64,000 bases of DNA from Escherichia coli. Its GTDB lineage: Bacteria > Pseudomonadota > Gammaproteobacteria > Enterobacterales > Enterobacteriaceae. The stretch lies in the NCBI RefSeq assembly GCF_046105845.1, contig NZ_CP151004.1; one strand, given 5' to 3'. The position numbers were made by a program, and so were the translations under genes. Under the pieces are notes generated by a model. The model ran no database searches, had not been told where the DNA came from, and saw only the letters and a program-made list of their open reading frames with translations. Within the stretch, counting starts at the first letter, position 1, and each line of letters begins with the position of its first letter. Positions 1 to 64,000 of the stretch are shown here, piece by piece.

Positions 1-365
1 GAGGGATCCATACCCTGGAGCACCTGTTTGCTGGTTTTATGCGTAACCATCTTAACGGTAATGGCGTAGAGATTATCGATATCTCGCCAATGGGCTGCCG
101 CACCGGTTTTTATATGAGTTTGATTGGTACGCCAGATGAGCAGCGTGTCGCTGATGCCTGGAAAGCGGCAATGGAAGACGTGCTGAAAGTGCAGGATCAG
201 AATCAGATCCCGGAACTGAACGTCTACCAGTGTGGCACTTACCAGATGCACTCGTTGCAGGAAGCACAGGATATTGCGCGTAGCATTCTGGAACGTGACG
301 TGCGCATCAACAGCAACGAAGAACTGGCGCTGCCGAAAGAGAAGTTGCAGGAACTGCACATTTAG
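1..365 (+). CDS. luxS: S-ribosylhomocysteine lyase LuxS, 5'-truncated at window edge
   Basis: Translation from window start (…[42 protein letters not shown]…LQELHI*) matches LuxS C-terminal two-thirds; stop at 363-365. Confidence 0.95.
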
Positions 366-382
366 TCAGTTTAAGCAGAAGA

Positions 383-417
383 GGCCGGGCTGGTGAAATC
401 ACCGCCCGGCTTTTATT
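383..417 (+). terminator. Rho-independent terminator downstream of luxS (GC hairpin ggccgggc…gcccggc followed by TTTTATT)
   Basis: Inverted repeat 383-410 followed by T-tract 411-417; T-tract overlaps stop codon of the convergent minus-strand ORF 416-1528. Confidence 0.6.
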
Positions 418-1528
418 ACCTGTCAGTCACCCAATATTCCACACTATGTGCTTCATCAGGTTGAGGAACTTCCAGCCTTGAGGCCATCCGCATCACGACC
501 GCTTCAGGAACTGCATACTCGCGTCTGGCATTTTGCTGCTTCCATTGCTCCCATGGCACTTCCAGATAAACGATTTTTACTCGTGCGCCGTAAGCCGTAA
601 ACAGACTGATGAGCTGGCTACGCAGCTGGCGGGTAATGTTCGTCGCATTCCAGATGAACGGCTTTTTCTGGCGTAAAAAAACGCGCGCCTCTTCTTTTGC
701 CTGTTGCACAATACGCCCGGTGGCGGTTTTGTCGTCCGGGCTGGCATTGATTCGCCGCCGCATATCATCAAGGCTGATAACGTCCATTCCCAGGCACAGT
801 TCACTGATATAGCGATCTTTGCCCATACCCGGTAAGCCACACAGCAAAATAACCTCAAAAGATTCAGCCTCCCAGGGAACAAAATCAGGAGAACTTTGCT
901 CATGAGTCAGGTAGTGCCAGCGTGCGGAATCAGACACGAACGGGCGCGCTTTTCCCCAGCATTGTTGCTCATGGCAAAACAGCTCGAACAGATCGATGCG
1001 TTCCAGCATTGATTGCTGGTCCGGGCTTTGGCGACCAAGCAGATCGGCACGAGCAAGCAAAGCGAGCAAACGCGTGTCGATGCGCATTGCAGCTGTGAGC
1101 AGCAAACGCTCCGGTTCCGGACGTTCCAGTAACCATAGCGGTAACCCATGCAGACGCACCAGCGCAACAATTTGCTCGCGTAGCACGAACGGCGTTGGGA
1201 TATCGCGCCATAAAATTTGTCGGGCCGTCAGTTCGCCCCGACGAGCATGGCCAGGCGACTGAATACGTCCGTTTTCCTGCACGGTAGTGCTGCGCTTTTC
1301 AACATCATGCAATAACGCCGCCGCCCATAAAACTTCCTGCTGTTGAGCGGGGAGTTGCTGGAATTCTGGCAGAGTAACGAGGGCGTTAAGTACCATTTCG
1401 GTATGCACGCCGACGTCGCCTTCACCATGATGCTCCGGGTCTTGTGGCGTGTGATGCATCTCCTCAACCCAACTGAAACGCTGGCGTAGCGCCGACCAGC
1501 GTTTATCGTCGGTAAGCTGCCAAATCAT
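416..1528 (-). CDS. HD-domain phosphoesterase / P-loop polynucleotide 5'-kinase fusion (HD-Pnk-like RNA/DNA end-healing enzyme), putative
   Basis: 370-aa ORF; N-terminal HD-domain signature (EHHGEG…VHT…LLHDVEK… further His/Asp), C-terminal P-loop GLPGMGKD (aa 231-238) followed by acidic [11 protein letters not shown]; start ATG overlaps upstream ORF stop (ATGA). Confidence 0.75.
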
Positions 1529-2232
1529 GATTGTTCTCCATAGGTGAACTCATGGGCCATCCGCGCCCGTTGCCAGTGGCGTTTCCAGTGTACGGTAGTT
1601 TTGACATGATTTTTGCGTACATACTTGAAGACGTTATGCGAAAAGTCAGCGACGGAAAACGCATCACGATTCCGGCTGACAATGCCTTCCAGCGTACAGG
1701 GTTGCCCGGTTTGTGTATCCCAGGGATCGAACGCGCCGCGCGCATTGGTCAGCGCCAGAAAATCACGTTGCCAGCTTTTTTCATCATTCCCCGGCTGCGG
1801 GCCGGAGATTTCGGGAACGCAGGGGAAATCAAACAGAGCGGCGTAAAACTGCACCTCTTCCCAGCTCAGCCACATATCCTGGCAGCGAACGGCAAACAGA
1901 TAAAAATCCTGCTCCAGGGCGCGATATTCAATCGAATGGACGGCATAAAGATTTTCACCAAACAACTCCAGATCGCCGAGATCGTTTTTCAGCAGTTGCC
2001 AGCGTTGGCGAATTTTATAGGTCCATGCCGACTGCGTAGGCGCGGCATGGGAACGGGCAAACACGCCGTAGCGGTTAAGGCAGTTATTTTCACCGTCGAG
2101 TTTTTCTGTGTGCACCAATTGCGTGATGGCCTGTAAATCCTGCCAGTAATCGGTGTTAATACGGTCATCGCTGGTGGTGCCAGGGGAGAAAGGATAATGC
2201 CAGGTTCTCCCGTATTTTCGTTGGGTATTCAT
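1525..2232 (-). CDS. Minimal ATP-dependent RNA ligase-like nucleotidyltransferase (Rnl family), putative
   Basis: 235-aa ORF; covalent nucleotidyltransferase motifs: motif I EKLDGEN (K44), motif III FGENLY, motif IV LEGIVSR, motif [11 protein letters not shown]; E. coli-like codon usage; weak SD (GGA) upstream of ATG. Confidence 0.75.
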
Positions 2233-2452
2233 AATAATCCATTATTTTGTGTGTAATAAATGTACGCCCGCGAGGGTGCGAGTTATGGGGTTAAAAGAAA
2301 AATGTGAGTATCACCCGCGAAAGCGAGGGCGAAGGAAAAAGAGAATTAACAACCTGAGCGAATGCTCAGAACCGGTTAATGGTGAATGGAAGAGTTTGGG
2401 GCGGCGAAAAGATACACCGAATGAGTGGATAAAACAACCGTTTGCAAAATGA

Positions 2453-2479
2453 GCAAATAAAAAGGGAGCCGCAGCTCCC
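2453..2479 (-). terminator. Rho-independent terminator of emrB
   Basis: On minus strand GGGAGCtgcgGCTCCC hairpin followed by TTTTTATTT immediately after emrB stop (2490-2492). Confidence 0.7.
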
Positions 2480-2489
2480 TTTGACAACC

Positions 2490-4028
2490 TTAGTGCGCAC
2501 CACCTCCGCCGCCACCTGCGCCAAATGGCGGTTTAGCAAACCACACCAGCCCCAGCAGGACGAGGAATATCCCAGCTGACATCCAGAAGATCTCATTGGC
2601 GGAAATAATCAGCCCCTGATTGGTGATCTGCTGGGCAATCCAGCCTGATGCCTGCTGTTGCGTCATCCCAAGCCCTTCCAGTTGACTATACATCGCCTGG
2701 GCATTCGGGTTGAACGGGTTTACCGACTCAGTCAACTGCGCATGGTGCATCGACTCGCGGTTGGTCCACATGGTAGTGGTTATCGACGTGCCGATAGACC
2801 CCGCCAGCGTTCGCGTAAAGTTAGAGAGGCTCGATGCTGCCGCCAGTCGTTCCGGTGGCAAACCAGACAGCGTAATGGTGGTCAGCGGCATAAAGAAGCA
2901 GGCCACCGCAAAACCCTGGATAAACTGCGGCCAGGCCGACGCGCCAAAATCCATACCTGGTTCAAAGGTATAGGCACGCCAGTAGAAGCAGACGGCATAC
3001 ATAATAAAGCTGAAGGTTACCAGCCGCCGCATATCCAGTTTATGCGCGAAGCGGCCGATAATCGGCGACAGGATCACCGGAATAATTCCTACCGGCGCAG
3101 AGGCCAGACCTGCCCACGTTGCCGTGTAACCGTAGACCTCCTGCAACAACTGCGGCAGCAGAACAATCGCGCCGAAGTAGAGCATATACGCGAGGCTGAT
3201 ACACAAGCAGCCGATGGTGAAGTTGCGCGACTTAAACAACGACAGATCGACTATCGGGTTATCGTCGGTCAGCTCCCAGACAATCAGGAAGCAGATAGCC
3301 ACCACTGCCACCACGGTAAGGATGATAATTTCCTGTGATGAGAACCAGTCCAGCTCTTTACCGCGGTCGAGCATAATCTGCAGGCTACCGATACCAATAA
3401 CCAGCAGTGCCAGCCCCACGGCATCAATCCGCCGCCGTTCGGTGCGGGTTTCACGTCCGCGCAGGGTTTGCAGTGTCATCAACACCACCGCCACGCCAAT
3501 CGGTACGTTGATGAAGAATATCCAGCCCCAGTGGTAATTGTCACTGATATACCCGCCGAGGATCGGGCCGCAAATTGGCGCGACAATCACCGTCATCGAC
3601 CACAACGCCAGCGCGATCGAGCGTTTGGCTGGCGGGTAGTTATTCAGCAATAGACTTTGCGAAAGCGGAATTAACGGCCCGGCGACAATCCCCTGAATCA
3701 CGCGGAAGAAGATCAGCATATTCAGGCTGCTGGAGACACCACACGCCCACGACGCAATAGCAAAGGCGATGGTTGACCAGAGGAACAGTTTCACTTCCCC
3801 GACGCGCTTTGCCAGCCAGCCGGTAAGCGGGATCGAGATGGCATTCGCCACCCCGAAAGAAGTGATTACCCACGTTCCCTGGCTGAGCGATGAGCCCAGA
3901 TTCCCGGCGATAGTGGGGATCGCCACGTTAGCAATGGTGGAGTCCAGCACCTGCATGAATGTCGCCAGTGACAGCGCAATCGTCATAATGACCAGTTGCG
4001 CGCCTTCCAGCGGTTTTTGCTGTTGCAT
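2490..4028 (-). CDS. emrB: Multidrug efflux MFS transporter EmrB
   Basis: ORF 2490-4037; protein MQQQKPLEGAQLVIMTIALSLATFMQVLDST… 14-TM MFS; start moved to ATG at 4028 (MQQQK). Confidence 0.95.
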   Translation of the reverse strand: MQQQKPLEGAQLVIMTIALSLATFMQVLDSTIANVAIPTIAGNLGSSLSQGTWVITSFGVANAISIPLTGWLAKRVGEVKLFLWSTIAFAIASWACGVSSSLNMLIFFRVIQGIVAGPLIPLSQSLLLNNYPPAKRSIALALWSMTVIVAPICGPILGGYISDNYHWGWIFFINVPIGVAVVLMTLQTLRGRETRTERRRIDAVGLALLVIGIGSLQIMLDRGKELDWFSSQEIIILTVVAVVAICFLIVWELTDDNPIVDLSLFKSRNFTIGCLCISLAYMLYFGAIVLLPQLLQEVYGYTATWAGLASAPVGIIPVILSPIIGRFAHKLDMRRLVTFSFIMYAVCFYWRAYTFEPGMDFGASAWPQFIQGFAVACFFMPLTTITLSGLPPERLAAASSLSNFTRTLAGSIGTSITTTMWTNRESMHHAQLTESVNPFNPNAQAMYSQLEGLGMTQQQASGWIAQQITNQGLIISANEIFWMSAGIFLVLLGLVWFAKPPFGAGGGGGGAH

Positions 4029-4044
4029 CACACGCACCTCTGGA

Positions 4045-5217
4045 TTAGCCAGCGTTAGCTTTTACGATATCGTCGATCAGTTTATTGACAGGTGCCAGGC
4101 TGATTTCACGCGCGGTGCTTACCGCTACCGGTGTGGAACGTACTTTATTTGCCAGTACCTGACCGTCACGGTTAGTGGTATTGACGCTCACCAGCGTGGA
4201 TAAACCGATACGCAGCGGGTATTGCTCCAGCTGTTTTTGGTCCAGTTCGATACGAACAGGCAGACGCTGAACGACTTTGATCCAGTTACCAGTCGCATTT
4301 TGCGCCGGAAGCAGCGAGAACGCGCTACCTGTGCCCATATCCAGACCAACCACTTTACCGGTGTATTTCACATCATCGCCGTAAATATCGGTGGTGATGG
4401 TGACCGGCTGACCGATGCGCATATTGGCAATCTGCGTCTCTTTAAAGTTGGCATCCACCCACATATTGGTGGCTGGAACGACCGCCATTAGCGGCGTCGT
4501 TGGGCTAATTTGCGCCCCAGGCTGTACCGCGCGGCGGGAGACATAACCGGTCATCGGACTGACAATACGGGTACGCTCCAGCGCCAGCCAGGCGTTACGT
4601 ACTTCGGTGGCAGCCTGTTGCACGGCAGGCTGATCTTCCAGTTTAGTCCCCAGAATCATCGCCTGATTGGCATTGTATTGTTGAATAGCGACGTCCAGTT
4701 GTGCCTGGGCACTGGTAACGGCGTCGCGGGCGTGTTGCAGCTCTTCGCGACCAATCAGGTTGGCATTGCCCAGCGGCACACGGCGGTTGTAGTCGCTTTG
4801 TGCTTTCGCGAGGGCGATTTTTTGCACCTCAATATTCGCCTGCAACTGTTTGCTGTTAATCATCAGCTGGTGGGTTTGGCGAACGCTGGAAGCCAGTGCA
4901 GTTTTGGCTTTTTCAAACGCCTGGCGAGCATCTGTCGGGTCGAGAGTGACCAGAACATCGCCTTCTTTTACAAAATCGGTGTTATCGGCCCAGACTTTCG
5001 TCACGCTGCCAGACACCTGAGACATAATTTGAATCTGATTCCCTGCCACGTATGCGTCATCGGTTTCTTCGAAATGACGCAGTACCAAAAACCAATAAAT
5101 CCCTATCGCTACGGCAATAATTATAAAGAGCAAGGTGAGAAGGAGGAGCAGACGCTTACGTTTGCCGCTCTTCTTTACCGGTTGCTGCGGGGTTTGAGTC
5201 TCCGCATTTGCGCTCAT
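4045..5217 (-). CDS. emrA: Multidrug efflux membrane fusion protein EmrA
   Basis: ORF 4045-5229; MSANAETQTPQQPVKKSGKRKR… ; start at ATG 5217. Confidence 0.95.
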   Translation of the reverse strand: MSANAETQTPQQPVKKSGKRKRLLLLLTLLFIIIAVAIGIYWFLVLRHFEETDDAYVAGNQIQIMSQVSGSVTKVWADNTDFVKEGDVLVTLDPTDARQAFEKAKTALASSVRQTHQLMINSKQLQANIEVQKIALAKAQSDYNRRVPLGNANLIGREELQHARDAVTSAQAQLDVAIQQYNANQAMILGTKLEDQPAVQQAATEVRNAWLALERTRIVSPMTGYVSRRAVQPGAQISPTTPLMAVVPATNMWVDANFKETQIANMRIGQPVTITTDIYGDDVKYTGKVVGLDMGTGSAFSLLPAQNATGNWIKVVQRLPVRIELDQKQLEQYPLRIGLSTLVSVNTTNRDGQVLANKVRSTPVAVSTAREISLAPVNKLIDDIVKANAG

Positions 5218-5343
5218 ATTGTTCTCCACGATCTTCTTAACTCATCGGCTGAGCCGACCTGCTTGCCAAAAAGGCCAGCATGTTGCGATGCTGGCCAGTC
5301 ATTTTTTCTTTTATAAATCTGGATTTTTGAGCGAGATGACGCG

Positions 5344-5874
5344 TTAGCTCATCGCTTCGAGAACCACACCGTCTTGTTCCATCTGGTCGAGACGGGAGAG
5401 CAATTTGCGGGTGATTTGCTCGAGCTGATCTTTTTCTGTTGTGCTGAGCGCGGACCAGAGTTGATGCAGGCAGTTATGCTGCGGTGGTAAAACCTCGCGC
5501 AAAAACTCGTGACCTTTTTCCGTTAATTGCAGATGCAGGCAGCGGCGATCGTTATCGCTTTCACGACGTTCAATCCAACCGCGTTTTTCCAGTTCATCGG
5601 CAATACGCGTCGCGTTGGTACGGGATGATCCAAGAGCACAACTCAATTCAGAAGGCTGAATACTGTGGTTTTCCTGAGACTCCAGCGTAATCAACGCCAT
5701 AAACAACGTCTCGTTAATCCCCTGAGCCTTCAGCATTTTATTGCGGTTCTCCAGCAGCTTGCTTTGCATGTGCATGCAAAGACGGGTCAGAAGGATCTCC
5801 TGATAAGGAAAATCTTCGTGGCGGCTGGCGCGAAATTTTAGCATTTGTTCAATGGGCGTAAACGAACTATCCAT
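5344..5874 (-). CDS. mprA: MarR-family transcriptional repressor MprA/EmrR
   Basis: 176-aa ORF upstream of emrAB, MarR-like wHTH protein. Confidence 0.93.
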
Positions 5875-5964
5875 TTGGGTATGACCTCATTAATTTCAGC
5901 CGATATAGTAACGACAGTGACAAATAAAGTAAATGTATTGTTTTAGAAAAATGATTCTTGTGGG

Positions 5965-6300
5965 TTATATAATCGCCATCACTTTCCAGGCGAGCCCGTA
6001 GGCCAGCGCACTAAGCAGTGTTGGGATGATAATGCTGCGTGTTTTATAGAAACTGGCACCCAGTACCGCGAAGCCGACCAGCGTGGGCACGAAACGGCGT
6101 GTATCGTGCATCACTTCTGGTGCGGTAGAGACAACCAGCAGAGCGCATATCGAGGCGATGCCAATGGTGTCGAGCAATATGCCTATCGCGCCACGTTTGG
6201 TTGGGCGGGTATTACCCACACGCAGGCGCAGCGGCAAATAGCGGAAGCAATAATTCGCCGCGCCAACCAGTAACCCAAGCAGCAGAACCTCATAGCTCAT
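5965..6300 (-). CDS. ygaH: L-valine exporter subunit YgaH (AzlD-like)
   Basis: 111-aa hydrophobic ORF overlapping ygaZ stop. Confidence 0.9.
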
Positions 6301-7027
6301 CGGGCGCTCCTTGCCAGAATGCCTGGATTAACGCAGTGAGGCAGCCACAGACAATGCCTGCCAGAATGGCGACGGGAATAGAAAATAGCGTTACGCCTGC
6401 AAGGGCACCAACTAACGCTGCGGTAACGCAAAGAGATTGTTTGCGCTGGAAAGAGGCGAGCAGGAAACTCATAAAGAGTGCCGGAAGCATAAAACCTAAT
6501 GCTGCTTCAACGGCGGGATATCCTTGCAGCAAGCCGCTGCCGGAGAATGCCCCTATTACCGTACCAAATACCCACGATGACCATGAACTGAAGGCAATGC
6601 CGATCATCCAGTTCTCGCTCCAGCGGCGATTATTGCGTACCAGTTTTGCGGTTGCGGCGGCAAAAACCTCATCCGTCAGGCCAAATGCCCACAGGGCGGT
6701 TTTCGATTTTTGCAGACGCTGAATAATACGGCTACGCAGTGACGGGCCATACAAAACATGGCGAACATCCATTGCCATGACGGTCAGTGCAGCAACCCAC
6801 AAACTACTCCCGGCTGCCAGCATCGCGGTAATGACGAACTGGCTCGCGCCTGCATAAATGATGCAGGAGAAAAAAACGCTTTCGAGAGGAGAGAATCCCA
6901 GACGGGTCGCATTCAGACCGAACGCAAAGGCCACCGGAATATAACTAATAACAATCGGTAAACTGTCTTTGCATCCTTCCATGAAGGTCGCCGAACCAGG
7001 AGCAGGCTGTGGAGTAGGGCTTTCCAT
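6290..7027 (-). CDS. ygaZ: L-valine exporter subunit YgaZ (AzlC-like)
   Basis: 245-aa membrane ORF in conserved position. Confidence 0.9.
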
Positions 7028-7150
7028 AGAGTGTACGCTTAACGATTGTTAATATTATAAATAGACTGAATGAATATCTTAACCTTATCAGACTGATGGG
7101 CTTCTTAACACCCTTATAAGTGTAAAGCCACGAAAACGGTTGCTGATTGC

Positions 7151-8335
7151 TTAATTTGCGGCTTCCTGACGATGAAAACCTCGCCACCAGACCAGTAAGT
7201 TAACCAGGGCAATCGTCGCGCCAGCCAGACAAACGCCAGCCCAACCGCCATGTTGCCAGGCTGAGGCTGAAATTAGCGAACCGGCGGCACCGCCAATAAA
7301 GTAGCTGGTCATGTAACCTGCGGTCAGGCGATTACGCGCATCAGGGTGTATTCGATAAATTACCGTCTGGTTAGTGATATGCACGCCCTGCACGGTGAGA
7401 TCCAGCACCAGGATGCCGATAATCAGCGCCAGTACGGAAGTGTGACCAAACCAGATCGCCAGCCATGAAAGTAACAGCAGCAGCAGACCGAAAGTTGTGG
7501 TGTGGTGCGATTTACCCTTATCGGCAAAACCGCCCGCCGGACGAGCGCCCAACGCTCCGGCAGCTCCCGCAAGTCCAAACAGACCAATGACGCCATCGCT
7601 GTAATTAAAAGGTGGAGCGGCAAGCAAAAAGGCCATTGAGGTCCAGAGAATGCTGAAGTTGGCAAAGGTCAGGCAGCCCAGCAACGCGCGGGTGCGCAGA
7701 ATTTTATCGCTGATAAACATGCTGAAAACGGAACCCAACAACTGTGGGTAGTTGAGGTGGGTTTCTGATTTCATTTGTGGCAGACCACGCCATAATGCCA
7801 GCGCCATCAGTGCCATTAACACCGAGGCAACCCAAAAGACGGTGCGCCAGCCGCCGAGGTTTGCCAGCAACCCGGCAACGGTTCGTGCCAGCAAGATCCC
7901 CAACAGCAGCCCGCTCATAATGGTGCCGACCACTTTGCCGCGTTTGTCTGGTGAAGCCAGCGTCGCTGCCAGCGGAACCAGAATTTGTGCCACGACCGAG
8001 AATAAACCGGTTAATGCCGTACCGAGGATCATCATCGCCAGCGACTGACTGCTGGCGGTAATCAACATACCGCCCGCTGCCAGTAAGGTCATCGAGACAA
8101 TCAGGCGGCGGCGTTCAAACATATCACCGAGGGGAACAAGAAACAGCAGACCTGCGGCATAGCCCAACTGCGCGGCGGTAACAATAAAGCCCGCCGAACT
8201 GGCGGAAAGGGAAAAGTTACGCGCGATGGTGTCGAGCAATGGCTGGGCGTAATAGTTGCTGGCGACCGCCAGACCGGTGGCGATAGACATCAGTACGATC
8301 AGTGCCGGGCTAAGCTCATGATTAGGTTTAGTCAT
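7151..8335 (-). CDS. ygaY: MFS transporter YgaY (intact here)
   Basis: 394-aa 12-TM ORF; same locus is a split pseudogene in K-12 as far as I recall. Confidence 0.85.
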   Translation of the reverse strand: MTKPNHELSPALIVLMSIATGLAVASNYYAQPLLDTIARNFSLSASSAGFIVTAAQLGYAAGLLFLVPLGDMFERRRLIVSMTLLAAGGMLITASSQSLAMMILGTALTGLFSVVAQILVPLAATLASPDKRGKVVGTIMSGLLLGILLARTVAGLLANLGGWRTVFWVASVLMALMALALWRGLPQMKSETHLNYPQLLGSVFSMFISDKILRTRALLGCLTFANFSILWTSMAFLLAAPPFNYSDGVIGLFGLAGAAGALGARPAGGFADKGKSHHTTTFGLLLLLLSWLAIWFGHTSVLALIIGILVLDLTVQGVHITNQTVIYRIHPDARNRLTAGYMTSYFIGGAAGSLISASAWQHGGWAGVCLAGATIALVNLLVWWRGFHRQEAAN

Positions 8336-8435
8336 TATTTTTGTTCATCAGATGATGATTAAGCTGGAAATCAATAATAGCGGATGTTGATGAATATGGG
8401 ATGAAAGATAGATTGTTGAAATGTGCGGTGTGGTT

Positions 8436-8479
8436 TGTAGGCGTGATAAGACGCGTCAGCGTCGCGCATCCCTGCGCGG
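8436..8479. repeat. REP-like palindromic element
   Basis: tgtaggcgtgataagacgcgtcagcgtcgcgcatccctgcgcgg resembles REP consensus, in ygaY-proX intergenic region. Confidence 0.5.
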
Positions 8480-8489
8480 TTATCAATAT

Positions 8490-9482
8490 TTACTTCTGAG
8501 CTGCCAGCGCCTCATTCACCCAGCCATCGAACTGCTGCTGGTGGGCTTTGATCCAACCATCAACGTGGCCCTGAATATCGCCTTCTGAGGCTTTGCCGTC
8601 ATGCATAATGGCGTTCTGGGCGTTAATATCTGCCACTGGCAACTGCATAATGGCAAACAGTTTCGCTGCCGCCGGATTTTTCTCGGCCCAGGCTTTATTG
8701 GCAACGATATGCATGGTGCTGACCGGGAAGCCGTAATTCGCGCCATTCGGCAGTTTGGTATCGGCATTTTTATCGCCCGGCAGTGCGGAGAACGGCACCT
8801 GCAACCAGACCACATCTTTCCCCGGTTTCAGTTCGTTACTCACCCAGTACGGCGTCCAGGTGTAGTAAAACACCGGCTTACCCTCTTTGTAACGACTGAT
8901 GGTGTCAGCCATCATCGCTGCGTAGTTCCCCTGATTATGCGTCACGGTATTGGTCAGTCCATACGCGGCAAGCTGGTGGTTGATCGCACCTTCGCAGCCC
9001 CAGCCAGGGTTACAGCCGGTTAAATCCGCTTTACCGTCGCCGTTGGTATCGAACAGTTTGGCGATCTTCGGATCTTTCAGTTGCGCGATGTTGGTGATTT
9101 TGTACTGGTCGGCAGTTTTCTTATCGATCAGGTAACCCTGTGCCGCGCCGTTAACAAATACTCCTTCACGATAAAATTTCTTATCGCCACCGGCAGCTTC
9201 GTACATGTTGTCATGCAGTGGCGTCCAGTTCACTGCGGTGAAGGTTGCATCGCCGGAAGCAAGCGAGGTGTAGCCAACGTTGTAATCCACTTCGCTGGGT
9301 TTATTGACGGTATAACCTAATTTCTCCAGCGCGCGGCTGACCAGCAGCGTCTGGAAAGTTTCTTCGGTGATGGTGCTCTGAACCGGATTAACAGTAATGC
9401 CTTTGCCCGGCAGGTCGGCAGCAAAAGTTTGTGTAGAGATAAGCGTGGCAAACGCTGTCGCAAAAAGTACGCTATGTCGCAT
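8490..9482 (-). CDS. proX: Glycine betaine/proline ABC transporter periplasmic binding protein ProX
   Basis: ORF 8490-9524; [21 protein letters not shown] signal peptide; start ATG at 9482. Confidence 0.95.
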
Positions 9483-9539
9483 TGTTATTCCTTTTTTTGG
9501 CAGGGTGATAATGCCCGGCGTCACCGGGCAAGTGCAGAG

Positions 9540-10604
9540 TTACTTAATGAATGGGCGGGTCAGCAGACCGACAGGGCCAGTGGTGTACCAGCGACGGTTG
9601 CCGCGACTGCGTGAGTCGCGCCCAACGGCCTGCGTCAGGCGGTCGAGGATAATGGCGAGGATCACAATCCCGACGCCGCCAACGGTGGCAAGCCCCATAT
9701 CCAGACGACCGATACCGCGAAGTACCATCTGACCCAGCCCGCCGACGGCAATCATCGAGGCGATGACCACCATAGAAAGAGCCAGCATCAGCGTCTGGTT
9801 AACGCCCGCCATAATGGTCGGCATCGCCAACGGTAACTGAACTTTGAACAGCATCTGGCGCGGGCTGGCACCGAATGAGCGCGAGGCTTCAATCAGATCC
9901 GCCGGAACCTGATTAATTCCCAGAATAGTCAGACGGATAATCGGCGGCAGAGCAAAGATGATCGTCACCACCACGCCCGGCACGTTACCAATACCAAACA
10001 GCATGACGATTGGCACCAGATAAACAAACGCTGGCGTGGTCTGCATGGCATCAAGCAGTGGACGAATAATTTTCGCCGCTCGTGGACTTCTCGCCAGCCA
10101 GATCCCCAACGGCAAACCGATGACGATACAGAACAGCAGGGCGGTTAACACCAGCGCCAGAGTAACCATTGCCTGTGACCAGGCACCGATTGCGCCGATG
10201 GCAATCAGCGAAACCAGCGTCGCCACGCCCATTCCGACACCGGAAATTTGCCAGGCGATGAGAGCGAAAACGATAATCGCCACCGGCGCAGGCATACCCA
10301 GCAGCAATTGCTGGAAACCGTTGAGGATGTAATCAACCGGAACGCGCACGCCCTGGAAGACGGGACGGAAATGGGTAACGACCCAGTCGATCCCTTCAGT
10401 GACCCAACTGTCGAGTGGGATCAGCGTTTTATGGAACGGATCGAGAATATTAAAATGCTCGACGTTTGGCGCAGGCGTACTGGTCAGCCAGTCAGCACCA
10501 CCGCCGTCAGTCGGTGCAGTCGCCGGTGTACCCCAGGCGTCTGCGGATTGTGCGGCACTGTCCGCCGCTGGCGTTGTATCCCACGGATTATTTTGATCAG
10601 CCAT
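9540..10604 (-). CDS. proW: Glycine betaine/proline ABC transporter permease ProW
   Basis: 354-aa membrane ORF. Confidence 0.95.
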
Positions 10605-11799
10605 TATTTACCCCCTCACGATCTAAAGCGCGCAGCAGCATTCCTTTCGAAATGATGCCGACATACTGTTGGTCCTCGTCGACCACGGGCACCGCACAGG
10701 GGGCCTGTCCGACATGAGAGAGCAACTCGCTAAGAGGCGTTTGTGCATCGACCGCTAACGGCGCATCAATCAGCGCCGCATCAAGACCTTGCTGCTGCGT
10801 TAACGCGGTTTTAAGCGAATCGATAGACACTGCGCCGACAAACTTATTACCGCGTTCGATGACGTAGCCATATTCGCGATCTTCATCCTGCAATAATTTC
10901 AGTGCCGAACGCGGGCCGAAGCCGGGGGTTTTACGAATTAAGCCGTTCGGTGTCCGGCGAGCAATATCTTTCGCACTGAATACCTGACTAATATCGACGC
11001 CACGGAAGAAGGTACGGACATAATCATTCGCCGGATTATTGAGAATTTCATCCGGTGTGCCGACCTGTACCACTTCACCATTTTGCATAATGGCAATTCG
11101 GTCGCCAATACGCATGGCTTCATCGAGATCGTGGGAAATAAAGACAATGGTGCGCTGATGTTTCGCCTGTAATTTTACCAGCTCATCCTGCATCTCGGTG
11201 CGAATTAATGGATCGAGTGCCGAGAAGGCTTCGTCCATTAATAATATATCCGGATTAATCGCTAACGCGCGGGCTAATCCCACACGTTGACGCATCCCGC
11301 CAGAGAGTTCATCCGGGTAGCTGTGGGCATAATTTTCCAGCCCGACCTGACGCAGTGCATCAAGGGCTTTTTCACGGCGTTCTTCGGCATTAATTCCGGC
11401 CAGTTCCATACCGAACGCAGTATTGTCCAGCACGGTCATATGCGGCATTAAGGCAAAGGACTGGAAGACCATCGCAATCTTTTTTCTGCGCACCTCACGG
11501 AGTTCGGCGTCGGATATTTTGGCAATATCCACACCATCAATCAGCACTTGCCCGCGGGTGGGTTCAATCAGGCGATTGAGAAGGCGTACCATTGTGGATT
11601 TACCCGAACCGGATAATCCCATGATGACAAATATCTCGCCTTCTTCAATGGCCAGACTGGCGTCTTTTACGCCAAGCGATAGCCCAGTTTTTTCCAGAAT
11701 TTGTTCTTTTGAAAGTCCTTGTTCGATATATTTGAAAGCTCGTTGTGGATGCTCACCAAATATTTTATAAAGATTTTTAATTTCTAATTTAATTGCCAT
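10597..11799 (-). CDS. proV: Glycine betaine/proline ABC transporter ATPase ProV
   Basis: 400-aa ORF with Walker [10 protein letters not shown] and C-terminal CBS domains. Confidence 0.96.
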
Positions 11800-11867
11800 G
11801 CAATAGAAAGATTCCTGTTATTTGTTTATGTCGATACATTACCCAATGGAAATAGTCACTTTTTTCT

Positions 11868-11895
11868 ACCCTAACATACTGAGAATTTGAGGCAA
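11868..11895 (-). promoter_or_regulatory. proU P2 promoter (-35 TTGCCT, 16-nt spacer, -10 TAGGGT)
   Basis: Hexamers read on minus strand about 70-100 nt upstream of proV ATG; matches my recollection of the proU promoter. Confidence 0.6.
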
Positions 11896-12154
11896 CCCCT
11901 GACGGCAAATGTGGCATGAATATTGATGAGAGCAAATCGCCGGAATTTCCCGTGATATAAGGGCTGAGAGCGAATCGAGAAAAGTTGATATTTTTTGTCA
12001 AAGATAGCGAAAAAACGCCTGAATATTGTGGTTTCAGGCGAATAATGCAACAGAGTGTCAGTGTAGATCACCACAAAATATTTGCGTGATAAAAAGCTAT
12101 TTGGCGGGAATTATTTCCCTGCTGCGGGTAGTGATATTTTTGAAAATAACCCCC

Positions 12155-13123
<969 letters not shown>

Positions 13124-15268
13124 TTAAAGTGCACAGGAGACGCAGCCTTCAATTTCAGTGCCTTCCAGCGCCATCTGACGCAGGCGAATGTAGTAGAGCG
13201 TTTTGATACCCTTGCGCCAGGCGTAAATCTGCGCTTTGTTGATATCGCGAGTGGTGGCGGTATCGGGGAAAAACAGCGTCAGCGACAGCCCCTGATCGAC
13301 ATGGCGAGTCGCTTCGGCGTAGGTGTCGATGATCTTTTCTGCGCCGATTTCGTAAGCGTCCTGATACAGCGCCAGATTCTCGTTAGTCATAAACGGGGCA
13401 GGGTAGTAAACGCGTCCTGTTTTGCCCTCTTTGCGTATCTCTACTTTCGCCACAATCGGATGAATACTCGACGTGGCATGGTTGATATAAGAGATGGAAC
13501 CGGTTGGCGGCACCGCCTGGAGATTCTGGTTGTAAATGCCGTAGCGCATCACGTCGTCGCGCAGCTGCGCCCACATCTCACGGGTAGGTAACGTAATACC
13601 GCTACGGGTAAACAGTTCGCCAACTTTCGCCGTTTTCGGCTGCCAATTCCCTTGCAGATATTGGCTAAAATATTCACCACTGGCATAGCGTGACTGTTTG
13701 AACCCGGCGAAGGTTTCACCGCGTTCGCGCGCCAGCAACATCGAGGTACGCAGTGCGTGCCAGGTGATGGTATAGAAATAGAGATTGGTGAAATCCAGTG
13801 CTTCCGGCGACCCATAAGCGATGCCTTCTCGCGCCAGATAACCGTGTAAATTCATCTGCCCCAGACCGATGGCGTGTGAGGCGGCATTTCCGGCTTCGAT
13901 GGACGGCACGCTGCGGATATGACTCATATCTGACACCGCCGTTAAACCGCGCACGGCAGTCTCTACCGTGCGGGCAAAGTCGGGGGAATCCATGGTGTGG
14001 GCAATATTCAACGAACCTAAATTGCAGGAAATATCATGGCCTGTGCGGGCATAGTCGAGATTCTCGTCATACTCTGAGGCGCTGTTAACCTGCAAAATTT
14101 CTGAGCAGAGATTGCTCATATTTATGCGCCCGGCGATAGGGTTAGCACGGTTAACCGTGTCTTCATACATGATGTAGGGATAGCCGGACTCAAACTGGAT
14201 TTCTGCCAGTCGCTGGAAGAAATCACGGGCGTTGATGTATTTTTTGCGGATGCGTTCATCGGCTACCAGTTCGGCATAGTGTTCGCTGATGGCGATATCG
14301 GCAAACGGCTTGCCATAAACCCGCTCAACGTCATAGGGCGAAAACAGCGCCATCTGCGCATTCTCTTTTGCCAGATGGAAAGTGATATCCGGGATCACCA
14401 CGCCCAGCGACAGTGTTTTAATGCGGATTTTTTCGTCGGCATTTTCCCGCTTTGTATCGAGAAAACGCAGAATATCGGGATGATGAGCATGTAAATAGAC
14501 TGCGCCAGCACCCTGACGCGCGCCGAGTTGGTTGGCATAGGAAAATGCGTCTTCCAGCATTTTCATCACCGGAATCACGCCAGATGATTGATTTTCAATA
14601 CGTTTAATTGGCGCGCCCGCTTCCCGCAGATTCGACAGCAAAAATGCCACGCCGCCGCCGCGTTTCGACAGTTGCAGTGCGGAATTTACTGCCCGGCCAA
14701 TCGACTCCATATTGTCTTCAATACGCAGCAGAAAACAGGAAACCAGTTCGCCGCGCTGCTGCTTACCGCAGTTGAGGAATGTTGGCGTGGCTGGCTGAAA
14801 GCGTCCTGACAGCATCTCATCAGTGAGCTGCGTCGCCAGTGTTTCATCGCCTTGTGCCAGCGTCAGCGCCACCATCGTGACGCGATCGGCAAAATCTTCC
14901 AGATAACGCTTACCGTCGAATGTCTTCAACGTATAGCTGGTGTAAAACTTCCATGCTCCGAGGAATGTCTGGAAACGAAAACCGCTGGCGTGCGCGTGGG
15001 CAAACAGCGTAATGACAAAATCGCGAGAGTAGCGATTAAGGACGCTTTCATCATAGTAACCTTCGTTAACCAGCCAGTTCAGGCGCTGCTGCTGGCTACT
15101 GAAGGCCACACTGTTCGGACGCACATGTGTCGCCATAAAGGCGTCAACGGCCTGGCTGTCTTTATCGAACTGAATGCGACCTGCGCTATCGTAAAGGTTA
15201 AGCATCGCATTCAGCGCGTGGTAATCCATCGTTTCCTGCGTCAGGCGTTCTGCGGTTGTCGTTGCCAA
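13124..15268 (-). CDS. nrdE: Class Ib ribonucleotide reductase alpha subunit NrdE
   Basis: 714-aa ORF ending …CVSCAL. Confidence 0.96.
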
Positions 15269-15651
15269 AATTCGGTTACTCCTTTACGAACGTTTTCGAT
15301 ATCGCTTTGCGTACCCATGAGTTCAAAGCGGTACAGCCACGGCACGCCGCATTTCCGGGCTATCACATCTCCGGCGCGGCCATACGCCTCACCAAAGTTG
15401 CGATTACCCGAAGCAATAACGCCGCGCAGCAACGCCCGGTTGTGCTCGTCGTTTAAAAAGCGAATGACCTGTCGTGGCACTGCGCCAGCTGTACCGCCGC
15501 CGCCGTAAGAGGGCACGATCAGGATGTAAGGCTCGTCTACCTGAATCCGTTCCCGCTCATTGAGCGGGATGCGCACCGCGGGCAGTCCTAAACGTTCGAT
15601 AAAACGCTGCGTATTTTCGGAGCTGCTGGAAAAGTAGACGAGTTGGCTCAT
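15241..15651 (-). CDS. nrdI: Flavodoxin-like NrdI
   Basis: 136-aa ORF overlapping nrdE start. Confidence 0.94.
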
Positions 15652-15893
15652 GCACTGGCCGCGTGTGGCGCTGGATGCAGACGATTGATCATGTCCGGGC
15701 GGAAACCAGACCAGCTAAGATCGCCAGCAATCACTACCGGCAACTGACGAAAGCCCTGAGCACGCAGCGCTTCCGCCGCTTCAGGAACGCGATCGACATT
15801 AATCATTTCAAAATCAAAGCCCCGGTTTTCCATCGCCCGTTTGGTGGCGTGGCACTGAACGCAATCGTTACGAGTGTAAATAGTAATGCGCAT
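15648..15893 (-). CDS. nrdH: Glutaredoxin-like NrdH
   Basis: 81-aa ORF with CVQC redox motif. Confidence 0.94.
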
Positions 15894-16080
15894 GATTCGT
15901 ATTTCCGTTTAAAATGAAGATACGGCGCGATGATACGCGTCGGGTTGTCTCTCTGTTGATACAGAGATACTAGATGTAGTTGAAAAAAGATTCAACCACA
16001 CAATATATAGCAAATAGTGGTCGAAATTACCCTGGGTATGAGCGTGACGGGGTAGGGGGATTTTTGTGATTCACCAGGCA

Positions 16081-16110
16081 AAAAGAAACCCCGAAGCCAG
16101 GCTTCGGGGT
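16081..16110 (-). terminator. Rho-independent terminator after ygaM
   Basis: ccccgaagcc…ggcttcgggg hairpin followed by T-run on minus strand. Confidence 0.65.
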
Positions 16111-16140
16111 CAAAAACGCGTATTTATTATCATTATTGCA

Positions 16141-16470
16141 CTACGATTTGCGCATGCTTAACAGTGCGCCGATAAAAATACCAACCGCAGCTGCTGTACC
16201 CACGCTACACCAGGGTCTTTCACGAACAAAAGAATCCGCGCAGCCAACGGCATCGCGCGCGGCTTGCTGGACGCGAGTACGACCATGCATTCGCGCTCTG
16301 GTTTCTTTCAGTAGAGCCTGCGCTTTACTACGAGCGGCTTCGGCTTCCCCTTTGGCGTCGCTGCCCCAGGACTTCAATACAGATTCGAGGCTGTCAGCTA
16401 ATTGATTGACATCATTCTGGATATCCTGCACGCCATCATCGACGTCGTTGCGGTTCGGTCGGTTAAACAT
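16141..16470 (-). CDS. ygaM: ElaB/YqjD-family stress-induced protein YgaM
   Basis: ORF 16141-16482; MFNRPNRNDVDDGVQDIQNDV… C-terminal TM anchor; start ATG 16470. Confidence 0.9.
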   Translation of the reverse strand: MFNRPNRNDVDDGVQDIQNDVNQLADSLESVLKSWGSDAKGEAEAARSKAQALLKETRARMHGRTRVQQAARDAVGCADSFVRERPWCSVGTAAAVGIFIGALLSMRKS

Positions 16471-16621
16471 ATGATCCCCCATTAGAATTCGATGTAATTT
16501 TCAGTGTAGACCATAATTTTCTTAACTGAGGTTCATCGCGGCTTTATGGACTTTTCTGAAAGCGTTGTGAATGCGCAATCAGGTAAGGTAGGCCCGCGGT
16601 TGATAATAACGAGGATCAAAT

Positions 16622-16966
16622 ATGTATTTACGACCAGACGAGGTGGCGCGCGTACTTGAAAAAGTCGGTTTTACTGTCGATGTGGTAACCCAGAAAGCTT
16701 ATGGTTACCGCCGTGGGGAAAATTATGTCTATGTTAATCGCGAAGCGCGAATGGGACGTACCGCCCTGGTGATTCATCCAACATTAAAAGAACGTAGTTC
16801 AACACTGGCTGAACCCGCTTCCGATATTAAAACTTGCGATCATTACCAGCAATTTCCGCTCTATTTAGCGGGTGAACGTCATGAGCATTACGGTATCCCG
16901 CATGGCTTTAGTTCGCGTGTTGCGCTTGAACGTTATTTGAATGGTTTATTTGGCGAAGCCAGTTAA
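16622..16966 (+). CDS. ygaC: Uncharacterized protein YgaC
   Basis: 114-aa ORF in conserved position. Confidence 0.9.
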
Positions 16967-17002
16967 AGACGCGACTGGCGATGCCAGTCGCGAAAAGAAG
17001 GG

Positions 17003-17452
17003 TCAGGCTTTTACCTGCTGGTAACGGCTGACTTTAAACAGTCGGCGGCAATAATCGAGGAAGTAGCCATAAACCGCCCCCATCAACATCGAAACAACGA
17101 TGTTTGAACTGACCGCCGCCATAATCTGATGCCAGTCTGCGCCCACCACTAACAAGATCGCCACATACACCGGTGACTGGAACGTCACATACGCCAGGAT
17201 ATCCGCCAGATTTTTTATCCAGCCCGACGGGCTAACTTTGCGTGCTGCGCGCATAAACAGATCGCGGTACATACCGTATGGCCATGCAATTAAGATGTTC
17301 ACCGGAATCGCTACCAATCTGGAATAAAAAGACTGTTCGAAGCTCATTCCGGAGAGGAAAACTTCAATACACATGTTCACGACAGAACAGTAAACAACCA
17401 TCGCGAACGTATCTGCAACTGCATGACGCAAGCGTGACTGCGGTGAGAACAT
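17003..17452 (-). CDS. alaE: L-alanine exporter AlaE
   Basis: ORF 17003-17563; [24 protein letters not shown]…; start ATG at 17452. Confidence 0.92.
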
Positions 17453-18119
17453 GCTAATGCTCCTTAATAAAAGCGTAATGGGATGTGAATGGAGATGAAA
17501 GCAGTGGATCTCATTGCCATCTGCATTTTCGCATAGCGTATATCGCTGGCTATGACTAATCAATTAGTGAAAAATTTTTATTTAAACTGTTTTTGTAGAT
17601 AAAATATTCCGTAACGGCGCGTTTTTTGTACATTGTGGATTTTTACATGCCGATATGGTTTATTTTCAATTGAATCAATTAGATATGATCCTGCCTTTAA
17701 TTACACTAATGAAAGTTTGGGGGTGAGATAACGCTATAAGCGTAGAGAATTCGGTGTATGTCGTGACCGGGTCATTTTCAGCATTTTTTATGCCAGAAAA
17801 TGTACATTGACAGCAGAAAGCACCAGTGAGGGGTGTTTCCATTTATTCGGTTAAATTGCATTTTTATTCATTTTTGTTTTGTCAGGCTTGCGGAATTAGC
17901 GAGCAGAGAGCGCCGCTCTGCTCACAAATAACCTAAATTACTCATCAAAATGGCTAATATATAATCTTGAAATTATTCTGAGAGTTTCAGAAAATAACAG
18001 CTGAAATAATCTCGCGCAGGACTGTAAATAGATTAAATTTTGTGGAAATATAATAAGTGATCGCTTACACTACGCGACGAAATACTTTTTTGTTTTGGCG
18101 TTAAAAGGTTTTCTTTATT

Positions 18120-18524
18120 ATGTCCGTAATGTTACAAAGTTTAAATAACATTCGCACCCTCCGTGCGATGGCTCGCGAATTCTCCATTGACGTTCTTGAA
18201 GAAATGCTCGAAAAATTCAGGGTTGTCACTAAAGAAAGACGTGAAGAAGAAGAACAGCAGCAGCGTGAACTGGCAGAGCGCCAGGAAAAAATTAGTACCT
18301 GGCTGGAGCTGATGAAAGCTGACGGAATTAACCCGGAAGAGTTATTGGGTAATAGCTCTGCTGCTGCACCACGCGCTGGTAAAAAACGCCAGCCGCGTCC
18401 GGCGAAATATAAATTCACCGATGTTAACGGTGAAACTAAAACCTGGACCGGTCAGGGCCGTACACCGAAGCCAATCGCTCAGGCGCTGGCAGAAGGTAAA
18501 TCTCTCGACGATTTCCTGATCTAA
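18120..18524 (+). CDS. stpA: H-NS paralogue StpA
   Basis: 134-aa [36 protein letters not shown]…; long AT-rich upstream region. Confidence 0.96.
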
Positions 18525-18570
18525 TTACTGAGGCCGGATGTCGCTGCTATGGCGCGTCCGGCGTCGCTTC

Positions 18571-19095
18571 TCAAGCTCGTTGGTTCCAAGGCATCTTATC
18601 TAACAACCTTGCCATCCCACAAAAACCGCTAATTCCTGCAAACAGTAACCCGGCACCAACAAAGCCGCTTAATAAGAAGAAACCGCTATTTACGGTATAA
18701 CCCAGTACAACGCCGATTAATATTAAACCACCTGCGGCGATCTGCACCTGGCGCATTAACGGCAAGGGTTGAGATTTATTTACCGCTACTGGCAATCCTG
18801 CTTTTTTCCAGCCATCAATCCCATCTTCGAGTAAAAAGATTTCTGCGGGGGCGGCAATCGCTGCTAATTTATCGGCGTTATTACTGGTGCGTTTACCTGC
18901 CTGGCAGTGGAATATAATTTGCTCGCGACGTAATTTAGGCGGAAGACCTGACTGTTCGAGCACGGATAATGGAGCCAGATCTGCTTCAGGAATATGTTCA
19001 CGAAGATATTCATCAGCGTCACGAATATCGATTAACTTTGCGCCGCGTGCGATTAATTCTTGTGCATCATGCGGCGAAATGGTTGTCAAAGCCAT
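18571..19095 (-). CDS. ygaP: Membrane-anchored rhodanese YgaP
   Basis: 174-aa ORF with rhodanese Cys motif and C-terminal TM segments. Confidence 0.92.
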
Positions 19096-19104
19096 AGTGA
19101 CTCC

Positions 19105-19404
19105 TTACGGACAATAGACATTTTTCAGGGTGGCGATAATGGCATTTACCGCCTCATTTTTAATGGAATATAGAATGCGTTGGGCATCCCGTTGGCTGTC
19201 GATAAGCCCTTCGTCCCGCATACGGGCGAGATGCTGTGATGTCGCAGAGGCACTCAGTCCGGTAATGCGCGTCAGCTCTCCCGCACTGGTGCCGGGGGAA
19301 CCGCTAAGCATGCACAGAATCAGCAACCGTTTAGGGTGGCTCATTGCTTTCAATAAGGCCGCTGCCTGTTCGGCACTAGCCTGTAATTGCGCGAGTTCAG
19401 TCAT
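19105..19404 (-). CDS. ygaV: ArsR/SmtB-family transcriptional regulator YgaV
   Basis: 99-aa wHTH ORF immediately upstream of ygaP. Confidence 0.92.
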   Translation of the reverse strand: MTELAQLQASAEQAAALLKAMSHPKRLLILCMLSGSPGTSAGELTRITGLSASATSQHLARMRDEGLIDSQRDAQRILYSIKNEAVNAIIATLKNVYCP

Positions 19405-19586
19405 AGTTATTTAAGCATTTTCTAAATTAAGCAAACTCTAAACTAAAAATATAATATATGCCAGCATCAGCAGCGTAAATGAGAGTAAAAGCGTAAGCTG
19501 AAACTGGCAGGCTCCGCTAAAATTACTACGCTTAAGAGATAAAATCTCTTTTTAAACAATGAGTAATTTTCTTATAGGGAGTACAT

Positions 19587-19745
19587 ATGGGTTTCTGGAG
19601 AATCGTCATCACCATCATTCTGCCGCCGCTCGGCGTGCTGCTCGGTAAAGGGTTCGGTTGGGCGTTCATTATTAATATTCTGCTGACACTGCTTGGGTAT
19701 ATCCCCGGTTTGATTCACGCTTTCTGGGTGCAAACCCGCGATTAA
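19587..19745 (+). CDS. yqaE: Small membrane protein YqaE (Pmp3/UPF0057 family)
   Basis: 52-aa ORF MGFWRIVITIILPPLGVLLGKGFGWAFIINILLTLLGYIPGLIHAFWVQTRD found by manual translation (below ORF-track size cut-off). Confidence 0.85.
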   Translation: MGFWRIVITIILPPLGVLLGKGFGWAFIINILLTLLGYIPGLIHAFWVQTRD

Positions 19746-19828
19746 ACCTGTCCTCACCCCCGCGGCGTTAACGCGCCGCGTTCCTCTGCTACACTCTCTG
19801 AGTGTTTCCGTTAACGAATGAGGTAGCT

Positions 19829-20278
19829 ATGGGTCTGTTCAATTTTGTGAAAGATGCCGGAGAAAAACTCTGGGACGCGGTTACAGGTCAGCACGATAAA
19901 GACGATCAGGCGAAGAAGGTGCAGGAGCATCTGAACAAAACCGGTATACCTGATGCCGATAAAGTGAATATTCAAATTGCCGACGGCAAAGCGACGGTCA
20001 CGGGTGATGGCCTGAGTCAGGAGGCGAAGGAGAAAATCCTTGTTGCGGTGGGGAATATTTCCGGTATTGCCAGTGTCGATGATCAGGTGAAAACGGCGAC
20101 ACCAGCCGCTGCCAGCCAGTTTTATACCGTTAAGTCTGGCGACACTCTGAGTGCCATTTCCAAACAGGTCTACGGTAACGCCAATCTGTACAATAAAATC
20201 TTCGAAGCGAATAAACCGATGTTAAAAAGCCCGGATAAAATTTACCCGGGGCAAGTGTTGCGTATTCCTGAAGAGTAG
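19829..20278 (+). CDS. kbp: K+-binding BON/LysM protein Kbp (YgaU)
   Basis: ORF 19802-20278; [20 protein letters not shown]… C-terminal LysM; start ATG 19829. Confidence 0.93.
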
Positions 20279-20941
20279 TTAATTGCCAGCCATTGCCTGC
20301 TGGATAATGGGAATTGGCGTCAGTAAATGCTGGCGCATTAACTCACTGGCGCGCGCGGTATCTCGCGCCAGTACCGCCGCAGTCAGGGTCTGGTGCTGAT
20401 CGCGTTTATCTTCCAGCATTTCCACCGAAAGCACTGTTCGCCGCAGCCAGATAAATCGATAGCGCGCCGCCAGATCAAACAACCGTTCACGCATTTGCAG
20501 CAAATAGTGAGAACCACAGCCCGCCACAATTGCAGTATGAAACGCCTGATGACGCAGATCCCACTCATCAAGCATTTTCTCACTGGCGTCACAGGCCTCC
20601 AGCTTACTGAGCAGATGCGCTTTTGCGAGAACGTCTGCCTCCCATTCATCGCCACCGCGGGCAATCGCCAGACTGACCAGCATCGCTTCCATATTGGCGC
20701 GGGCGTCGAAAATATCGAGCAGCTCCTGCTCTGACATAGACGCCACCCGATACCCTTTTTGATTCACCACCGTGACCAGCCGTTCCGCCACCAGTTGCGA
20801 AAGCGCTTCCCGCAACGGCCCAACGCCAAGTGCATAACGCGATGTCAGCAAACTCATCCGTAATTTTTCATCCGGTTGAAAGTTTCCGCGAATAATATCG
20901 TTCTTCAGCCAGCGATAGCCATCCAGAGACGTAATGGTCAT
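20279..20941 (-). CDS. csiR: GntR-family repressor CsiR
   Basis: ORF 20279-20959; MTITSLDGYRWLKNDIIRGNF…; start ATG 20941. Confidence 0.93.
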   Translation of the reverse strand: MTITSLDGYRWLKNDIIRGNFQPDEKLRMSLLTSRYALGVGPLREALSQLVAERLVTVVNQKGYRVASMSEQELLDIFDARANMEAMLVSLAIARGGDEWEADVLAKAHLLSKLEACDASEKMLDEWDLRHQAFHTAIVAGCGSHYLLQMRERLFDLAARYRFIWLRRTVLSVEMLEDKRDQHQTLTAAVLARDTARASELMRQHLLTPIPIIQQAMAGN

Positions 20942-20961
20942 GGTGTGACTCCTGATCATTA

Positions 20962-22362
20962 TTAGCGCGTATTATGAACGGGTGTTTTTTGCCACAATAC
21001 CAGCTTTTTCCAGCGAGCCATAATTGGCACGGTACAGATTATCCCTATCGCTAATAAACCGGTGGAGATCACTTCTAACTGTTGCGCCGGGCGGAATAGC
21101 ATCACTACCAACACAAAGGTTATAAAACCGATGACCAGCCAGGTGAGCCACGGATAAAGCCACATCCGCAGGCGAATTTCGCTTCCTTCTGCTCGCAGAA
21201 TTTTGCGCATCCGCAATTGTGAAACGGCGATGACTAAATAAACCAGCAGGGCGATAGCGCCGGAGCTATCGATCAGAAATTTAAACACTTTCGCAGGTGC
21301 GTAATAATTCACCACCACCGTTAAAAATGCCGCACCGGTCGAGAGTAATACCGCCACATACGGGGTTTTACTGCGGTTGATTTTACCCATTACCGCGGGA
21401 GCATCACCGCGACGGCTTAAGGAGTAGAGCATTCTGGAAGCGGTATACAGCGCCGAGTTCAGGCAACTGGTTACGGAAAGTAATATCACGCAGTCCATGA
21501 TTAATTTCGCATGGGGAATATTGAGCAACTCCAGAACCGAGCGATAAGATCCAACGGCTTTCAGCCCCGGCATATTCCACGGTATTAATGCCACCACGAC
21601 AAAAATAGAGCATAAATAGAAGATAGAAATACGCCAGATAACCGAGTTGGTGGCGCGGACAATATGTTTTTCCGGCGTGTCAGATTCCGCGGCGGCAATG
21701 GTGACAATTTCTGCGCCCATAAACGAGAACATAGTGATCAACATCGCGCTTAATACCGCACCGAAGCCGTTGGGCATAAAGCCGCCGCTATCCCACAATC
21801 TTGAGATCCCGCTCACTTCGGCATAAGGGTAAAAACCGCTAATTGCGACTGCACCAAGGAAAATAAAGGCCAGGATAGCGATGACTTTGCACAGCGCCAG
21901 CCAGAATTCAAATTCGCCGTAGTTTTTAACGCTTAATAAATTACTGCCAGTTAAGGCGAGGGTAATGACGAGGGAAAATAACCAGATGGGAATGCCTGGA
22001 ACCCACGAGTGCAGGATCATGGCGGCGATGTTGGCTTCCAGCGGGATAACCAGTACCCAAAACCACCAGTACAGCCAGCCGATGGTATAACCCGCCCAGC
22101 GGCCAATTGCCTTGTCGGCATAGGTGGAAAACGAACCGGTATCGGGCGTGGCAACCGCCATTTCCGCCAACATCCGCATAATCATAACCACCAGTAATCC
22201 GGCGAACAGATAGGCCAGTAATACCGCCGGGCCCGCTTCAGCGATGGCGACGCTGGAACCGACAAACAGACTTGCGCCGATAACACCGGCAATAGACAAC
22301 ATGGTGACGTGGCGTGACTTCAGCCCGCCGCCTAACTCATGTGGTTGCGATGATTGCCCCAT
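20962..22362 (-). CDS. gabP: GABA permease GabP
   Basis: ORF 20962-22425; MGQSSQPHELGGGLKSRHVTMLSIAGVIG… APC transporter; start ATG 22362. Confidence 0.95.
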   Translation of the reverse strand: MGQSSQPHELGGGLKSRHVTMLSIAGVIGASLFVGSSVAIAEAGPAVLLAYLFAGLLVVMIMRMLAEMAVATPDTGSFSTYADKAIGRWAGYTIGWLYWWFWVLVIPLEANIAAMILHSWVPGIPIWLFSLVITLALTGSNLLSVKNYGEFEFWLALCKVIAILAFIFLGAVAISGFYPYAEVSGISRLWDSGGFMPNGFGAVLSAMLITMFSFMGAEIVTIAAAESDTPEKHIVRATNSVIWRISIFYLCSIFVVVALIPWNMPGLKAVGSYRSVLELLNIPHAKLIMDCVILLSVTSCLNSALYTASRMLYSLSRRGDAPAVMGKINRSKTPYVAVLLSTGAAFLTVVVNYYAPAKVFKFLIDSSGAIALLVYLVIAVSQLRMRKILRAEGSEIRLRMWLYPWLTWLVIGFITFVLVVMLFRPAQQLEVISTGLLAIGIICTVPIMARWKKLVLWQKTPVHNTR

Positions 22363-22509
22363 CCTGAATCCTCTCGAAAGTGTGTCACTTGGGAGAGCGC
22401 CCCGACATTTCCCGCGTCGGGTCACACGTGTAATTGTTATTGGTTCTTTTTACCGGAGAGCGGCTCCGCCTTACCCGGCCGACATAGATTTATTCCTGTT
22501 CACGTACAG

Positions 22510-22592
22510 ATTGTCGGATGCAGCGTAAACGCTTTATCCGACCTGGATTCGCGTAGGCCGGACAAGACGCGCAGCGTCGCCTCCGGCATGGG
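22510..22592. repeat. REP/BIME palindromic repeats between gabP and gabT
   Basis: Two inverted REP-like units (tgtcggatgcagcgtaaacgctttatccgacct and gcgtaggccggacaagacgcgcagcgtcgcctccggc). Confidence 0.6.
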
Positions 22593-22599
22593 TACGGAT

Positions 22600-40299: not shown

Positions 40300-41253
40300 T
40301 TACCATATATCTATGGGTTTTGTTTTCTGCTCATCTAAACAAAATGCACAGATGTAAGCCCCCTTACTTCGGTTGTACTGAACCGTTTCTAAAGCAGAGT
40401 CAAGATGTTTACTATCAAAGTTCCAGCTTTTTTCCATAACAGAAACACATTTTCTGCAATAGAAACTTTCTTTTGAGTTAGTATCTCCTGAATCATTTTT
40501 AGTGTAGCCAAAGAATTTTTTTGCTGATTCCTTTGAACATGCGGAAATGGCTGCAGTGAACTCATAATGAGTTTGAAGCATAGCCCATACAATACCTGAA
40601 AATTCTTCATCCTCGTCTTCATCTAGTCCTATATTAATGCCGCCAGAGGAATGTATTGCTTTATATTTATACCTATGCCATATCCAGTGTGCTGATTCAG
40701 TATTTAGATAGTTGTGAGCACGTACAACTGATGTGAAAATTAGCTCTGGCATTATATCTGTTTTTTTATCAACCGTATGCATAAAACGATTTCTTAGAAT
40801 GCGCATACTATTAAACCAAGTAATAAAGTCATCAGGCAGTGATTTAGAGGCGAAAGTATTATATACTTTAATTAAATCTTGGGCGTCTAATGTGTGGAAG
40901 TCTGAAAATGAAATGTTACCTTCACTATCAGGTTTAGGTGTATTGCGAGTTGCATTCGTGATAAGTAGATAAGGTGATATTTCGACGATAAGTCCTTTTA
41001 GTCTGAATTCAATGGATTGAAGTATCAAATTAAAAGATGTAATCAATTTTGGTCTAGCAAATAACCAATAATGCTCTAAATTTTTAATATCTGATTCTGT
41101 ATAGAATTTAGACGTTTTACAATAACTATTCCAAAGGTTTATATCTCTGTAATCATAAGCTAAATCGGCAATTTTTTCCCAAGCCTCATTTACCATGTGG
41201 TCAGCCATTGTATAAAAATCAGTCTTTGTTGGAATGTCAGTTATCATTATCAA
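40300..41253 (-). CDS. Hypothetical protein with HEPN-like Rx4H motif and C-terminal CxxC…CxxC zinc ribbon (candidate defence/Abi ribonuclease)
   Basis: 317-aa AT-rich ORF; motif RILRNRFMH (R154-x4-H159); C266RKC269 … C302AFC305. Confidence 0.65.
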   Translation of the reverse strand: MIMITDIPTKTDFYTMADHMVNEAWEKIADLAYDYRDINLWNSYCKTSKFYTESDIKNLEHYWLFARPKLITSFNLILQSIEFRLKGLIVEISPYLLITNATRNTPKPDSEGNISFSDFHTLDAQDLIKVYNTFASKSLPDDFITWFNSMRILRNRFMHTVDKKTDIMPELIFTSVVRAHNYLNTESAHWIWHRYKYKAIHSSGGINIGLDEDEDEEFSGIVWAMLQTHYEFTAAISACSKESAKKFFGYTKNDSGDTNSKESFYCRKCVSVMEKSWNFDSKHLDSALETVQYNRSKGAYICAFCLDEQKTKPIDIW

Positions 41254-41484
41254 TCTACCTTTGGGTCTTTATTGTTGTCTATCAAGATATAATATTCAGG
41301 CTGGAGTGGCTAATGTTGATCTACTTATTTTCTCCCGGTAAGTCAGTTTATCGCGATATAAGCCGCATTTGATTTTGGCGACTATGGTCGTGTTAGGTAT
41401 GTATCTGGCGTGTTACTGCGCCAGATTAAATATAAACCAATAATATTAAAGGGTGTTACTCTCTTGACAGATTTAGGGAACAAA

Positions 41485-41679
41485 TCACTCGTCAGCTGAC
41501 TCCCAAGTATCTTTCAGAGTTTCCTGAACAAAAGTTTTAGCTGAATCTTTATCGGCGGTGCGCCTAACAGAAAAACCATCGTTGCTGGTGGCTTTTACGA
41601 TCATCTCCACATCGTCATAATGCTCGCCAATGTATTGGGTTAATTCTTCCTTTAATGCGTCTACAGCGCCGTTTGGCAT
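41485..41679 (-). CDS. Small acidic hypothetical protein (64 aa)
   Basis: ORF-track ORF in AT-rich island, flanked by more than 200 bp non-coding on both sides; no recognisable motif. Confidence 0.45.
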
Positions 41680-42023
41680 TTGGTCATTTTGTCTTTGGCT
41701 ATGGAGATCTCAATACGCATAACATTTCTTTTGTACTGCGTTTGTAGACAGTATTATTCTTATCTGTGTAAATAAACAGTATCAAGACTTCGTTTTAGCT
41801 GCATAAGAAAAAAGAGATGGATACATTCGGAAAGATTTTGATGGTGGTAGGCTAAGTGAATAGCCTAAAGGTGTTTTACCCCAATTATTCCCCGGTATTT
41901 CTCCGCATAAAAAACAATCATAAAAACAACAGCCATAATAGGCTGGTTCTTAAGGGATTTTTGGTCCACGAGAGAATTTGAACCTCCGACCCCCGACACC
42001 CCATAATGGTGTAATTAATCAGG

Positions 42024-42392
42024 TTAAATATTTAGCAGATCCTCTACAATATCATTAAACCCAGATGCCTGTTTAGATACAGAATTGAATAAGTCTCTAA
42101 GTGCTTGTGTTTGCTCAAAAGTTTCCCAAAGTGTTTTATAACTTGGCGTTACAATTGCTAATACTAAGCCTTCCGCCCATGACCATTCATGTTCATCAAA
42201 ATAGTAGCGATATTTTCTGCTGTATATAACAAAATCCTTTTCCTTATATTTAGCATGAAACACAACTTGAATTATATCCTGTGTACCATTAACAAGGTTT
42301 TCAGGCGCATCAATTGCCATCCAATTTATCATTTTTTGGACAGTTAACTTATTTAATGAAACAATTAGCTTTGTGGTTTTATCGTTATGCAT
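42024..42392 (-). CDS. Hypothetical protein (122 aa), second gene of two-gene operon
   Basis: AT-rich ORF starting 2 nt after the stop of ORF 42395-42856. Confidence 0.6.
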   Translation of the reverse strand: MHNDKTTKLIVSLNKLTVQKMINWMAIDAPENLVNGTQDIIQVVFHAKYKEKDFVIYSRKYRYYFDEHEWSWAEGLVLAIVTPSYKTLWETFEQTQALRDLFNSVSKQASGFNDIVEDLLNI

Positions 42393-42394
42393 AA

Positions 42395-42856
42395 TTAGTC
42401 CAGTTGCATATCTTTCACAATTTCGTTAACTCTTGAGTTGAGTATACTCAACTTCTCATAGAGCTTCCAGGCTTGGTCTTGGTCATTGATATTAATGGAG
42501 ATTTCTTTTCTTCGAAAGATTCCTTTGGGTTTGACTTCATCAAAAAATATATCAATCTTTGAGCGTTCCTTGGTTGGAAGCCTGCTGAAAAGGCTTTCAG
42601 TTAGCACTGCACACTCAGTAAACTCCTTACGTATAAATTCTTTCTGAGTAACCCAGTCTCCAATAGCATCATTTATCAATGAGGCTTTTTTTTGAAGATT
42701 GCTATGGATTTCAGGTATTCGAACCTTGTTTCTGAGAGTGGCCTTCAATGAACGCGTCGTAAAAAAAAGTTTTACAGTTACAACAAAACCGACAATACCC
42801 GCTAGGGAGGATATGTCAGTTACCGTCTGTGATAGGGGCCAAGTCAGGATATCCAT
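42395..42856 (-). CDS. Hypothetical membrane-anchored protein (153 aa, one predicted N-terminal TM helix)
   Basis: Hydrophobic stretch SSLAGIVGFVVTVKLFFT near N-terminus; AT-rich; immediately downstream of ssrA terminator. Confidence 0.6.
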   Translation of the reverse strand: MDILTWPLSQTVTDISSLAGIVGFVVTVKLFFTTRSLKATLRNKVRIPEIHSNLQKKASLINDAIGDWVTQKEFIRKEFTECAVLTESLFSRLPTKERSKIDIFFDEVKPKGIFRRKEISININDQDQAWKLYEKLSILNSRVNEIVKDMQLD

Positions 42857-42887
42857 GATGAAAAATCCAATGCTTAAGTTGATACGA

Positions 42888-42940
42888 AAAAACCCGCATA
42901 TGCGGGTTTTTTCGTCGCTCGGGAGCCGCGGCTCCTTTGC
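42888..42940. terminator. Tandem hairpins downstream of ssrA (bidirectional terminator-like)
   Basis: AAAAAACCCGCATATGCGGGTTTTTT palindrome flanked by A/T runs plus GGAGCCGCGGCTCC palindrome followed by T-rich tract. Confidence 0.6.
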
Positions 42941-43037
42941 GTATCCTTTTTTGTCTCCTCACCGTCTGGTCGGTGTCTTGCTGAGACTTCTAACTTCCTG
43001 TTTTTGTTGGTGTTGTCCTTGCACCGTTCAATCATGA

Positions 43038-43400
43038 TTGGTGGAGCTGGCGGGAGTTGAACCCGCGTCCGAAATTCCTACGTCCTCGGTACTACATGCT
43101 TAGTCAGTCTTTACATTCGCTTGCCAGCTGCGGACGGACACGCCACTAACAAACTAGCCTGATTAAGTTTTAACGCTTCAACCCCAGGCAGGGCTTCCAC
43201 GCGATCTCTTTTGGGTTTGACCTCTCTTGATCCCCGTCCTAAGAGCGGAGGCTAGGGAGAGAGGGCTCTAAGCAGGTTATTAAGCTGCTAAAGCGTAGTT
43301 TTCGTCGTTTGCGACTATTTTTTGCGGCTTTTTACGAGGCCAACCGCCCCTCGGCATGCACCTTGGGTTTCGCAAATCCCGTCGAATCCAGAATCAGCCC
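43038..43400 (-). ncRNA. ssrA: tmRNA (SsrA)
   Basis: Reverse complement reads GGGGCTGATTCTGGATTCGACGGGATTTGCGAAACCC…GGTTCAACTCCCGCCAGCTCCACCA, including tag-peptide coding region; boundaries within about 1 nt. Confidence 0.97.
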
Positions 43401-43615
43401 CAATGTGTAACGGTAAGTATACCAGATTCATGAGTGCCATGACCAGCCTCAATGGCGTTATCGTTAAAGATTTAGCACCCATGTAGCCTGATTTTTATTC
43501 GATTAAGCAATGGGATGGCAACATTTTCGTCGGATGTGATAGCCAATAAGATGTGCATTCGCGCCGCCGGAGAGGGAGGCGCGGTGAGGAACTGGTCAAT
43601 AATTGGAGTGCAGGT

Positions 43616-44098
43616 TTAACGGTGGGCGTTTTTCATGATACGCGCTTTATCCACCTGCCATTCGCGCTCTTTGATATCTGAACGTTTATCGTGCTGTTTC
43701 TTACCTTTGGCGACGCCGATTTTCACTTTGCACCAGGCATTTTTCCAGTACAGGGAGAGCGCCACTACGGTATAGCCTTCTCGATTGACGCGACCGTACA
43801 ATGAGTCCAGTTCGCGCTGGTTGAGAAGTAACTTGCGGGTACGGGTAGGATCGCACACCACATGCGTGGAGGCCACGGCCATTGGCGTGATGTTAGCGCC
43901 AAACAGAAATGCCTCTCCGTCACGCAGAAGGACGTAGCTGTCGCTGATATTGGCTTTTCCTGCGCGCAGGGATTTAACCTCCCAGCCTTGCAGGGCAAGT
44001 CCCGCTTCGAACTCTTCTTCGATAAAGTATTCGTGACGGGCGCGCTTGTTAAGCGCGATGGTCGCTGAACCAGGTTTATGTGCTTTTTTCTTCGTCAT
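43616..44098 (-). CDS. smpB: SsrA-binding protein SmpB
   Basis: 160-aa [51 protein letters not shown]…. Confidence 0.97.
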
Positions 44099-44229
44099 AA
44101 GCGTCGTGAATCATCGGTAATCTGAAATCGAAAACACCCCATATCAATCCTGCGGGGGACAAGGCTCTATCTTAGCATGAACCCGATGTTACCCAGCGCC
44201 GGGATAGCGTTTTTTTTACAGCAGGATAA

Positions 44230-44706
44230 ATGATATTATTTGTTGGATTTTTGTTGATGGAAATTGTTATGCCTCAGATTAGCCGGACCGCACTGGTACC
44301 CTACAGCGCGGAGCAAATGTATCAGTTAGTGAATGACGTTCAGTCTTATCCTCAGTTTTTGCCGGGTTGTACCGGAAGTCGGATTCTGGAGTCCACTCCT
44401 GGGCAGATGACTGCGGCGGTAGATGTCTCTAAGGCTGGGATCAGCAAAACGTTTACTACCCGCAACCAGTTGACCAGTAACCAAAGTATTCTTATGCATC
44501 TGGTGGATGGGCCGTTCAAGAAATTGATCGGTGGATGGAAGTTTACGCCGCTGAGCCAGGAGGCGTGTCGTATCGAGTTTCATCTCGACTTTGAGTTTAC
44601 CAATAAGTTGATTGAACTCGCCTTTGGTCGCGTGTTTAAAGAGCTGGCGGCTAATATGGTCCAGGCTTTTACGGTTCGTGCGAAAGAGGTTTACAGTGCC
44701 AGGTAA
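44230..44706 (+). CDS. ratA: SRPBCC-family protein RatA/PasT
   Basis: 158-aa ORF; alternative start at 44269 (MPQISRT) possible. Confidence 0.9.
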
Positions 44707-44986
44707 AATTGCCGTTGAGGTGGCTTATGCGCTACCTGAGAAGCAGTACCTGCAGCGTGTGACGCTGCAGGAGGGTGCGACGGTTGAAGAAGCTATTCGC
44801 GCCAGTGGCTTGCTGGAATTGCGTACCGATATCGATTTAACTAAAAACAAAGTCGGCATTTATAGCCGTCCGGCAAAACTGAGCGATAGTGTGCATGATG
44901 GCGATCGGGTGGAGATTTATCGCCCTCTCATTGCCGATCCGAAAGAGCTGCGCAGGCAACGAGCAGAAAAATCAGCGAATAAATAA
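44696..44986 (+). CDS. ratB: RnfH-family protein RatB (YfjF)
   Basis: GTG start at 44696 overlapping ratA stop; [22 protein letters not shown]…. Confidence 0.85.
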
Positions 44987-44995
44987 CAGACAGAA

Positions 44996-45024
44996 AAAAG
45001 GTGCTCATTGAGCACCTTTTTTAA
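44996..45024. terminator. Bidirectional rho-independent terminator between ratB and bamE
   Basis: AAAAAAGGTGCTCAttgaGCACCTTTTTT palindrome with flanking A/T runs. Confidence 0.7.
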
Positions 45025-45047
45025 CGTCTTTGAGAGCAACTTTATTA

Positions 45048-45389
45048 TTAGTTACCACTCAGCGCAGGTTTGTTATCAATGTTGGTCAACACACCGCTAC
45101 TGTTAAAGGTCAGCGTCAGCGTTTGCTGCGTTACACCTTCATGACCTGGTTGCTGGCGGAAGACATAGAACCAGGTATTCGTACCAAATGGATCGGACAT
45201 CAACGGTGTACCCAATGCGTACGCAACTTGTTGTTGCGTCATGCCAACGCGTATTTTGGATACGTCGTTAGCGGTCAGATAATTCCCCTGGTTGATATCA
45301 GGACGGTAAACCACTCGCTCCAGAGTGGAACAGCCTGCGGTCAACATCAATAGTACTGCTGCTGCAGCAGTCAGCGTTTTACAGCGCAT
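45048..45389 (-). CDS. bamE: Outer membrane assembly lipoprotein BamE (SmpA)
   Basis: 113-aa ORF with lipobox LTAGC. Confidence 0.95.
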
Positions 45390-45537
45390 AGTGATTTGAT
45401 TCCTTTTCGGGCCCGAGCAGTACGTGGCTCATCTGTAATATGCCGATGATAATAGACCTTTCATCACTTTAAAACCTTTTGCTTTCCGGTCTTACGGCGT
45501 TTTGCTGTTTACTCTGACCGTGAAGCAGGAAAAAAGT

Positions 45538-47199
45538 TTACGCCGCAAGTAGTTCTTTCGCATTCGCCAGTGTGTTACGTGTGACTTCACTGCCACCAAG
45601 CAGGCGCGCCAGCTCTTGTAACCGCGCTTTTTTATCCAGGGATTGCATATGCGTTTCTGTCATCGCACCATCGGTTTCTTTGCTGACAAAATAGTGTTGA
45701 TGACCACATCCCGCGACTTGTGGCAGGTGGGTAACACACATCACCTGAGTTGATTCGCCGAGTTGACGCAGCAGTTTGCCAACAACTGCCGCTGTTGGGC
45801 CGCTAATCCCTACATCCACTTCATCAAAAATCAGTGCCGGGGTTTCCATTTTACGCGCCGTGATGACCTGAATTGCCAGTGCGATGCGGGACAATTCACC
45901 ACCGGATGCGACTTTGGCAATAGGCTGCATTGGCTGACCTGGGTTGGTGGTTACCCGAAATTCAATACGATCAGCGCCGTCAGCGCCCAGGTGATGCTCG
46001 TCAAATTTAACATCAATCGTAAACTGCCCATGCGGCATAGAGAGTGCATGCATACTGTCGGTGATCAGCTGTGCAAGTTCTTCTGCATAGTGCTGGCGTT
46101 GCTGGTGTAATGCGTGCGCGGTTTCCAGTGCCTGCTGATGATGTTTCGTTACCGCCAGCGTGAGCGTTTCTTGTGAGTCGGCCTGATCGTCCAGTTGCTG
46201 CTGTTCTTCCAGTAGCGACTGGTAATACTGTGGCAATGCCTCAGGGCTGACGTGATGTTTACGTGCCAGCGAAATCTGTTTTGAGATGCGCTGTTCAAGT
46301 TCAAACAGTCGGTTGGGATCGAGATCCAGACGATCGCAGTAGTGGCGCAGTTCATCGCTGGCTTCAGCAATCTGGATGGTAGCTTCTTCCAGCATATCAA
46401 GTACGCCGGACAGTTTGCTGTCCATGCCAATCAATTCGCTTACCAGTTGTTTAGCCGTGTAAAGCCGACTTTGCAGGTTTGCGTCTTCACCATCGGCCAT
46501 TAATGCCAATGCATTCTGGCTGGTGGTCAGTAATTGGCCGCTATTCGCCAGACGTTTGTACTCTTCGTCGATTTGCTCAAACTCTCCGGGCTGCGGATTA
46601 AATTCGTTAAGTTCTTTTAATTGGTATTGCAGCAGTTCCGCACGGGCAGCACGTTCCTGACTTAACTGTTGATGATGCGCGAGGTCACGGCAGCTTTGAT
46701 GCCACAACTGATAACGTGCGGTCATTTCCTGGAGCAGAGAGGTTTCATTGGCATAGCCATCAAGAAGGAATTTTTGGTGCTCGGGTTTGGTAAGTAACTG
46801 ATGAGCATGCTGACCATGGATCTGAATCAGCAACTGACCTAGTTCGCGCAGTTGTGACAGAGGAACAGCTGTACCGTTGATAAAACCTCGTGAGCGACCA
46901 TCGCTGCTGATTACGCGACGAAGCAGACATTCACGGCCATCTTCCAGTTGGTTTTCTTCCAGCCAGCGCAGAGCCGCTGGCGTATCTTTCAGTGAAAAAC
47001 GGGCGCACAGGTCGGCACGAGCAGCGCCGGTACGCACCATGTCGGCTTCAGCGCGACCACCGAGACAAAGGCCGAGGGCATCTATTGCAATAGATTTACC
47101 CGCGCCGGTCTCGCCAGTTATTACGGTCATGCCGCTATGAAAATCAATCTCAAGCTCACGAACGATAGCAAAGTTGCTGATGGTCAGTTGTGCCAACAT
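45538..47199 (-). CDS. recN: DNA repair protein RecN
   Basis: 553-aa SMC-like ORF with Walker A GETGAGKS. Confidence 0.96.
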
Positions 47200-47284
47200 A
47201 GTTGTTTTCCTGTATGAAAAACCATTACTGTTATTGTGTACAGTATAAACTGGTTTTATATACAGTAAAGAGGCTGGCGTAAAA

Positions 47285-48163
47285 TTAGAATAATTTTTTT
47301 GACCAGCCGAGCTTGGTGCTTAATGTATTGAAATAACTGTAATCTTTCGGATGAATCAGATTCAGATGGTAATCACAGCGACGAATCAGGACATCTTCAC
47401 CTTCCTGAATCGGCAGTGCTATCTGGCTGTCGCAACTGATTTCCAGGTCGTTACGGCGATGCGAAAAACGCAGACGGATCGTGCTGCTGCTGTTTATGAC
47501 CAGTGGTCGTGCTGACAACGTATGCGGGAACATGGGCACCAGGGTAATCGCATCCAGAGAGGGGGTCAGAATAGGACCGCCCGCAGAGAGGGAATAGGCG
47601 GTGGAGCCTGTTGGCGTCGAAATAATTAGCCCATCAGATCGCTGAGAAAACGCAAAGATCTCGTCGATATACACTTCGAACTCTATCATATGCGCCACTT
47701 TGCCTGGATGAAGTACCACTTCATTTATCGCGGTGCTGATGCGCTTTTGGCAATCTTGCTGACAGACTTGCGCTTCCAGCAAAAAACGTTTCTCGCTGAT
47801 GTAGTGACCTTCCAGCACATCGGCTAATTGTTGCTGGGCGTTATCGGGGTCAAGGTCAGTCAGGAAACCCAGGTTGCCACGGTTGATTCCAATAACTTTA
47901 ATATCGTAACGGGCGAGCGTGCGCGCCGCGCCCAGCATATTACCGTCGCCACCAACGACTACCGCGAGATCAGCCAGTTGCCCAATCTCCGCGAGCGTGC
48001 CAGTTTTCACATTCTTCAGTTGCAGTTCGTGAGCGATTTGTTGCTCAACGATGACCTCGTAACCTTTTGTGCACAGCCAGCGGTAGAGCATTTCATGTGT
48101 TGTCAGTGCAGTAGGGTGCCGTGGGTGTCCCACAATGCCAATACACTTGAAATGATTATTCAT
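47285..48163 (-). CDS. nadK: NAD kinase NadK
   Basis: ORF 47285-48340; start trimmed to ATG 48163 ([14 protein letters not shown]…), GGDG motif present. Confidence 0.95.
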
Positions 48164-48260
48164 TTTTCCGAGGTCCTTGTTGCGAAGATTGATGACAATG
48201 TGAGTGCTTCCCTTGAAACCCTGAAACTGATCCCCATAATAAGCGAAGTTAGCGAGATGA

Positions 48261-48878
<618 letters not shown>

Positions 48879-48899
48879 TTTCTGCTTTCGTAATAAATC

Positions 48900-48933
48900 A
48901 CGGCCCAGCATGCGAATGCCGGGCCGTTTTCGT
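48900..48933 (+). terminator. Rho-independent terminator after grpE
   Basis: cggcccagcatgcgaatgccgggccg hairpin followed by TTTTCGTT. Confidence 0.7.
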
Positions 48934-50219
48934 TACTCCGCCACACTCTCGCGCAGCGGTTTCACAGGAAAAACTTTTACCTGTTTAATCATATTGTCCT
49001 GTACGTCGAGAATGTCGATGTCGTACTCGCCAATACGTACACGAGTGCCCGCGACCGGGATCTCTTCCAGTGCCTCAAGAATGACGCCATTAACCGTGCG
49101 GGCATCATCTTCCGGTAGATGCCAGTTAAAGGCTTTGTTGATTTCCCGCACGTTGGCAGTGCCATCAATAATCACCGAACCGTCGTTTTGCGGAGTGACT
49201 TCTTCGGCAAGTGTTGGCGACATCGAGGTAGTGAAATCGCCGACAATCTCTTCCAGAATATCTTCAACCGTCACCAGCCCCTGAATGTCTCCGTATTCGT
49301 TGACGACCAGGCCGACTTTCTTTTTGTTGCGCTGAAACTTTACCAGTTGCGTGCTGAGTGGCGTGCCTTCGGGCACAAAATAGATCTCGTCCGCGGCGCG
49401 TAGCATGGTTTCTTTGGTGAACTCTTTTTTCTCCGACATCAACCGCCAGGCTTCACGTACTCGCAGCATACTGATGGCGTCGTCCAACGAATCACGGTAG
49501 AGCACGATGCGCCCGTGAGGTGAGTGGGAGAGTTGGCGCAGAATCGATTTCCAGTCATCGTTGATATCAATACCGATAATTTCACTGCGCGGCACCATGA
49601 TGTCATCAACGGTCATCTTTTCCAGATCGAGCACAGACAGCAGCATATCCTGATTGCGACGGGAAATTTGTGAGCGTGATTCGTGCACGATAGTGCGCAA
49701 CTCTTCTTTGCTCAAAGAGCCGCTAACCACGATATCGGTTTTGATACCCATCATGCGCATCAGCATACGGGTGATAGCATTCAGCAACCAGACCAGCGGC
49801 ATCATCAAAATTTGCAGCGGAGCCAGCAGAAAACTACTCGGATAAGCGACTTTTTCCGGGTACAGCGCGGCAATGGTTTTCGGCAATACCTCAGCAAAAA
49901 CCAGTACGACAAAAGTCAGCACACCAGTCGCAATTGCCACGCCCGCATCGCCGTACAAACGCATCCCAACAATAGTGCCGAGCGCGGAGGCAAGAATATT
50001 GACCAGGTTATTGCCGATTAACACCAGGCTAATCAGGCGGTCTGGCTTACGCAGCAATTTTTCGACGCGTTTGGCCGAGCGATTACCCTGTTTCGCCATA
50101 TGTCGCAGACGATAGCGGTTGAGGGTCATCATTCCGGTTTCGGACCCGGAAAAATAGGCTGAAATGACCACCATGATGATCAGAATAATGATCAACGTAG
50201 TAGTAGAAATGTGTTCCAG
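48933..50219 (-). CDS. yfjD: CorC/HlyC-family (CNNM, CBS-pair) inner-membrane protein YfjD
   Basis: ORF-track frame 48933-50195 (420 aa); the frame stays open upstream (LEHISTTT…) with no ATG, so the 5' end 50219 is a possible non-canonical start and is uncertain. Confidence 0.85.
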   Translation of the reverse strand: MEHISTTTLIIILIIMVVISAYFSGSETGMMTLNRYRLRHMAKQGNRSAKRVEKLLRKPDRLISLVLIGNNLVNILASALGTIVGMRLYGDAGVAIATGVLTFVVLVFAEVLPKTIAALYPEKVAYPSSFLLAPLQILMMPLVWLLNAITRMLMRMMGIKTDIVVSGSLSKEELRTIVHESRSQISRRNQDMLLSVLDLEKMTVDDIMVPRSEIIGIDINDDWKSILRQLSHSPHGRIVLYRDSLDDAISMLRVREAWRLMSEKKEFTKETMLRAADEIYFVPEGTPLSTQLVKFQRNKKKVGLVVNEYGDIQGLVTVEDILEEIVGDFTTSMSPTLAEEVTPQNDGSVIIDGTANVREINKAFNWHLPEDDARTVNGVILEALEEIPVAGTRVRIGEYDIDILDVQDNMIKQVKVFPVKPLRESVAE

Positions 50220-50239
50220 GGGAAACTCCTTTTCTGGGT

Positions 50240-51031
50240 TTAGCTGATTAACTGCTGGACAATTCGGCTGCCGAAGTAGGCCAGTGTCAGGATGACTGCA
50301 CCCGCAACGTTAAACCAGACGACGCGGCGTCCACGCCATCCTTCATGATAATGTCCCCACAGCAGCACAATATAGACAAACCACGCCACGATAGAGAGCA
50401 CGGCCTTGTCGATATTTTCCATGCTAAATAAGTTGTGCATGTAGAACAGGCCAGTGCAAAGCGTGAGCGTTAGCAGCACCACGCCAATCTGCGTGATGTG
50501 GAACATTTTACGCTCGATACTCATCAATGGCGGCATTTCCTGGTTAAACGCCAGCTTCTTGTTCTTCAGTTGGTAATCAATCCACGCCAGTTGCAGCGCG
50601 TACAGGGCGGCGATAATCAGCGTGGCATAGGAAAAGAGCGATAAGCCAATGTGCACCAGCATCCCAGGCGTAGCTTCCAGATGGGTGATGTATTCATTGG
50701 GCATGAAGGTCGCCAGCGCAAGGTTGATAAGCGCAAAGGCATAGACAATGGGTAGCAGCAACCAGCCACGATTGCGAGAAGCCACAATGGTCATTACCGT
50801 ACAGATCATCAAACTGACCAATGAACCAACATTCAGCAGGCTGAGGTTTTGTCCGCTATCACCGTCGGGCAGGATGCGGGCTTCCAGAGCGATTGCGTGG
50901 CAGACCAGCGCGATGACCGCAGAAATAATAGCCATGCGCCGCCAGCCGCCGTTTTTTTGCAGCAGACCGGGAACAATCAGCGCAAGACTGACGGAGTAGG
51001 CGACAAGCGCGAGCAGAGCAAAAACGGGCAT
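50240..51031 (-). CDS. ypjD: Inner-membrane protein YpjD (CcsA-like)
   Basis: ORF 50240-51106; start trimmed to ATG 51031 (MPVFALLALVAYSVSL…). Confidence 0.9.
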   Translation of the reverse strand: MPVFALLALVAYSVSLALIVPGLLQKNGGWRRMAIISAVIALVCHAIALEARILPDGDSGQNLSLLNVGSLVSLMICTVMTIVASRNRGWLLLPIVYAFALINLALATFMPNEYITHLEATPGMLVHIGLSLFSYATLIIAALYALQLAWIDYQLKNKKLAFNQEMPPLMSIERKMFHITQIGVVLLTLTLCTGLFYMHNLFSMENIDKAVLSIVAWFVYIVLLWGHYHEGWRGRRVVWFNVAGAVILTLAYFGSRIVQQLIS

Positions 51032-51197
51032 AGTGATGTCGACAGTTTGAGCAATAAGAAAGAGAAGCAGTATAGCGTCAGGTGAACGCTGCTCCAACCG
51101 TTGCATAACAACAAAGACGCCTTCATGTTATACTGCGGCAAAATACTGATGATGTGTCGCGATTGCGGCCAACCGTTTCCACCCCAGGCGAGAGACA

Positions 51198-52559
51198 ATG
51201 TTTGATAATTTAACCGATCGTTTGTCGCGCACGCTGCGCAATATCAGTGGCCGTGGACGCCTCACTGAAGACAACGTAAAAGATACGCTGCGCGAAGTGC
51301 GCATGGCGCTGCTGGAGGCGGACGTCGCTCTGCCGGTAGTGCGTGAGTTTATCAATCGCGTAAAAGAGAAAGCGGTTGGTCATGAAGTTAATAAGAGCCT
51401 GACGCCGGGGCAGGAGTTCGTCAAAATCGTCCGTAACGAACTGGTTGCGGCGATGGGCGAAGAGAACCAGACCCTGAACCTGGCTGCGCAACCGCCTGCA
51501 GTCGTGCTGATGGCGGGCCTGCAAGGTGCCGGTAAAACAACCAGCGTTGGTAAACTCGGTAAGTTCCTGCGCGAGAAGCACAAGAAGAAAGTGCTGGTGG
51601 TTTCCGCCGACGTTTATCGCCCGGCGGCAATCAAACAGCTTGAGACGCTGGCAGAGCAGGTGGGCGTTGATTTCTTCCCTTCTGATGTTGGTCAGAAGCC
51701 GGTAGATATCGTTAACGCGGCGCTGAAAGAAGCCAAACTGAAATTCTACGACGTGCTGCTGGTGGATACCGCTGGTCGTCTGCACGTTGACGAAGCGATG
51801 ATGGATGAGATCAAACAAGTCCATGCGTCGATTAATCCGGTTGAAACCCTGTTTGTGGTTGACGCCATGACCGGTCAGGATGCGGCCAATACGGCAAAAG
51901 CATTCAATGAAGCGTTACCGCTTACCGGTGTAGTCTTGACCAAAGTGGACGGCGATGCCCGCGGCGGTGCGGCGCTCTCTATTCGTCACATCACTGGCAA
52001 ACCGATCAAGTTCCTCGGTGTTGGCGAGAAAACTGAGGCGCTGGAGCCGTTCCATCCTGACCGCATCGCGTCGCGTATTCTCGGCATGGGCGACGTACTG
52101 TCACTGATCGAAGATATCGAAAGCAAAGTTGACCGCGCGCAGGCAGAGAAATTAGCCAGCAAGCTGAAAAAAGGCGACGGCTTCGATCTCAACGACTTTC
52201 TTGAGCAGCTGCGCCAGATGAAAAATATGGGCGGCATGGCTAGCCTGATGGGCAAGCTGCCGGGCATGGGGCAGATCCCGGATAACGTCAAGTCGCAGAT
52301 GGACGATAAAGTGTTGGTGCGTATGGAAGCCATCATCAACTCGATGACGATGAAAGAGCGCGCTAAGCCAGAAATCATCAAAGGTTCGCGTAAGCGTCGT
52401 ATCGCCGCCGGTTGCGGGATGCAGGTACAGGACGTTAACCGCCTTCTGAAGCAGTTCGACGACATGCAGCGCATGATGAAGAAAATGAAGAAGGGCGGAA
52501 TGGCGAAGATGATGAGAAGCATGAAGGGTATGATGCCGCCGGGATTTCCTGGTCGCTAA
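51198..52559 (+). CDS. ffh: Signal recognition particle protein Ffh
   Basis: 453-aa ORF with SRP54 GTPase motifs and Met-rich C-terminus. Confidence 0.97.
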   Translation: MFDNLTDRLSRTLRNISGRGRLTEDNVKDTLREVRMALLEADVALPVVREFINRVKEKAVGHEVNKSLTPGQEFVKIVRNELVAAMGEENQTLNLAAQPPAVVLMAGLQGAGKTTSVGKLGKFLREKHKKKVLVVSADVYRPAAIKQLETLAEQVGVDFFPSDVGQKPVDIVNAALKEAKLKFYDVLLVDTAGRLHVDEAMMDEIKQVHASINPVETLFVVDAMTGQDAANTAKAFNEALPLTGVVLTKVDGDARGGAALSIRHITGKPIKFLGVGEKTEALEPFHPDRIASRILGMGDVLSLIEDIESKVDRAQAEKLASKLKKGDGFDLNDFLEQLRQMKNMGGMASLMGKLPGMGQIPDNVKSQMDDKVLVRMEAIINSMTMKERAKPEIIKGSRKRRIAAGCGMQVQDVNRLLKQFDDMQRMMKKMKKGGMAKMMRSMKGMMPPGFPGR

Positions 52560-52729
52560 TCGGCCTGGCTTGTTTGCCATTTTGGCACCGGGGTGTGCTC
52601 GTCATCCTCACGTACTGCGTGTACACTCCGGTGACTGCGCGCACTCCGGCACCAAACTGGTTGCACCGCCGACGGCCTTTTACAGCAGAGTTAGCAACTG
52701 TTGATTGCAATTTCCGCAAAAATGAGTAA

Positions 52730-53056
<327 letters not shown>

Positions 53057-53074
53057 TCTGTCACGGTGGTCATG

Positions 53075-53623
53075 ATGAGCAAACAACTCACCGCGCAAGC
53101 ACCTGTTGATCCCATCGTTTTGGGAAAAATGGGTTCGTCTTACGGTATTCGTGGGTGGCTCAGAGTGTTTTCTTCCACCGAAGACGCCGAAAGCATTTTT
53201 GACTATCAGCCCTGGTTTATCCAGAAGGCGGGTCAGTGGCAGCAAGTCCAGCTGGAAAGCTGGAAGCACCACAATCAGGACATGATCATCAAGCTGAAAG
53301 GCGTTGACGATCGTGATGCGGCGAACCTGCTGACGAATTGTGAAATTGTCGTAGATTCATCGCAGCTGCCTCAGCTTGAAGAGGGTGACTACTACTGGAA
53401 AGACCTGATGGGCTGCCAGGTAGTAACCACTGAAGGCTACGATCTCGGTAAAGTCGTCGATATGATGGAAACCGGATCTAATGATGTTCTCGTCATTAAG
53501 GCAAACCTGAAAGATGCGTTTGGTATCAAGGAACGTCTCGTACCGTTCCTCGATGGGCAGGTTATCAAGAAAGTCGATCTCACTACTCGTTCAATCGAAG
53601 TAGATTGGGATCCTGGTTTTTAA
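53075..53623 (+). CDS. rimM: Ribosome maturation factor RimM
   Basis: [32 protein letters not shown]…; start ATG 53075. Confidence 0.96.
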
Positions 53624-53653
53624 ACCACCGGATAAACGGTAAAAGACGGCGCT

Positions 53654-54421
53654 ATGTGGATTGGCATAATTAGCCTGTTTCCTGAAATGTTCCGCGCAAT
53701 TACCGATTACGGGGTAACTGGCCGGGCAGTTAAAAATGGCCTGCTGAGCATCCAGAGCTGGAGTCCTCGCGACTTCACGCATGACCGGCACCGTACCGTG
53801 GACGATCGTCCTTACGGCGGCGGACCGGGGATGTTAATGATGGTGCAACCCTTGCGGGACGCCATTCATGCAGCAAAAGCCGCGGCGGGTGAAGGCGCAA
53901 AGGTGATTTATCTGTCACCACAGGGACGCAAGCTTGATCAAGCGGGCGTCAGCGAACTGGCAACGAATCAAAAATTGATTCTGGTGTGCGGTCGCTACGA
54001 AGGTATAGATGAGCGCGTGATCCAAACCGAAATTGACGAAGAATGGTCAATCGGCGATTACGTTCTCAGTGGTGGTGAGTTACCAGCAATGACGCTGATT
54101 GACTCCGTTTCCCGGTTTATTCCGGGAGTACTGGGACATGAAGCCTCAGCAACGGAAGATTCCTTTGCTGAAGGATTGCTGGATTGCCCGCACTATACGC
54201 GGCCTGAGGTGTTAGAAGGGATGGAAGTTCCGCCAGTGTTACTGTCGGGCAACCATGCCGAGATACGTCGCTGGCGTTTGAAACAGTCGCTGGGCCGTAC
54301 CTGGCTTAGAAGACCTGAACTTCTGGAAAACCTGGCTCTGACTGAAGAGCAAGCAAGGTTGCTGGCGGAGTTCAAAACGGAACACGCACAACAGCAACAT
54401 AAACATGATGGGATGGCGTAA
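53654..54421 (+). CDS. trmD: tRNA (guanine37-N1)-methyltransferase TrmD
   Basis: 255-aa [34 protein letters not shown]…. Confidence 0.97.
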
Positions 54422-54459
54422 GCCCCCGAGATATCAGTTTACCCAGGATAAGAGATTAA

Positions 54460-54810
<351 letters not shown>

Positions 54811-54837
54811 GGTTTCGCTTAAGCGACATCCTGTTAA

Positions 54838-54870
54838 GAAGGGCTGGCCAATTGGCTGGCCCTTTTTTTA
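54838..54870 (+). terminator. Rho-independent terminator after rplS
   Basis: gggctggccaattggctggccc hairpin followed by TTTTTTTA. Confidence 0.75.
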
Positions 54871-54886
54871 TCTGTTTGCTCGTGTT

Positions 54887-55369
54887 TTAAGGGGTAGTAA
54901 TCACCACTGCGACGCGGCGGTTCTCGGCGCGGCCCTGGGCGGTCTTGTTACTGGCTATGGGATATTTTTTTCCTAAACCCTGTGTGGTGAGATTGCTGCG
55001 CGGAATTTGTCCACCCATAGCCCATGCATCGGCCACGACATTCGCCCGTTTCAATGATAAGGCTTCGTTGTAACTGTCTTCACCATAGTTGTCGGTGTGT
55101 CCATCCATACGGGCATGCGTTAGCCCTGTCGAGGCCAATTTGGCTGCCATGGTTTGGATCTGTTGCTGGCTTTCCGGGAGCAATTTGTAGTCATTTTTTG
55201 CGAACAGAATGGCATCTGATAAGCCCAGCGACCAGTCGCCGGCGGATTCAGTAAATCCATAAGATTGCATAGCGGCGACTTGCTCAGGAGTAAACTTTCC
55301 CTGAGGGGACTGGCAGCCAGTCAGTATTAGCGAGGTGAAAATCAGGGGTACTACCAGGTGCTTTATCAT
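54887..55369 (-). CDS. yfiB: OmpA-family lipoprotein YfiB
   Basis: 160-aa ORF with lipobox LTGC and OmpA-like C-terminus. Confidence 0.94.
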   Translation of the reverse strand: MIKHLVVPLIFTSLILTGCQSPQGKFTPEQVAAMQSYGFTESAGDWSLGLSDAILFAKNDYKLLPESQQQIQTMAAKLASTGLTHARMDGHTDNYGEDSYNEALSLKRANVVADAWAMGGQIPRSNLTTQGLGKKYPIASNKTAQGRAENRRVAVVITTP

Positions 55370-55384
55370 ATCGATATATCCTTG

Positions 55385-56611
55385 TTATCTCACCAGCTTT
55401 TCGGCACGCTGGTGTTTGGCCTGATACATATTGTGATCGGCCAGCTCTTGTAATTTTTCCGCAGAGGCATGCTCAATGGTCATCGCGTAACCAATGCTTA
55501 ATGTCATGGTGGTCTGATGACCATTATGAAGATCAAACGGGCGATTAAAGATTTGTGTCAGTGCTGAGCAAATCCGCTGAACTTCGGATTCCGACTGTAC
55601 ACCAAAGAGGACCATCGCAAATTCATCGCCGCCTATGCGGTATGCTTTATGTTGCAGCCCGCCAAATTCAGCTAACCGTTTTGCTACCTCAATCAAGACA
55701 CGATCGCCCGTCGCATGACCCCAGGTATCATTGATATATTTGAAATTATCGCCATCAAGAAATAGTAACGCCGACGTTTTTCGGGCATCGGAATTGTTCA
55801 TCAACGTATTGATGCCGCTACGAAACGCTGCGCGGTTAGCCAGCCCGGTTAATGGGTCATGTAGCGCGGTACGCAGAAGCTGCGCATTTTTGGCCTGTAA
55901 ACGAAGCTGCCACTCTTCCATTTCATCCAGCAGACTGTTGAAGTCGAGAGCGAAGCGGTGAAACTCAGCGATACGTTCTTCCGAAACTCGTCGGGAAAAA
56001 TTGCGGTTGGAACGTACGTCATGCACGACATCGGTGATATTTTTCAATGCTTCCACCAGACCATTGTGCAAATGGCGGGTGAGGGTAATTGCGATGCCTG
56101 ATGCCAGCAGAATACAACCGGTCAGGACAGCGAGCGAAAACCAGATAAAATGGCTGATCGAGCTGTCGCGAGCGGTTAAGCGTACTTCGCCAATGGTTTC
56201 ACCATTGTGACGAATCGGCTGAATGATGGGGGCAGGGAAGAGCCAGTGGCTTATGAAATTACTGAAAGTATCGCCTGGATCCTTACGGGTGTAATGCCAG
56301 GATGCCAGAATATTTTGCTGCTTATCACGCACTTCTGCAGTTGAAAATTGCCCTTGCTGCCCCAGCGCCGCCAGTGTTTCAGTTGCTGCAGGGCCATCGG
56401 CAAAAACGACCGCTGCTTCCAGACTGTAAGTCATTGTTGCTGCTGTCAGTGCCAGGTTTTTTTGCGCGTACTGTTTCAGGGTCAGCACCGAGGTCACGGA
56501 AAGCAGCAACCAGATCAGCATCATAGTGATAAATATGCTGGTCATACTGATGTTGCGTAATGCTCTTTTAAACGTGGGGCGCTTATTAAGAGAATTATCG
56601 TTATCCATCAT
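55385..56611 (-). CDS. dgcN: Diguanylate cyclase DgcN (YfiN)
   Basis: 408-aa ORF with TM/HAMP region and GGDEF motif (RIGGDEF). Confidence 0.95.
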
Positions 56612-57119
56612 TTTTCTTCCGTGCGAGCATTAAGACATCCGGGTTGACCTTTACACCGCTACGCGATAAGGCATCCAGGTTTACGGCAAATCTTACGTCA
56701 TTATTGTGGATGATCAGACAAAAGGCGCTACCAATAATGCACTCGGTATTTTGTTCGGCAATTAATAATAACGCCTTTGACGGATATTGTTCGGTTAATT
56801 CCATCTGGAATGTCGGTGACTCGTTGCCAAAATAAAAACCATTGCAGCCTGAAATCATCGCCTCTTGTTGAGTGTGAATGATGACAGGCAGATAAGGCAA
56901 AGATGTCGCGGCATTCTCTTGTAGGGCGGTACTAAAACGTGAAGATGAAAAGATACATAACTTTGGTGGCCCTGATAGCGCAGGCCAGCGGGTGTAACTG
57001 ACAATACCGGAAACCATCATACGCACGTTTTTCGCAACGTCAGAAGGTTCCTGAGCGAGTATTGGTGCTCCCGTCAGCAGGAGAATCAGCAGTAAGAACA
57101 GTCGGTGAGAAAAACGCAT
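56601..57119 (-). CDS. yfiR: Periplasmic DgcN regulator YfiR
   Basis: 172-aa secreted ORF overlapping dgcN start. Confidence 0.93.
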
Positions 57120-57268
57120 TCAGGGATCCTCACCATCTTCGCTCGAAATGCATCGATATTTTTTCAGAATGCTCATTAAAATATCATTCTTTCATGCGGT
57201 CGTCATCAATGTGAGAAATAAAACACAATGAGTAAAATCTCATGCTTAATTTATTTGCGGGGGTTTAA

Positions 57269-57634
57269 TTAATTTAATCGTATTGTGCTGGCATTTTCAT
57301 CAGCCCCTTTTTGCCATACTTCATGCAGTTGGCTGGCATTTTCAACATTGTTGCAGCTGGCAGGAAAGCTTTTACCGGAAAGTCCTCGGGCATAAGTAAA
57401 ATCGGTCTGGCAAGTTTTCTTTTGTCCTTCGGCATATCCTTTAAGGTATAGACCGCGATCCGCCTGAGAATCGCTAAATGCATCGTCATCTTTTATGGCG
57501 CTGCCCGATATCGCATCTTCCATACCAACATCATACCAGTCGGTACTGGTCAAGGTTGGCGCGTGAGTATAAGGATCAATCTGACATCCGCTAACCAGTA
57601 AAGCCAACAAGGGGGCGATAAACTTTTTCATCAT
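57269..57634 (-). CDS. yfiL: Lipoprotein YfiL
   Basis: ORF 57269-57673; start trimmed to ATG 57634 (MMKKFIAPLLALLVSGCQ lipobox). Confidence 0.88.
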   Translation of the reverse strand: MMKKFIAPLLALLVSGCQIDPYTHAPTLTSTDWYDVGMEDAISGSAIKDDDAFSDSQADRGLYLKGYAEGQKKTCQTDFTYARGLSGKSFPASCNNVENASQLHEVWQKGADENASTIRLN

Positions 57635-57679
57635 TTCTTTCTCCTTTTTCAAAGCATAGCGGATTGTTTTCAAAGGTGG

Positions 57680-57749
57680 TGTAAATTTATTTATACAGTT
57701 ACAAGGGTTAAAAGCGCGAATAAATTGTTTATGTAAAGAAAAATGTACG
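57680..57749 (+). promoter_or_regulatory. TyrR boxes upstream of aroF
   Basis: TGTAAAtttattTATACA (57680-57697) and TGTAAAgaaaaaTGTACG (57732-57749) match the TGTAAA-N6-TTTACA consensus. Confidence 0.7.
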
Positions 57750-57843
57750 AAATATGGATTGAAAACTTTACTTTATGTGTTATCGTTACGTCATCCTCGC
57801 TGAGGATCAACTATCGCAAACGAGCATAAACAGGATCGCCATC

Positions 57844-58914
57844 ATGCAAAAAGACGCGCTGAATAACGTACATATTACCGACGAACAAGTTTTAATGACT
57901 CCGGAACAACTGAAGGCCGCTTTTCCATTAAGCCTGCAACAAGAAGCCCAGATTGCTGACTCGCGTAAAACCATTTCAGATATTATCGCCGGGCGCGATC
58001 CTCGTCTGCTGGTAGTATGTGGTCCTTGTTCCATTCATGATCCGGAAACTGCTCTGGAATATGCTCGTCGATTTAAAGCCCTTGCCGCAGAGGTCAGCGA
58101 TAGCCTCTATCTGGTAATGCGCGTCTATTTTGAAAAACCCCGTACCACTGTCGGTTGGAAAGGGTTGATTAACGATCCCCATATGGATGGCTCTTTTGAT
58201 GTAGAAGCCGGGCTGCAGATCGCGCGTAAATTGCTGCTTGAGCTGGTGAATATGGGACTGCCACTGGCGACGGAAGCGTTAGATCCAAATAGCCCGCAAT
58301 ACCTGGGCGATCTGTTTAGCTGGTCAGCAATTGGTGCTCGTACAACGGAATCGCAAACTCACCGTGAAATGGCCTCCGGGCTTTCCATGCCGGTTGGTTT
58401 TAAAAACGGCACCGATGGCAGTCTGGCAACGGCAATTAACGCTATGCGCGCCGCCGCCCAGCCGCACCGTTTTGTTGGCATTAACCAGGCAGGTCAGGTT
58501 GCGTTGCTACAAACTCAGGGGAATCCGGACGGACATGTGATCCTGCGCGGTGGTAAAGCGCCGAACTATAGCCCTGCGGATGTTGCGCAATGTGAAAAAG
58601 AGATGGAACAGGCGGGACTGCGCCCGTCTCTGATGGTAGATTGCAGCCACGGTAATTCCAATAAAGATTATCGCCGTCAGCCTGCGGTGGCAGAATCCGT
58701 GGTTGCTCAAATCAAAGATGGCAATCGCTCAATTATTGGTCTGATGATTGAAAGTAATATCCACGAAGGTAATCAGTCTTCCGAACAGCCGCGTAGCGAA
58801 ATGAAATACGGCGTGTCTGTAACCGATGCCTGCATTAGCTGGGAAATGACCGATGCCTTACTGCGTGAGATCCATCATGATCTCAACGGGCAGCTGACGG
58901 CGCGCGTGGCTTAA
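57844..58914 (+). CDS. aroF: Tyr-sensitive DAHP synthase AroF
   Basis: ORF 57775-58914; start ATG 57844 ([23 protein letters not shown]…). Confidence 0.96.
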
Positions 58915-58924
58915 GAGGTTTATT

Positions 58925-60046
58925 ATGGTTGCTGAATTGACCGCATTACGCGATCAAATTGATGAAGTCGATAAAGCGCTGCTGAATTTATTAGCGAAGC
59001 GTCTGGAACTGGTTGCTGAAGTTGGCGAGGTGAAAAGCCGCTTTGGACTGCCTATTTATGTTCCGGAGCGCGAGGCATCTATGCTGGCCTCGCGGCGTGC
59101 AGAGGCGGAAGCTCTGGGTGTACCGCCAGATCTGATTGAGGATGTTTTGCGTCGGGTGATGCGTGAATCTTACTCCAGTGAAAACGATAAAGGATTTAAA
59201 ACGCTTTGTCCTGCGTTACGCCCGGTAGTTATCGTTGGTGGTGGCGGTCAGATGGGACGTCTGTTCGAGAAGATGCTGACACTCTCGGGTTATCAGGTGC
59301 GGATTCTGGAGCAACATGACTGGGATCGAGCGGCTGATATTGTTGCCGATGCCGGAATGGTGATTGTTAGTGTGCCCATCCACGTTACTGAACAAGTTAT
59401 TGGCAAATTACCGCCTTTACCGAAAGATTGTATTCTGGTCGATCTGGCATCGGTGAAAAATGGACCATTACAGGCCATGCTGGCGGCGCATGATGGTCCG
59501 GTGCTGGGGTTACACCCGATGTTCGGCCCGGACAGCGGTAGCCTGGCAAAGCAAGTTGTGGTCTGGTGTGATGGACGTAAGCCGGAAGCATACCAATGGT
59601 TTCTGGAGCAAATTCAGGTCTGGGGCGCTCGGCTGCATCGTATTAGCGCCGTCGAGCACGATCAGAATATGGCGTTTATTCAGGCTCTGCGCCACTTTGC
59701 TACTTTTGCTTATGGGCTGCACCTGGCAGAAGAAAATGTTCAGCTTGAGCAACTTCTGGCGCTCTCTTCGCCGATTTACCGCCTTGAACTGGCGATGGTT
59801 GGGCGACTGTTTGCTCAGGATCCGCAGCTTTATGCCGACATTATTATGTCGTCAGAGCGTAATCTGGCGTTAATCAAACGTTACTATAAGCGTTTCGGCG
59901 AGGCGATTGAGTTGCTGGAGCAGGGCGATAAGCAGGCGTTTATTGACAGTTTCCGCAAGGTGGAGCACTGGTTCGGCGATTACGCACAGCGTTTTCAGAG
60001 TGAAAGCCGCGTGTTATTGCGTCAGGCGAATGACAACCGCCACTAA
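58925..60046 (+). CDS. tyrA: Chorismate mutase / prephenate dehydrogenase TyrA
   Basis: 373-aa [33 protein letters not shown]…. Confidence 0.96.
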
Positions 60047-60052
60047 TAATCC

Positions 60053-60087
60053 AGTGCCGGGTGATTCACATCATCCGGCACCTTTTC
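60053..60087. terminator. Bidirectional terminator between convergent tyrA and pheA
   Basis: gtgccgggtgattcacatcatccggcac hairpin flanked by T/A runs. Confidence 0.7.
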
Positions 60088-60088
60088 A

Positions 60089-61249
60089 TCAGGTTGGATC
60101 AACAGGCACTACGTTCTCACTTGGGTAACAGCCCAATACCTTCATCGAACGGGTGATGTCCCCTAACTCTTTCAATGCTTTTTGCATTTCCGCTGATTCC
60201 AGATTGGCCTGAATATCCAGATAAAACATCTCTTCCCATGGATTACCGTGAATCGGGCGTGACTCCAGACGGGTCATAATCAGATTGTGGTTGCGCAGTA
60301 CCAGCAACGCTTCAACCAGCGCACCAGCTTGTTGCCCGGTCGCCATTAACAACGTCGTTTTCGCTGGAACCTGGTCAGACACGTTAATGGCTTTACGTGC
60401 CAACACCACAAATCGGGTGAAGTTTTGTCGCTGATTCGCTTCAATACGCTCCAGTACCTGCAAACCGTACAAAGTGCCGCCAGCTTCGCTTCCCAACGCA
60501 GCAACATGCGGTGATTTTGCCTGTGCAACCTTTTCCATTGCTGCAGACGTACTTTCGGTATATTCAATCTTCCAGTGCGGATAACGATTAAGGAATTTGC
60601 TGCATTGCTGGAATGGCTGCGGATGGCTGTAGACCGTATTGATGGTGGATAAATCAGTAGTGCCGGAGACCAACAAACAATGGTCGATAGTTAACGTCAT
60701 CTCGCCAACAATCGACAAACTGGTATGTTGCAGCAGATCGTAAACGTCATTTATGGCACCGGAGCTGGTATTTTCAATCGGTACGACGGCATAGTCGGCC
60801 TGGCCGGTTTCCACCTGATTAAAAATATCGGCAAATTTGGCGCAGCCACTTTCAATGAATTGCTCAAAGTGACGGGCAGCATACTGGCGCGCCGCAAGAT
60901 GGGAATAAGAACCTTTAGGGCCGAGAAAAGCGATGCGTGCTGAGTGCGGATTAATTTTATTGAGATGTTGCTGGAGCAACGCCTGCTGAGTTAATACGGA
61001 ATCTTCAATAATGAGCTGGAACAGGCGAGTAATGTAATGGGCGTCCAGATGGTGCGCTTTACCGAGCGTAATTAATCTTTCCAGTAAATCGCGTTCACGA
61101 TCAATATCACGTACCGGGCGATGCGAGAGCAATTTGGCTTTTCCCACCTCGACGGCCAGTTCGCGCCGCTCTGCCAGTAATGCTAATAATTTTTCATCCA
61201 GCGCGCTGATTTTCTCTCGCAGCGCCAGTAATGGATTTTCCGATGTCAT
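60089..61249 (-). CDS. pheA: Chorismate mutase / prephenate dehydratase PheA
   Basis: 386-aa [39 protein letters not shown]…. Confidence 0.96.
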
Positions 61250-61261
61250 AGTGTTGCCTTT

Positions 61262-61347
61262 TTGTTATCAATAAAAAAGGCCCCCCGATTTGGGAGGCCT
61301 TATTGTTCGTCTTCGCATTCTGTTTCACACGACGAAACGCCTCCCAT
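61262..61347 (-). promoter_or_regulatory. pheA transcription attenuator (terminator hairpin plus T-run between pheL and pheA)
   Basis: Sense strand reads …AAGGCCTCCCAAATCGGGGGGCCTTTTTTATTG… immediately downstream of Phe-rich leader. Confidence 0.8.
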
Positions 61348-61395
61348 TCAGGGGAAGGTAAAAAAGAATGCGAAGAAAAACGGTGTGTGTTTCAT
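61348..61395 (-). CDS. pheL: pheA leader peptide PheL (MKHTPFFFAFFFTFP)
   Basis: Manual translation of minus strand: ATG AAA CAC ACA CCG TTT TTC TTC GCA TTC TTT TTT ACC TTC CCC TGA; 7 Phe in 15 codons. Confidence 0.9.
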   Translation of the reverse strand: MKHTPFFFAFFFTFP

Positions 61396-61498
61396 GTTTG
61401 TTTCCTTAAGTGACTTCAGTACAGTACCCGTACTGTTTTCACGCTGTCAACAAAAAACGCGCCCGAAGGCGCGTTGGCGATACACTCAATATAAAGGA

Positions 61499-61894
<396 letters not shown>

Positions 61895-62060
61895 TCAAAA
61901 TGTGTGATGGAAATCTCATAATTTTGTCACTTTTTGTCAACGAATCTTTTTTGTGAGAAATCGCAGGAAGAGGTGTTTTTTTACTTGAGGAATATCTCAA
62001 AGCGAGCCATATTTGATGAGATCGATAGTGACTAAATCGCTTCAGTTTCACAACTAACAG

Positions 62061-62092
62061 AATAAAAAAACGGCAGCTCAAGGCTGCCGTTT
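62061..62092 (-). terminator. Rho-independent terminator after bamD
   Basis: cggcagccttgagctgccg hairpin followed by TTTTTTTATTC on minus strand. Confidence 0.75.
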
Positions 62093-62109
62093 TGTGTTTC
62101 AGGTTTCTG

Positions 62110-62847
62110 TTATGTATTGCTGCTGTTTGCGGCGATGATTTTCGCTACTTTTTCAGCTTGCGCATTCATTTGCATCTGACGGTATGCATTTTCCATCAGC
62201 GGCAGCGCATCACGCGTAGCCTGGGTATCCGGGTAGTCGCGCAACATGCCTTCTACGCGGTTAACGACGGCAACCCATGCGCCACGTTCTGTATAGTACT
62301 CGGCAACGGAGTATTCATATTTCGCCAGACGATCTTTCAGGAATACCAGACGTTTGGTGGCATCGGTGGTGTACTGACTGTTCGGATAGCCGCGCACCAG
62401 TTTGGAAAAGTCACTAAACGCAGCTCGTGCATGTTGAGGATCGCGATCGCTACGATCGACGCCAAAGAACCCTTGCAGCGCACTGTCATCCAGCGCCATA
62501 TTGGTCAGGCCACGCATGTACATGACATAATCGATATTCGGATGGGTCGGGTTAAGGCGAATAAAACGATCGATGGCAGCCTGTGCTAACGGCAAATCGG
62601 CGTTTTTATAGTAGGCGTAGATGAGATCCAGCTGCACCTGCTGCGAATACGGACCAAACGGATAGCGATTATCTAACGCTTCCAGTTGCGTTATTGCCTG
62701 TCTCCAGTTACCGTCCTGCAGCTTTTGTTGTGCAGTCGCGTAAATTTCATTTGGCGGATTATCAGGTACTTCTTCCTTTGACCCCGAGCAACCCGCCAAA
62801 AACAGGCTTAGTGTGGCGGCTGCCACCAGATATTTCATGCGCGTCAT
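62110..62847 (-). CDS. bamD: Outer membrane assembly lipoprotein BamD (YfiO)
   Basis: 245-aa [29 protein letters not shown]… TPR-like. Confidence 0.96.
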
Positions 62848-62981
62848 GACGTTTTGACTTTCCTCAAAATGTAATACGGGAGATTCTCTGTTCCTGCTCC
62901 CGGTTAAGACCAGCTACAATAGCACACTATATTAAACGGCAAAGCCGTAAAACCCCAACGATAAACGAAGAAGCAGTATAT

Positions 62982-63962
62982 ATGGCACAACGAGTACAGC
63001 TCACTGCAACGGTGTCCGAAAACCAACTCGGTCAACGCTTAGATCAGGCTTTGGCCGAAATGTTCCCGGATTATTCACGTTCGCGAATAAAAGAATGGAT
63101 CCTCGACCAGCGCGTGCTGGTTAACGGCAAAGTTTGTGATAAGCCGAAAGAAAAAGTATTGGGTGGCGAGCAGGTGGCCATCAACGCTGAGATTGAAGAA
63201 GAAGCGCGTTTTGAACCGCAGGATATCCCGCTGGATATCGTCTATGAAGATGAAGATATCATCGTCATTAATAAACCACGCGACCTGGTGGTACATCCTG
63301 GCGCGGGTAACCCGGATGGTACGGTACTGAATGCGTTGCTTCATTACTATCCGCCCATTGCCGATGTACCGCGTGCGGGCATCGTCCATCGTCTGGATAA
63401 AGACACCACCGGCCTGATGGTTGTGGCAAAAACCGTTCCGGCTCAGACGCGTTTAGTCGAATCTTTGCAACGGCGTGAAATTACTCGTGAGTATGAAGCT
63501 GTCGCAATTGGTCATATGACCGCTGGCGGTACGGTGGATGAGCCAATCAGTCGCCACCCGACCAAACGTACTCACATGGCGGTGCATCCGATGGGCAAAC
63601 CAGCGGTGACTCACTATCGCATCATGGAACACTTCCGTGTGCACACGCGTCTGCGGTTGCGTCTGGAAACTGGACGTACGCACCAGATCCGCGTGCATAT
63701 GGCCCATATCACTCATCCGCTGGTGGGCGATCCGGTTTATGGTGGCCGTCCGCGTCCTCCAAAAGGTGCTTCGGAAGCGTTTATCTCCACGCTGCGTAAG
63801 TTTGACCGCCAGGCGCTTCATGCAACCATGCTGCGTCTTTATCACCCGATCTCCGGCATCGAAATGGAATGGCATGCGCCTATTCCACAAGATATGGTGG
63901 AGCTGATTGAGGTGATGCGCGCCGATTTCGAAGAGCATAAGGATGAAGTGGACTGGTTATGA
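62982..63962 (+). CDS. rluD: 23S rRNA pseudouridine synthase RluD
   Basis: 326-aa ORF with S4 domain and RluA-family catalytic core (HRLDKDTTG). Confidence 0.96.
   Translation: MAQRVQLTATVSENQLGQRLDQALAEMFPDYSRSRIKEWILDQRVLVNGKVCDKPKEKVLGGEQVAINAEIEEEARFEPQDIPLDIVYEDEDIIVINKPRDLVVHPGAGNPDGTVLNALLHYYPPIADVPRAGIVHRLDKDTTGLMVVAKTVPAQTRLVESLQRREITREYEAVAIGHMTAGGTVDEPISRHPTKRTHMAVHPMGKPAVTHYRIMEHFRVHTRLRLRLETGRTHQIRVHMAHITHPLVGDPVYGGRPRPPKGASEAFISTLRKFDRQALHATMLRLYHPISGIEMEWHAPIPQDMVELIEVMRADFEEHKDEVDWL

Positions 63963-64000: not shown

Follow-up and report, generated by a model that had tools for sequence, protein, structure and literature searches.

The interval between luxS and emrB in this Escherichia coli chromosome holds an intact two-gene operon, and we consider it probable that the operon is a heal-and-seal system for broken nucleic-acid ends, most likely those of RNA, and an old enterobacterial resident that is often lost. 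The window, that is the whole stretch of DNA analyzed, comprises 64,000 nt. Judging from the sequences, a large and clinically important share of E. coli would have a second, ATP-dependent heal-and-seal pathway beside the universal RtcB systems. As K-12 lacks the operon, the pathway would have been invisible to classical E. coli genetics, and we found no report on this locus in E. coli in the literature. The E. coli version, with its natural carrier and non-carrier strains, would make the substrate question of the enzyme family testable. The locus also illustrates well how an accessory polymorphism can resemble an "island" and yet be an ancient resident under loss.

Layout of the locus and the two predicted enzymes

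The luxS and emrB stops delimit positions 366–2489 of the window, which is the entire intergenic stretch. The features of the locus are as follows.

1–365, plus strand: 3′ part of luxS, the left flank; the ORF ends at 365, named from the luxS annotation in matching E. coli records
384–417: terminator probably shared by luxS and the operon, action in both directions being suggested by its position
416–1528, minus strand: HD-Pnk, with a predicted N-terminal HD phosphoesterase and C-terminal P-loop 5′-OH polynucleotide kinase
1525–2232, minus strand: stand-alone ATP-dependent ligase-type nucleotidyltransferase, 235 aa
2453–2482, minus strand: intrinsic terminator of emrB, hairpin 2482–2461 and T-tract 2460–2453
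2490–4037, minus strand: emrB, the right flank, co-oriented with the operon and lying upstream of it; annotated as emrB in matching records

The interval is filled by two minus-strand ORFs of 370 aa (416–1528) and 235 aa (1525–2232). The ligase gene lies upstream of the HD-Pnk gene in the same orientation, and its stop overlaps the HD-Pnk start by 4 nt (ATGA, 1525–1528). This ligase-then-HD-Pnk arrangement is seen in all enterobacterial loci and also, with one further gene in between, in Deinococcus. On the luxS side, a hairpin read from the sequence at 384–410 (GCCGGGC-N13-GCCCGGC) is followed on the plus strand by TTTTATT (411–417), and this T-tract overlaps the TAA stop of HD-Pnk (416–418). 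The terminator is kept in E. albertii; Citrobacter and Kosakonia have other hairpins instead. On the other side, the emrB stop codon (2490–2492, minus strand) is followed by the emrB terminator, a 9-bp stem and then TTTTTATTT, which is kept in the filled alleles of Escherichia, Citrobacter, Klebsiella, Kosakonia and ENNIH3. The ligase ORF is preceded by about 220–257 nt of non-coding DNA. An earlier note on this DNA had described a gap of about 2.1 kb, a T-tract running over the stop of the kinase ORF, some 220 bp between the ligase ORF and the emrB terminator, and a kinase and a ligase gene. All of this is borne out by the ORF ends, the sequence itself, and the profile matches and motifs described below.

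From its sequence, the 370-aa protein is a member of the HD-Pnk family and a candidate end-healing enzyme. Pfam returned AAA_33 at 1.3e-32; the HD match on the single sequence was weak (E 0.013), and PF01966 is precomputed for many HD-Pnk homologs. Matches to NCBIfam models were HDIG at 6e-4 and, over its kinase part, bacter_Pnkp at 4.6e-8. The HD-domain residues are H33/H34, H42, H74-D75, H94, H127 and D162, and the metal-binding residues are invariant or nearly so in an alignment of 14 homologs from two phyla, as expected of an HD domain. A kinase domain is indicated by AAA_33 and by matches of the family profile to structures (CthPnk kinase at 1.6e-8, T4 Pnk at 4e-3 to 6.5e-3), with the caveat that its Walker A motif, LPGMGKD (232–238), reads GKD rather than GK[ST], as it does throughout the HD-Pnk clade aligned here. 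D254, R257 and R303, the candidate general base and arginines, are invariant in the alignment. The protein aligns with the characterized D. radiodurans DR_B0098 over residues 5–361 (29% identity, E 2e-32).

The 235-aa protein matches Pfam RNA_ligase (PF09414) at 4.4e-28 and shares 36% identity with DR_B0100 (E 2e-27). It contains motif I (TEKLDGEN, K44), E93 in FGENLY, motif IV (EGIVSRN, E182-G183) and K203/K207. Motifs I, III, IV and V are invariant or at least 90% conserved among 28 sequences, and the motif set of covalent nucleotidyltransferases is thus present. Assignments from Pfam, NCBIfam and PHROG all back the identity of the two genes. A sequence search found no related PDB sequences for the ligase; hemocyanin and capsid matches were rejected as spurious multi-repeat matches. 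The AF2 model (pLDDT 81.7) shows a disordered segment (1–23) and then a nucleotidyltransferase fold only. Its best structural matches are the nucleotidyltransferase domains of RNA ligases, with NgrRnl first (E 1e-6). Within this domain the Rnl5 RNA ligases (Naegleria NgrRnl, Deinococcus DraRnl) show 17–21% identity and a TM of about 0.5. Rnl5 enzymes have an N-terminal OB-like domain beside the nucleotidyltransferase domain. This extra domain is missing from the window ligase, which has the nucleotidyltransferase domain and no other, falls about 100 residues short of the matching NgrRnl chains (235 versus 335–340) and has a TM of ∼0.36 when normalized to the target.

The proposed pathway and its substrate

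We propose that HD-Pnk would heal 2′,3′-cyclic-phosphate or 3′-phosphate and 5′-OH ends, as may be left by ribonuclease toxins or chemical breakage, to 3′-OH and 5′-phosphate ends, the HD phosphoesterase and the P-loop kinase performing the conversion. Sealing of the healed ends would fall to the small ATP-dependent ligase in its K44-adenylylated form. Transcription would run towards luxS, probably from a weak promoter that belongs to the operon and follows directly on the emrB terminator, and through a conserved structured leader. Our analysis establishes the gene content, the motifs, the homology, the synteny, the divergence and the distribution. The enzymatic activities are assigned by analogy to HD-Pnk homologs in the literature, where 5′-OH kinase and 2′,3′-phosphoesterase activities are on record for the Runella and Deinococcus proteins (PMC6097658; PMC1997131); that the substrate is RNA, that the ends are sealed, where the promoter lies and what part the leader plays are what we infer. 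To our knowledge, sealing has been shown for no ligase of the DR_B0100-like subfamily, and for the ligase/HD-Pnk family as a whole no structure has been solved and no physiological substrate established. In Runella and Deinococcus, the ligases were reported to self-adenylylate, yet to fail on standard 3′-OH/5′-phosphate substrates (PMC6097658; PMC1997131).

Members of the same family have been described before, in Runella and in Deinococcus. The HD-Pnk of Runella slithyformis (Munir and Shuman, 2017, as described in PMC6097658) joins an HD phosphoesterase at its N terminus to a 5′-OH kinase at its C terminus, and directly upstream lies the ORF of a putative ATP-dependent ligase, the 3′ end of which runs over the start of HD-Pnk. 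The gene layout in the window agrees with this published description, but adjacent Tpt1 or methyltransferase-HIT genes are missing from the window. Other Bacteroidota homologs (Adhaeribacter, Chryseolinea, Chitinophagaceae) are 55–58% identical to the window HD-Pnk and 62–66% identical to the ligase. The Runella HD-Pnk is active on DNA and RNA ends alike.

In D. radiodurans the ligB operon, on megaplasmid MP1, consists of the DR_B0100 ligase, the PARG-like DR_B0099 and the HD-Pnk DR_B0098. Kinase activity and ligase adenylylation have been reported for this pair (PMC1997131), and its end-healing role is summarized in PMC6300522. Both E. coli proteins align with their Deinococcus counterparts over the full length and the ligases have one motif in common; the HD-then-kinase order, the ligase gene in first position and the overlapping ORFs are also shared. 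In contrast, the E. coli operon has no PARG/TIGR02452 gene in between and is chromosomal instead of megaplasmid-borne, the Walker A motif of its HD-Pnk is GKD and not GKS, and its ligase is 25 residues longer.

The Deinococcus pair is also the main reason to consider that the same two enzymes have DNA as their physiological substrate, a reading that we regard as unlikely. DR_B0100 and DR_B0098 are homologs of the window proteins, the Deinococcus operon is radiation-induced, and its HD-Pnk reportedly helps the cells to survive ionizing radiation and mitomycin C, both DNA-damaging agents (cited in PMC6300522). In vitro, the Deinococcus kinase works on DNA oligonucleotides (PMC1997131). However, identity to the Deinococcus proteins is only 29–36%, and the function may therefore differ. 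The ligase model is nearer to RNA ligases (1e-6 to 1e-4) than to DNA ligases (1e-2 or worse), and in other taxa the pair has neighbors from RNA repair (rtcB, prfH, rlaP) and not from DNA repair, a setting that also distinguishes these relatives from the Deinococcus operon. In Serratia and in Adhaeribacter (Bacteroidota) the pair directly follows rtcB-prfH, and a metagenomic contig has it flanked by rtcB-rlaP-rlaP on one side and a further rtcB on the other. We thus favor RNA as the substrate.

RtcB joins a 3′-phosphate or cyclic phosphate straight to a 5′-OH, without end healing. The RtcB2-PrfH module, which serves ribosome rescue and the repair of 16S rRNA and adjoins the pair in Serratia and Adhaeribacter, repairs ribosomes cut by colicin E3 (PMC9304027); the theme of ribotoxin damage repair would be common to both, but the chemistry is unrelated and the module is absent from the window locus. 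With bacterial Pnkp-Hen1 and T4 Pnkp/Rnl the pair would share its logic, in which a kinase and a phosphatase heal the ends before an ATP-dependent ligase seals them. CthPnk and T4 Pnk are relatives of the HD-Pnk kinase domain, whereas the phosphatase is an HD domain, not a metallophosphoesterase or DxDxT enzyme. TIGR04075 scored 31.7 bits against a cut-off of 750, with the kinase segment alone matching, and no Hen1-like ORF is present within 1–6000. Neither protein matches the PADLOC defense models at E ≤ 0.01.

Distribution and age of the operon at the luxS-emrB junction

In K-12, luxS and emrB stand tail to tail with a 63-bp spacer and the two genes are absent from the site, just as the earlier note had stated. 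The presence/absence polymorphism that it expected across E. coli is real. The segment was found in 998 of the 5,426 complete E. coli genomes (about 18%), always as a single chromosomal copy, and about 82% are without it. Carriers include ST131, a large clone, NC101, an avian pathogenic strain and E2348/69. Beyond E. coli, the emrB|luxS slot holds the pair in at least seven genera (Escherichia, Salmonella, Citrobacter, Klebsiella, Kosakonia, Enterobacter sp. and Superficieibacter). Filled and empty sites were taken from among the matches listed in a luxS-anchored genome scan, and Salmonella, E. fergusonii and other Escherichia species stand outside that sample.

At synonymous sites, the operon has diverged at least as much as the core genes on either side. 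Relative to E. albertii, dS was 0.24–0.42 for the operon and 0.22–0.43 for the flanks; relative to Citrobacter and Kosakonia it was saturated for operon and flanks alike. Within E. coli, dS ranged from 0.05 to 0.28 and alleles differ by up to 6%. The dN/dS of the pair was 0.03–0.17. The composition is native (GC 52–54%, GC3 55–58%), with an RSCU correlation with the flanking genes of r = 0.83, in agreement with the E. coli-like codon usage noted before.

These data bear on whether the segment is a recently acquired cargo island in an ancestrally empty E. coli junction. The earlier note had called it a "cargo-only insertion", a description that could not be sustained given the same slot in seven genera and dS at or above that of the flanks. 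It was right, though, that the segment lacks mobility genes and a repeat boundary. There are no integrase, transposase or relaxase ORFs in the ORF list of the segment, and no flanking direct or inverted repeats or att sites were found at its boundaries. The pair was never seen on an E. coli plasmid, none of the enterobacterial plasmids in PLSDB carries a copy, and there are no enterobacterial phage copies. The copies in E. coli and E. albertii are most closely related to one another, with dS equal to that of the flanks, and the divergence among E. coli alleles likewise speaks against a recent arrival. A recent island would account for the patchy distribution in E. coli and would sit well with a slot that, without mobility genes, carries different cargo in different genera, and with the wide occurrence of the K-12-type empty-site terminator in other genera. 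Even so, it is contradicted by the evidence at hand and we consider it extremely improbable.

The K-12 spacer is not a deletion scar of the filled allele, to which it has no similarity. Its terminator, GCCAGTTC-loop-GAACTGGC, is common to the empty sites of several other genera and to the Salmonella filled allele. It follows that the filled and the empty state are both old. The E. coli polymorphism has probably arisen through allele replacement by recombination as well as by deletion. The earlier suggestion of an old acquisition or an ancestral module lost in K-12 thus stands as far as long residence is concerned, given the seven genera and the dS values, but loss by simple deletion is too simple. 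Long residence may reflect ancestral presence, or an ancient acquisition that then spread via flanking homology.

Loss and inactivation are evident at several points. In the type strain of E. albertii, 1,772 bp have been cleanly removed from the interior of the segment, and independent pseudogenes or deletions were found in VCSW7, O145:H28 RM13516, THO-006 and Ecol_542. As several lineages carry pseudogenes, selection in E. coli may be weak. Taken further, the E. coli operon could be a functionless relic drifting to loss that happens to be intact in the window. A stop, frameshift or deletion in 4 of about 8 carrier alleles inspected, the large majority of genomes without the operon and the weakness of the predicted promoter would fit such a relic. 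On the other hand, intact alleles from deeply diverged E. coli lineages have a dN/dS of 0.03–0.17, the leader upstream of the ligase gene is 93–99% conserved within E. coli and still recognizable across genera, and the operon is kept in ST131 and other sampled carriers. We therefore regard a relic as very unlikely. The data support long chromosomal residence of the operon in the emrB|luxS slot of Enterobacteriaceae, with largely vertical inheritance under purifying selection and with repeated loss, replacement or inactivation.

Promoter and leader upstream of the ligase gene

Between the emrB terminator and the ligase gene the following candidate elements were found.

2409–2437, minus strand: sigma-70-like promoter candidate, TTGTTT (2437–2432), 17 nt, TATCTT (2414–2409)
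2233–2402, minus strand: predicted 5′ leader of ∼170 nt, from a putative transcription start
2336–2370, minus strand: leader hairpin P1 with U-rich tail, UCUGAGC-AUUC-GCUCAGG (2370–2353), tail 2352–2336
2311–2332, minus strand: predicted leader hairpin P2, UCGCCC...GGGUGA
2230–2246, minus strand: conserved block that takes in the ribosome-binding site and the start codon, AAUAAUGGAUUAU(U/C)AUG

All 11 filled loci, which come from seven genera, have the pattern TTGnnn-17 nt-TATnnT in the same place. The candidate has 7 of 12 consensus positions in the window, which is below the scan threshold, and 9 of 12 in Superficieibacter. Because a generic promoter scan of the minus strand upstream of the ligase gave no match, the promoter is proposed from its positional conservation.

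Across four genera, the non-coding identity of the leader is 78%, with synonymous sites there near saturation. Its single-sequence fold has a z of –2.76. Rfam 15 gave no covariance-model match at E ≤ 1 for 2233–2489, and the sole match on the whole 6.5 kb was a chance snoRNA outside the leader. Hairpin P1 is terminator-like and was flagged by the terminator scan. It is paired in 98.7% of cells and shows compensatory changes in 3 of 7 pairs; none of 500 shuffles reached the observed values. The motif is restricted to loci with the operon at the emrB site. P1 is a candidate attenuator. For P2, a hairpin is predicted 16–18 nt after P1 in all 11 loci, the stem sequences differing in divergent loci; the analysis of covariation was confined to P1, the alignment around P2 being poor. 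The position-conserved promoter-like element, the conserved leader and the covarying hairpin lend computational support to the earlier designation of 2233–2452 as a promoter or regulatory segment.

Other readings of the leader were rejected. Taken as a LexA box (CTG-N10-CAG, judged by eye), P1 has a GC-rich core, and the Superficieibacter copy alters both arms while pairing is kept. Coding potential (a plus-strand 67-aa ORF at 2249–2452 and a minus-strand 58-aa ORF) was unsupported, as the intergenus indels appear frame-breaking on visual inspection.

A more speculative proposal, to which we give little credence, is that the leader, with the promoter-proximal P1, the second hairpin P2 and the block at the ribosome-binding site as its parts, is an undescribed cis-regulatory RNA, an attenuator coupling the operon to RNA damage or translation stress, and that the ligase acts on a non-standard end. 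The latter would explain the failure of its relatives on 3′-OH/5′-phosphate substrates. Pairing of the conserved UUCCAUUC (2391–2384), as an anti-SD, with the SD UAAUGGAU did no better than shuffles (z about –1) and was without true covariation; we keep it as a hypothesis. The block at the ribosome-binding site is nearly invariant in 10 of the 11 loci.

The luxS–emrB interval and its two proteins

Positions 366-2489 span exactly the gap from the luxS stop (365) to the emrB stop (2490-2492, minus strand). The description of this segment in an earlier note proved accurate in every detail with regard to coordinates, terminators and the two ORFs:

1525-2232, minus strand: ligase ORF, 235 aa
416-1528, minus strand: HD-Pnk ORF, 370 aa
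384-410 (hairpin), then TTTTATT at 411-417: luxS terminator, overlapping the stop codon of the 370-aa ORF
2482-2453: emrB terminator

The ORFs share a 4-base overlap (ATGA) and thus form a single operon, which runs from the emrB side toward luxS. As the note had claimed, the interval lacks mobility genes and a repeat boundary: its ORF list contains no integrase or transposase, and a search for repeats at its boundaries found none. Its composition is native (GC 52-54%, GC3 55-58%), and the E. coli-like codon usage noticed earlier is reflected in an RSCU correlation of r = 0.83 with the flanks. Elsewhere in the window, 30000-50000 is matched at 80% coverage or more in only one complete E. coli genome, with phage tail and IS3 genes among the matching annotations near recN and ypjA; the window therefore holds other accessory material.

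The 235-aa protein matches RNA_ligase (PF09414, 4.4e-28) in Pfam. Its covalent nucleotidyltransferase motif set, including motif I (TEKLDGEN, with K44) and motif IV (EGIVSRN), is complete and invariant across 28 homologues. The best structural matches of its AlphaFold model (pLDDT 81.7) are nucleotidyltransferase domains of RNA ligases, with Naegleria Rnl5 first (E 1e-6), followed in order by fungal Trl1-LIG, archaeal Rnl3 and T4 Rnl2; DNA ligases match much more poorly. The nucleotidyltransferase domain resembles that of Rnl5, but the extra domain is absent and identity to the structural matches is at most 21%. We therefore rejected membership of Rnl5 and regard the protein as a stand-alone ligase module.

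The C-terminal part of the 370-aa protein is a P-loop kinase (AAA_33, 1.3e-32), and its family profile matches the structures of Clostridium thermocellum Pnk and T4 Pnk. The N-terminal HD domain scores weakly in Pfam (E 0.013); its H...HD...H...D residues do not vary between homologues of two phyla. The Walker A motif LPGMGKD (residues 232-238, window 815-835), with Asp in the usual Ser/Thr position, is the same in all 14 homologues compared from Enterobacterales and Bacteroidota; in Deinococcus HD-Pnk the corresponding sequence is GSGKS.

A ligase/HD-Pnk pair is described for Runella slithyformis (PMC6097658); compared by description, the domain order and the overlap of the ligase ORF with the kinase-gene start are the same. 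In Deinococcus radiodurans, the MP1 megaplasmid carries an operon of DR_B0100 (ligase), DR_B0099 (PARG-like) and DR_B0098 (HD-Pnk). Over their full lengths, our ligase is 36% identical to DR_B0100 (E 2e-27) and our HD-Pnk 29% identical to DR_B0098 (E 2e-32). DR_B0098 is an active 5′-kinase and DR_B0100 self-adenylylates (PMC1997131); the operon is induced by radiation and HD-Pnk aids survival (PMC6300522). Judged by sequence, the element is an E. coli member of this already described family of end-healing and sealing operons. A literature search for an E. coli version found no paper.

Distribution, age and loss of the operon

Comparison of the junction across genomes revealed the presence/absence polymorphism that the note had anticipated. 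Of 5,426 complete E. coli genomes, 998 (18%) carry the segment and 1 more has a partial copy. Sampled carriers include ST131, NC101, APEC IMT5155, E2348/69 and O145:H28, and the site is empty in K-12, O157:H7 and O103 genomes. In K-12, 63 bp separate luxS and emrB and the pair is missing, in line with the adjacency given in the note. That the operon is absent from the laboratory strain and common in extraintestinal pathogenic lineages is one reason for interest in it.

The same emrB|luxS slot holds the pair in E. albertii, Citrobacter amalonaticus, a Kosakonia sp., Klebsiella spallanzanii, Enterobacter sp. BIGb0383, Superficieibacter electus, the GTDB E. coli representative, a Salmonella enterica lineage, 'Enterobacteriaceae bacterium ENNIH3' and further metagenomic contigs. 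Synonymous sites of the pair have diverged in step with those of the core genes on either side. In the comparison with E. albertii, the ligase has a dS of 0.42 and HD-Pnk one of 0.24, and the values for mprA, emrA, emrB and luxS are 0.22-0.43; with Citrobacter and Kosakonia, pair and flanks alike are near saturation. The corresponding dN/dS is 0.05-0.13. No plasmid copy was seen among the carriers in the 5,426 genomes, and PLSDB held no enterobacterial plasmid with the operon. Two Proteus mirabilis 'plasmid' matches (NZ_OL790811.1 and NZ_OL790812.1) were rejected as plasmid carriage, being ~4 Mb and evidently chromosomes. The only full-length HD-Pnk homologue in phage is from an uncultured phage. 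The shared slot in several genera, flank-like dS and native composition leave the note's headline of an insertion unsupported and favor its cautious alternative, an ancient or ancestral module; the segment is not a recent insertion.

Intact E. coli alleles differ by at most 6% (dS 0.05-0.28, dN/dS 0.03-0.17). The ligase and HD-Pnk genes give unlike divergence values for one and the same strain pair, which suggests old, recombined alleles. Several losses were found. The E. albertii type strain NBRC 107761 (L011 3573-4107) lacks 1,772 bp, cleanly deleted by comparison with a filled E. albertii genome (L003 5081-6852), to which the flanks of the deletion are 99-100% identical. Leader and ligase gene are gone, as are three quarters of HD-Pnk, of which an 88-codon remnant is left. 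Stop codons interrupt the ligase gene in VCSW7 and HD-Pnk in O145:H28 RM13516, the ligase gene is frameshifted in THO-006, and in Ecol_542 a deletion runs from the ligase gene through emrB. Repeats and insertion sequences also occur at the site: a REP/BIME-like insert between HD-Pnk and luxS in E. albertii (L003 7113-7308), ISEc13 adjoining HD-Pnk in E2348/69 (L099 1-518) and IS200C within the empty site of strain E23.

The idea that the K-12 empty site is a scar left by the filled E. coli allele was rejected, since the 63 bp do not resemble any part of that allele. The site is made up of a terminator, AAAAAGCCAGTTC-loop-GAACTGGCTTTTT, also found in the empty sites of Citrobacter werkmanii, C. 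youngae, an Enterobacter sp. and Pluralibacter, in variant form in Kluyvera, and, in the filled allele of Salmonella, between emrB and the operon (compared loci L001 1899-1918 and L093 5664-5683; gaps of L015, L016, L018, L032, L037 and L042). Hence the empty state, like the filled one, is ancient. In other genera the slot carries quite different cargo, for example a LeuA-like 2-isopropylmalate synthase with an AraC-type regulator, a porin-like protein, or a lipoprotein together with a large partner of 487-932 aa, and no mobility genes were seen in these slots (gaps inspected in loci L012, L022, L026, L027, L030, L031, L033, L036, L040, L041, L043, L047 and L055). Because of this other cargo and the terminator common to empty and filled sites, the slot is a long-standing variable position between convergent, highly conserved genes. 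In E. coli the polymorphism probably stems from deletion plus allele replacement via the conserved flanks.

RNA or DNA as substrate

In Serratia rtcB-prfH immediately precedes the pair (L008/L009 3520-7116), and the same arrangement occurs independently in Adhaeribacter (Bacteroidota; L090 2009-6110). The Serratia neighbors exceed the NCBIfam cut-offs for release_rtcB and PrfH; in Adhaeribacter PrfH does so, and RtcB is a family-level match under the specific cut-offs. On one metagenomic contig (L091 601-7854) the pair sits between rtcB-rlaP-rlaP and a second rtcB. RtcB2-PrfH repairs colicin E3-cut ribosomes (PMC9304027) and RlaP is an RNA-ligase-associated nucleotidyltransferase (PMC12776372). 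These neighborhoods are possibly composite RNA-repair islands. A role in DNA repair, as discussed for Deinococcus, seems less likely given the rtcB, prfH and rlaP neighbors and a modeled ligase fold closer to RNA ligases; on the same grounds we favor RNA as the probable substrate. No member of the ligase subfamily is reported to have sealed a strand (PMC6097658; PMC1997131), and the question of the family's substrate adds to the interest of the operon.

A conserved predicted leader upstream of the ligase gene

Across four genera with near-saturated synonymous sites, the emrB-to-ligase spacer retains 78% identity. Just past the emrB terminator, TTGnnn and TATnnT with a 17-nt spacer occupy the same place in all 11 distinct filled loci. 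The predicted elements are:

2437-2432 (TTGnnn) and 2414-2409 (TATnnT), minus strand: candidate promoter, from positional conservation
2370-2353, minus strand: hairpin P1 and the U-rich tract after it, terminator-like

The E. coli candidate promoter is weak (7/12 match), and a generic promoter scan missed it at 2437-2409. It would imply a leader of ~170 nt, although the actual start could be elsewhere. Among only 11 related sequences, the P1 pairs hold in 98.7% of cells, with compensatory changes in 3 of the 7 pairs, values reached by none of 500 shuffles. All 11 loci also have a further predicted hairpin, P2, at a constant offset. The ribosome-binding-site block AAUAAUGGAUUAU is nearly invariant; its pairing with the upstream UUCCAUUC had no statistical support, and the leader had no match in Rfam. 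The P1 motif was found only in loci with the operon at the emrB site. We consider the leader a reasonable candidate attenuator. It may represent a new regulatory RNA, which is a further reason for interest in the operon.

Follow-up and report, generated by a model that had tools for sequence, protein, structure and literature searches.

A two-gene LigB(DdrP)/HD-Pnk-type cassette between emrB and luxS of Escherichia coli and its probable role in nucleic acid break repair

The 64,000-nt stretch of Escherichia coli DNA analyzed here (RefSeq assembly GCF_046105845.1, contig NZ_CP151004.1; "the window" hereafter) contains, between the 3' end of luxS (39..365, plus strand) and emrB (2490..4037, minus strand), two minus-strand open reading frames (ORFs), both of which are intact in the ORF list and overlap by an ATGA stop/start, just as a preliminary description of this DNA had it. 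At near-identical E. coli loci, RefSeq annotates the same two flanking genes. The overlap is consistent with translational coupling of the two genes, and an overlap of 4 nt is also the most frequent geometry of such gene pairs (30/84 related loci when the longest ORFs are called). The coding features of the cassette are as follows:

1525..2232, minus strand: ligase gene, 235 aa, a LigB/DdrP-type minimal adenylyltransferase by its features, annotated as "RNA ligase family protein"
2101-2103, minus strand: codon of the ligase motif I lysine, K44
416..1528, minus strand: HD-Pnk gene (ORF list), 370 aa, a bifunctional end-healing enzyme by homology
959..1498, minus strand: N-terminal HD metal-dependent phosphoesterase domain (approximately residues 11-190 of HD-Pnk)
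449..865, minus strand: C-terminal P-loop polynucleotide 5'-kinase domain (approximately residues 222-360 of HD-Pnk)
818-820, minus strand: codon of K237 of HD-Pnk, within the P-loop GLPGMGKD
1525..1528, minus strand: ATGA stop/start overlap of the two genes, 4 nt (TCAT on the plus strand)

The non-coding surroundings of the two genes, partly read directly from the sequence and partly judged from an alignment of the emrB-ligase spacer of ten Enterobacteriaceae loci, comprise the following:

2461..2482, minus strand: emrB intrinsic terminator (stem of 9 bp, then a T run)
2233..2460, minus strand: cassette leader and promoter region
2437-2432, minus strand: candidate -35 element TTGTTT, picked by eye from conservation
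2414-2409, minus strand: candidate -10 element TATCTT, 17 nt from the -35 element, also picked by eye from conservation
2353-2370, minus strand: invariant leader hairpin CTGAGC-N-GCTCAG
384..414, no strand assigned: GC-rich hairpin and T run between the stop codons of luxS and HD-Pnk, read directly from the sequence

The emrB terminator divides the transcription of emrAB from that of the cassette, while the hairpin at the opposite border (GCCGGGCtGGTG-AAAT-CACCGCCCGGC-TTTTATT) is the luxS terminator and possibly acts in both directions. A strict sigma-70 scan upstream of the cassette returned no promoter, and the one proposed here is a candidate based on cross-genus conservation, which, should it hold, would give the cassette a 5' UTR of ~170 nt. 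The leader hairpin is invariant, with almost no covariation according to RNAalifold, and nothing beyond its conservation is claimed here; positions 1-2600 matched no Rfam family.

The folds that the preliminary description had assigned to both proteins were recovered by profile and structure searches far beyond chance, and all of the motifs it had quoted are present, at positions that the family alignments show to be invariant. The 235-aa protein matches Pfam RNA_ligase (PF09414; E 4e-28), and its model consists of a single domain, the covalent nucleotidyltransferase fold without an OB or any other added domain, of which 170-180 residues align to the nucleotidyltransferase domains of ligases upon structure comparison. 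The motif I lysine, K44 (TEKLDGEN), is retained along with motifs III, IV and V, and K44, E93 (FGENLY), E182/G183 (EGIV) and K203 (FKYVRK) are invariant in the family, so that the protein has the features of the LigB/DdrP type. Its closest structural relatives are Rnl5, Rnl2, Rnl3 and REL1, i.e., RNA rather than DNA ligases. Membership in Rnl5 itself (DraRnl/NgrRnl) was rejected, as the signature N-terminal OB domain is absent from a protein totaling just 235 aa, and a profile comparison with DraRnl (DR_B0094) gave a probability of 1.9%, the nucleotidyltransferase fold being the sole feature in common. PDB searches with the ligase as a single sequence and as a 28-sequence profile retrieved only spurious matches (hemocyanin, a WD-repeat protein (Tako8) and poliovirus VP2), and no solved structure from either the ligase clade or HD-Pnk was detectable by sequence search of the PDB. 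Among NCBIfam models, none matched the ligase, and HD-Pnk had sub-threshold matches only.

The 370-aa protein matches Pfam AAA_33 (E 1e-32), and its Pfam HD match is weak (E 0.013), the HD domain being backed by structure comparison and by the precomputed Pfam HD matches of many homologues; the pLDDT of its AlphaFold model is 92.3. Invariant columns of the family alignment include H34, E36, G37, H42 and H74-D75 (LLHDVEK), and, by domain, the invariant residues are H42, H74-D75, H94, H127 and D162 for the HD part, with its conserved His/Asp metal ligands, and K237 (GLPGMGKD), D254/R257 (SLDDMRR), NATN and R336 for the kinase part, in which GxxGxGK, Asp-x-x-Arg and a distal Arg can thus be recognized. 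The kinase domain aligns with those of C. thermocellum Pnkp and T4 Pnk. Domain searches, alignment and structure all agree that the phosphoesterase is an N-terminal HD domain, as opposed to the C-terminal DxDxT (HAD) 3'-phosphatase of T4-type Pnkp, which places the protein outside the latter type with the reverse domain order, as had been proposed. The HD-Pnk architecture mentioned in the preliminary description has indeed been published (Munir & Shuman 2017, as cited in PMC6097658; Blasius 2007, PMC1997131). Full-length homology to a biochemically characterized member, D. radiodurans DR_B0098 (29% identity over residues 5-361, E 2e-32), and the position of the gene just downstream of a small ligase-like gene complete the assignment, and identities to Bacteroidota homologues reach 53-59%. 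The 5'-OH kinase and 2',3'-cyclic/3'/2'-phosphoesterase activities of the E. coli enzyme are predicted from its conserved catalytic residues.

The cassette is, then, not new: its family, LigB(DdrP)/HD-Pnk, has been studied in both Deinococcus and Runella. With D. radiodurans DR_B0100 (LigB/DdrP), the ligase shares 36% identity, and its K44 aligns with K40, the mutation of which to alanine abolishes AMP adduct formation (PMC1997131). DR_B0098 is an active 5'-kinase that phosphorylates a 5'-OH DNA oligonucleotide (PMC1997131). The Runella HD-Pnk possesses 2',3'-phosphoesterase and 5'-kinase activities (Munir & Shuman 2017, as given in PMC6097658). This background lends itself to a reading in which the cassette is a DNA strand-break repair module, DNA end processing having been named as an alternative in the preliminary description too, with HD-Pnk cleaning the 3'-phosphate/5'-OH ends that oxidative or radiation damage creates, and the ligase, possibly with a partner, sealing the nicks or breaks. 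The DR_B0100-DR_B0098 operon is radiation-induced and has DNA-damage phenotypes (PMC6300522), radiation resistance depends on DR_B0098 (Schmier & Shuman 2018, as summarized in PMC6300522), and DNA ligation by DR_B0100 was seen in one study, as far as its account in PMC6300522 goes, only together with DR_B0098 and PprA. E. coli, however, has no PprA, its ligase lacks an OB or DNA-clamping domain and has RNA ligases for structural neighbors, no LexA-box-like motif was noticed by eye in the conserved leader, and the genes that recur next to its relatives (see below) encode RNA enzymes rather than DNA-repair proteins, all of which makes a DNA-directed role seem unlikely.

It may also be asked whether the 235-aa protein joins strands at all, or stops at the transfer of AMP to the 5'-phosphate made by HD-Pnk, or to some other acceptor, thereby marking or capping the end or readying it for RtcB, a host ligase or another enzyme. 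The D. radiodurans and Runella ligases both form the enzyme-AMP and yet, in what PMC1997131 and PMC6097658 relate of the work of two laboratories, alone joined no DNA or RNA tested; the E. coli protein lacks all the accessory substrate-holding domains of other ligases; and end-processing proteins, namely PARG in Deinococcus (PMC11833690), a HIT-domain protein in Runella (as described in PMC6097658) and Tpt1, are encoded beside its relatives. The residues of the motifs for ligation steps 2 and 3 (E93, E182 and K203) are, however, invariant, and the negative in vitro assays may reflect nothing more than an unsuitable choice of substrates. T4 Rnl2, moreover, can still seal pre-adenylylated RNA when reduced to its adenylyltransferase domain. 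An enzyme halting at AMP transfer is thus regarded as distinctly unlikely, but because the homologous ligases alone joined no substrate tested, sealing by the E. coli protein is worded here as presumed, and the name "ligase" rests on its fold and motifs.

The cassette is found in 998 of the 5426 complete E. coli genomes (about one in five), being absent from the remaining ~82%, K-12 included, and occurs syntenically in E. albertii, Citrobacter, Klebsiella, Kosakonia, Enterobacter and Superficieibacter. A mobile-element origin was considered and rejected, as the borders have neither repeats nor an integrase and the site is common to several genera; for the latter reason, loss is the best reading of the K-12 state. 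With such patchiness, and with the ligase being a pseudogene in two of the six E. coli genomes inspected (an internal stop in VCSW7 and a frameshift in UPEC957C), one could suppose an ancestral cassette in the course of being lost, without any current function. Both genes are nevertheless intact in the window, with every family-invariant residue in place, the dN/dS values against E. coli, E. albertii and Citrobacter alleles are 0.03-0.17 (0.13-0.17 for HD-Pnk), and the synteny, the 4-nt overlap and the conserved leader are held across genera. The cassette is thus under purifying selection, and a functionless remnant is highly improbable, although the pseudogenes and the widespread absence do indicate that whatever role it has is dispensable in E. 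coli.

As to what that role might be, gene neighborhoods are informative. The ligase lies directly upstream of HD-Pnk and in the same orientation in 84 of the 85 related loci, and RtcB, often accompanied by PrfH, immediately precedes the pair in 24 of the 85, which belong to two phyla (Serratia, Bacteroides/Phocaeicola, Dysgonomonas and Flammeovirgaceae); PrfH is found in 14 related loci and Tpt1 in 3, with one block reading RtcB-PrfH-Tpt1-Lig-HD-Pnk. Other Bacteroidota neighbors (oxidoreductases, a sigma factor, DnaE and others) did not recur and were dismissed. RtcB2-PrfH has been proven to repair 16S rRNA cut by colicin E3 (PMC9304027, PMC9223846), and the linkage to RtcB, PrfH and Tpt1 therefore favors RNA repair, possibly of ribosomal or transfer RNA, as do the RNA ligases that are the structural neighbors of the 235-aa protein.

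The reading preferred here, held with moderate confidence, is that of a nucleic acid break-repair cassette whose preferred substrate is probably RNA of the translation apparatus. Its basis is gene integrity, folds, catalytic residues, characterized homologues, linkage and purifying selection, from which we infer the enzymatic activities in E. coli, sealing itself included, and RNA as the target. HD-Pnk would heal "dirty" ends, its HD domain stripping 2',3'-cyclic, 3'- or 2'-phosphates with a transition metal and its P-loop domain phosphorylating 5'-OH ends with an NTP, while the presumably co-translated 235-aa enzyme would charge itself with AMP on Lys44 and use the 3'-OH and 5'-phosphate ends that result from healing, most likely for sealing. 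The substrate would probably be rRNA or tRNA that ribotoxins or stress nucleases have cleaved, and the ligase likely depends on a certain chemistry of the ends, on the structure of the substrate or on a partner protein. Counting against this explanation are the Deinococcus DNA-damage phenotypes, the failure of the homologous ligases alone to join any substrate tested, the ligase pseudogenes and the widespread absence of the cassette in E. coli, the lack of any PADLOC-DB 2.0 defense-system family for either protein at E <= 0.01 and the finding by tblastn of no RtcB, PrfH or Tpt1 in the window.

A bolder version, to which a low probability is given, is that Lig/HD-Pnk forms a second arm of the response to ribosome/tRNA damage, one that does not depend on RtcB, rescuing breaks with ends that RtcB can no longer use (e.g., 2'-phosphate, 3'-OH, 5'-OH), the mini-ligase being active only on a 2'-phosphate end or on a structured substrate, such as 16S rRNA nicked within the subunit or an anticodon loop that has been broken. 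Such an arm would explain why joining was not seen in vitro and why RtcB-PrfH and Tpt1 recur beside the pair, and, if true, could supply the E. coli KptA/Tpt1 with a substrate. What LigB/DdrP-type mini-ligases act on, and which reaction they truly carry out, has been a puzzle since 2007, as these enzymes become AMP-charged and alone sealed nothing tried; that the pair has repeatedly been joined, in two phyla, to RtcB-PrfH operons suggests a concrete target that can be tested, namely ribosomal or transfer RNA that has been damaged. As the cassette is naturally present in some strains and, at an exactly known site, absent from K-12, experiments on its gain and loss that use colicins, toxin RNases and phages would be easy to arrange. 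Even if no repair reading holds, the annotation of the 370-aa protein can be upgraded from the "ATP-binding protein" of PGAP to HD-Pnk.

When set against the known systems, the cassette shares with the D. radiodurans operon the ligase N-terminal KY..H.P.SPG...DDR, the motif I lysine and the basic C-terminal tail, as well as the order of genes (ligase first, overlapping ORFs, HD-Pnk last), but has no PARG (TIGR02452) gene where D. radiodurans has DR_B0099 between the two, encodes an HD-Pnk of 370 aa as opposed to 413 aa, and is chromosomal (emrB-luxS) rather than located on a megaplasmid. The Runella slithyformis pair, in which the ligase ORF is directly upstream of HD-Pnk and overlaps it, according to the description in PMC6097658, has an identical two-gene layout, Tpt1 and methyltransferase-HIT genes upstream of it being missing in E. 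coli; Runella was not among the best 80 loci to which the genome scan for relatives extended, nor was it named by a homologue search seeded with Dyadobacter, and the comparison was made by architecture and by relatives, of which the homologue from Dyadobacter (Spirosomaceae, the family of Runella) is 55% identical. Phage T4 Pnkp and Rnl1, which mend tRNA anticodon breaks, also count among the nearest known systems. With Pnkp/Hen1, RtcB/RtcA and RtcB2/PrfH, the cassette would have in common the repair of ribotoxin-type RNA breaks proposed here. C. thermocellum Pnkp has the kinase domain to which that of the E. coli enzyme is most similar, whereas the Hen1 methyltransferase, the calcineurin-type phosphatase and the kinase-fused ligase of bacterial Pnkp/Hen1 have no counterpart in the cassette. 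RtcB, finally, joins a 3'-phosphate directly to a 5'-OH, while the proposed Lig/HD-Pnk route would convert the same ends to 3'-OH and 5'-phosphate, a chemically different solution.

Between emrB and luxS, the window carries a mini-ligase gene followed by an HD-Pnk gene (N-terminal HD phosphoesterase, C-terminal P-loop polynucleotide kinase), and the two coupled minus-strand ORFs of the preliminary description are borne out by the ORF list and by the TCAT read on the plus strand at their overlap. In RefSeq, E. coli loci that are almost identical have the same luxS and emrB neighbours, and the pair is named "RNA ligase family protein" and "ATP-binding protein" there. The features of the junction are as follows:

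39..365, plus strand: 3' end of luxS, flank of the cassette
384-414: GC-rich hairpin and T run between the convergent luxS and HD-Pnk genes
416..1528, minus strand: HD-Pnk ORF, 370 aa
1525-1528, minus strand: ATGA, overlap of the ligase TGA and the HD-Pnk ATG
1525..2232, minus strand: ligase ORF, 235 aa
2353-2370, minus strand: hairpin CTGAGC-loop-GCTCAG, then a U-rich stretch, invariant across the loci compared
2437-2432 and 2414-2409, minus strand: candidate -35/-10 (TTGnnn-17 nt-TATnnT), also retained by the most distant loci
2461-2482, minus strand: clear emrB terminator
2490..4037, minus strand: emrB, flank of the cassette

As emrB has its own terminator, the cassette needs its own promoter, and the 258-bp emrB-ligase spacer is conserved across Enterobacteriaceae genera. 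The hairpin within the spacer (2233-2460), in which RNAalifold found almost no covariation, might act in attenuation or bind a regulator. Just 5' of the ligase start, ATGGATTAT(T/C)ATG is conserved (2222-2235, minus strand); it gives rise to an ATG that is out of frame, lies 10 nt before the true start codon and is kept across genera. Elsewhere in the window, at 30778-43401, a tRNA gene (30778-30850) and tmRNA (43039-43401) enclose an island with a YpjCB-family gene, an Ag43/AIDA-type autotransporter of 1337 aa (33806-37819) and an IS3 transposase, with Rfam matches to isrC and IS009.

The reading that the data support best, and that we consider probable, is that of a heal-and-seal cassette, in which the HD domain would remove terminal phosphates, the kinase domain would phosphorylate 5'-OH ends, and the mini-ligase, adenylylated at its motif I lysine K44, would use the healed ends; for E. 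coli, we infer these steps from conserved residues and homologues. The ligase fold proposed for the 235-aa protein was recovered by Pfam (RNA_ligase, PF09414, residues 38-205, E 4e-28), and the motifs quoted for it all fall on invariant columns when 28 homologues (60-86% identity), drawn from Enterobacterales and Bacteroidota, are aligned: K44 (TEKLDGEN), E93 (FGENLY), E182-G183 (EGIV) and K203 (FKYVRK). The same alignment shows that the segment KYGRT.HYPF.PGT.SDDR near the N-terminus is invariant and that the C-terminal tail is basic. Sequence searches for relatives in the PDB gave chance matches only. Membership in the Rnl5 family was rejected, as the N-terminal OB domain is missing and the profile comparison with DraRnl failed. 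The two domains assigned to the 370-aa protein likewise held up, the kinase as AAA_33 (residues 226-355, E 1e-32) and the HD domain as a weak Pfam match (E 0.013), with sub-threshold NCBIfam matches to bacterial Pnkp, PSTK, the CCA addition/repair enzyme HD region and HDIG. Across 25 homologues, the HD-type ligands (H42, H74-D75 of LLHDVEK, H94, H127, D162) and the kinase residues (GLPGMGKD, D254-x-x-R257, NATN, R336) are invariant; D254/R257 and the NATN...R segment fall on the equivalent Pnkp motifs of the C. thermocellum kinase.

A tblastn search of plasmids matched the D. radiodurans megaplasmid MP1. A 210-aa "RNA ligase family protein", a TIGR02452 protein and a 413-aa "AAA family ATPase" are annotated there in genes that overlap, with the Rnl5 ligase DraRnl close by; the three genes are the operon of DR_B0100 (LigB/DdrP), DR_B0099 (PARG) and DR_B0098 (HD-Pnk). 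The window ligase shares 36% identity with DR_B0100 (E 2e-27; K44 opposite K40), and the window HD-Pnk 29% with DR_B0098 (residues 5-361, E 2e-32). DR_B0100 forms an AMP adduct, abolished by K40A, and ligated neither DNA nor RNA; in DR_B0098, a 5'-kinase, the HD domain precedes the kinase domain (Blasius et al., PMC1997131). The HD-Pnk architecture that the preliminary description mentioned for bacterial end-healing enzymes is published, both there and for Runella, where, as described by the Shuman laboratory (PMC6097658), HD-Pnk is a 2',3'-phosphoesterase and 5'-kinase, its gene is overlapped on the upstream side by a ligase ORF, and that ligase self-adenylylates and sealed no tested substrate. 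The operon PARG strips ADP-ribose from 5'-phosphate ends of RNA and DNA (PMC11833690). A role in AMP transfer or end marking without any sealing seems quite unlikely to us. DNA break repair, which we regard as unlikely, is where the Deinococcus phenotypes point: the operon is radiation-induced, radiation resistance requires DR_B0098, and in one study DR_B0100 reportedly ligated DNA only with DR_B0098 and PprA (PMC6300522). Blasius et al. mutated Arg371 of DR_B0098 as the counterpart of Arg126 in T4 Pnk. When DR_B0098 and the E. coli HD-Pnk are aligned over their full length, this residue lies opposite Gln332, which is invariant in the family, and Arg375 opposite the invariant Arg336, so the catalytic arginine may be Arg375 rather than Arg371.

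When the emrB-luxS junction was compared across E. coli, as had been proposed, 998 of the 5426 complete genomes proved to carry the cassette at a coverage of 80% or more, chromosomal in every case; MG1655 lacks it. The luxS-emrB spacer measures 63 bp in K-12, with its own hairpin, versus 2124 bp in the window; the two have the gene ends in common and nothing else, and no border repeats were seen in this comparison. Since the same site is occupied in E. albertii, Citrobacter amalonaticus, Klebsiella spallanzanii, Kosakonia, an Enterobacter and Superficieibacter, the cassette is ancestral there and has been lost from most E. coli. That it is a decaying remnant is highly improbable given purifying selection: compared with alleles from E. 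coli, E. albertii and Citrobacter, the ligase has a dN/dS of 0.03-0.07 and HD-Pnk one of 0.13-0.17. The ligase is a pseudogene in the closest genome, VCSW7 (internal stop, codon 30), and in UPEC957C (frameshift); HD-Pnk is intact in both, which hints that it may be retained without the ligase in some strains. Among E. coli alleles (416-2232 against four loci, L088-L090 and L008), the ligase gene has diverged two to four times as far at synonymous sites (dS ~0.23-0.28) as the HD-Pnk gene next to it (~0.07-0.11), suggesting a recombination breakpoint inside the cassette.

Relatives of each protein number in the thousands, and the E. coli proteins are unusually similar to their Bacteroidota homologues (53-66% identity). 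A scan at one genome per species gave 344 loci, the best 80 of which, with five from contig look-ups, formed an 85-locus set in which ORFs were called and clustered. HD-Pnk is present in 85/85 and the ligase directly upstream and co-oriented in 84/85, most commonly with a 4-nt overlap. In this set (best 80 of 344 plus five), the only recurrent extra neighbours are RtcB (24/85) and the release-factor homologue PrfH (14/85, all among the 24), always immediately upstream of the pair and co-oriented, in Serratia, Bacteroides/Phocaeicola, Dysgonomonas and one Flammeovirgaceae genome. By locus number, the RtcB-linked loci are:

Serratia: L006/L007, L016-L020
Bacteroides/Phocaeicola: L035, L047, L050-L057, L060, L065, L070, L071, L076, L079, L085, L086
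Others: L077 (Dysgonomonas); L025

PrfH scores above the NCBIfam cut-off in Serratia and in Bacteroides, and the PrfH-associated RtcB type does so in Serratia; the longer Bacteroidota RtcB falls below the cut-offs. Tpt1 occurs at 3/85 loci, and in one Dysgonomonas locus the gene order is RtcB-PrfH-Tpt1-Lig-HD-Pnk, after which comes an NtrR-like gene of the ADP-ribose-responsive kind; the 64-kb window itself encodes no RtcB, PrfH or Tpt1. Because of this linkage and the RNA-ligase-like fold, we favour RNA as the target of the cassette. The huge phage LR756500 has an HNH-ligase fusion gene directly upstream of its HD-Pnk gene. The 364-aa fusion (record 24.5-26.7 kb) joins an HNH-nuclease-like N-terminus to the same mini-ligase type (PHROG 24030, full length), in a tightly packed operon where an AAA ATPase is also encoded.

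After colicin E3 has cut ribosomes, RtcB2-PrfH rescues and reseals them; in the papers describing this (PMC9304027, PMC9223846) we found no mention of linkage to Lig/HD-Pnk, though a broad survey of RNA repair might contain one. Architecture and operon are already in the literature, as is the puzzle of a ligase that does not ligate. Of possible use are the E. coli setting and the recurrent linkage to RtcB-PrfH, a pair that repairs ribosomes; this linkage suggests where the missing substrate could be sought.

Follow-up and report, generated by a model that had tools for sequence, protein, structure and literature searches.

The window analysed here, a 64,000-nucleotide stretch of Escherichia coli DNA, probably encodes, in one operon with a ligase-family gene, an HD-Pnk enzyme in which the kinase site carries a compensated swap: the carboxylate of the Mg2+ site appears to have moved from the Walker B strand to the Walker A motif in a kinase that is most likely still active. 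The gene (416..1528, minus strand) was delineated as an open reading frame and interpreted by homology and with an AlphaFold2 model. It codes for 370 residues that are predicted to form an N-terminal HD phosphoesterase domain and a C-terminal P-loop 5'-OH polynucleotide kinase domain. In the kinase domain, the common pair of a Ser or Thr directly after the P-loop Lys (position K+1) and an Asp on the Walker B strand would be replaced by the reversed pair, Asp238 and Asn294.

The Walker A motif is located at 815..838 on the minus strand. The plus strand at 815-838 reads ATCTTTGCCCATACCCGGTAAGCC, and its reverse complement, GGC TTA CCG GGT ATG GGC AAA GAT, translates to G-L-P-G-M-G-K-D. This second reading returns the peptide proposed by the first-pass annotation, and the residue number given there for the Asp is correct for the 370-residue frame at 416..1528. 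In this frame the P-loop G231-LPGMGK-D238 comprises residues 231-238, with the AAA codon of K237 at 818-820 and the GAT codon of D238 at 815-817. Judged by sequence and by predicted structure, GLPGMGKD is a genuine P-loop and no chance match, because a Pfam AAA_33 domain opens at this motif (residues 226-355, E 6.9e-33) and because the AlphaFold2 model (pLDDT 97.3, pTM 0.94) places the loop between a strand (225-230) and a helix (237-244). The Gly and Lys residues of the P-loop, G231, G236 and K237, are kept at 97-98% in the family. The motif departs from the Walker A consensus GxxxxGK[S/T] at K+1, where D238 occupies the position of the Ser or Thr. P-loops of the Torsin type read GKN. In many Enterobacterales relatives the first P-loop Gly is exchanged for Ala.

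The literature bears out the earlier statement that the Ser or Thr after the Lys is the usual Mg2+ ligand. The polynucleotide kinase from C. thermocellum (CthPnk) contacts the catalytic Mg2+ through a single protein ligand, the essential Ser22 (PMC3902929). Across P-loop NTPases, [Ser/Thr]K+1 is described as strictly or almost strictly conserved and serves as Mg2+ ligand #4, with a hydrogen bond to the Walker B Asp in almost every case; the known exceptions at K+1 are mostly Gly residues in NMP kinases (PMC9599734). For one PNK-fold domain, hydrogen bonds from the Walker B Asp to the Walker A Thr and to water molecules have likewise been predicted (PMC13066744).

By sequence comparison it is established that the protein belongs to the HD-Pnk family and is an orthologue of the Runella HD-Pnk, since sequence, architecture and gene context all agree. 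A BLASTP alignment with the Runella slithyformis HD-Pnk P0447 contains 192 identities in 368 residues with one gap (52% identity, E 1e-139), and the two proteins share their length and their collinear two-domain layout. A cluster look-up identified P0447 as AEI48611.1 / WP_013927922.1 from R. slithyformis DSM 19594. The corresponding locus on CP002859.1 contains Tpt1, MTase-HIT, a 151-nt spacer, a ligase gene and the overlapping HD-Pnk gene. This arrangement agrees with the four-gene cluster around a purified, bifunctional HD-Pnk (Munir & Shuman 2017) that is described in PMC6097658. The search for this prototype also included a scan of genome contigs with the RslTpt1 sequence from PDB 7kw8, which was reached via E. 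coli KptA. The best match (64%) came from R. zeae, which contains the same cluster with GKD; the scan of these contigs did not return R. slithyformis itself. Two further candidates for the R. slithyformis prototype, P0357 and P0364, were rejected as they are not from R. slithyformis. The E. coli and Runella proteins share GKD, an Asn at the Walker B position and an overlapping upstream gene of the RNA ligase family. The two loci differ in that the E. coli cassette comes without adjoining Tpt1 and MTase-HIT genes, and the two proteins differ at K+2, which is Arg in E. coli (GKDR) and Thr in Runella (GKDT). By these comparisons, the E. coli protein is a new member of an already described enzyme family.

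The core of the HD phosphoesterase domain comprises residues 29-166 (1031..1444, minus strand) and was assigned on the basis of a conserved set of His and Asp residues. This set (H34, H42, H74, D75, H94, H127 and D162) includes the H74-D75 motif at 1304-1309 on the minus strand and is kept at 95% or more in 128 homologues, with H94 being invariant. A family profile matches the HD regions of 3wfo, from the class II A-adding/CCA enzymes, and of 2pq7 in the PDB. The Pfam HD model scores the single sequence below threshold (17.1 vs a cut-off of 22 bits). As for the C-terminal half, the closest PDB entries by sequence are CthPnk, PSTK and T4 Pnk, and a Foldseek search with the AlphaFold2 model returned mammalian PNKP, CthPnk (TM 0.71) and T4 Pnk (TM 0.75). 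The first-pass description of this domain as polynucleotide-kinase-like therefore stands, given that CthPnk, T4 Pnk and mammalian PNKP are the top PDB matches by sequence and fold. It mentioned neither the identity of the protein as an HD-Pnk with an adjoining ligase gene nor Asn294 at the Walker B position. Sequence and profile searches of the PDB found no liganded HD-Pnk structure.

CthPnk (4gp6, 4gp7, 4mde) and T4 Pnk (1ly1, 1ltq) have the same kinase fold as the E. coli protein, with Foldseek TM scores of 0.70-0.75 normalised to the target, and the same layout of the P-loop Lys, a general-base Asp-x-x-Arg motif, a Thr after the Walker B strand and a lid Arg. Their phosphatase partners are of different types: calcineurin-type in Cth, DxDxT in T4, and HD in the E. 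coli protein. Alignment to CthPnk assigns putative functions to five residues. The P-loop Lys21 corresponds to K237. Asp38, the general base, and Arg41, which orients this base and binds the acceptor, correspond to D254 and R257 in the motif D254-D-M-R257 (758..769, minus strand). Thr80, which anchors the first phosphodiester, corresponds to T296, and the profile alignment matches Arg120, the lid residue on the γ-phosphate, with R336 (521..523, minus strand). The roles of Asp38, Arg41, Thr80 and Arg120 in CthPnk are documented (PMC3902929). K237, D254, R257, T296 and R336 are each conserved to at least 90% in the family, with values of 96-97% for D254 and R257 (96% for D254) and 94% for R336.

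The strand at the Walker B position, I292-W-N294-A-T296-N (638..655, minus strand), aligns with VV-D78-ATN of CthPnk and IV-D-DTN of PSTK. The canonical hhhhD pattern is absent from this strand: the E. coli protein reads P-F-I-W-N, with N294 (codon AAT, 647-649, minus strand) replacing the Asp found in CthPnk and PSTK. In the AlphaFold2 model, N294 is the last residue of strand 291-294, which runs beside the P-loop strand. CthPnk and T4 Pnk, in contrast to the E. coli protein, combine Ser at K+1 with a Walker B Asp (Asp78 of Cth by alignment). The P-loop of Runella HD-Pnk reads GLPGTGKD-T and its Walker B position FVF-N-ATN, which is the same Asp/Asn state as in E. coli.

An Asp at K+1 is a hallmark of the known HD-Pnk family, and what the present analysis adds is the covariation of this residue with the Walker B position. 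A set of 151 proteins, each representing one 50%-identity cluster and 35-56% identical to the query, has Asp at K+1 in 117 cases, Ser in 22, Asn in 5, Thr in 3 and Glu in 2, and 426-429 of the 463 full-length homologues (~92%) carry Asp. The Asp is thus conserved in its clade, a point that the first-pass annotation had left to be checked by alignment. Its description of the residue as unusual is correct for P-loop proteins in general but fails within the HD-Pnk family, where Asp is the normal state. Sorted by the residues at K+1 and the Walker B position, the 463 homologues comprise 426 Asp/Asn, 15 Ser/Asp, 3 Thr/Asp, 6 Asn/Asn and 4 Ser/Asn proteins. The combination Asp/Asp does not occur (0 observed), whereas the column frequencies of this set predict ~17 such proteins under independence. 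By APC-corrected mutual information the pair 238-294 ranks 4th among 67,161 column pairs and first among the pairs that lie wholly inside the kinase domain. Fisher's test on the 50%-identity representatives, uncorrected for phylogeny, gives p = 2.5e-15. We found no description of this Walker A/Walker B covariation in HD-Pnk in the literature available to us, and literature searches on Asp-containing Walker A motifs were unproductive.

The canonical pair is also represented among HD-Pnk proteins that have been studied. DR_B0098 from D. radiodurans, named HD-Pnk in the title of Schmier & Shuman 2018, has the same layout of an HD and a P-loop kinase domain and is ~27% identical to the E. coli protein over 96% of the length. 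Its operon likewise contains a ligase-family gene and, in addition, a TIGR02452 (PARG-like) gene. DR_B0098 lies on a megaplasmid, is induced by radiation and is reported to be needed for radiation resistance (PMC6300522). Unlike the E. coli protein, DR_B0098 contains the canonical GKST (GSGKS-T) and a Walker B Asp (VWDATT, that is VW-D-ATT). Either pair therefore occurs in studied members of the family that are regarded as functional, because the Runella protein is Asp/Asn and the D. radiodurans protein is Ser/Asp.

There is a negligible chance that the Asp codon in the window stems from a sequencing error, as the first-pass annotation had considered, or from an assembly error. All full-length Escherichia alleles that were recovered contain GKD, among them the one that represents a 2,310-member cluster; most homologues down to 35% identity retain it; GAT or GAC encodes this Asp alike in E. 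coli, in two Runella species and in metagenomic relatives; and two base changes separate GAT from any Ser or Thr codon. The association between positions 238 and 294 could also be purely phylogenetic: the two residues would then mark a pair of old subfamilies and would be coupled neither physically nor functionally. Both the mutual information and the Fisher test ignore shared ancestry, only 18 canonical sequences were sampled, and the tree is shallowly resolved. Nevertheless, in a neighbour-joining tree computed without columns 238 and 294 the canonical members appear in ~11 separate places, although at 35-45% identity this tree is noisy and the number of switches approximate. Fitch parsimony on the same tree requires 19 changes in each of the two columns. 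Most canonical members resemble Asp/Asn proteins more than they resemble other canonical ones (for example P0208, 0.51 vs 0.44, and P0270, 0.47 vs 0.37). Such dispersal, the absence of Asp/Asp despite the ~17 cases predicted, and the fact that 238 and 294 form the classic hydrogen-bonded Walker A/B pair all argue against shared ancestry as the sole cause, and we consider this explanation improbable. Two Ser/Asn sequences are the nearest relatives of Ser/Asp sequences. This would fit a series of interconversions Ser/Asp ↔ Ser/Asn ↔ Asn/Asn ↔ Asp/Asn, in which each step would take one nucleotide change if Ser is encoded by AGY. The codon data for these intermediates come from very few sequences and are hence anecdotal: Ser is encoded by AGC in one Ser/Asn protein and by TCA in one Ser/Asp protein.

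The two remaining alternatives concern the function of the altered site. The kinase domain could be a pseudo-kinase or a regulatory nucleotide-binding module that is crippled by the missing Mg2+-binding Ser or Thr. This idea draws on the essential nature of Ser22 in CthPnk, on the observation that K+1 substitutions in Walker A usually kill P-loop enzymes (PMC9599734), and on the concurrent absence of the Walker B Asp. However, the Runella prototype carries the identical Asp/Asn pair, and PMC6097658 describes this protein, which has been purified, as a bifunctional enzyme that heals nucleic acid ends and acts as a 5'-OH polynucleotide kinase. GKD is therefore compatible with this activity. In addition, the general base D254 and the residues R257, T296, K237 and R336 are retained and strongly conserved, whereas in dead PNK domains it is the catalytic Asp that is missing; for example, an Asn stands at this position in hnRNPUL1 dPNK (PMC13066744). 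We regard a crippled domain as very unlikely. By analogy with the Runella enzyme, the E. coli kinase is most likely active, and the suggestion in the first-pass annotation of a catalytically modified or regulatory domain, read as an impaired one, finds no support in the GKD of the prototype and the intact set of other catalytic residues. Mg2+ handling may be altered in a kinase with D238. NMP kinase families with Gly at K+1 also depart from GK[ST] and remain active phosphotransferases; in these enzymes a water molecule replaces the side chain on Mg2+ and the hydrogen bond between Walker A and Walker B is absent, whereas HD-Pnk has an acidic K+1 residue and a Walker B Asn (PMC9599734 for the Gly-containing kinases). 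The exchange may also be a functional shift rather than a neutral swap, such that direct coordination by the Asp238 carboxylate alters how tightly or how selectively the metal is bound, or reduces futile NTP hydrolysis, and Asp/Asn enzymes differ in their kinetics from Ser/Asp ones. The dominance of Asp/Asn (92% of 463) suggests an advantage and not drift, and replacement of the K+1 Ser or Thr in some kinases has been argued to prevent wasteful ATP hydrolysis (PMC9599734). On the other hand, Asp/Asn and the canonical pair have interconverted repeatedly and both occur in studied enzymes, which suggests that the two are nearly equivalent. We consider such a shift rather unlikely, but it is compatible with the explanation that we favor and would extend it.

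The favored explanation, a compensated swap, is the simplest reading of the data, because Asp/Asn alternates with Ser/Asp and Asp/Asp is excluded. According to this model the carboxylate of Asp238 would replace the Ser or Thr hydroxyl in binding the catalytic Mg2+, with or without an intervening water molecule. The amide of Asn294 would hydrogen bond with Asp238 and with a metal-bound water, so that the polarity of the contact is reversed. One carboxylate would thereby stay in the metal site and the kinase would remain active. We infer the role of Asp238 as a metal ligand, its contact with Asn294 and the activity of the E. coli protein from the comparisons described above. Phosphoryl transfer would proceed as in CthPnk and T4 Pnk: K237 and Mg2+ would stabilize the transition state, D254 would act as the general base, R257 and T296 would hold the acceptor, and R336 would close over the site from the lid. 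At the level of the whole protein, the HD domain is expected to remove 2',3'-cyclic, 2'- or 3'-phosphates and the P-loop domain to phosphorylate 5'-OH ends, with the HD-Pnk being translated from a two-gene operon together with a small ATP-dependent ligase-family protein. The few natural sequences with Ser/Asn or Asn/Asn have neither carboxylate. Therefore, either the kinase can to some extent do without a carboxylate or the function of those proteins is impaired. The more specific proposal of a naturally inverted Walker pair, with the K+1 Asp hydrogen-bonded to Asn, that has switched several times through Ser/Asn and Asn/Asn and never through Asp/Asp, is one that we put forward tentatively and rate at slightly less than an even chance.

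The putative sealing partner is a 235-residue protein of the RNA ligase family (1525..2232, minus strand; Pfam PF09414, E 3.4e-28). Its gene lies upstream of the HD-Pnk gene, and its stop codon overlaps the HD-Pnk start codon at 1525-1528 (ATGA). Overlapping ligase and HD-Pnk genes were also found at five other loci (L003, L083, L086, L087 and L093), and at L090 the ligase gene is located directly upstream without overlap. The nucleotidyltransferase motifs of the ligase (EK44LDG, FGE93, E182G and K203YVRK) show no variation among 7 orthologues. From an alignment of 7 sequences, AlphaFold2 gave a poor model of the ligase (pLDDT 57.4), and a sequence search of the PDB with this protein produced nothing but spurious matches to hemocyanin repeats. 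The Runella ligase self-adenylylates, yet it sealed none of the substrates tried (PMC6097658). On the other side of the HD-Pnk gene, between it and the convergent luxS gene, inspection revealed a G+C-rich hairpin with a T-run (384..417, strand unassigned), which was not listed by the program scan.

The window as a whole is a piece of Escherichia chromosome (luxS ... emrB, emrA, emrR), with 98.6% identity to the best-matching complete genome. The cassette of ~2.1 kb is an accessory insertion between luxS and emrB, where K-12 has just 63 nt. It is present in 998 of 5,426 complete E. coli genomes (~18%) and is annotated there as "ATP-binding protein" and "RNA ligase family protein". In the closest complete genome the ligase gene contains an internal stop, and HD-Pnk alleles of 252 residues with a frameshift just before the P-loop are common. 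With copies in some E. coli lineages disrupted by frameshifts or stops, selection on the cassette is not universal. The genes of full-length relatives reside on chromosomes or megaplasmids and are nearly missing from phages, where one jumbo phage among 50,697 records encodes such a relative. Neither HD-Pnk nor the ligase matched a PADLOC anti-phage model at E ≤ 0.01, and our literature searches found no paper on the E. coli cassette.

These results have consequences for annotation and for our understanding of P-loop kinases. The two genes that lie between luxS and emrB and are listed as "ATP-binding protein / RNA ligase family protein" can be annotated as a cassette of HD-Pnk and ligase for the healing and sealing of ends, and not as a degenerate ATPase. 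The carboxylate at the Mg2+ site of a P-loop kinase can be placed on Walker A or on Walker B, but apparently not on both. If this is true and has not yet been described, HD-Pnk would be one of the rare active enzymes that depart from the "strictly conserved" module of [Ser/Thr]K+1 and the Walker B Asp. If true, the family would also provide a natural experiment for models of proton relay and Mg2+ coordination in P-loop catalysis.

The P-loop of the enterobacterial HD-Pnk proteins varies at positions other than the Asp that follows the Walker A Lys. Many homologues from Enterobacterales (P0013-P0052), including those of Citrobacter, Salmonella, Kosakonia and Serratia, replace the first Gly of the motif by Ala (ALPGMGKD). 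Judged from sequence, this substitution is a second departure from the GxxxxGK pattern in enterobacterial HD-Pnks. The window protein also differs at the second residue after the Lys, which is Arg (GKDR) instead of the Thr found in the HD-Pnk family consensus and in CthPnk, the kinase domain of Clostridium thermocellum Pnkp. In CthPnk, this Thr contacts the alpha and beta phosphates.

The RNA-ligase-family gene of the cassette (1525-2232, minus strand) codes for 235 residues with intact nucleotidyltransferase motifs. These motifs (EK44LDGEN, FGE93NLYA, E182GIV and K203YVRK) show no variation across seven orthologues, among them those from both Runella species. By its sequence, the partner appears to be a minimal ligase that consists of the nucleotidyltransferase domain alone. 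Linkage between HD-Pnk and ligase is frequent, not universal, because P0303, a homologue with Ser after the Lys and Asn at the Walker B position, has no adjoining ligase gene in its locus (L092). Its neighbors there are a 759-residue protein without Pfam match and an RCC1/WD40-repeat protein. Among phages in the collection, just one encodes HD-Pnk at full length, with 34% identity at 94% coverage: LR756500.1, a 462-kb uncultured jumbo phage, at 24519-25559.

Directly after emrB lies a strong terminator-like hairpin with a 9-bp stem and a T-run (2461-2482, minus strand), so that transcription of the ligase/HD-Pnk operon probably starts from a separate promoter within 2233-2460, although a simple sigma-70 scan found none. 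Elsewhere in the window, Rfam matches at the gathering threshold mark a Phe leader (61271-61396, minus strand), one tRNA (30778-30850, plus strand), tmRNA (ssrA, 43039-43401, minus strand) and, within about 4 kb of ssrA, IS009 (39946-40144, plus strand) and the isrC sRNA (38848-38970, minus strand). The layout of the latter three might reflect a prophage or island.

The 2.1-kb cassette is carried by 998 of 5,426 complete E. coli genomes. In K-12 MG1655, only 63 nt separate emrB from luxS (locus L089, 4156-4218), compared to 366-2489 in the window. The closest complete genome, E. coli VCSW7, contains an internal stop in the ligase gene, which is annotated as a pseudogene (locus L001, 4226-4933). 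HD-Pnk alleles of 252 residues carry a frameshift just upstream of the P-loop (P0053, 216 member sequences; P0057, three); the observation of decay also covers the proteins P0025-P0027. The cassette is an accessory polymorphism, either an insertion or a deletion, and in some E. coli lineages it is in decay.

Follow-up and report, generated by a model that had tools for sequence, protein, structure and literature searches.

We analysed a 64,000-nt stretch of Escherichia coli DNA (NCBI RefSeq assembly GCF_046105845.1, contig NZ_CP151004.1), hereafter referred to as the window. Between proX and ygaZ lies the gene ygaY, an open reading frame of 394 codons plus a stop (Table 1). According to the ORF listing, its ATG start codon is the first ATG past the upstream stop. 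A full-length 394-aa frame at this locus had been reported in an earlier note on the window, and the ORF listing agreed with it exactly in coordinates, length and orientation. The gene order in the window, proVWX-ygaY-ygaZH-mprA-emrAB, is that of K-12. A 52-codon ORF with a TTG start (8328–8486, minus strand), which overlaps the ygaY start and begins within a REP-like element, was dismissed as a chance frame.

Table 1. Coordinates of ygaY, its neighbours and associated features in the window.
Feature	Position	Strand	Remarks
mprA/emrR	5344–5874	minus	ygaY neighbour, same strand
ygaH	5965–6300	minus	ygaY neighbour, same strand
ygaZ	6290–7027	minus	flanks ygaY
ygaY	7151–8335	minus	ORF call; Pfam MFS_1; same CDS annotated in seven other genomes
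Site of the K-12 7-bp deletion	8072–8081	minus	MAFFT alignment; codons 86–88 (Ala-Ala-Gly), TM3, in frame in the window
proX-ygaY spacer	8336–8489	minus	154 bp; 41.6% GC vs 55.6% in ygaY
REP-like palindromic element	about 8437–8480		just past the proX stop, distal part of the spacer
proX	8490–9482	minus	flanks ygaY
proW	9540–10604	minus	ygaY neighbour, same strand
proV	10597–11799	minus	ygaY neighbour, same strand

The corresponding proX-ygaY spacer of K-12 is 191 bp long (NC_000913.3 2808125–2808315) and carries one extra palindromic REP-like unit of ~42 bp. The putative REP-like element in the window forms two short hairpins at −18 kcal/mol, a modest excess over shuffled sequences (z = −1.5). 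Since folding beats the shuffles only modestly, no claim is made that the hairpin behind proX is a terminator.

Other parts of the window were also inspected. Between luxS and emrB, two overlapping genes occupy 416–2232 on the minus strand. The first encodes 370 aa with a C-terminal AAA_33/KTI12-like P-loop kinase domain (E = 6.9e-33), and the second encodes 235 aa matching RNA_ligase (PF09414, E = 3.4e-28). In K-12, emrB and luxS are direct neighbours separated by 63 bp; the same kinase/ligase gene pair is present in E. coli N3. PADLOC returned no match for the pair, which looks like an accessory RNA-repair cassette. The first 25,000 nt of the window (1–25000) are collinear with ordinary E. 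coli, with a top identity of 98.2–98.4% among 5426 complete RefSeq genomes, and the ygaY segment is 99.2% identical to that of PCN033, only five genomes reaching 99%. These values suggest either a lineage that the complete genomes do not represent or a locus of mosaic history. Positions 25001–50000 consist of variable, repeated or mobile DNA with a median of 8 matching places per genome, plasmids included, and were covered to at least 80% in only three genomes. The matches there were to an IS3-family transposase, the ypjA autotransporter and alpha-amylase-family genes beside recN and lhgO.

Next, we asked what kind of protein ygaY encodes. YgaY matched the Pfam profile MFS_1 (PF07690) with E = 2.6e-41 and a score of 142.2 bits, against a cut-off of 33.4; the Sugar_tr and MFS_4 profiles also scored above their own cut-offs. 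From 64 diverse relatives, AlphaFold produced a model (pLDDT 95.3, pTM 0.93) with twelve long helices; residues 196–209 form a further, short linker helix. The profile match and the model bear out the description of the product as a 12-TM MFS protein in the earlier note. Hydropathy alone, in a crude scan, separated no more than about 10 peaks, since TM8 and TM11 are rich in Gly and Ala and TM9 and TM10 merge. Motif A of the MFS has the consensus G-x-x-x-D-[RK]-x-G-R-[RK], and a variant of it, P-L-G70-D71-M-F-E-R-R-R77, occupies the TM2-TM3 loop of YgaY. Residues L69, G70, D71, R151 (TM5), D272 and N322-Q323 were conserved in at least 90% of the 64 relatives, and R336 was invariant among them. 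All three marks of MFS membership (the profile, twelve helices in two six-helix bundles, and motif A) were found, and YgaY is very probably an MFS secondary transporter.

No NCBIfam equivalog reached its cut-off on YgaY, and all scores were far below. The best full-length partial match was PRK03545 (sugar efflux; 63.8 bits vs a cut-off of 401), and Cmx/CmrA (52.5 vs 400) and Bcr/CflA (50 vs 201–303) also fell short. By the same cut-offs, YgaY did not qualify as any of the DHA1 drug:H+ equivalogs SotB, MdfA, Bcr/CflA, Cmx or EmrD. A sequence search of the PDB returned only weak matches, with SotB at E ~5e-4. When the model was compared by structure, the top Foldseek matches were SotB (TM 0.84, rmsd 2.6 Å, 17% identity), MdfA (TM 0.84) and NorA. 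The model shares the 12-helix MFS fold with SotB (6KKK), MdfA (4ZP0/6EUQ) and NorA (8TTE), at TM-scores of 0.79–0.85 and rmsd of 2.4–4.4 Å, and resembles their inward-open states. It differs from them in sequence (15–17% identity) and in one signature. DHA1 antiporters carry motif C, G-x-x-x-G-P-x-x-G-G, in TM5, whereas a pattern search found no motif C in YgaY, whose TM5 reads GTIMSGLLLGILLARTVAG.

The earlier note had described ygaY as a split pseudogene in K-12. This agrees with the annotation of K-12 MG1655 (NC_000913.3), in which ygaY (b2681) is a pseudogene of 1178 bp at 2808316–2809493; in another MG1655 assembly, PGAP flagged the gene as "frameshifted". The name ygaX refers to a former annotation of the N-terminal fragment of K-12 ygaY. 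Following the check proposed in the earlier note, we aligned ygaY of the window, together with 60-bp flanks, to NC_000913.3 using MAFFT. Flanks included, the two sequences differed by 33 substitutions and one indel: K-12 lacks 7 bp that are present in the window, with gap columns at CDS positions 255–261. The loss shifts the K-12 frame, which closes after ~88 codons, while that of the window stays open for 394. The window thus does not carry the K-12-type pseudogene allele, having retained the 7 bp and the open frame.

The 7 bp missing from K-12 are GGCAGCG on the coding strand and lie inside CTGGCAGCGGGCGG of the window, where the coding strand reads ...CTT ACT GGC AGC GGG CGG TAT G.... Because of the flanking GGC...GGC microhomology, the placement of the deletion is ambiguous by 3 nt, and it can be drawn anywhere within the interval listed in Table 1. 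Such microhomology would be compatible with replication slippage. In the AlphaFold model, the site falls in the helix formed by residues 75–94 (TM3). Apart from the lesion, the two alleles are closely alike: they occupy the same proX/ygaZ locus, share ~97% nucleotide identity, and encode the same amino acid at all comparable codons. In the 306 codons 3' of the K-12 frameshift, 26 synonymous and 0 non-synonymous differences from the window were counted. As no further decay has followed the frameshift, the K-12 lesion is recent, with too little time elapsed for more.

We then determined which of the two alleles is the exception in the species. Of 5426 complete E. coli genomes, 5418 contained the 1.5-kb segment carrying ygaY. 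The deletion was counted with a probe of 38 nt whose only possible seed spans the K-12 deletion junction; it matched exactly 353 of the 5426 genomes, all at 100% identity. An earlier 46-nt probe for the junction could seed on the left flank even in genomes with an intact gene and gave 2803 partial matches; its meaningful matches are the 353 of full length, the same count as with the shorter probe. Sixty deletion carriers were sampled evenly, and all 60 had K-12 or laboratory-strain names or K-12-sized genomes, their K-12 ancestry being judged by strain names and genome sizes rather than by phylogeny. They include MG1655, BW25113, C600, J53, TG1, JM109, MC4100, S17-1, EPI300 and ET12567, as well as O16:H48 mouse-colonisation strains. 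The 7-bp lesion is private to the K-12 laboratory lineage.

The intact allele was approached from the other side. Forty records were sampled at even spacing: 36 aligned across ygaY with zero net length change, three came out 7 bp short (HT-946 and two assemblies of MG1655), and one, PCP06021, had a larger ygaY deletion. The lesion in PCP06021 (L007, a seawater isolate; 2196–2850) took out ygaZ entirely, the greater part of ygaY and the beginning of ygaH, so that 159 bp of ygaY remain, joined to a shortened ygaH; it is independent of the K-12 deletion. An intact CDS of 1185 bp, named "MFS transporter", is annotated in RefSeq in seven non-K-12 genomes of varied sources and serotypes: PCN033, O157:H7 Z1814, uk_P46212 (a urine isolate), HS, BL21(DE3), DA33137 and N3. 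The frequency of the intact allele rests on the junction probe, the length-preserving alignments among the 40 records and these seven annotated examples. A probe of 53 nt directed at the intact allele found just 2143 genomes and was not used as a frequency estimate; megablast needs an exact word of 28 nt, which local SNPs break, and the probe undercounts for this reason. Since the deletion occurs in only 353 of 5426 genomes and the sampled carriers are all of K-12 type, the window has the ordinary allele. It is almost certain that ygaY of the window is the intact wild-type form and that K-12 is the exception. The strain-level difference proposed in the earlier note is therefore real, but it is K-12 that deviates and the window that is wild-type.

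We next compared synonymous and non-synonymous changes among ygaY alleles. YgaY of the window has 0 amino-acid differences from WP_000165699.1, the protein of HS, BL21(DE3) and DA33137, although the genes differ from that of the window by 20–38 synonymous changes per 1185 bp; they share its length, start codon and neighbours. Across all ygaY pairs, ratios of synonymous to non-synonymous differences ranged from 9:2 to 38:0, with dN/dS of about 0–0.08 at dS of 0.03–0.15. The comparison with K-12 gave 32 synonymous and 0 non-synonymous differences in ygaY; the corresponding counts were 18/0 in proV, 24/1 in proW, 31/1 in proX and 23/1 in emrA. By these counts, purifying selection on ygaY is as strong as on its neighbours proVWX and emrA. 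Beyond E. coli, identity of YgaY was 98% in E. fergusonii, 98% in E. marmotae, 96% in E. albertii, 99% in Shigella and 93% in Citrobacter, all copies being named just "MFS transporter". Conservation of ygaY extends across almost all complete E. coli genomes and to related enterobacteria. The wider family comprised 1144 clusters at 50% identity (E <= 1e-30), and the source names of the relatives were generic ("MFS transporter" or "predicted MFS family arabinose efflux permease"). One match, a 596-aa protein from a single contig (P0001), was set aside as a probable fusion or assembly artefact.

These data also bear on whether the intact frame could be an artefact of sequencing or assembly, or an open frame by chance, a reading to which we assign virtually no probability. 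The same 1185-bp frame occurs in independent complete genomes, and one protein cluster at 90% identity holds 3984 member sequences. Chance is countered by the Pfam MFS_1 score, by the RefSeq CDS in seven genomes and by the strong excess of synonymous changes. The data already refute this reading.

The ygaY-proximal ~130 bp of the proX-ygaY spacer are AT-rich and presumably hold the ygaY promoter and leader. A simple scan upstream of ygaY detected no sigma-70 consensus site and no convincing promoter or terminator, and the Shine-Dalgarno sequence is weak. In the 123-bp spacer between ygaY and ygaZ, which is 100% identical to that of K-12, a sigma-70-like site (TTAAGA-17-TATAAT, 10/12) lies upstream of ygaZ at 7082–7054 on the minus strand, which suggests that ygaZH may be transcribed independently of ygaY. 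In K-12, the ygaY transcript is low and responds little to osmolarity (Rashid et al., bioRxiv 10.1101/2023.07.10.548347 / PMC10656529). [quoted passage not shown] Expression of ygaY is probably low, and possibly under the influence of H-NS/StpA.

Taken further, these features may mean that ygaY is intact yet transcriptionally silent in ordinary conditions, for instance through H-NS/StpA silencing, in which case intact and broken alleles would be phenotypically equal in practice. The low K-12 transcript, its stpA-dependent rise, the H-NS signal and the DRE-ygaY bridge (Rashid et al., PMC10656529) all fit such silencing, as do the AT-rich spacer (41.6% GC), the scan that found no consensus promoter and the weak Shine-Dalgarno sequence. 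K-12, moreover, shows no known defect from its loss of the gene, and the ygaY deletion strain of the Keio set serves as a neutral control. We nevertheless consider silencing possible but doubtful. The protein is near-frozen within E. coli despite the synonymous divergence given above and retains its high identity in Citrobacter, and the last ~130 bp before the start codon differ from K-12 at only 4 positions. A sequence so nearly frozen argues that the protein is made and matters in nature.

YgaY (P76628) is listed as TCDB 2.A.1.36.3, in the YnfM family (PMC5417439). BLASTP aligned it to E. coli YnfM over its full length (26% identity, 409 columns, E = 2e-20), which is the likeness expected of a member of TCDB 2.A.1.36, the YnfM or acriflavin-sensitivity family, whose activities are dicarboxylate export and an acriflavine phenotype. 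YnfM (b1596; 2.A.1.36.1) has in common with YgaY the motif-A loop, the Arg in TM5 and the His in TM10, and proton-coupled export is the likely mechanism for both. The two differ in context: YnfM adjoins the LysR regulator gene ynfL, and ygaY has no adjacent regulator. YgaY is a distant paralogue of YnfM. Taken together, the evidence is best explained, in our view with high probability, by an ancestral functional allele of ygaY that encodes an MFS inner-membrane transporter of the YnfM branch.

E. coli YnfM is reported to be a CCCP-sensitive, proton-dependent glutarate exporter, and BL21(DE3) with ynfM alone deleted shows no detectable glutarate export (PMC12622518). One could suppose that YgaY is a second exporter of glutarate- or succinate-type dicarboxylates, redundant with YnfM. 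The shared TCDB family, the full-length alignment and the common R151 (TM5) and H319 (TM10) would agree with this, as would the export of glutarate by YnfM in both E. coli and C. glutamicum (PMC12622518) and the presence in the window of the glutarate/GABA catabolic genes csiR-gabPTD ~12 kb from ygaY. Yet identity to YnfM is only 26%, the 12-kb gap to the gab cluster carries no operon logic, and BL21(DE3) has an intact ygaY (RefSeq CDS) and still loses detectable extracellular glutarate when ynfM alone is removed. Redundancy is thus quite improbable, and under those conditions YgaY is not a simple duplicate of YnfM.

YgaY is very probably a 394-residue inner-membrane secondary transporter. It has the canonical two-bundle, 12-helix MFS fold and would work by alternating access (rocker switch) with the proton gradient as the likely driver. 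It would most likely export a small, possibly anionic metabolite. The direction is suggested by SotB, MdfA, NorA and YnfM, the relatives nearest to it in structure and sequence, which are proton-coupled exporters, and is drawn solely from these relatives at 15–26% identity; we give an even chance that YgaY is a proton-coupled exporter. The guess at an anionic substrate derives only from the reported dicarboxylate substrate of YnfM and the near-invariant Arg in TM5. R151, D312 and H319 are candidate residues for binding and coupling.

Transport could also run inward, with YgaY importing a nutrient or osmoprotectant as a proton symporter or uniporter. Several observations are consistent with import: motif C, typical of antiporters, is absent; the best partial matches of the N-terminal half, in NCBIfam and the PDB, are an aromatic acid/H+ symporter and GlcP; and ygaY adjoins proVWX, an operon for osmoprotectant uptake. 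However, over the full length the neighbours in sequence and structure are exporters (SotB, Cmx/CmrA, Bcr/CflA, MdfA, NorA and YnfM), the adjacency to proVWX is not kept in distant relatives, and transcription of K-12 ygaY is reported to be insulated from proVWX (Rashid et al., PMC10656529). We consider an importer unlikely. Three divergent relatives, from Corticimicrobacter, Gilliamella and Salinisphaera, had no informative gene context in common and so gave no hint of a substrate. An Oxidored_FMN gene, adjacent in the locus of one relative and 5 kb away in that of another, was judged a coincidence.

The allele in the window is in itself an ordinary, previously annotated strain difference of little scientific weight: the pseudogene of K-12 is already in public annotation, and so is the intact "MFS transporter", in thousands of genomes. 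The consequences lie in how the gene has been used and studied. Our search of the literature found no experiment on the YgaY protein; the mentions there treat ygaY as a pseudogene of K-12, employ it as a marker or neutral site, or simply list it. Workers on K-12 commonly choose ygaY for neutral chromosomal integration or marking, and also as a control pseudogene. Because ygaY is intact and under strong purifying selection in non-K-12 strains, its neutrality is limited to K-12 and does not carry over to others such as BL21, HS, pathogens and the strain of the window.

A further reading, which we offer tentatively and regard as the less probable outcome, is that YgaY may be a strongly constrained orphan exporter, invisible to functional genomics based on K-12. 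The Keio and ASKA collections, like the phenotype screens, were built on K-12, in which ygaY is dead, so its function would have been missed. If this is true, natural isolates may use YgaY to export a particular metabolite or a toxin, possibly an organic anion, and thereby show a phenotype absent in K-12. Repair of the 7 bp in K-12 would yield an isogenic pair for substrate discovery. In conclusion, YgaY is a conserved transporter whose function has stayed hidden partly through a recent and private lesion of the reference strain.

Follow-up and report, generated by a model that had tools for sequence, protein, structure and literature searches.

The described systems that come closest to the locus reported here are small gene pairs carried by prophages and other mobile genetic elements, namely RexA/RexB of phage lambda and lactococcal AbiT (AbiTi/AbiTii), in which one product is membrane-bound, the other is cytosolic and neither carries an enzymatic motif. 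RexB has four transmembrane (TM) helices. A further point of reference is provided by type II toxin–antitoxin (TA) operons in which the toxin gene comes first (higBA, hicAB, mqsRA); here, two small coupled genes encode a basic first product and an acidic second one. Variable cargo slots with conserved flanks have been described for P2/P4 elements.

The two genes studied here, termed A and B, share with RexA/RexB and AbiT a location on mobile elements, small size, a predicted membrane-bound and a predicted cytosolic product, and the lack of an enzymatic motif. In contrast to this general likeness, there is no sequence or profile similarity to either system (hhalign probability against AbiTii below 1%; no PADLOC match), gene order and sizes differ, and A has one TM helix where RexB has more. 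With the toxin-first TA operons the pair shares two small coupled genes, a basic first and an acidic second product, and the presence of TA pairs nearby; it differs from them in having no TA-family homology, a B protein without HTH, RHH or Phd-type domain, and a putative toxin that would be a 150-aa bitopic membrane protein. Of the features that define type II TA loci, we found two small, adjacent and apparently co-transcribed genes, with the 2-nt gap and an internal Shine–Dalgarno sequence kept across orders, but neither a DNA-binding antitoxin nor a known TA family among 109 B and 14 A homologues.

The window, a 64,000-nt stretch of the Escherichia coli contig NZ_CP151004.1 (assembly GCF_046105845.1), is a chromosome segment that shares 99.4–99.7% identity with E. 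coli HS and a small number of further strains. A and B lie behind the tmRNA gene ssrA (Table 1). A sequence-only reading of this DNA had described two ORFs starting about 30 nt past the ssrA terminator hairpins; inspection of the ORF list and the sequence showed that the ORFs, their coordinates, the 2-nt gap (TAA-tt-ATG) and the quoted sequence features were all correct, and the ATG of gene A was measured at 27 nt past the terminator hairpin. This hairpin and the smaller one next to it have a joint folding energy of −35.1 kcal/mol (z = −6.8 versus shuffles), and alignment shows the terminator stem to be kept by compensatory changes in Klebsiella and Leclercia. The A–B cassette has a GC content of 0.33–0.37, versus 0.50 in its flanks. 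On the far side of B, the tRNA-Pro-like fragment is, judging from its similarity to tRNA-Pro genes, a relic attachment site at the left edge of a variable slot. The DinI-like gene that follows is marked as a pseudogene by RefSeq in E. coli HS. A second variable slot holds a 317-aa gene, which is replaced by a DUF262 gene in two other loci (L002 and L016), and past the 317-aa ORF lie a tail-fibre assembly gene and a tail-fibre fragment beside IS elements.

Table 1. Features of the A–B locus in the window.
Feature	Coordinates	Strand	Basis or remark
smpB	44098..43616	minus	listed first in minus-strand order, followed by ssrA
ssrA (tmRNA)	43039..43401	minus	ARAGORN; Rfam RF00023 tmRNA, 292.8 bits
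Final ~30 nt of ssrA; attP/attB identity block, supplied again by the phage	43039-43068	minus	phage-record match and alignment
123-nt phage-derived spacer past the tmRNA CCA end, presumed attP P' arm	42916..43038	minus	conservation; arm-site role presumed
Small hairpin inside the spacer	within 42916-42941		folding
Bidirectional intrinsic terminator of ssrA (14-bp hairpin, A6 and U6 arms)	42884..42915	.	
Gene A (153 aa, ATG start)	42395..42856	minus	ORF
Codons for the single TM helix of A (residues 15-33)	42758..42814	minus	Kyte-Doolittle
Codons for the juxtamembrane R-x-P-E/Q motif of A (residues 46-49)	42710..42721	minus	homologue alignment
Shine-Dalgarno-like TGGA for B, within the final codons of A	42399..42402	minus	read from sequence
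Gene B (122 aa, ATG start)	42024..42392	minus	ORF
tRNA-Pro-like 3' fragment with terminator-like hairpin (41930-41945)	41920..42011	minus	~84% identity to E. coli tRNA-Pro genes; terminator-like site
DinI-like gene, truncated or frameshifted; conserved slot flank	41485..41679	minus	PHROG 189, E 1e-17
317-aa orphan gene, low GC, in second variable slot	40300..41253	minus	no family match; outside the A-B unit

Low GC and the absence of a database family could also mark spurious ORFs in AT-rich junk left by prophage decay. The window was compared with its Klebsiella and Leclercia copies. For gene A, pN was 0.11–0.16 (0.114 in one comparison) versus a pS of 0.80; for gene B, pN was 0.08–0.17 (0.078 in one comparison) versus a pS of 0.60–0.65, with dN/dS of 0.07–0.13. 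Synonymous sites of the two genes are thus near saturation (0.60–0.80), and pN stays far under pS. Moreover, both proteins were found again in many genera, relatives of B are full-length in 405 clusters, and the operon geometry is kept across orders. These substitution patterns indicate that A and B are genuine genes under strong purifying selection, and because of the conservation data the reading as spurious ORFs is already refuted; we give it practically no credence.

Protein A has one hydrophobic segment in its Kyte-Doolittle profile, SSLAGIVGFVVTVKLFFT at residues 16–33, which is the sole window above 1.6; the TM helix at residues 15–33 reaches a 19-residue mean of 1.89, in agreement with the membrane anchor proposed in the sequence-only reading. 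On its N side the helix is flanked by no K/R and two D/E residues and on its C side by five K/R and no D/E residues, so that an N-out/C-in topology is predicted by the positive-inside rule. An AF2 model places helices at residues 19–65, 68–92, 95–108 and 126–152, with a pLDDT of about 80–88 in the bundle. A (pI 9.2) is predicted to cross the inner membrane once (bitopic topology), its short N-terminus being acidic and its cytoplasmic part a basic four-helix bundle. Alignment of 14 homologues, down to 20% identity, showed R46, P48, W130, Y133, L136 and D149 to be invariant. The R-x4-H spacing of RIPEIH (residues 46–51), to which attention had also been drawn, is present, yet the hint that it gave did not hold: relatives have Q, Y, I, A, N, L or M in place of H51, while R46 and P48 are invariant in the 14 divergent homologues. 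The possibility that A is a HEPN nuclease (R-x4-6-H) was rejected because this histidine is not conserved; in addition, Foldseek retrieved HEPN folds from the PDB only at E > 2, like generic bundles.

Protein B is devoid of hydrophobic segments (maximum Kyte-Doolittle value 0.96) and has a pI of 5.5, within the range of 4.3–5.5 seen in its relatives. By these computed properties it is a small acidic soluble protein, and the earlier description of the second product as soluble and free of known motifs was confirmed, since B is non-hydrophobic and matches no family. At its C-terminus lies a conserved acidic amphipathic helix, SG-[IF]-[DN]-D-x-[LV]-[DE]-x-LL. W24 is the sole invariant residue in the homologue alignment, with T17, W72 and L101 nearly invariant; such sparse invariance is more in keeping with a binding protein than with an enzyme. 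The AF2 model of B, built from 8 close sequences, has a pLDDT of 50 and is unreliable, and it therefore lends no fold-based support to the functional reading given below. A fused B homologue (P0152, 224 aa) carries an added extension that was uninformative.

A and B had no significant match in Pfam, PADLOC-DB v2, NCBIfam, PHROGs or PDB sequences. In PADLOC-DB v2, nothing was found for either protein at E ≤ 0.1, and distant homologues were negative too, except for weak LmuA matches; a Pfam scan of the 109 B and 14 A homologues returned no family. No DNA-binding (HTH, RHH, Phd-type) or antitoxin domain was recognised in B, nor did A or B match a TA family of NCBIfam or Pfam. Sequence-profile searches of the PDB gave only coiled-coil noise, that is, haemagglutinin HA2 and the DC-SIGNR neck for A and PspA for B (E 0.098). 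A tblastn search of 50,697 phage genomes with A and B found no match.

When the A model was compared by Foldseek with the PDB and BFVD, nothing scored below E 0.4. In AFDB50, its nearest neighbours were uncharacterised TM-plus-bundle proteins annotated as DUF4760, DUF2489 or DUF2730, with E-values of 5e-6 to 1.5e-4, TM-scores of about 0.7 and equal length and architecture. These proteins resemble A in combining a TM helix with a helical bundle, and DUF4760 occurs in a comparable cargo region at an E. coli prophage end; in contrast, the DUF4760, DUF2489 and DUF2730 Pfam HMMs failed to match A and 13 homologues even at E ≤ 10. To our knowledge, these families do not pair with a B-like gene. Kinship to the E. 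coli DUF4760 protein was rejected after a negative hhalign comparison, and kinship to the allelic E. coli AbiTii protein was likewise rejected (hhalign probability 0.1–0.2%; no PF18864 match).

Two of the 14 A-family proteins scanned, both divergent, matched the PADLOC LmuA model PDLC03855 over the same central segment (E 2.3e-5 and 0.062), whereas A of the window and the other 11 homologues did not. No SMC-like gene (LmuB) or LmuC was found beside any A–B pair in the related loci inspected. Membership in Lamassu was rejected, as no pair is accompanied by an SMC gene and the LmuA match is confined to 2 of 14 A proteins; the LmuA matches are an unexplained lead rather than a relationship and may be helical-bundle noise. 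One A homologue gave a weak match to a holin PHROG (E 0.018). An assignment of the pair to phage lysis genes (holin/antiholin, spanin) was rejected as well, given that an intact carrier phage has EssD, RrrD and Rz/Rz1 elsewhere and that B is non-hydrophobic.

To establish how widely the pair occurs, we searched for relatives at two depths. A word-indexed search returned them only from Enterobacteriaceae, at 52% identity or above, and an exhaustive profile search, at E ≤ 1e-3, recovered at least 405 clusters (50% identity) of B relatives, almost all of them 115–145 aa long. We examined 18 related loci, from Klebsiella (four, L003–L006), Leclercia, Serratia (two, L023 and L024), Vibrio injensis, Vreelandella lutescens, a K. 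pneumoniae IncF plasmid, a Pseudomonadota MAG and seven metagenome contigs (L008, L009, L011, L019, L021, L022, L026). Each of the 18 has an A homologue immediately upstream of its B gene, and the distance from the stop codon of the one to the start codon of the other ranges from −8 to +3 nt and is mostly 2 nt. In the relatives, the Shine–Dalgarno sequence of B is GGGAG, GGAG or GGGA, located at the same site and encoded by a conserved C-terminal W-[DE] of A. The earlier view of a tightly coupled, co-oriented unit is borne out by these gaps and by the position of the Shine–Dalgarno sequence of B in the last codons of A, from which we infer that translation of A and B is coupled. Furthermore, A is basic (pI 8.6–9.8) and B acidic (pI 4.3–5.5) in 13 of the 13 pairs computed, a charge complementarity that hints at binding between them.

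The remaining neighbours vary between loci and are mutually non-homologous, which argues that the A–B pair is the functional unit. A three-gene system including the 317-aa ORF was rejected, as this ORF is not homologous to the A–B neighbours in other loci. The pair adjoins TIR/ThsB-like and PLD genes on the K. pneumoniae IncF plasmid, PDC-S51 in Vreelandella lutescens, Phd-PIN and HigBA in metagenome contig L026, Gp49-HTH in the Pseudomonadota MAG and a TIR gene in Klebsiella locus L004. SRAP and UmuDC are found near the pair in Klebsiella, and a Tad2-like gene is among its non-E. coli neighbours. Outside prophages, the pair is also present on plasmids and in small islets of the chromosome.

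The 44.6-kb circular record NZ_CP148393 is the intact lambdoid phage, whose gene order is int, ParA-like cluster, attP, A, B, DinI, 317-aa gene, tail-fibre assembly, tail fibre, Lom, J and, further on, terminase, lysis cassette and Q. Its lysis cassette is complete, separate and far from A–B. The match of this phage to the window ends at 43070, so that the final ~30 nt of ssrA, together with the spacer and the terminator, are supplied anew by the phage. Over these 182 nt, conservation between E. coli and Leclercia is about 90%, and the stretch is best read as an attP arm; the spacer by itself shows about 90% conservation among E. coli, Klebsiella, Leclercia and the circular phage, more than the synonymous sites of A and B. 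This gene order places A–B next to attP, as the first cargo in the region that separates attP from the tail-fibre genes of this lambdoid phage, which integrates at ssrA. Of the prophage, the window retains only about 4 kb; the structural genes have been lost and the DinI gene is marked as a pseudogene (in E. coli HS), yet both genes of the pair remain intact. A–B is rare, with 12 carriers among 5,426 complete E. coli genomes.

Comparison with other E. coli genomes sharing the same flanks placed the breakpoints of the slot at 42010 (left, against an AbiTii allele) and 42887 (right, in the terminator). The alternative content is an AbiTii-domain gene (PADLOC E 4e-33) in 30 genomes and PD-T4-3 (PADLOC E 7e-137) with an Argonaute-associated REase-like gene in 113. 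In O157:H7, the slot is empty and T3SS effectors fill the next one. In a related prophage, integrated at prfC, the end is occupied by a Panacea-domain pair and a DUF4760 protein. The A–B slot thus shows what is expected of a defence hotspot, namely conserved flanks and alternative cassettes that include validated defence systems. Like known prophage and satellite hotspots, it combines conserved flanks (attP and the ssrA terminator on one side, the tRNA-Pro relic and DinI on the other) with mutually exclusive cassettes and low-GC cargo; unlike the P2/P4 hotspots, its carrier is lambdoid (HK97/lambda-like) and integrates at ssrA, and the A–B module also travels outside prophages. The tmRNA locus is listed as defence hotspot #9 in a survey of the E. 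coli pan-genome (PMC10121019).

Gene B has already been flagged by machine learning. In Table S10 of DefensePredictor (DeWeirdt, Mahoney & Laub, Science 2026; PMC13092281), which covers 1,041 uncharacterised predicted clusters, WP_000551278.1, the product of gene B, is given as a 'predicted novel defense gene' with a mean log-odds of 7.33 (range 6.87–7.85, cut-off 4) and no homology to known defence proteins. DUF4760 proteins are likewise predicted there as defence genes, and 45% of the cloned predicted units protected against a phage panel. Within the portions of its supplementary tables available to us, the accession and locus tag of gene B occur only in Table S10, with no record of cloning or test, and the accession of gene A was not found (PMC13092281). 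A literature search for the RefSeq accessions of A and B found no citing paper.

Taken together, strict pairing, coupling, opposite charges, non-enzymatic conservation, mobility, allelism and the machine-learning prediction fit a small conflict module. The resemblance to defence or TA-like pairs suggested in the sequence-only reading is favoured by this context, that is, by the allelism with PD-T4-3 and AbiTii, the TA and TIR neighbours and the prediction for B. We propose, at a little under even confidence, that A–B is a conflict module of two genes, complete in itself and horizontally mobile, in all likelihood an anti-phage system of abortive-infection or TA-like type, carried as attP-proximal cargo (a 'moron') of a decayed lambdoid prophage. 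The role of effector would fall to A, with B acting as its partner or neutraliser in the cytosol and perhaps as a sensor too. In such a system, A would be inserted in the inner membrane with its basic four-helix bundle facing the cytoplasm, and B, made in step with A through translational coupling, would bind the bundle, probably by its acidic C-terminal helix, and keep A inert. If a phage cue then titrated, displaced or depleted B, A would be free to self-associate at the membrane, so that membrane integrity or the proton-motive force would collapse and the infection would be halted. The action of A would be structural and not enzymatic, because neither protein has an invariant set of catalytic-type residues. 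What we infer from these features is that A and B form a complex, that A is toxic, that a trigger exists and that the pair protects against phages.

Several observations weigh against this proposal. A and B have no homology to known defence or TA proteins, and B is without the DNA-binding domain usual in type II antitoxins. With one TM helix in A, the formation of a pore or lesion is conjecture. Only 45% of the cloned DefensePredictor units were protective (PMC13092281), and hotspots carry non-defence cargo too, such as T3SS effectors in O157:H7 and SRAP/UmuDC in Klebsiella.

Part of the same evidence would also suit a plain addiction module of TA-like type that stabilises a prophage, plasmid or island, with A as membrane toxin, B as labile neutraliser and no anti-phage role. 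Two small coupled genes with products of opposite charge, a position among type II TA pairs (L026–L028) and on an IncF plasmid, and survival in a decayed prophage, as addictive genes do survive, all agree with it; however, B has no recognisable DNA-binding or antitoxin domain and the alleles of the E. coli slot are defence genes rather than TA genes. We consider this explanation unlikely, and it overlaps with our preferred one in that many TA modules are themselves defensive. Distinctly unlikely, in our view, is superinfection exclusion, in which A–B at the cytoplasmic face of the inner membrane would block DNA entry or another early step without killing the cell. P22 SieA and HK97 gp15 offer analogies for such a role, and the position of the pair as prophage cargo between tail-fibre genes and attP, the membrane anchor of A and the lack of catalytic residues are compatible with it. 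Against it, the pair also resides in chromosomal islets and plasmids without a prophage, no similarity to known exclusion proteins was found in PHROGs, and most of A is predicted to lie in the cytoplasm and not in the periplasm.

The pair might also be cargo with no role in conflict, such as a modulator of envelope or stress functions or an accessory factor of the carrier phage acting in lysis timing or lysogeny. This would sit well with the uncharacterised DUF4760, DUF2489 and DUF2730 proteins as closest structural neighbours of A, with the weak holin match of one A homologue, and with the T3SS effectors or SRAP/UmuDC carried by the same cargo regions. Yet the intact phage owns a complete lysis cassette far from A–B, A and B are absent by tblastn from the 50,697 phage genomes, and the pair is found beside TA modules without any phage genes, all of which make this explanation rather improbable.

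Returning to A–B as an anti-phage conflict module, a stronger claim can be formulated, namely that the pair is the founding member of a new and widespread anti-phage family (at least 400 clusters, in Pseudomonadota and metagenomes), with both folds and families undescribed, a non-enzymatic single-pass effector curbed by an acidic partner and, in its prophage form, expression hard-wired to read-through from the tmRNA gene, whose transcription is very strong, with no promoter of its own; we regard this as possible but doubtful. A–B should be seen as a sound and clearly bounded candidate, short of a discovery: it is new at the family level, its category is familiar, and gene B had already been flagged computationally. 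Should the pair protect against phages, a compact system of about 830 bp and two unclassified protein families would join the defence catalogue, and the attP-proximal slot of ssrA-integrating lambdoid prophages would gain a second example, besides PD-T4-3 and AbiTii, of its use as a defence hotspot. If it is only an addiction module or inert cargo, the interest would be local. The A–B family has many members and no entry in Pfam, PADLOC or NCBIfam, and its simplicity should allow rapid genetic dissection.

The site of the pair behind ssrA also bears on its expression. A search for sigma-70-like promoters found none between ssrA and A; on the minus strand it matched only the ssrA promoter and one site within gene A. 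The interval consists of the attP arm and a strong terminator. It is plausible, given this layout, that A–B is expressed by read-through from ssrA in the lysogen, and a promoter-less site behind the tmRNA terminator offers a testable case of prophage cargo borrowing host transcription. Across the related loci, read-through from ssrA is, by their upstream sequences, not a general property of the A–B family: promoter-like hexamers lie just upstream of A on metagenome contig L008, on the K. pneumoniae IncF plasmid and in Serratia locus L023, and a TATAAT box is present in Vreelandella lutescens. In the Vibrio locus, a terminator-like hairpin lies about 30 nt upstream of A.

Of the lambdoid prophage, the window retains only some 4 kb (the 38938-41679 region plus the cargo). 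Besides the cargo, a tail-fibre fragment, the gene for tail-fibre assembly and a DinI pseudogene survive, with IS elements adjoining. The full phage, of 44.6 kb, is represented by circular record NZ_CP148393, in which a ParA-like cluster lies across attP from the cargo.

The left breakpoint of the variable cargo slot (42010) is marked by a tRNA-Pro-like fragment, followed by a terminator-like hairpin. This fragment appears to be a remnant attachment site, left by integration of an earlier specificity. On the other side, the spacer that precedes the ssrA terminator is ~90% conserved across E. coli, Klebsiella, Leclercia and the circular phage, and this conservation exceeds that of synonymous sites in the adjacent genes. 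We presume it to be the P' arm of attP, with Int or IHF sites.

Features of the prophage remnant, its relatives and the gene A homologues
Feature	Location	Strand	Remarks
Orphan ORF, 317 aa	window 40300-41253	minus	low GC; RNRFMH present (R-x4-H-like)
tRNA-Pro-like 3' fragment, then hairpin	window 41920-42011	minus	~84% identity to E. coli tRNA-Pro genes
Terminator-like hairpin	window 41930-41945
Spacer, tmRNA CCA end to terminator	window 42916-43038		123 nt
DUF4760 protein, 303 aa	L017:3592-4503		E. coli VTB96775v, prophage at prfC
Tad2-like (anti-Thoeris) gene	L006:14365-14550		Klebsiella prophage
Gene A homologue	L009:82-537		metagenome contig; LmuA model, E 2.3e-5
Gene A homologue	L021:356-871		metagenome contig; LmuA model, E 0.062

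In the E. coli prophage at prfC, the equivalent cargo region at the prophage end contains a DUF4760 protein accompanied by a Panacea-domain pair. Table S10 of DefensePredictor (PMC13092281) includes this DUF4760 cluster among its predicted defence genes, and by HHblits the cluster is weakly similar to PD-Lambda-6. The tail-fibre/cargo region of an A-B-bearing Klebsiella prophage harbors the Tad2-like gene, and that of its sister prophage (L004) a TIR-domain gene. In E. coli O157:H7 nothing occupies the A-B slot, and ssrA directly adjoins DinI. Since the T3SS effectors EspW and EspM2 fill the adjacent slot in this strain, the prophage region holding the A-B slot doubles as a virulence-cargo site.

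In the window, the 317-aa ORF occupies a second variable slot, where other strains have a DUF262 (GmrSD-like) gene. The ORF had no matches in Pfam, PADLOC, NCBIfam or PHROG. Because of the DUF262 gene found in its slot elsewhere, it may be a further uncharacterised defence candidate.

When gene A homologues were scanned against the PADLOC LmuA model (PDLC03855), two divergent ones, both from metagenome contigs, matched it and aligned to it in the same register; all remaining homologues scanned were negative. These matches reflect either a distant tie to a Lamassu effector domain or helical noise.

Elsewhere in the window, IS and prophage remnants lie close to a tRNA gene (30778-30853), which ARAGORN calls tRNA-Met (CAT) and the RefSeq annotation of E. 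coli HS gives as tRNA-Ile (lysidine-type CAT anticodon).

Follow-up and report, generated by a model that had tools for sequence, protein, structure and literature searches.

The CTG initiation codon of Escherichia coli yfjD and the absence of ATG at the aligned position in 91 gammaproteobacterial loci

The ypjD-yfjD junction

The window analyzed here is the whole 64,000-nucleotide stretch of E. coli contig NZ_CP151004.1. On its minus strand yfjD (corB) follows ypjD, in a locus whose other neighbours are ffh, grpE, and nadK. The features of the junction, all on the minus strand and in the direction of transcription, are as follows.

50240..51031, minus strand: ypjD, cytochrome c assembly family protein, upstream of yfjD (RefSeq CDS, 1820-2611 of the fetched locus)
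50226..50231, minus strand: Shine-Dalgarno sequence AAGGAG, core AGGAG at 50230-50226 (from the sequence; AAGGA core conserved)
50220..50225, minus strand: 6-nt spacer TTTCCC between Shine-Dalgarno sequence and CTG (from the sequence)
48933..50219, minus strand: yfjD (corB) CDS, 428 codons plus stop, a CNNM/CorB-type HlyC/CorC family transporter (RefSeq mapping, Pfam)
50217..50219, minus strand: CTG initiation codon (codon 1), decoded as fMet (sequence, EcoGene 3.0 mutagenesis, 79-species alignment)
50196..50216, minus strand: codons 2-8, E-H-I-S-T-T-T, a polar N-terminal tail before transmembrane helix 1 (79-species alignment)
50193..50195, minus strand: TTG, codon 9 (Leu), the formerly annotated start (list of open reading frames)
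50172..50174, minus strand: first in-frame ATG, codon 16 (Met16), within transmembrane helix 1 (from the sequence)

The minus strand reads ...CAGCTAA ACCCAGAAAAGGAGTTTCCC CTG GAA CAC ATT TCT ACT ACT ACG TTG ATC ATT ATT CTG ATC ATC ATG GTG GTC.... The TAA stop codon of ypjD (50242-50240) lies 20 nt before the CTG. At its other end ypjD is drawn in two ways: the list of open reading frames gives 288 amino acids from an upstream ATG (50240-51106, minus strand), and RefSeq gives 263 amino acids from the internal MPVFALLALV....

A preliminary description of this DNA had proposed that yfjD might start at a CTG or other non-AUG codon, and its observation is partly confirmed. The yfjD frame is open for 30 codons 5' of the CTG, to an in-frame TAA at 50312-50310, and these codons include no ATG, GTG, TTG, CTG, ATT, ATC, or ATA, so that the claim of an open upstream frame lacking ATG is borne out. 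The AGGAG-like Shine-Dalgarno sequence that had been noticed is also present, 6 nt from the CTG. What did not hold is the identity of the codon at 50195, described as the first Met codon. This codon is TTG, which the program listing open reading frames had picked as the start of a 420-aa frame (50195-50193), and no ATG occurs in the frame until codon 16 (50174-50172). The eight residues that a CTG start was said to add are correct relative to the TTG; relative to the first ATG the number is 15. The peptide L-E-H-I-S-T-T-T, with the CTG included, corresponds to 50219-50196, exactly the interval that had been flagged.

The arrangement AGGAG-N5-9-CTG occurs 3 times in the window, with 4.66 occurrences expected from shuffled sequences. 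Since the motif is not enriched over chance, the pattern by itself proves nothing, and the support for the start has to come from comparative and published experimental evidence. Folding of the RNA around the start gave no significant structure (z = -0.72), and in the centroid fold the Shine-Dalgarno sequence and the CTG are both unpaired. The minimum free energy fold contained a 5-bp hairpin, GUUUC/GGAAC, across the CUG; it was dropped because the Raoultella and Citrobacter amalonaticus sequences cannot form it, as judged by eye. The ATT at codon 4 was also considered as a start and rejected, as it lies 15 nt from the Shine-Dalgarno sequence and changes freely among the Ile codons ATC, ATT, and ATA.

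Domain organization and the N-terminus

The 428-residue YfjD matches the CNNM (DUF21) profile PF01595 over residues 11-184 (E = 8e-54; profile positions 1-174 of 181), the CBS profile PF00571 at residues 278-326, and, at its C-terminus, the CorC_HlyC profile PF03471 over residues 344-418 (E = 2.3e-19). Residues 201-330 match the solved CBS-domain protein 3hf7 (E = 2e-74). By its family membership YfjD is predicted to be a Mg2+ (or Co2+) exporter. In the solved archaeal CorB chains 7m1t/7m1u, chain residue 11 aligns to residue 10 of the query. Together with the start of the Pfam CNNM match at residue 11, this alignment shows that a polar tail of about 10 residues before transmembrane helix 1 is normal for the family.

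Codon patterns across the Enterobacteriaceae

The locus was fetched from 79 Enterobacteriaceae species, and the sequences were aligned by their protein matches, all 79 of which extend to residue 1. The codon aligned with the E. coli CTG is CTG in 36 species, TTG in 30, GTG in 13, and ATG in none; that is, the TG is invariant (79/79) while the first base is C, T, or G (36, 30, and 13 species, respectively). The Leu codons 9 and 13 behave in the opposite way and vary at the third position. Codon 9 has C as its first base in 71 species and T in 8, and its third base is G in 57, C in 11, A in 7, and T in 4; it is thus CTN in 71 of the 79 species, and TTA also occurs. An invariant TG behind a variable first base, unlike the pattern of the Leu sense codons, is the signature of a start codon at codon 1.

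The codons that follow point the same way. The mean entropy of codons 2-8 in the 79 species is 0.05 bits at the first codon position, 0.01 at the second, and 0.81 at the third, and the peptide EHISTTT is kept in 74 of the 79. With variation almost confined to third positions, amino-acid constraint starts directly after the NTG. Upstream of the start the periodicity is gone, and conservation across the 79 species is limited to the AAGGA core (-12 to -8).

A few species differ further upstream. The stretch directly 5' of the Shine-Dalgarno sequence bears no relation to the usual 3' end of ypjD in Raoultella, Enterobacter sp. 10-1, Intestinirhabdus, and one strain of Citrobacter amalonaticus, and no ypjD stop is found within the 45 nt upstream of the start. 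This suggests an insertion or a different ypjD-yfjD junction in these genomes.

Distant orthologs and the history of the start codon

DNA was also fetched for twelve distant gammaproteobacterial orthologs of 58-83% identity, among them sequences from Morganella, Serratia, Halomonas, Psychromonas, Halieaceae, and metagenomic contigs. At the aligned position ten of them start with TTG and two with GTG. The start is therefore a codon other than ATG in 91 of the 91 loci examined (79 from Enterobacteriaceae and 12 distant). Nine full-length homologs sourced from JGI are recorded with a first residue that is literally L or V. The gammaproteobacterial homologs open with M/L/V-[DEN]-x-[IV]-[SP]-T..., and their SxSE motif begins at residue 24, with 23 residues ahead of it. 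Nine of the distant loci included upstream sequence, and in 8 of these the ortholog is preceded by a PF01578 gene.

In one ortholog, on Logan contig SRR29554085_177, the region at position 401 reads GTG TTG GAT CAT..., and the called start is one codon 5' of the family's aligned start; either the GTG or the TTG could be the real start there.

Parsimony on a neighbour-joining gene tree requires at least nine changes of the start codon within the Enterobacteriaceae and places TTG at the root. The ancestral start was thus probably TTG. In the simplest history, the CTG of E. coli would probably be a T-to-C derivative of this ancestral TTG, and CTG would have arisen in several lineages, the sampled Escherichia and Salmonella sequences among them.

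Conservation within E. coli

Of 5426 complete E. coli genomes, 5425 contain the 301-nt junction sequence, with identities of 93-100%, annotated as ypjD followed by yfjD, "HlyC/CorC family transporter". The 30-nt string from the Shine-Dalgarno sequence to the CTG, CCCAGAAAAGGAGTTTCCCCTGGAACACAT, is present exactly in 5093 of the 5425 genomes, and the other 332 differ from it at one position. In 40 of 40 rows sampled across the ranking of the 30-nt query, yfjD was the listed feature. Three of the 332 variant genomes were inspected; all have the CTG, and their difference lies in the spacer, which is TTTCCCC (7 nt) in two of them and TTTACC in the third. The CTG is likewise retained in the two genomes that diverged most in the 301-nt search. 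One of these, E. coli ChlosBP-23-1 (NZ_CP048603.1), carries a 9-bp tandem duplication (AACCCCAGT AACCCCAG) at about 196-240 of the fetched locus, between the ypjD stop and the yfjD Shine-Dalgarno sequence; the gap is longer, and the Shine-Dalgarno sequence, spacer, and CTG are intact.

In RefSeq the 428-aa yfjD CDS begins at the CTG in 7 of 7 E. coli genomes inspected, namely K-12 AG100, E2865, and five picked as the most divergent or as carrying a difference in the 30-nt string. In K-12 AG100 and E2865 the CDS spans 2632-3918 of the fetched locus (1287 nt), where 2632 is the C of the CTG and corresponds to window position 50219.

Published record and annotation

The CTG start of E. coli yfjD has been published before, and databases annotate it as standard. 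EcoGene 3.0 (PMC3531124) covers yfjD in a section entitled "CTG start codon verification", where it is counted as the second gene of E. coli K-12 with a CTG start, hda being the first. Mutagenesis confirmed the CTG, a result cited within this database paper as unpublished (Dague and Rudd), while expression was unaffected by mutation of the codon 9 TTG (PMC3531124). In our full-text literature search on yfjD, EcoGene 3.0 alone bore on the start codon. The search brought up no record of the gene from ribosome profiling or N-terminal proteomics, the supplements of a Salmonella riboproteogenomics study make no mention of the gene, and a paper on the MazF regulon has yfjD only in a gene table, with the number (17) beside it and nothing on the identity of the start codon.

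The non-AUG start proposed in the preliminary description is accordingly supported by publication, by RefSeq, by the codon patterns across species, and by the TTG and GTG starts of the orthologs. The description had suggested that the start may be genuinely unusual; it is one already documented in both publication and RefSeq. As the correct E. coli start is on record, the finding adds nothing new for E. coli. The only possibly new point is the avoidance of ATG at this start across the family, with its possible tie to control of Mg2+-exporter expression.

Standard gene finders ignore CUG, and automatic annotation routinely shortens yfjD. In public collections of genomes and metagenomes, many predicted YfjD proteins open at Met16, with the SxSE motif at residue 9, and some open even at Met30 or Met31 (MMTLNRY... 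or MTLNRY...). Because gene callers do not consider CTG, these entries are truncated and lack most of transmembrane helix 1; they are a systematic annotation artefact of the lineages with a CTG start.

Alternative initiation sites

Taken together, these data make us confident that yfjD is translated from the CUG at 50219-50217 to give a 428-aa protein beginning fMet-Glu-His-Ile-Ser-Thr-Thr-Thr.... Our analysis itself shows where the start lies, that coding constraint sets in at codon 2, and that none of 91 orthologs has ATG at the start; the mutagenesis evidence for the CTG comes from others. Three other arrangements were weighed against it.

Alternative in-frame starts are known in E. coli, and the gene might use several of them, in which case the 428-aa protein from the CTG would be the main product and TTG9 or ATG16, initiating weakly, would add minor shorter forms. 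We consider this quite unlikely. Neither TTG9 nor ATG16 has a Shine-Dalgarno sequence in range, TTG9 is not conserved, and its mutation was without measurable effect (PMC3531124). What is more, the shorter forms would be without a complete first transmembrane helix.

Translation from the TTG at 50195-50193 (codon 9), as in the older annotation, would give 420 amino acids and would make the open frame upstream an untranslated leader. No canonical start codon precedes TTG9 in the open frame, and the first base of codon 9 is T in 8 of the 79 species. However, codon 9 with its CTN in 71 of 79 species and its free third base shows ordinary Leu behaviour, so TTG9 cannot be the start of the family. 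The sole Shine-Dalgarno sequence is 30 nt upstream, too far to serve it, and codons 2-8, which would then be noncoding, are under clear amino-acid constraint. Again, a start at TTG9 would leave a single residue before the region that aligns to the solved CorB structures, and the mutagenesis of this codon (PMC3531124) speaks against it as well. We regard this start as very improbable.

Least probable of all is a start at the first ATG (50174-50172, codon 16; 413 aa), which many automatic callers predict, which is invariant in the 79 Enterobacteriaceae species, and at which many database entries open (MVVISAYFSGSE): no Shine-Dalgarno-like sequence lies 5' of it, it would drop the first five CNNM profile positions and most of transmembrane helix 1, it would leave 8 residues before the SGSE motif where the family has a constant 23, distant orthologs have Leu, Cys, or Ile at this position and so no ATG, and codons 2-15 are under coding constraint.

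Initiation at the CUG and expression of YfjD

For initiation at the CUG, the 30S subunit would be placed by the strong AAGGAG, whose 6-nt distance is optimal and around which no significant RNA structure is predicted, and the initiator fMet-tRNA would pair with the CUG through a first-position C-U mismatch. In reporters CUG initiates at about 1-2% of the level of AUG (Hecht et al., preprint). The efficiencies relative to AUG quoted in PMC11497404 are 0.86% for CUG, 29.8% for UUG, and 58.4% for GUG, and the same source puts the very rare CUG at 0.024% of bacterial initiation codons. With CUG at about 1% of AUG in reporters, synthesis of YfjD is probably low, and the CUG would be what holds production of this predicted membrane Mg2+ exporter down. 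Since ATG is wholly absent despite repeated changes of the first base, we infer that low expression is a selected property of the start. The retention of a non-AUG start across Gammaproteobacteria likewise suggests selection for low or conditional translation of the exporter.

We also compared the Shine-Dalgarno sequences of species with different start codons. GGAG is found in 32 of the 36 CTG species and in 1 of the 43 TTG or GTG species (Fisher p about 1e-16); the sequence is mostly AAGGAG in the former and mostly AAGGAA/C/T in the latter. The mean predicted pairing with the anti-Shine-Dalgarno sequence is -8.1 kcal/mol for CTG, -6.1 for GTG, and -5.9 for TTG. This raw association is inflated by shared ancestry: among eight phylogenetically independent pairs of CTG and non-CTG species, the CTG member has the stronger Shine-Dalgarno sequence in six and the weaker in two, which is not significant (sign test, p = 0.14). 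Compensation of the CTG start by a stronger Shine-Dalgarno sequence is thus suggestive and not established.

A bolder reading, to which we give a low probability, is that the weak non-AUG start is itself conserved and selected and could tie CorB synthesis to the fidelity of initiation (IF3, free Mg2+). If this were true, high cytosolic Mg2+ would relax the discrimination against near-cognate starts and production of the exporter would rise, and the stronger Shine-Dalgarno sequence (AAGGAG rather than AAGGAA) would partly restore output in the CTG lineages.

Comparison with known systems

The yfjD described in EcoGene 3.0, GenBank U00096, and RefSeq WP_010723175.1 (428 aa) is the same gene with the same start codon as that in the window. 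The strain of the window is not K-12; over the 301-nt junction it is 98.7% identical to K-12 and 100% identical to strain E2865. The segment from the Shine-Dalgarno sequence through the spacer to the CTG is identical to that of K-12, and nothing else of substance differs. Among solved structures, archaeal CorB (7m1t/7m1u) and the CorC transmembrane domain (7cff/7cfg) share the domain order of a CNNM transmembrane domain and a CBS pair, to which YfjD adds CorC_HlyC. These CNNM/CorB structures bear on the position of the N-terminus only and not on the start codon.

A parallel in E. coli is hda, likewise a chromosomal gene with a CUG start, for which annotation at first placed the N-terminus wrongly, at a start further downstream. 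Its product is unrelated, being a factor in DnaA inactivation where YfjD is a membrane transporter. Noncanonical near-cognate starts that keep expression low are also found in infC and pcnB of E. coli. Both genes use AUU, which has a third-position mismatch, unlike the CUG of yfjD. The AUU of infC makes its translation sensitive to IF3; a regulatory loop is demonstrated for infC, and a regulatory role of the CUG of yfjD is putative.
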